NCBI RefSeq assembly: GCF_033153115.1
Contig: NW_026889752.1
Location: 2,604,001-2,668,000, forward strand
Direction of reading: 5' to 3'
DNA from: Saccostrea echinata
Lineage: Eukaryota
Length of the DNA stretch: 64,000 nucleotides
Part shown: positions 1 to 64,000 of the stretch, one piece after another
How the letters are laid out: the number at the start of each line of letters is the position of its first letter
How positions within the stretch are numbered: position 1 is the stretch's first letter
Notes under the pieces: generated by a model
Told to the model about the DNA's origin: nothing
What the model saw: only the letters and a program-made list of their open reading frames with translations
The model's database searches: none
Translations under genes and position numbers: made by a program

Positions 1-11967: not shown

Positions 11968-12226
11968 TAAAAGTTAGTAAAGCCTCACTTGCTGGTCAAT
12001 TACAATGTAATCAACCATATCATTTACTGACATATCTCAGTCAGAGACAGTTAACAAATTATCGCTTTCTTGCATATTTATTTACACAAACAACTTTCAT
12101 CTGTGTTTATTATTTAAACATTACGTGACCTTGGGAAATTCCCTTACCGGTTCTACTATTTAAAAAGAACACACCGGTATATAATAAAACAAATAAAATG
12201 AATATACAATATTGATATATATAAGT

Positions 12227-12336
12227 GGATTCCTGATGATGGCGGACTTATATAACTAATTATAATTAGTATAGAATATCTATTTATTGCTTGGCCTGTT
12301 ATCACACCGCCGAAACACTAAATTAGTGTCGGATCT
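12227..12336 (+). ncRNA. Type I hammerhead ribozyme (copy B, 3' pLTR), predicted cleavage after 12330
   Basis: Identical to 9857-9966 at an offset of 2370. Confidence 0.88.
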
Positions 12337-12383
12337 AAGTGAAAACGGGGTTCGTGGCTTGATGGGAGTCACTTTTTTACTAC

Positions 12384-12500
12384 GTGGCAAGCATGAGAGG
12401 CCTAATGAATGAAATGAGTCTATTGGACTTATCTGTTTGTTAAAGATATGTACCAGAGACAGGTTATCAATGAAAAGTATGATTTTATTTTATTTTATTT

Positions 12501-12535
<35 letters not shown>

Positions 12536-14160
12536 AATGTATTTCCCCAAATCAAAAAAAAAAAATACTATTGGCACCAATTCAAAAAAGTGATTTTTTT
12601 TTAATTGGGGTATTAATCCAAGTAGTAGGCCATGGCAAAACATGACACTGAAAGTAGCACTCACAACCCTGTTTTGTTGACCCTGCACTGTCTGTAAAAA
12701 GCTGCAAAGTATTTGGAGTACTCCATTCACAATCAGGAAAATAAACCATACCATTGAATTTATGTAGAAAATCTAGCCATAAAAGCATATCCTTGCGCAA
12801 TTGACTAGCTATCTAGATGTGGTGTGGTTTTTGCAAAGAAAAATAATAAATAAATAAATAAACAAATAAAATAATTTTCCTATGAGAATTTGCAAATTTT
12901 TAAGCTTTATTTTGTTTTGTGACGCCAAATATTGTTAAGTAGCTATGAGGTCACCAACCTTTGAAGTGGTATACTAACCTGCATTTTAACAGTGTCGATG
13001 CCTACACCCAAGAAGATTAACACGTAGTAGGTACCTCTGTTTTGTCTCTATTCAAGGGCACTCCAATTTAAGCATGCATCTTGAAAAGACTTCGTAAGCT
13101 GATTGTAGTTGGGAGTTTTAGCCTTCCCCGCAAATAAAAATCATCAAAATAGTGATGAACAATTACTAAAACAGATTTATAACGCGTTAGCCACTCTTAG
13201 AATGTTGAGAAGGTCTCAAATATTTGAAAAGATGTGTAATATCCAAAGGGTAAGCATTTGTCTATGTAATATCCCCCCTTAAAATATATCCCCAATAGCT
13301 CAAAATTCCCAGGACATTGGAATTAGACGGAAAGCGTTCTTTACATCAACTTTAACAAAAATAGTCCCTTTCTCAACAGGCTTATCATTTGGACTACCGA
13401 GTCAAAGGATATGTAATTCATTAATGTTAAACTGGGTAAATAATAAATGCAGAAAGCCTGTGGGTAAGATAAATGCATTATCATTCTCGAACCACCATCA
13501 GCTTTTGGAACCAAACCATTGAAGGGGATACATGTAAACTGTGCAGAGGTGGCTGTAATAATGGATTACTCATGCAATCTTCCTCTACCTCTTTGTTCGG
13601 ATTCTCTTGTACAATATCCTCATGTTCATATGCCGACACTAAGTTGTTTGAGAATACAGAGTTCCAAGACCAAAAATCCTGCAACTTGAAAAACTTTTTT
13701 TAAGACTAATTGTTAGAAAATTAAACAAGCTGCTACTCTACCTGGATAAATTTATAAGTATTCTGAAATAAACTTAATATTTATTAATAAATTTCACATG
13801 GCCCACAACTCTTGGCTGAGTGCGATTTTGCTTTGGGATGTAGGTTTGTTGTTTGTAAATTGGGGGTCAGGTTTTTGATTCACATATAAGAGAAATACCT
13901 CACTGTCAACCACACCCCAGTCTAGTGAGGAATATAGTGCCATTTTTTAGCCGAAATCGCTCAACATAAGCAATCCATCCTTGTGACATTTCTACCCCTA
14001 AACTTACATCATGCATATTCTTCAGCATTTGATGATTTTTTGGCAGGGTGAGCTGTTGTGTATATGCTTAAAAGTATCAAAAATGCATCTGATCACCTTT
14101 CTATAGTCGTTAATTTGTTCTACTGTTTTTGTTGGGCTACAATTAAACCTTGTGCATTCT
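12384..14160 (-). mobile_element. Decayed DIRS/Ngaro-type retrotransposon, 5' half (gag-like, RT, RNase H N-terminus)
   Basis: Minus strand: SDAFLI..SIYTTAHP (gag-like), HLSYP, KVDVKNAFRLIP, DKCLPFG, HYFDDF (RT), DMLLWLDFLHKFNG..LQLFTDSAGS, FELVPIV, IDNLSLVHI and IRPLMLAT (RNase H). Heavily frameshifted. Confidence 0.85.
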
Positions 14161-14288
14161 AAGAAAATTCATCTGAAGCATAATTTGACACGGTATTTAT
14201 TTTTTTTTAATTAATGAATTTTCAAATAAAATATAACCAATGGATCACAGAATTAGGTCTTTTAATCGACAATTTCCCAACTCTGATC

Positions 14289-14406
14289 ATGAACCTAATT
14301 GCTCGCATAGTTAAACGGCGGTCTTCACGAACAGTGTATGTCTTTCAGGTCCTGATCTTTCAGTTTGTCTTCATTTTTGCTGGTCTACCAAAGACCTGTT
14401 CTATCG
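14289..14406 (+). CDS. Candidate signal-peptide exon of the downstream receptor gene
   Basis: MNLIARIVKRRSSRTVYVFQVLIFQFVFIFAGLPKTCSI is hydrophobic and phase-compatible with the exon at 15305, but the donor would read GATAAC rather than GT. Confidence 0.3.
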
Positions 14407-15304
14407 GATAACCAGTCGAGGCATCCTCAAAGCTCCTATACTAGGTATAGACCTGTGTCCGTTGTTTGTTTCGTATTCTCTTTTCCTGTATGGACAGTAA
14501 TTATATCCTGCTCTACACAGTACTGTTTGATAATTTGAACCTCTGCATCATTGCCTGACGTCACCATTTTTGACAATATCTAAAAAGTGTTTTATAGCCT
14601 CATAATATATTATCGAAAGAAAGTGCCAAAAATTATTAATTATGGTAAAATAGTGTGTTTTCCTCGTTAATCGACTGTTGGAAATGTGAGCTTGATAATA
14701 GTAGAAAATGATATATAATTTCTATTTAATATGTTATATGTCTGAAAAAATAGTTTAGTTATCTCGAGTAGAAATTTGGATTACCAAGCAGATATTTTTA
14801 ATAACTCCCAACTGCAATTCAACTCATTTACCTTTACTGGTCAATATGTAAATTGCGTCGATGCATCATTTAGCATGCAAATTTATTCTGTCATCAGAAA
14901 ATATAGTTTCCTCAACATGTTAAATGACCATCAAATTTAGCAGCGGTACTTTATGCTTACTGTGCAATAGAATGAAATGCATAAAGAAAAACAAACTGTG
15001 GAAAAAATTCAAGGAGGAGTGGCATATCTATTCTTATATACCTAGGTGATAGTATATATGTAGTAAAACAAACTGAGTGAACAATGTGGTCTTTAATTTT
15101 CACAGAAAGGGTTTTGTTAATTTTTTTCAACGTGGATTAATCATGAACAAATAAAACTTACTGTACATGAAAGGAGTAATAAGTCGCTGATTCACTAATC
15201 ATTTGTTAAACAGAAACTTGATTGTAGTTGAATCAGTGTAGTACATTGGAAGAAAATCTTTAGATTTTTTTAACGGTCTGAATTTTTATCTATCCCGTCC
15301 ACAG

Positions 15305-18300
15305 AAAACCTGAGTAAAAAACCCACAACGATTGTATCCCAGAGTTCCTTGTATGAAAAGAGAAAAGCAACATACGCCAATGACGGTAACCTGAGTACAA
15401 AATTTCGTTATTGCGCCCATACTGCTGTCGACCAGGCTATTGCTTGGTTCCAAGTTGATCTAGGAATACCTCACAGAATAAAGGATATCAAAATATATTA
15501 CAGAAGAGAAGGTATGATTAAAATAAAAGATTCCAATATATATTTGTTTTATAAGAAAACAGACATAGAATTAGTCAATTATATTTGTTTTGTAACAGGA
15601 TCCTCAATATTCAATGAGTACTGTTCATGTATTTTTTCAAAAAGGCGTATCTATAAAATGATGTACATGTAATATGAAAACACATGGAAATGAGAGCATA
15701 AAATATATAAAATTACAACCATGATGACATCTATTTGGTAGCATTTAAGCGTTTTACCTCATAAAAGATCTTTAATTCCAATAATATAGAATCGGCATAT
15801 GCTTACATGAGTGTTAATCTTCAGATTAAAAGGAAAAAAGGATCTCTGCAAGTAATAAAGTATGTCACCCTAAACTGATCTTTTCGTTTCCTTGGCAATT
15901 GCAGTGATTTTGAGTCTTGCTTACATATAATTGTTACTGGTGAAGTTTCATTAAGATTGTCTGAGCGATCTATGAAAAATATCAAGGACAAATTATGTGG
16001 AACAATAACACTATGCTTTCCAACCGACTTCTTTCGGGGTTACATTGTTATCGAAATTATATTGCAAATAATGAGCAGATCGACATTTGGTTATCAATGA
16101 TTGATTGTATGTATAATTATGTTTACACTATGAAGAGATTGAATAATTTCATATTTAAGGTCATGAGCCTGAAGATTGGAAACAATATAGATTTAGACAG
16201 TTTTATTTGGATGTTTCTGACTCAACAGCTACTGAAACTAACACGACACAAAGGACTCGCTGCTATACAGACAATACCACAGGACTGGACTTACCTCCTA
16301 ATATCATTGACATTTCCTGTGAACAATGGGCAAGATACATCATTGTGGAGTCCACTTACACAGCTCCAGAAGATCACCGTTCGACAGGACCAATACTGGA
16401 AATTTGTGAGATAGAAGTCTATGGTAAAGAATAACTTACCGGTAGTGGTGCTTTAAGGGGTTTAAAGGGGATTTAGGGGCTTTTTCTGCTTCAATAATGT
16501 AAGCTTAGTATAATTGAAAAACTTTAAGTTAAATTTGTTACATGTAACCATCTGCTTTGAGGTTGTACGATTTTTTTTTACTAGAATATAAATACATCAA
16601 ATCATATTCTTCAAAAAGATGAATTACATAGATTGCTTCAAATATTTCAAATCCCGGGGCCCGTTTCATCAAAAGTCGTAAATTTAAGCCTTAACTTAGG
16701 TGTATTTCCGGGGCTTACGCCAAAATTTAGTCGGGCGTAATTTGCTTTTCACGAATTGGCATAAGTCTAGTCCTATACGAAACGCTTAGTCTCAGGACTA
16801 AGTCCTTGACAACGCTGCATTGCACATGCGCAAAAAACATAAACATACGTATTGTGTACAATGTATGTAGAACAACACACATACATAAATTTAAATGAAA
16901 CATTACATGAATTTTAAGGACCTTGTAGAAAACATGCACTTTAATCTAATTATTATAGAATATTAACTTCTTACAACATACCTTCCGATTAAACTCCAAA
17001 ATTTAAGGTCTGAGAAAAGAAATAAATGTTCTTGTAAATGAATGGAGAGAAAATATTTATTATACCCCCGCTCCGAAGGTGAGGGGGTATATTGTTTTAC
17101 CCTTGTGTGTCTGTCTGTCAGTGTGTCTAGCTGTCTGTCTGTCATTGACAAATTTTTCCTCACAGTTTTCCCAGCAACTACTCATTGCAGATGCCTAAAA
17201 TTTTAGCACACACTTTCCATATAATGGGATTCATTTTTGTACGAATCCGATGTTAACTTCCTGTTCATCTGTGCATCTGTCCGTACATACATAACAAATT
17301 TTCGTCGCAGTTTTCTCATCAACTACTGATTGCATATGCTTGCAATTTTCGCACACTCTTTGTTTAGGCATTCCATATGGTGGGAATCATATTTGTACGA
17401 ATCTAATGTCAACTTTTTATTCATCTCGGTGTCTGTCCATAACTGAACTTGTGTACATTCACATCAGAATGTGTATTCACATCAAAGCGGGGGTATTACT
17501 AGTGAGCATTGGCTCACATACTTCTTGTATTGGATGTTTACAGTACCCCCCCCCCCCCACCCCTTTTATTTTTGATACAGGAAGAGAAAAAGAGACAGAG
17601 AGAGAGAGTGAAAGGTGGAGGGAGAATCCGTTACAATTTTATGTACTTGACTGTATATTTATGTAACTGGGCATATGATGGACTACTAATTAAATTATTA
17701 AGAATCGATAAAATAAAACAAAATATGCATCATCATCAGGGTCATCAGTACACAAAAATTCAATCTGAGAAACTTGTTGAGAAGCTAAAAATCGTAATGG
17801 AGCACGATATATTTTTTTTTTTTTAAAAGCCTACTTGGTTTTACGAGTTTAAAATTAGTTTTTTTTTTAATATAGACATTAACCAAAACTAAAGAAGATA
17901 ACTATGCTTTTGTGAAAAAATACTCCCCCCCCCAAAAAAAAAAATATGTTGGGAAAAATAGCTTTTATGTTAAAATTATGGCACAAAATGTATATCGTAA
18001 AGTCGATTTACAATACCTTATCCTCGAAATACAACAATCAATTGTGTTTAACTGCAGGATTGTCAAAACTTAGAGATTTTGTTAAAATGAATCCCGAATA
18101 CGGCAATTTTTTTATTAAGAATTTTTTAAAAGTAAGTTATGTAGCTAAATATTGCATGTCAACTACCTCCCCGAGTGGGTGTAACCCCCCCCCCCCCCAC
18201 CAATCTTCATATTTTTTTGAAATTAAATAATGCATCGTTTGTATTAAAAAGACTTCCTAGAGCCGTAATTCTTCTTAAGGAATGACTAAATCGTTCTCAA

Positions 18301-20436
18301 ATCAATAATATCGCTTTATTTTATGTTTGCGCCGGAACGTACGCCTACTGTGCCCATGAGAAGACGTAAAATTTCGGCCTAACTCTGGTCCGGTGTAAAG
18401 ATACGTGTTTAATGAAACGCAAATCTTTGTGCTAGTCCCGACTTTATACCAGCGTAGCGCTACGACTGGGCGTACGACCTTTGATGAAACGGGCCCCTGG
18501 TTTCTTTAACTGATTTACATTTCTTCAAGTCCATTGAAGAGTTTTTTCAAAGCTGATTTTAAAAAAAATCTTTTTTACGTTTCAATTTTATTTAAACACT
18601 AGATTTCTTTTACCGGTAAAGTCAGGCTTAGTTTTGGATGTCCACTTATATATGAACTTAAATTATCTGCAAACAAAACTTTCATAAATAATTGTTAGTT
18701 CTAAAGTACGTTATACAAATGAAAAAATAATTTAGTCTTTAATTTACAGGATGTAATTTCAGACGTTATGGAACTAATTGCTCCAAAGAATGTAGTGTAA
18801 ACTGCTTCCAGGATATTTGTAACACAACCGATGGTTCATGTATGTTCGGTTGTAAAAGCGGGTTTATGGGCACATTTGTAATGACTCGTGTAGTTTATCA
18901 TGTCCATCTGAGTGCGACAGATACACTGGCTACTGTGTGGGGATATGTCCTGTTGACTTCTTCGGACATTTTTGTGATAAACTATGCAACGCAAATTGTG
19001 TAGGGGGATGTAGCAAGGAAACAGGCCTCTGCGAATACGGTTGTATTGACGGAAAATTTGGCCTGACATGTGAAGAAACTTGCAGTATAGGATGCAATTC
19101 TAGCTGTGAACAGTACAGTGGAAATTGTTCCTGTAAAGCAGATTGGAAAGGAGATAAATGTGATGGTAAGTAAGGACAAATGGTGTCGTCAAAACATAAG
19201 ACAATTTAAGATTTCAATTAAAATGGACCTTAAGAGCAGCATTGAATGCAAACATATTGAAGTAAACCATAGATCCTTTTAAAATCTATTCAATATTATC
19301 AGAGTAGGATCACACAAAAAAGAGAAATAGAATAATTTACCTGAAAGTCAAAGTAAATGTTAAAAACATTTTTACTATAGTGAAAACATAATGCTAGTAA
19401 GCATGACATCTTGTTGTTTTTATGTCTCGCTTCAGAAGTACATGTAAGTCAGAATAGCTTAAACAGACATCTTGAGACGTTCGTAGGTGCAGGATTGGGA
19501 GTGCCGGCATTAATACTCTTAGTAGTTGGCATAGTTACTCGTCTTTTAAAGTAAGAGATTATTTGTAAACTATTTCTTTAATATCTTTGTTATATTTTAA
19601 TTATATTTTAATTAAAAAAACAAAATTAAGAGTCTTTTCCCATAAGTATGAGTATTTGTCTATCTAGGCCCTATATTTTAAAATTTATTTTCTTATTTAT
19701 TTCTTTTTTTGCACTTGAGCAAAGTCAGAGTCAAAAGAGTAATACTTGTTCTGGATTTAGTTTAAATCCTATGGATACCTTTATCTTTTTTAAATGATTT
19801 TGTTGTCATAGGATGAGAGGACGTAAATTTCGATTCTCTAAAGAACAAAGAATCCAAACAAATGTCGATGATACGATACTTTACGGTAAGCATTTTTCTT
19901 TCCTACGAAATTATTTTTTGAATAAAATATGAAGCTCAACAATGTAATAAATCTGAATAAAAATTAGAAGAGGTATGTGATCATAAAAAAATGCCTTTTT
20001 CATCATATCTGAAGTCTCTTTCATGTATGTGTCTATACATAAAAAAGCAGCAACATCTTGATAATAGTTACTTGAATAACTAATACCTCCCAAATGTATC
20101 ATAACTTTCCATTTCATTACAGAAAATGAATCGACTGTCATTAACAGAGAGGAAGACATCCACGAATCCGTTTCACAAGTTTATATGAATCAATTGTTGC
20201 CTAATATAAGTACACAGAGTAACGAAGAAAAAACTATTCAGAAAGATCCTTATGTGGAAAATCATGGAATATATGTTAATGATACATTTCAAAGTTCAGA
20301 AAGTCAAATGAGTACTAGAATAAATGAAGAAGGGGGCAATAACAGTAGGCATTTCGTCGAGTATGAAGATGTATATATGGCAATTCAGGGTTTCAATCCG
20401 GAAGAATCCATATACGAAGAACTCCAAAAAACGTAA
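15305..20436 (+). CDS. Fucolectin/F5-8C-like domain + EGF-like repeats + TM receptor (MEGF10/SCARF-like family). Exons 15305-15511, 16160-16423, 18750-19165, 19436-19550, 19812-19885, 20123-20436. 1-bp frameshift at about 18875
   Basis: Phase-consistent GT-AG exons encode SQSS..ANDGN..CAHT..AWFQVDLG, LEICEIEVYG, Cys-rich EGF-like repeats, TM GAGLGVPALILLVVGIV and a Tyr-motif tail ending SIYEELQKT*. Confidence 0.85.
16657..18496. mobile_element. Non-autonomous PIF/Harbinger-like TIR element in intron
   Basis: TIR GGGCCCGTTTCATCAAARGTCGTA at both ends. Flanks ccg/ctg are consistent with a 3-bp CWG TSD with one mismatch. Confidence 0.75.
17057..17529 (+). mobile_element. Helentron/DINE-like (HINE) element nested in the TIR element
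   Basis: 5' tatacccccg...gggggtata hairpin, (GTCT)n tract, two roughly 145-bp core repeats, 3' gcgggggtatta plus gtgagc..gctcac palindrome. Confidence 0.75.
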
Positions 20437-21511
20437 TTGGGACCCAATTTAATTCTTGTTTTTTTCATTTGTTTCAACCGTGATTGAAATCTTTCAATTC
20501 ATGTAAGATACATGTACTCCTCCTGCAAATGAAAAAAAAAATGTATATATTAATGATTGCTAGGTTAAAACAAGTGTTTTTCCTTTTCCACACTTTACTA
20601 TTTAGTCCTTATAATATTGACATCATGAACTTTGAGGCATAAATTGATAGAAAAAATCATGAAAATAACGTTAAGGTTGAATTCCTTTAAACCAAACGTT
20701 ATGACCCAGATTGACTTTTATAATACCATTGCCTAGCTAGTTGTTATGATTTTAGATCATAAATATATACGTACTTTGTTTTGAACATATTCAAACAAGA
20801 ATTCTCGAGTTAAGGATCGGACATAAGTTTGTGACGAAACAGGAATACGGTCATGCTAAAACCCATGCTAAAACCCAGTATGTATCCTTCTGTTTATGGA
20901 TGCATAATTGTAGTGAAAGTGAACGAGGTCTAAATACAATACATACGTACATGTACATCAAATAGTTAGATAAACTTATTCAGAACTCATGCGTGATGAT
21001 TGAAGAATACATTAACCGAAAATGAATTTCAGTAACTTCCTTGCTATATACGTGTAAAGTGTTTTCAATGTGACACGCCAGAGTTTGTGCATGTCTCATA
21101 AGTTCTAAAATGTTAATTCAAATATAAGACATGAATGTAGTATTAAGTATATTTTTTAATATCTGGAGGAGAACAGAACACAAGTCTTGCAATTAAAGTA
21201 TCTATAGAAAAAAACTGTTAAGGAACTTAAAGATAAACTTGCAACTAGTTAAAAAATACTGACAGTGCTCGTTTTGTTTAAGCTTTTATGTCCTCTTACG
21301 ACAAAAGATTTTTGTATTTTTCTTACTTGGTTCATTCTGTATATGCAGGGTAAAGTTGTTTTTTTTTTAACCAAAACTCTTCCCAAACAGCATATTCTAC
21401 CAAAACTAAGAGAGAGAGAGAGATGGGGCACATGAAAATATTTTTTTGAATTTGTACTAAATGATAATCAAAGTTACATTCGTAAATAACTTTTAGGAAG
21501 GAAATGTTATG

Positions 21512-21666
21512 NNNNNNNNNNNNNNNNNNNNNNNNNNNNNNNNNNNNNNNNNNNNNNNNNNNNNNNNNNNNNNNNNNNNNNNNNNNNNNNNNNNNNNNNN
21601 NNNNNNNNNNNNNNNNNNNNNNNNNNNNNNNNNNNNNNNNNNNNNNNNNNNNNNNNNNNNNNNNNN
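21512..21666. other. Assembly gap (155 N)
   Basis: Run of N. Confidence 1.
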
Positions 21667-24600
21667 TGAAACATGAAAATTGTTATGGTCAACAACATAA
21701 TGAAATTGATAAATTGATATAAACCCCAATTTTTTTTTCGACATGTGCATGAGAAATGTGTTTGTACTCAGTTTTTCCATACTGATTAATTATATATACC
21801 TTTTTATTCTTTATCATATGAGGTGCATTGCTATTGTAATATAAAGACACTCATTACTGTACGTATTATCTGAGATACAATAGATATTAAATTAAGTCCG
21901 TTGTTATTATTATATATTTACACTTATTTCCTGATCTATGAAAGTTGTTCACAAAGTTCAAATAATCTTTAATGAGATTTTTTCCCTGCCCTACGTGTTA
22001 AATATTATGAATAATACTTTTTAAATGAAAGTTTCTTTTTTGAATCAGGAAAAAATCCAATACATATAAAAGCTTAACCTGACATCTTGTTACACAGTGA
22101 AGTAAAGAGTGTTCTGAAAGAGCAGGTCTCCGTCAACTGATTAAATAAAAAACAATTATCTCTCATTCCATGTTACTGTTTAGACAGGACAGATGCAAAA
22201 TTGATTCAACAAATGAAAAATTGTGTCTCCATCTTTTATCGCCTCCAGGTACAAATGCATTTGAATTTTTCTTCGTTTCTCCATTCCAAGACACATTCCC
22301 ATATGTTATTATAAACTGCTGATATTTTTGAGATATATAGGAAAGAGAATACTTTATGAAAGCATATGTTTGTTGTCTTAAAATGCACATTTTTTCTGCT
22401 ATATGTTTATAATTTCCTTAGATATCTTGAAGAGTGACTTATTAGAAGACAATCACCTGTTATATATAATTTTCTATATTACGTGTTTTAGGAAGTATTT
22501 ATGAATCTAGCCTTATATAATGTGAATAATAAAGACTACTCACTCCACACAAAATGTACTTTGGAACGAAGTTCAGAATGTATTAAGTATTAAACCATCG
22601 TGTCAAATTGCAATGAATTCTATTGTTAGTATTCGGCTGATTGACATGAAAAAATCTTTTACCTGTCACTCGGCATTCCTTATGAGATTCTATTATCCAA
22701 ATCATCATACACCCCCTTATCAGTGTTTATAGTTATGAAACCGATTTTAGAGTAAATATCAACAAGAGATTGTTTTATAAAGATAAGTGTCTAGCATATT
22801 TCAAATACCGCTATTAAACTTGTGGTGGATATCACTCGTTGAGTGTAGCTCAGCATTACATCTGTTGACATTATTCTTAATGAAAGTGCGATACAAAATT
22901 AAAATAAAAAGTTTAAATATTTTAATATATCTTGGTGATGTATAACACAAAATGTCCTGCGTAAGCGATTGAGTTTGAAAGTTTATATTTCGTGTTTTCA
23001 AGGGGTTATGGCAAAATAATGATTTTGAAGAAGACAAACTCATTTGAGATACCTAAACTTATAATCTTGTGATAATTATTTCCTACTCGTTAAAATAGCA
23101 TATATGCTATCGACAATCTTTATCAATGTCAAAACAAATTTAACTCCCCAAATAAAGCAAATATACAGGAACATAGCATAGATATACCCATCCTTCATTT
23201 ATGAACTTTTAAATTGAATGACACTTTACCGAGATCCATGGCAACAAAAATTACATTGAAACCTCTCGCCTTTTTCGTGGTTAGCTGCATTGTCGTTGAA
23301 ATATCTTACTTTAGACGTTTAAAACAAATGGCGCTCCTGTCTACATGTATGGAACATTTGTAACAATATTTCTTCAATTTATCAAATCGTTCTGTTCGTA
23401 TCCTTTCTTTTTAGTGATCTATCCTATTTGTGAAATATTTCCACCTTGGGCAATAGTACTGACGAAATAAAAGAGGTTTTTTTGTCATATACATAATTAT
23501 TAAATAAATGGATTCGTTTCCCAACTGGACTCAGATGCATTGAGGGTAAACTACGAATCAAATCAATTTTACACTAATTCTCAAATGAACTTTGAAATAT
23601 ATATAACATCTCATTTCATATAAACCAAATGTAGATTATATTTACCAACAGGAATGCAATTATATCTAAAACATATTAGTCCTGTTTCCAAAGATTTCTT
23701 TGATTTATTTATGCAAATATAGGCACTTGATAAAATGCTCGTATGAAAAAGGTATCAATCATGTAAATTTTCTGGACGGAGGTAAATGCTTTATATTAAT
23801 TTTGGTTATTTTTGTAACCAAGCAGACTTACTTTTCGTACTTTTCTGTTATATAATTACAGAAATATTCGGGCAATAACTAACAAAGGTAAACTTATATA
23901 AATGCTCTTAAAGTAAGAAATTAATGACTTGGAAACCAGTCCCGGCTTTGATTCGAATAAAACTGAAGTAATTGGGCAAATATATAACACCTACTCACTA
24001 CTCGCTTCATCGCACCTACGTCAAGCAGTTAGTATTATAAAGGTTAAAATTCGTATTTGTGACTTCTTTAATGGTAAAATTAATAAACATTTCATGTTAT
24101 TTTGAATTAAAACCGAAAATTGCTTGATAAATACTTAGAAAGTGTATTTCCCTATATATTAATATCGACCATTGGGGATATAGATTTTTTGTGGGGGGAG
24201 GGGGTGAAGAGAAAATTTTTGCTTGCTATAGCATATGTTGAAGCATAGGAATGCTTACAATCAATAAAAAATAAACATTGGTTGAATAAAGAAACTAAAG
24301 CAAGATTTTACAATTAACAGCCATGTTCTATAAAAAAAAATACAATTACTCCCATTTGCCTAAAAGGAGATTTTTATTTTTTTATTTTTTTTTTTTTAAT
24401 GGTTTGGGAAAAGACAATAAGAGAAAAAGTGAAAATTTTTGTTTTAATGCCTCCACCGACATTTAAATCCTTCCAAAGAATTAATTCTACACAAATAATG
24501 TCATTTATATAACCTGTTTTCATTCACAATAATTTAAGTATTTTAAATTCAACTTGAAATGCTTAAATTGCTTGTCCTAAAACAGTGACAAAGTTTGACT

Positions 24601-25362
24601 TTACTTGCGTGAATGTTGAATTGCTTTAAATGTTTCATCCTACGACATCTCTTTTTTGAGGTTTTGCGTTGCGGAAAAATAATGTAATAAAAAGCAAATA
24701 AATATGTTTTCCCAAGTTATGAAAATAAGGTTTCCCAATGATCATTTAAAATCTCATGATGGAATGATTTCCTGTATCTTGTTAATCAATTTATTTTTCT
24801 AATCTCTAAAAGGCAATCCATAAATTTTCAATATAAGATACAATTTTATTTATAAAGAAAATATGTTTTAAAATAAAAAAGGTACTCTCCGTGCAAATAT
24901 ATTTTTCAACATTAAATTGTTTTTACAATCTTAATCTCATCAACTTAACGATTTCTTGAGAAAAGTTACTCTTATGGTGATTTGGTGAAATTTAGAGTAT
25001 ATTCGAATAGAATTTGCCTTTTGAACCAGGACTTATTGGAATGAAGATCTAAGAGCCCTTTCTGATGAAGCTATATCTTTAGGTGTTCACGAGTGCTTGA
25101 TCAATTACGCATCCTGTATATATTAGGGTACGTTTCTATATTGCTACTGTTGATAAACTTAGTACAACAAAACACAATGGAAGCAAATAATAGCTTGATT
25201 ATTAACATGTTCACAGTTGGTAAAATAGATGTTATAATTATGAAACATCTATATAAGGGAACGAGTTTTTTGTTTTTTTTAAATACGAAAACTGGATTTT
25301 ATATCTCTATGTAGTATAAGAAGACAAGAAAAATGCTGACATTAATTATAATTTATGATTTT

Positions 25363-25636
25363 TCCACAGGTACTTGTGGACAGCCCCCCCCCCCCCCGAT
25401 ATTCAGCCCCGGGGCTTGTTGGACATTTTTTTCACAAATTATATTTATTGCACATTATAATGTATAGTGGGGTATTTTTGTGTGGAACGATTATTTTGGG
25501 GTTTTCACGATTTTTTTCCTATTGTACACATGATGAATAAGTGCAATAAATATAATTTGTGAAAAAAAATGTCCAACAAGCCCCGGGGTTAAATATCGGG
25601 GGGGGGGGGGGGTTCCTGTCCACAAGTACCTGTGGA
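25363..25636. mobile_element. Foldback MITE with about 90-bp inverted arms
   Basis: tccacaggtacttgtggacag...ttattgcac is mirrored by gtgcaataa...ctgtccacaagtacctgtgga. Inserted in a T run. Confidence 0.75.
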
Positions 25637-27382
25637 TTTTTCAACCTTTTTTTCGTACATTTTAGTTTGAGACTTGTTATCTACTTTGTTCTTTATAAAT
25701 TAACTTGTGATTATAACCTCTTCCATCTCATAGTTGAAGTTTGAATTATAAATGCTATTTTATAAATTAAATCATTTTTTATCGTATCTTTCCCTTAACA
25801 ATAGGTGTTGAATCTGATTATGTAATATTTATTTCCTCCCTGATATGATTTTATATCAGTCGATGTTGTAAAAGTACTTTTGGAATATTTTTCGATTATG
25901 CCAGGGTAGAATTTAATATAAACCATGAAATATTCTTAAGTCTCATAGACTGCATGTATTTCACTATGTAATATTTAAAATTATACCTTTTCCAAGATTT
26001 TTTTTTAAATCTAGGCATGTATGGAGAACAGAAGTTGATTAAAGCTGTACTTATCTATTTTAACTCAAATCTATTTTTAAAAAAATTGCCGACAAAGTTA
26101 AAATACATTATATTTGAAATTTTGATTTTTAGTGCTCTTAATTTTTAATTCTATGAGCATTTTTCTTTATTTAATTTCCCAATATTTTTTTCTTCTTGAT
26201 ATGGTTATTACATGTATATCAGTCGATGTTGTAAAGGTTTTTTTGGAATTTTTTTCCTATCATGTGAAGGTATAAATGTAAAAATCATGCTTTTTTTCAT
26301 TTTGAGTACCGAATTAATTTAGATAGTTCCTTAACAATGCGGAAAAAGTGGGGAATGCCTTGTACATAATTCCGTCAGGCTTTCAATCAAGAAAAGCAAT
26401 ATTTTGAAATTAAAACAAAAAATAACTAAATGAATTAGAATAAATAAATTAATCAAATTTAACTACAATTTAGCTTTGTTCCTCAGAACTGGCTCGACAC
26501 GATCTATTTTTTTTATTATTGAAAATATGACCACCAGTGTTACTTCTGCATTTAATTTTGTCCCTTTTCTGATTTATTGATACATAGAATATAAAATTTA
26601 TCATCTAAGAGAAATTAAAATGGGGTATAAAAATATATTGTTATGAATAATATGAATAAACGGGGGCTGATAAAAGTTAAAAAGTGATAAATAGATCATG
26701 CTGAGCTCGTGTTGTTCCAATCAAAGTATTCAAATTACGTTTTGTCAATAGTATCCAAAATTGATACATTATTAACAAAACATTTTCCATATGAATCCAA
26801 GTGAAAAATGAGTTCATACTTTTGAGCAATTATAACATGTAGTGGTAATATATATAAGTCGCCTCCTCATGTCTCATAGACAAATTGTAATAGGGTATCA
26901 TCCCCATACCTTTACACAATTTTGCACTGAACATATGCATATATGTTGAAGTTCAAACACTTCATTCAATGGAAGAAGATGCATTTTAAGCAAATTCCAT
27001 AACTGAGGCTAAAACCGTCATTCAGAACAACACTTATTTCATTCCATTCCCCTGCGTGGGTCTTTATTCAATCAACTAGACAAGAAAAGTGAAAATTCTG
27101 CAATTTTTATTTTCAACAAAAATTTAATGTTGCATATTCGAAAGTTGACATTTTTTCAAAATAAATTATTTTTTTAATTAAGAGCAGTTGCATATAGAAG
27201 AGTAATAAAAATTAAGTGTATCACACAATCTTGTTGTTCAACTTCGTCTCAATACCTAAATAACTATAATAAAATTAACTAATATTTGTACAGGTTGAGT
27301 ATAATTTTACATGAAAGTATAAATTTTAAAGTATAAAAAGTAAATGAAGAAGAGATTACTTATTGCTTTTGCAAACAGATGC

Positions 27383-28081
27383 TCATCCCAGTTTTTGAAG
27401 ATATCTCTTCAGCAAGTTAGCGGTCCTCTTCATCTCCAGTTCTTCTTCTTCCTCCTCTTCGATTGATTCTTCTGTCTCCGATTCCTCGGATACGGATTCT
27501 TCTGAAACGGATTCTGCTGACACGGATTCTTCTGAAATGGATTCTTCCGTTTCAGATCTTTTGACTTCGTCCTCTTCTTCTTCCTCCTCAATTGATTCTT
27601 CTGTCTCCGATTCCTCAGACACAGATTTTTCTGAAATGGATTCTTCTGAAATGGATTCTTCCGTTTCAGATCTTTTGGCTTCCTCCTCCTCTTCTTCTTC
27701 CTCTTCGATTGATTCTTCTGTCTCCGATTCCTCAGACACAGATTCTTCTGTTTCTGATTCTTCAGATATAGATTCTTCTGAAACGGATTCCTCGGTTTCG
27801 GATCTTTTTGTCTCTTCCTCCTCTTCTTCCTCTATTGATTCTTCTGAAACTGATTCTTCTGTCTCGGATTCTTCTGAAACCTCCCCAGTTTCTGATCTAA
27901 GATCTTCAAGCAATCTTTCGACATTTTCCTTTAAGGTTTCTTCGAGAATAGCCCGATTCGCATTATCCCTTCGCTGTAAAGGTATGTTCTGGTTTCCTTG
28001 CTCGGTTTTGGAAAGGTACACACTTTTTGATGAAACAGTCGCAACAACAACCACAAGAAGTAAAATTATGTTTGCCCTCAT
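27383..28081 (-). CDS. Secreted Glu/Ser-rich repetitive precursor protein with dibasic cleavage sites (single exon, 232 aa from MRANI)
   Basis: Signal peptide MRANIILLLVVVVATVSS, repeats KR-SETEES(V/I)SEES...E-run, C-terminus KRTANLLKRYLQKLG*. Confidence 0.8.
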   Translation of the reverse strand: MRANIILLLVVVVATVSSKSVYLSKTEQGNQNIPLQRRDNANRAILEETLKENVERLLEDLRSETGEVSEESETEESVSEESIEEEEEEETKRSETEESVSEESISEESETEESVSEESETEESIEEEEEEEEEAKRSETEESISEESISEKSVSEESETEESIEEEEEEDEVKRSETEESISEESVSAESVSEESVSEESETEESIEEEEEEELEMKRTANLLKRYLQKLG

Positions 28082-28780
28082 CTTGAATTTTGGGCACAAT
28101 GATTTTTTGTGTTTGCAACAGGTGAATATATCTTCAATAGATCCGGGAAATGAATATACTTGATTTCATTGGTATGAAAGTTAAACCAACCGTAAGAAAA
28201 AGCTTCATCACCATGGGTGTTTAAATGCCACGTATCATTTTCTTTAGCAAAAGAAAAGGTGACCTTTCATAATTTTCAAAAAAAAAATCTTAATGGTTGT
28301 TCTTCATTGAAGTATAAGATGAAAAGACTAAAAAATGGATTCGACATTGTTACATAAATATATTCAATACTAAATTGCGTCTCAAGTGTTTTCCGTTTTT
28401 ACTTAATGTAGGCTGAAGGGGCTATAAAAAATTTATTTTATCGATGTCAGACTTCGTTGAGATGATTTAATAATTTCCTTCCCTTCCCTTTTCTTTTCAG
28501 ATTATTCTAATTTGCTGAATGTGACATAAACAAGCATTTATTGTTGAAAGAGTCAGGACAATTCAGATTGTACATGTATGTACAAGAAAGACAATTACAA
28601 AATGATTGATGTGAATTAGAATACTATTCAGAAAGGCATTTATATTGATCTGTAATGCACAGAAGAAACAAATACATTTTTTTAAGGAGTTTAGAATTGA
28701 CTCCTTAAATTAAATTGCATTTCTATACATCTTAAACCCCTGCAGAAAGGCAAGGTTACCTATCATTTTATGAAATGATA

Positions 28781-29933
28781 CAGTGGCTGCAACGTTATTG
28801 TTGACAAACCAATCGTGCAGAATCGTTCGTGAAACGTGTGTGATCTTTCGTGTAACGTGAGAGATCGTGCTTGTATCAGACTCAATGATTTGCGGTTTTA
28901 ATCGTGCGTGATCGTGCAACATGCAAATTTCGTTTTGTAAGTTTTTATCGGAATGTTATTTGTTAAACAAGTATTTCGTTTGTCTCTTTTTTTAATCCAA
29001 ATAAAATAAATGAAGCGCGATTTACATAATTGAACGAACTAATTATCACTAGTAAATAAGCAATATAGTAAGTCGTACAAAATTGTATTCTCTTCAAACA
29101 GAGTGTCCTTTTTTTATGTTAATTATGTTTACTGCTATATTTGAGGTCAACATATTTTTTATATCAATACATCAAAAATGTATATTTTTACACATAAATG
29201 AATAAATAATTCCCAATGCTTACAAAAATATTTAGGCGGCGAATGTATTCTACATGTTTGTAGAGGTTAATTTTATCAGTCTTTATCTCTGACACTTACT
29301 TTATAATTTTTATAATTTCTGCAAATGAATGATTTGTAAAATAATTATTGATTTTAGATATTCATAAATGGAAAGATGGATATAGTTTTGATTTATTTTT
29401 ATGCCATTTTTATTATATCCCTCCTCTTATTGCATATCATAAAATTCAATAGAACCAAAATTCACGGCCCACCTGTATTATCTGATAGAACATGTAGCAA
29501 TCGATCATGAATTACATCTTTACGTATCGATAAAAAAGAAAAGAAATCAATTTTCCTGAGTCGGACTATTAGGTTAATAATTATTTGTAATCTTAAATAA
29601 CTAATAAGTTCTACTTAGTTTAAAAAATTTCCATTTCTAAATATTTTTTTTCAGTTTTCCAAAGTCGATGAATTGTATCAATAATTGTTTGAAATCTAAA
29701 ATGACTATTAAGCCTTATTTCGTTTTGAAAATATCCACTCCTAAATATTTTTAACCATTTTGCGTGAAGAATCGTGTATTTGCGTTAGCAATCGTGAAAG
29801 ATCATGTAACGTGTAGAATCGTGTTCGTGAAGGATCGTTCGCGTAACAGGTTTAATCGCGCGTTAATCGTGCGGAGTCGTTCGTGTAACGTGATCGTTCA
29901 TGTAAGTTGTCAACAATAACGTTGCAGCCACTG
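28781..29933. mobile_element. Non-autonomous TIR element with TA TSD (Tc1/mariner-like)
   Basis: 27-bp perfect TIR CAGTGGCTGCAACGTTATTGTTGACAA, TA on both sides, ATCGTG-rich subterminal repeats. Confidence 0.85.
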
Positions 29934-30334
29934 TACGGCACATTCCTTGGGACCTTTTAAATCTCTTCTAGTGATTGAAATATATTTTTGTAATAAAAAT
30001 TAATAATTAGTAATTAATCAGTAATCAAGTTATCATCTCCTTCTCTCAATAAATCTGTATAATTTATGACTACATCTGTACCGTAAAGGTGCTTAGCCAT
30101 AGTCGTTCAGATATATATTTAGGGCGGAGGAGGTATGGTTTTCAGCATCTTAATTTTGCGGTAATTGTTCATAAAAACCCATATTGTTTTTATATAATCA
30201 AACGCGTTTTTATTTTTACTGTTAATCACATATGTAATGAAGAAAAAATAATGCAACAAAACTATTCGGTAAATAAGAAATAAGAACACGTAGGATAAAA
30301 CTGTCCTTTCAGATTATATATTTTCTCTTTTCGT

Positions 30335-30638
30335 TTTTTGTTTTGTTTGTTTGTTGTTTAACGTCCCTCTAGAGAATTTTTCACTCATATGGAGACGCCA
30401 CCACTTGCCGGTGGAGAGCTGCAAATCTTGTCCTATGCTCGGCACTTACGGTCATTGAGCAGTGAGGGGTCTTTTTCGTGCCAACACCTACTGCGACACG
30501 GGACCTCGGTTTTTACGGTCTCATCCGAAGGACCGGTCTCCACGTCCCACAGTGGGATTCGAACCCGCGACGTAAGAATCTACTCCTTACCTCGCGACTC
30601 TAGAGCAGACGCTCTAACCACTGCGCCACGCGGGCGAC
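30335..30638 (-). mobile_element. tRNA-derived SINE (related family with TTTG tail)
   Basis: Head gtggcgcagtggttagagcg and gggttcgaatccc on minus strand. 12-bp TSD ttctcttttcgt (30323-30334 and 30639-30650). Confidence 0.9.
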
Positions 30639-33600
30639 TTCTCTTTTCGTAACATAATTCATCGAAATTACTGAAGGCGAGAAGTTGTCGAATGGATTAA
30701 TGTTTAATTTGATAAAGGTTGTATAGTAAAATCAGCTGCATATTAAAATGAAATTAACAAGGTGACATATAAAAAGATGTGGTACCATTTTTATGGAAGT
30801 ATGTGTGTCTAATAAAAAAACAACAGAAGTGTAGTACCGGTAAAATTCTTCCAGTTGTAGTTATTTAAGACTCTTGAGAAGTAATTTTGAAAACATCTGT
30901 GAAGCTGAATAATGCCTGCTTCGTCAAGGTGAATTTTCTCAAATCCCAAAAACAAAGGGAAATAATTTGTATCTTTCAGAAAACTCGCTATTATATTTAG
31001 ACTATTTTTATGTAGACTAATTTTCCTTTCACAAAAATACATGATTTGGTCACATTTCTTTAAGAGAATTAACACATTATTAAAAAAAAAAAATCACAAA
31101 TATTAAGTATAAGTATTTATGCTTTTGGTTATTAATTACAGTGTACGTAGTTCCTGTAGCATTAATGCCACTTCTTAAAATGTTAGTACAATTAGAAAGA
31201 TTAGCATATATATACTTGAAAGAATCAGAAAAGATCATCGGACATTTAATATAGAGAACTAAACTTTTGCGAAAATCAACATTAATGCTGCAATAGGGAA
31301 AAAAAATCCTCGTGTTATGATGTCATGTTTTGAAAGCATATAAAGGTTTTGGTACATGTATATATTCCATCTGTAGACATGTAAAGTATTATTGAAAATG
31401 AATTCGAACTAATTGAAAAAGAAATGAACTTGAAAATATTCTTAAAAATGAACTAAAGATATGTTTGACAGGATTATTGGAACTAATATTATTTGAAATC
31501 ATATCAAATTTCAAAAGTCAAAAAAAAGTAAGATTCTCAAACAATTTATTTTTCTTTTTAGATATATGACTTAGTCAAAATTATTCAGTGATAATATCCT
31601 AATTACAACCGAGTAGAGTACTAGTTGATGTATTTTTGTATAATTTAAAGATATTATCACTGGATGTATAGTAATCTCAAAGTAAAGACCCTCTTGTATG
31701 ATTCAGGATGAAAAATATAAAGTGTTTTTTTTTATTATTTACATTATACAATTTTTAGAAATTTTTTACCCTTTCTCTTCCATTTAATTTTGTGTTTAAT
31801 CTATAATTTATGTTCAACAATTATTACAAAAATACCTCCCCCCCCCCCTTTTTGTTACTATTTAAAATTTTATCTTAACTCTCATCTTTATTTCCCCTAT
31901 TTATTGAGTTGACATTGTATTTCATGCATGGTCGGGCATCAAAAATGATAGCTTCAGTCTCCTCGGCTGGGTAACACGGTTGGTCATTTATTTTTAAAAA
32001 AATATAGTAGATATACTTTGTATATCTACACGGTCATACAGAGGCCTGTCCATTTCTACTTCACTAAGGTAGTTTTGAAAAGACGAAACAGAGATTTGAG
32101 GCTGTAGCACAAGGTAAACAAATAAGAAAATAAATATTCTTATCATTAGCTAATGATTTATCATCATCAAGATTTCTCAAAACAACATAAATAAAAATCA
32201 GAGTAAGAACTTTAAGATAAAATTTTCAAGTATAACAAGCATTTTCCTCTAGTTCATTATTAGACCTCAAATAAGATCGTTTACCTCGTTTGCTCGAATG
32301 ACGTCAAATGGAATTAAATGCTGTAAAATTTTTGATAAAATTATGAATAGTAATGTTTATGCTTTGATCATATCTAATGGCATTTTAAAACCCTATCGAA
32401 TTGACAGAGTGTCACGGCACGGAACACTTGTAGAAAATATTTATTATGGTGATAAAGTCTTTATATCAACTCTAATGTTTCTTTTTTGTTCATTTTTGGC
32501 AGCAATGTGTTAAAAGTACAGGTTGTATTTTGCCTATATGTGATAATAAAATTTGAAGTTCAATTTTGAACTTAATATCAATTAAATTGATCAGAATTAA
32601 TTTGGTATGTGATGAATATATATATATATATATATATTTTACATATGTTTACATTCTCCCATGCATACTCGTACATTATATAAATTTGAGTGGACACGCA
32701 ATGAACAAAATATTACATTGCGAACACAAAGGATATTATTTACTGATCTTCGAGAAAATAAAGGGACATCCTCTTCTTGCTTACCCACCATTTCTTACAT
32801 TGAATTTTTACAGGGTTTTCTATGTATTTATGAAAGTAAAATAATATCACATGTCCATTTTTTCCAGGATTGCCAAGTCCTACTAATGGAAGATGTTAAA
32901 GGCTTTCAATGTTTGCTTTGTAAATATCAAAATATCCGTGACTCTATCTCCCATGTAAATTCATTTTGTTAATGTACACCCCCAACGCATACACAGGCAC
33001 AATTACGCACATTAACCATCAAAATCAAAGTAAACAAATACTAGATATGATAAGACCGGACTTTTACTTTAATGTATAGAATTTATTTATTCATTTTTAT
33101 TAGTATCATACCTTGGTGTACTTTTTGAGACTTCGATACTTAAATTAGAAAATAAGTAAAAATTTCGCAAGATGAAGTATTTTTATTATTCTTTAGAGAA
33201 ACGTAATTTAAATATGGTTAAAGAATAAAAAAGGATTTTTGTCATTTTAAATCTCCACTGAACTATCTCTATGAGTTGATTTAATATCAAGCGACCTGTG
33301 GCGGTACATATATTGTCATTAAGTGCAGAACTACATTAAATATACTGTAATCCATTCTCACAAAGAACAGGCATTCTACGCCAATGACAAGGTGTGCGGA
33401 CACTTACCACACTTATTTTAGTCGAAATCTACATAGTTTACAGATGAATATTGACATTTTCAATTACGCTATCGATAAATGAACAAAGTGTTGAGACTGA
33501 TGATTGCAACTGAACCGTAACACCGCCTATAAGATTTCATTCGATTAGAACTCCCAAGATAAGCAAACATAGAGTATTGTTCGTTACACTGACACTAAAA

Positions 33601-34227
33601 AACCAAAATGTTCTGATTAGTCTCAAATATTGAACTTTACTTCTAAGTATCTTTATCGGCAAAAAGTTGAAATAATCGTACTTTTTTTAATGAAAGCTAA
33701 CAATTCATCAATTTACGAACTGTATTCGTTTAACTCCATACAATCTTATGTTGAAGTTTCATTAATAAAACAACATCATTTTACAATAAATGTTTTTCTT
33801 CAAAGTGGCTAAGCTTTACCATTAAAAATAAAACAAATCATCTTAATTTAGTTCCAAAAAATTATCTGTTTCATCTTAGTTATAATCTTCCAAAAAGGGC
33901 AGATATTGGGTAAGGTCATTCATCACAATAGGTAACAGAGTGATATATCGTGAAACGAATATTGTAGAAAGTAAAAAAAATGTGTGTTAAGACTGTGCAT
34001 CCTAGAACCACTGATAAGCTCTTCACAAACAAAAACATAACTATCATTTTTAAACAGTTTGAACCAAATTTAGAATGAAAAACACAGGAAAAAATAAAAC
34101 AATTTTCACTAGAAGTTTACCAGTTTTATATCTATGCTTTTCTTAACGCCCAGATCATATTTCAAAATTCTAAATGAACATTTAAAAAAAAACAACATTA
34201 GCTATGCAACTTCCCATTTGCAATATT

Positions 34228-34775
34228 AAACAAGAGGCCCATGGGCCAAAACGCTCACCTGAGTTACTTTGGCCTTGCTGTACTTCACAAGACCTCCCCT
34301 TTGTAATATTTATTGCGGCCCCGCCCTACCCCCGGGGGCAATGAATTGACTAATTTAGAATCTACACTACTCAATGATGCATCCACGTAAGTTTCAGCTT
34401 TTCTGGCCCAGTGGTTCTTGAGAAGTAGATTTTCAAAGGTTTTGCCTATGTATTTCAATGTAAAACTTTGATTCCCTATTGTGTCTCCGCCCTACTCCCG
34501 GGGGCTATGATTTGAACAATTTAGAATCTACACTACCCAAGGATGCTTCCACATAAGTTTCAGCTTTTCTGGCCCAGTGGTTCTTGAGAGGAAGATTTTT
34601 TAATGACCCCAACCAATTTTTGTCTCTTCATGATTATCTCCCCTTGTAAGGGGGGATGGCCCTTCATTTTAACAATTCAAACTCCCCTTCACCCAAGGAT
34701 GCTCTGTACCAACTTTGGTTAAAATTGGCTAAGTGGTTCTTGAGAAGAAGTTGAAAATGTGAAATTTTACAGACG

Positions 34776-34806
<31 letters not shown>

Positions 34807-34822
34807 TGACGGATGCCGGACA

Positions 34823-34873
<51 letters not shown>
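34228..34873 (-). mobile_element. Helentron-associated element (HINE) carrying about 166-bp oyster-type satellite repeats
   Basis: Ends acaagaggcccatgggcc...gctcacctgag and agctcaggtgagctaaaa, (GACA/GACG)n tract, internal tandem repeats. Confidence 0.85.
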
Positions 34874-34874
<1 letters not shown>

Positions 34875-35991
34875 AGAAACCATGTTTTAGTATTGACAGA
34901 TTTAATTTATATTTTATTTTGAATAGAACTTTATATCTTATTTGACCTGTTATTAACAATTTCATATGTTTCTCATTTAAATGTCTATTTTTCATTTCGT
35001 ATTTTGACTCCATTTCTAAAAAAAAAAAAAGGAATATTCATATTATAGAGCATCTAATGTTCTTTGAAGGTCTCCAACGACACTGGTTCTGCCAAAAATA
35101 ACAATATCAGCTACATGCAAATAGCACAATCCGAAATGTTATTTCAAGGCCATGAACATGTTAAAAAAATATAGTAGAAATTTTTACATAAGTGAAATGA
35201 CTAATTTTAACCATATTGATTTTAATTATTCATTCACAAGTTTCACAATTCTGTCCTACAAAGTAATAAATGTTTTATAGATTCATTAGGATAATTGCAG
35301 AAAGGTAGAATTTTGAACATGATTGAACGTTTACATTTTCTTAATATTTTAGAAATTTGATATTTGATATTTCCACCATTTACAACCAAAATAGATCCCA
35401 AAGTACATATCAATCAAGGCATTCCTTTTTTGTTTGTATCATTTGGCTTTAATAAGAAGGTCATGTTTAATAGCATAAAATCCGTATAATATTGCATACT
35501 AACTGAAATGAACTTTTGTACTATATATTAACTTTAAAAAAAAAATAGCACCTAATTTGGGTGAACTGCTGTCTTTCTTTTCTCCTTTAAATTTGAAATA
35601 TTTTTTTACGCGTGAATTAATGTTTAATTTACGGTCTGGGTGTACTATTGGTTACAAGCGAGACTTGGTCAATACTAGACTGTATGACCTTTATATAAGG
35701 AAGAGCAAAATTAATAGAAATATTCTCAAAATTTTACAAATTTCCTTTCTTTTTCTTCAACTATATCCATGAATAATACCTATGAATTTATGATGTACAA
35801 TAAAATTGTGCTTTATTCACATACTATTTCAAATGATGACATGACTTTTTATAGAACTTATAATCTTCATAAAGTTACACAACCTATACAGACATATGCA
35901 AAGAGTAATTTAAATTGCAGTCGTCTTCAGAAGACTTCACTCCCTTGACATATAAGAGTATTTTCTTATTTCGTGTTAGCTTTTTTTTTAT

Positions 35992-36192
35992 ATCTATGAA
36001 TTCTTACATTAAATTTTGAAATATTTATACGGTTAAAAACTCTAAAGAAGAGATCATTATACCTTCTTCTCTCATACAATTTAAGAAGTCATCTATGAAT
36101 TCTTACATTAAATTTTAAAATATTTATACGGTTCAAAACTCTAAAGAAGAAGAGTTCATTGTACTTTCTTCTCTCATACAATTTAAGAAGTC
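35992..36192. repeat. Local tandem duplication, unit about 99-102 bp
   Basis: atctatgaattcttacattaaattt...tttaagaagtc occurs twice in tandem. Confidence 0.9.

Positions 36193-64000: not shown

What the first reader, a model, noticed from the sequence alone, without database searches (positions are those of the whole stretch)
12331..12383. Three 3' termini end at the same base, 53 nt past the ribozyme cleavage site, and both arms exceed unit length
Seen: termini at 6509, 9589 and 12383 all stop at ...gtcacttttttactac with no poly(A) tail. The two hammerhead cut sites in an arm are exactly one unit (2370 nt) apart. Arms are about 1.30 and 1.15 units long and read through the cut site. The 53 nt can form an aagtga/tcactt stem just before the end. 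Inference: the ribozymes excise a unit-length RNA that circularises, and RT initiates at a fixed internal structured site and runs more than once around, which would generate the pLTR.
Basis: partly seen in the sequence, partly recalled or inferred. Interest (0 to 1): 0.8.

Follow-up and report, generated by a model that had tools for sequence, protein, structure and literature searches.

The report
Fixed cDNA start of Penelope-like element

Summary
The literal observation holds. Three termini (6509, 9589, 12383) end in ...GTCACTTTTTTACTAC with no poly(A). This is 53 nt past a plausible hammerhead cut site, and the cut sites in each arm lie 2370 nt apart.

The "unit" is wrong, though. Elsewhere in this genome the family's unit is 3655 nt (ORF1 plus an RT, no endonuclease). 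The 2370-nt period is family positions 1286-3655 joined directly to TACTAC, and that junction occurs only twice in 923 Mb, once in each arm of this window.

Genome-wide, 3' ends fall in a roughly 6-nt window around TACTAC. They often carry A, AT or ATG, the bases that follow TACTAC in tandem copies, so the start site is internal to the RNA. At least nine non-canonical head-to-tail junctions restart at the same site, and about a dozen loci have two arms with 3' ends pointing outward.

This is the published Penelope-like element (PLE) architecture: pseudo-LTR (pLTR), inverted partner and tail. Internal initiation was shown in vitro in 2024, and the ribozyme-circle model was proposed in 2014.

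My reading is that both ends of a break prime reverse transcription at a fixed site, and cDNA ends re-prime there. A circle is neither needed nor excluded. The same scan also noted this insertion under other titles.

The parts
6509..8878 (-). Outer copy of the minus arm. It is a 5'-truncated copy (family positions 1286-3655) whose 3' end TACTAC abuts the left host flank at 6509.
   Evidence: BLAST to a natural full-length unit, 99.6% over 2370 nt. Flank read.
8879..9587 (-). Second pass of the minus arm (family positions 2947-3655, 709 nt). Its TACTAC is joined directly to position 1286 of the outer copy.
   Evidence: The junction TACTAC|CATTTTCAC is found only at window 8866-8889 and 10003-10026 in the whole genome.
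9589..9655 (-). Third, abortive pass: a 67-nt 3'-terminal fragment (family positions 3589-3655). It starts 14 nt upstream of the cut site and is followed (sense orientation) by A(TG).
9656..9661 (.). A 6-nt filler (agtcct) at the joint between the two arms.
   Evidence: Read. It lies between the BLAST segments.
9662..10013 (+). Second pass of the plus arm (family positions 3304-3655, 352 nt), ending in TACTAC at 10013.
   Evidence: It shares the private C at 9802 with 12172.
10014..12383 (+). Outer copy of the plus arm (family positions 1286-3655). Its 3' end TACTAC abuts the right host flank at 12383.
10039..11967 (+). Intact 642-aa reverse transcriptase ORF with no endonuclease domain. Its twin lies at 6925-8853 on the minus strand, with one residue different (L/P).
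   Evidence: Pfam RVT_1 is weak. Homologues of about 645 aa occur in bivalves.
12226..12337 (+). Hammerhead ribozyme motif, type I.
- Helix I: 12226-12232 paired with 12331-12337.
- Core: CUGAUGA 12233-12239, bulged U at 12240, GAAA 12312-12315.
- Helix II: 12241-12245 paired with 12307-12311, with a 61-nt loop.
- Helix III: 12315-12329.
- C17 at 12330, predicted cut 12330/12331.

Copies lie at 9856-9967 (+), and on the minus strand at 6555-6666 and 8925-9036.
   Evidence: Hand-built fold of -21.3 kcal/mol against an MFE of -22.7. Genomic variants fall only in loops and at C17 (C or A). Rfam gives no hit.
12331..12383 (+). The 53-nt tail between the cut site and the cDNA start. Predicted features are a hairpin GUGGCUU-GAUGG-GAGUCAC (12354-12372) followed by 11 unpaired nt, UUUUUUACUAC (12373-12383).
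   Evidence: The ends cluster here genome-wide.

Best explanation
This is an ordinary, very recent insertion of an endonuclease-less Penelope-like element (PLE). It was built by reverse transcription that always begins at one internal place on the element's RNA, at or just after ...UUUUUUACUAC, 53 nt downstream of the hammerhead cut site.

Shown by sequence:
- The two 3'-OH ends of one chromosomal break each carry a copy whose 3' end faces outward. This gives a minus arm on the left and a plus arm on the right.
- Within each arm, synthesis restarted at the same site, giving head-to-tail partial copies (pLTRs). In the minus arm it restarted a second time, giving a 67-nt stub.
- The arms are joined in the middle by a 6-nt filler.

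Inferred:
- The RT picks its start by recognising the RNA, not by pairing with the primer. Any DNA 3' end, including the end of a cDNA just made, can therefore prime there.
- The RNA extends past the start site into AUG..., so it comes from a more-than-unit template.
- The templates were not cut at the hammerhead site when copied.

The 2370-nt period is a one-off: a restart junction between the start site and position 1286. Both arms carry it but differ at two bases, so they came from two RNAs of a lineage that already had this junction or this 5' end. The source of that lineage is unresolved.
For: - **Architecture.** BLAST to a natural 3655-nt unit resolves the window into five segments, each ending at position 3655.
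- **Same layout elsewhere.** About a dozen other loci show the same layout: 3' ends outward, one to eight passes per arm, and 38-78-nt stubs at inner ends.
- **Fixed ends.** There are 59 exact copies of the 16-mer genome-wide. Twelve sit at canonical junctions and the rest at ends or restart junctions. End offsets run from -2 to +4 with a mode at +1.
- **Internal start.** A follows TACTAC at 19 of 25 host-flank ends (p = 2e-5).
- **Restarts.** Restart junctions to positions 82, 652, 907, 1286, 2088, 2949, 3126, 3401 and 3434 use the same offsets as the host-flank ends.
- **No target-site duplication** is visible at any of the 12 two-armed loci examined.
- **No endonuclease** is detected in ORF1, ORF2, the 3' UTR or the longer homologues.
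- **Two templates.** The plus arm has C at both 9802 and 12172, while the minus arm has T at 9090 and 6720. Each arm's passes therefore share a template and the arms differ.
- **Literature.** A lizard PLE starts RT internally at a site not homologous to the target. It extends both DNA strands, and it still inserts with a dead hammerhead (PMC11167929). pLTRs, inverted 5'-truncated partners and tails are standard PLE features (PMC8557442).
Against: - Re-priming on cDNA ends is inferred from junction anatomy only. No biochemical or RNA data exist for this element.
- The shared 1286 junction in two arms that differ by SNPs is not explained by random template switching. It needs an unseen parent with that junction, or reuse of unusual RNAs.
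- No pass ends at family position 1 next to host DNA or the other arm. Canonical junctions therefore look like read-through of a longer-than-unit template, which a circle could also supply.
- PLE membership of the RT was not tested against named PLE references.
- The source of the broken DNA ends is unknown: a spontaneous break, or an endonuclease supplied in trans.
Confidence: 0.6

Rival explanations
1. First reader's model, which is also the 2014 proposal of Cervera and de la Pena. Hammerheads cut a multimeric transcript into unit-length RNA, the RNA is ligated into a circle, and the RT starts at the fixed site and runs more than once around, producing the pLTR.
For: - Arms and arrays longer than one local period, up to 7.6 units on C33.
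- Every copy reads through the cut site.
- Canonical junctions look like continuous templates, since no pass ends at position 1.
- Both passes of the plus arm carry the same private C.
- A near-MFE hammerhead is present, and the motif is conserved in relatives.
- The model is published as a hypothesis (PMC4209133).
Against: - The 2370-nt period is bounded at the RT start site, not at the cut site. It is unique to this locus, so a hammerhead circle of that size presupposes the tandem it is meant to explain.
- At least nine junctions from the start site to scattered internal positions cannot come from a circle.
- The C33 units are mosaics of polymorphisms shared with other loci.
- The 67-nt stub is followed by A(TG), not C.
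- Three of five stubs exceed 53 nt, so they cross the cut site.
- In vitro, a PLE inserts from RNA with a dead hammerhead, and no reads end at the cut site (PMC11167929).
Confidence: 0.12
2. Plain read-through with no re-priming at this locus. A parent locus, missing from this assembly or lost, already carried tandem 2370-nt units. Its long transcripts were copied once from the fixed start site at each end of the break.
For: - Both arms carry the same otherwise unique junction yet differ at two bases.
- Templates contain sequence beyond the start site.
- Tandem loci that could give multi-unit RNA exist.
- Frangieh et al. propose multi-copy mRNA as the template.
Against: - No second copy of the junction exists in 923 Mb.
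- The parent junction itself still has to be made by a restart at the fixed site.
- The 67-nt stub, with its own TACTAC, still needs a restart.
- The stub's A(TG) suggests a template with the canonical 3' context.
Confidence: 0.2
3. Rearrangement after insertion. One arm was inserted, then an inverted duplication or arm-to-arm gene conversion produced the second arm and spread the junction.
For: The arms are 99.93% identical (2 differences in 2370 nt) and share the unique junction.
Against: - The same two-armed layout recurs at about a dozen independent loci with unequal arms, so it arises during insertion.
- The host flanks are not inverted copies of each other.
- The arms have different inner ends, plus a stub and a filler.
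- The C at both 9802 and 12172 would need an extra conversion step.
Confidence: 0.08

Closest known systems
Poseidon PLE of Anolis carolinensis (PAc), Frangieh et al. 2024, PMC11167929
   Same: RT starts at fixed sites inside the RNA, downstream of the hammerhead cut, without homology to the primer. Genomic copies end at those sites (the "tail"). Both DNA strands are extended. The hammerhead lies just upstream of the start.
   Different: PAc has a GIY-YIG endonuclease. Its start sites are about 85-92 nt past the cut and inside the ORF. Here no endonuclease is found, the start is 53 nt past the cut and upstream of ORF1, and there is no biochemistry.
Canonical PLE insertion architecture (Penelope, Neptune, Naiad and others), Craig et al. 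2021, PMC8557442
   Same: Partial tandems forming pLTRs, an adjacent inverted 5'-truncated copy, a short terminal extension, a hammerhead in the pLTR, and no poly(A).
   Different: This family has ORF1 plus an RT of about 642 aa and no endonuclease, yet it sits inside chromosomes. Endonuclease-less PLEs are generally described at chromosome ends.
Hammerhead-circle model for PLEs and retrozymes (Cervera and de la Pena 2014, PMC4209133; plant retrozymes 2016, PMC4918200)
   Same: A hammerhead in a repeated terminal region, and genomic copies longer than one unit.
   Different: Retrozymes are non-coding and their circles are documented. Here no circle is shown, and the restart junctions argue for discontinuous synthesis.
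Bacterial DRT2 reverse transcriptase (PMC12039810) and telomerase
   Same: Repeated copying from a fixed template start, giving concatemeric cDNA from a linear RNA by programmed jumping. This is a working analogy only.
   Different: Those templates are tens of nucleotides long and the jump is precise at both ends. Here only the acceptor site is fixed, and the passes are 38 to 3655 nt long.
L1 twin priming and endonuclease-independent L1 insertion at breaks (from my own knowledge, not checked here)
   Same: Two DNA 3' ends prime cDNA synthesis. The results are inverted, 5'-truncated structures with no target-site duplication.
   Different: In L1 twin priming the two parts form a 5' inversion within a single insertion, and priming uses the poly(A) or internal pairing rather than a fixed structured site.

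Membership tests
Penelope-like elements (PLE) | Partial head-to-tail copies forming pseudo-LTRs | tested here: met
   Direct repeats at a spacing of 2370 nt. Multi-pass arms in the window and at other loci.
Penelope-like elements (PLE) | An inverted 5'-truncated copy adjacent to the upstream end | tested here: met
   Inverted arms of 2722 nt. The same layout recurs at about a dozen loci.
Penelope-like elements (PLE) | A defined 3' end without poly(A), reflecting internal RT initiation (the "tail") | tested here: met
   Ends fall within -2 to +4 of TACTAC, and the next base is enriched for the templated A.
Penelope-like elements (PLE) | A hammerhead ribozyme motif in the pLTR | tested here: met
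   All core nucleotides and three helices are present, and the fold lies within 1.4 kcal/mol of the MFE. The bulged base at helix II matches the PLE hammerheads described in PMC4209133. Rfam models do not score it, and cleavage is untested.
Penelope-like elements (PLE) | An RT of the PLE/telomerase-like clade | tested here: inconclusive
   Pfam RVT_1 scores 25 bits, below its cut-off. The homologues are unnamed bivalve proteins. The PDB sequence search gave nothing relevant. No named PLE reference was available for comparison.
Penelope-like elements (PLE), canonical EN+ type | A GIY-YIG endonuclease fused to the RT | tested here: not met
   No GIY-YIG hit in the RT ORF, ORF1, the open frame after the stop codon or longer homologues. 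This is an endonuclease-less variant.
Hammerhead ribozyme (type I) | Core C3-U4-G5-A6-N7-G8-A9, G12-A13-A14, the A15.1-U16.1 pair and H17, with helices I to III | tested here: met
   Positions 12226-12337. Variants among 149 genomic matches fall in loops or change C17 to A.
Hammerhead ribozyme (type I) | Self-cleavage at the predicted site | not testable with these tools
   Only assembled contigs of small runs were available, so RNA ends cannot be seen.
Retrozyme-like circular RNA | A covalently closed unit-length RNA | not testable with these tools
   A circle junction has the same sequence as the genomic tandem junction, and no raw reads were available.

The most novel reading that the evidence does not exclude
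The RT of this endonuclease-less PLE works on a kilobase scale rather as its relative telomerase does on a short template. It stays bound to a 3' RNA element and repeatedly repositions any DNA 3' end (a broken chromosome end or its own nascent cDNA) at one fixed template start. This builds pLTRs and arrays by serial re-initiation, often on the same RNA molecule, without any circular RNA. The within-arm sharing of a private base (9802 and 12172) and the identical start offsets at host ends and restart junctions fit this reading.
Probability: 0.35. Interest if true: 0.6.

Novelty: new member of a known kind. Interest (0 to 1): 0.38.

Why it matters
How PLEs make their pseudo-LTRs and inverted pairs is still an open mechanistic question. 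Craig et al. 2021 call these "still undefined features" of the PLE transposition cycle.

This family is young (copies more than 99% alike) and lacks an endonuclease. It offers clean natural junctions that separate two ideas:
- The acceptor site is fixed to within a few bases, whether the primer is host DNA or a previous cDNA.
- The donor site is arbitrary.

That pattern favours start-site recognition on the RNA plus re-priming over a ribozyme-made circle. It also gives a concrete RNA element (hairpin plus U6ACUAC) to test in vitro. For annotation, it shows that the local repeat period of one PLE locus must not be taken as the family unit.

Tried and rejected
- **Rfam.** Searched the region at E <= 1 and the whole window at gathering score. 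No hammerhead or any other family was found.
- **Endonuclease hunt.** Tested the 55-aa open frame after the RT stop as a decayed GIY-YIG (no), ORF1 containing "GIY" (no) and longer homologues (N-terminal extension only).
- **Position 1286 as a regular RNA 5' end.** Considered a subgenomic ORF2 mRNA, since 1286 lies 25 nt before the ATG. Rejected: all 22 other copies of that site continue upstream with family sequence.
- **Stubs as run-off at a hammerhead-cut 5' end.** Predicted length is 53 nt. Observed lengths are 38, 51-53, 62 (actually an internal deletion), 67 and 78. Only one fits, on contig C1.
- **Excess of short second passes as a sign of a promoter in the pLTR.** Dropped as indistinguishable from ordinary 5' truncation.
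- **RNA evidence.** Only assembled contigs of small runs from related organisms were available, so nothing could be learned about ends, strands or circles.
- **Empty target site.** The left flank has no second full copy in the assembly, so target duplication or deletion could not be measured.
- **PDB sequence search** of the RT gave only spurious interferon-gamma hits.
- **Covariation of the tail hairpin** could not be tested, because every held copy belongs to the same family.

Full report
**1. What is in the window**

- Window 6509-12383 holds one compound insertion.
- The 16-mer GTCACTTTTTTACTAC occurs five times against 0.1 expected.
- Repeat analysis gives two inverted arms, 6509-9230 and 9662-12383. 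They are 2722 nt long and about 100% complementary.
- Inside each arm are direct repeats at a spacing of exactly 2370 nt. A third, 67-68-nt copy of the 3' end lies at 9588-9655.
- Each arm carries an intact 642-aa ORF with a weak RVT_1 match and nothing else.
- None of the three ends has a poly(A) tail.

**2. The unit is 3655 nt, not 2370**

- The last 184 nt of the element occur at least 40 times in the 923-Mb assembly. Elsewhere the spacing between tandem copies is 3655 nt.
- A natural unit from contig C33 has a 232-aa ORF1 with no Pfam match, followed by the RT ORF. There is no endonuclease.
- The window's 2370 nt are positions 1286-3655 of that unit at 99.6% identity.
- In tandem copies TACTAC is followed by ATGTTACG... 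In the window it is followed by CATTTTCAC..., which is position 1286.
- That junction exists only twice in the genome, once in each arm of this window.
- All 22 other copies of the 1286 site continue upstream with family sequence.
- Each arm is therefore a 5'-truncated copy preceded by a shorter copy (709 or 352 nt) that ends at TACTAC. Neither arm reaches one true unit.
- It follows that "cut sites one unit apart" is only a consequence of this local duplication.

**3. The hammerhead**

- Rfam reports nothing.
- By hand the motif is complete:
  - Helix I has 7 bp.
  - The core is CUGAUGA, followed by a bulged U.
  - Helix II has 5 bp closing a 61-nt loop.
  - GAAA follows, then a 6-bp helix III.
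  - C17 is at 12330.
- This fold costs -21.3 kcal/mol against an MFE of -22.7.
- A bulged base at the 5' side of a long helix II is described as usual for PLE hammerheads (PMC4209133).
- Among 149 genomic matches to the 3' half, changes sit in the helix III loop or turn C17 into A, which is an allowed cleavage-site base.
- In 80 metagenomic loci encoding relatives of the RT (33-50% identity), my own descriptor found canonical type-I hammerheads in 14 loci on the sense strand. It found 1 on the antisense strand, 0 in reversed sequences and 0 in five shuffles.
- Those hammerheads lie between the RT ORF's end and the next ORF1.
- The ribozyme is credible as a motif. Cleavage is untested.

**4. 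The 3' end across the genome**

- There are 59 exact copies of the 16-mer: 12 at canonical tandem junctions (7 in one array), 5 in the window, and the rest at ends or other junctions.
- In the loci I could read, the point where similarity to the tandem continuation stops is distributed as follows:

| Offset from TACTAC | -2 | -1 | 0 | +1 | +2 | +3 | +4 |
|---|---|---|---|---|---|---|---|
| Number of ends | 2 | 3 | 8 | 14 | 6 | 4 | 2 |

- A follows TACTAC at 19 of 25 host-flank ends (p = 2e-5), and G follows AT at 4 of 7 (p = 0.015).
- The RT therefore starts in a window of about 6 nt on RNA that continues ...UACUAC-AUG(U). The start is internal to the template.
- The window's three ends have offsets of 0 (12383), 0 or +1 (6509) and +1 to +3 (9589).

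**5. Architecture of the family**

- About a dozen loci show a minus arm on the left and a plus arm on the right, with 3' ends outward and 5' ends meeting in the middle.
- I saw no target-site duplication at any of the 12 two-armed loci examined.
- Arms hold from one to eight passes, and every pass ends at 3655.
- Besides canonical junctions there are restarts from TACTAC (+0 to +3) to positions 82, 652, 907, 1286, 2088, 2949, 3126, 3401 and 3434, plus stubs of 38-78 nt at inner ends.
- The acceptor offsets at these restarts match those at host-flank ends. This suggests the same initiation step, with a cDNA 3' end taking the place of host DNA as primer.
- No pass stops at position 1 next to host DNA or the other arm. 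Canonical junctions therefore look like read-through of templates longer than one unit.

**6. Templates of the window's arms**

- The two 2370-nt copies differ at two sites. At 11129 the plus arm has T and the minus arm has C. At 12172 the plus arm has C and the minus arm has T.
- The plus arm's short pass also has C, at 9802. The minus arm's short pass has T, at 9090.
- Other family copies have T at both positions.
- Each arm's two passes therefore share a template, and the arms used different templates. This agrees with the scan's note s1-810172.
- Both arms nevertheless share the otherwise unique 1286 junction and a variant at family position 3263 also found in three units of the C33 array (u2-u4).
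- Random switching at the same base in both arms has a chance of roughly 1 in 3655. The two RNAs therefore came from a lineage that already had this junction or this 5' end. I could not identify the source.

**7. Testing the circle model**

- Points in favour:
  - Copies read through the cut site.
  - Canonical junctions are continuous.
  - A private base is shared within one arm.
- Points against:
  - The local period is bounded by the RT start site, not by the cut site.
  - Restarts to arbitrary positions cannot come from a circle.
  - The seven full units of the C33 array carry different combinations of polymorphisms shared with other loci. Unit 2 has the window's haplotype while its neighbours do not. 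They are therefore not rounds on one circle, although later recombination could blur this.
  - At locus c3b (contig C3, about 11.22 Mb) all passes are identical, which is uninformative.
  - The 67-nt stub is followed by A(TG), not by the C that a 2370-nt circle would template.
- Published work shows a PLE that inserts in vitro from RNA with an inactivated hammerhead. That study found no reads ending at the cut site (PMC11167929).

**8. RNA data**

- Only assembled contigs of small runs from related organisms were on offer.
- Laid on 9500-12600, they show related families. Some share 12300-12330 and diverge after the cut site, and one contig ends an element at TACTAC followed by ATGT....
- These contigs cannot show RNA ends or circles.
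- A circle junction would in any case be identical in sequence to the genomic tandem junction.

**9. The structured site**

- The 53 nt fold into two hairpins. The second is GUGGCUU-GAUGG-GAGUCAC at 12354-12372, followed by 11 unpaired nt, UUUUUUACUAC.
- This fold takes 83% of the ensemble, with z = -2.1.
- With upstream sequence included, the 5' strand of helix I can instead pair with GGGAGUCACUU.
- All held copies are near-identical, so no covariation test was possible.

**10. Comparison with what is known**

- pLTRs, inverted 5'-truncated partners and a short terminal extension are standard PLE features (PMC8557442).
- Internal, homology-independent initiation just downstream of the hammerhead, with extension of both strands, was shown for an Anolis PLE (PMC11167929).
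- The idea that hammerhead-made circles template more-than-unit cDNA was proposed in 2014 (PMC4209133).
- Particular to this element:
  - It has no endonuclease although it sits inside chromosomes.
  - RT-only homologues of about 645 aa occur in oysters, pearl oysters and mussels, so the host is probably a bivalve.
  - The start site lies 53 nt past the cut.
  - The set of restart junctions is unusually clean.
- In one related family a hammerhead is followed after about 7 nt by a 5'-truncated copy. The cut-to-start distance therefore seems to be family-specific.

**11. Verdict and limits**

- The inference of a fixed internal start is right and already known.
- The circle inference is a published hypothesis that this locus does not support.
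- My best reading is two-ended priming at a break plus re-priming at the fixed site (confidence 0.6).
A natural copy served as the reference.

Noticed in passing
L033-L036 (G000:C33:6603525-6633078): This is the largest locus of the family. It has seven full 3655-nt units plus a 2187-nt partial on the minus strand, facing a plus arm of 221 + 1575 nt. The units are mosaics of polymorphisms shared with other loci (unit 2 has the window's haplotype). This points to several templates or to later recombination.
   Followed up: partly
L034:7264-7959 (-): Full-length units encode a 232-aa ORF1 with a helical, lysine/glycine-rich C-terminus and no Pfam match. The window's copies lack it entirely but keep an intact RT ORF.
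   Followed up: partly
window 10039-11967 and proteins P0003-P0120: RT-only homologues of about 640-650 aa (38-61% identity) are common in Saccostrea, Pinctada and Mytilus and in host-associated metagenomes. The endonuclease-less state therefore looks old and conserved, not a recent loss. Longer homologues (835-870 aa) have N-terminal extensions, not an endonuclease.
   Followed up: partly
window 12223-12233 versus 12331-12341 and 12364-12374: The 5' strand of hammerhead helix I (AAGUGGAUUCC) can pair either with the sequence just after the cut (active ribozyme) or with GGGAGUCACUU next to the cDNA start site (MFE of the 169-nt region). This is a possible switch between ribozyme folding and the start-site fold. 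It was not tested.
   Followed up: no
L048 (G000:C1:7045641-7045731, minus strand): After a full-length pass, the next piece runs from TACTAC back to within 0-2 nt of the hammerhead cut site. A new restart (AT plus one extra T) follows. This is the only junction consistent with run-off on a ribozyme-cut RNA.
   Followed up: partly
G000, about 20 sites such as C5:4119441, C12:4353351 and C9:30954527: Copies of the hammerhead 3' half with GUA instead of GUC at the cleavage site probably represent a sister family.
   Followed up: no
L113:16-154: In a related metagenomic family, a hammerhead plus about 7 nt is joined to a 5'-truncated RT copy. This suggests a much shorter distance from cut site to cDNA start in that family.
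   Followed up: partly
window 12470-12570: About 90 nt right of the insertion lies a (TTTTA)n repeat followed by a T-run of some 40 nt and an A-run. Several other family ends abut (TA)n, (CT)n or (CA)n microsatellites (loci L052, c3b).
   Followed up: no
L003 and L046 (G000:C46:9831549-9832736 and 9848704-9849992): One copy appears split into family positions 2468-3655 and 1181-2469 by about 16 kb of other sequence, presumably a later insertion or rearrangement.
   Followed up: no
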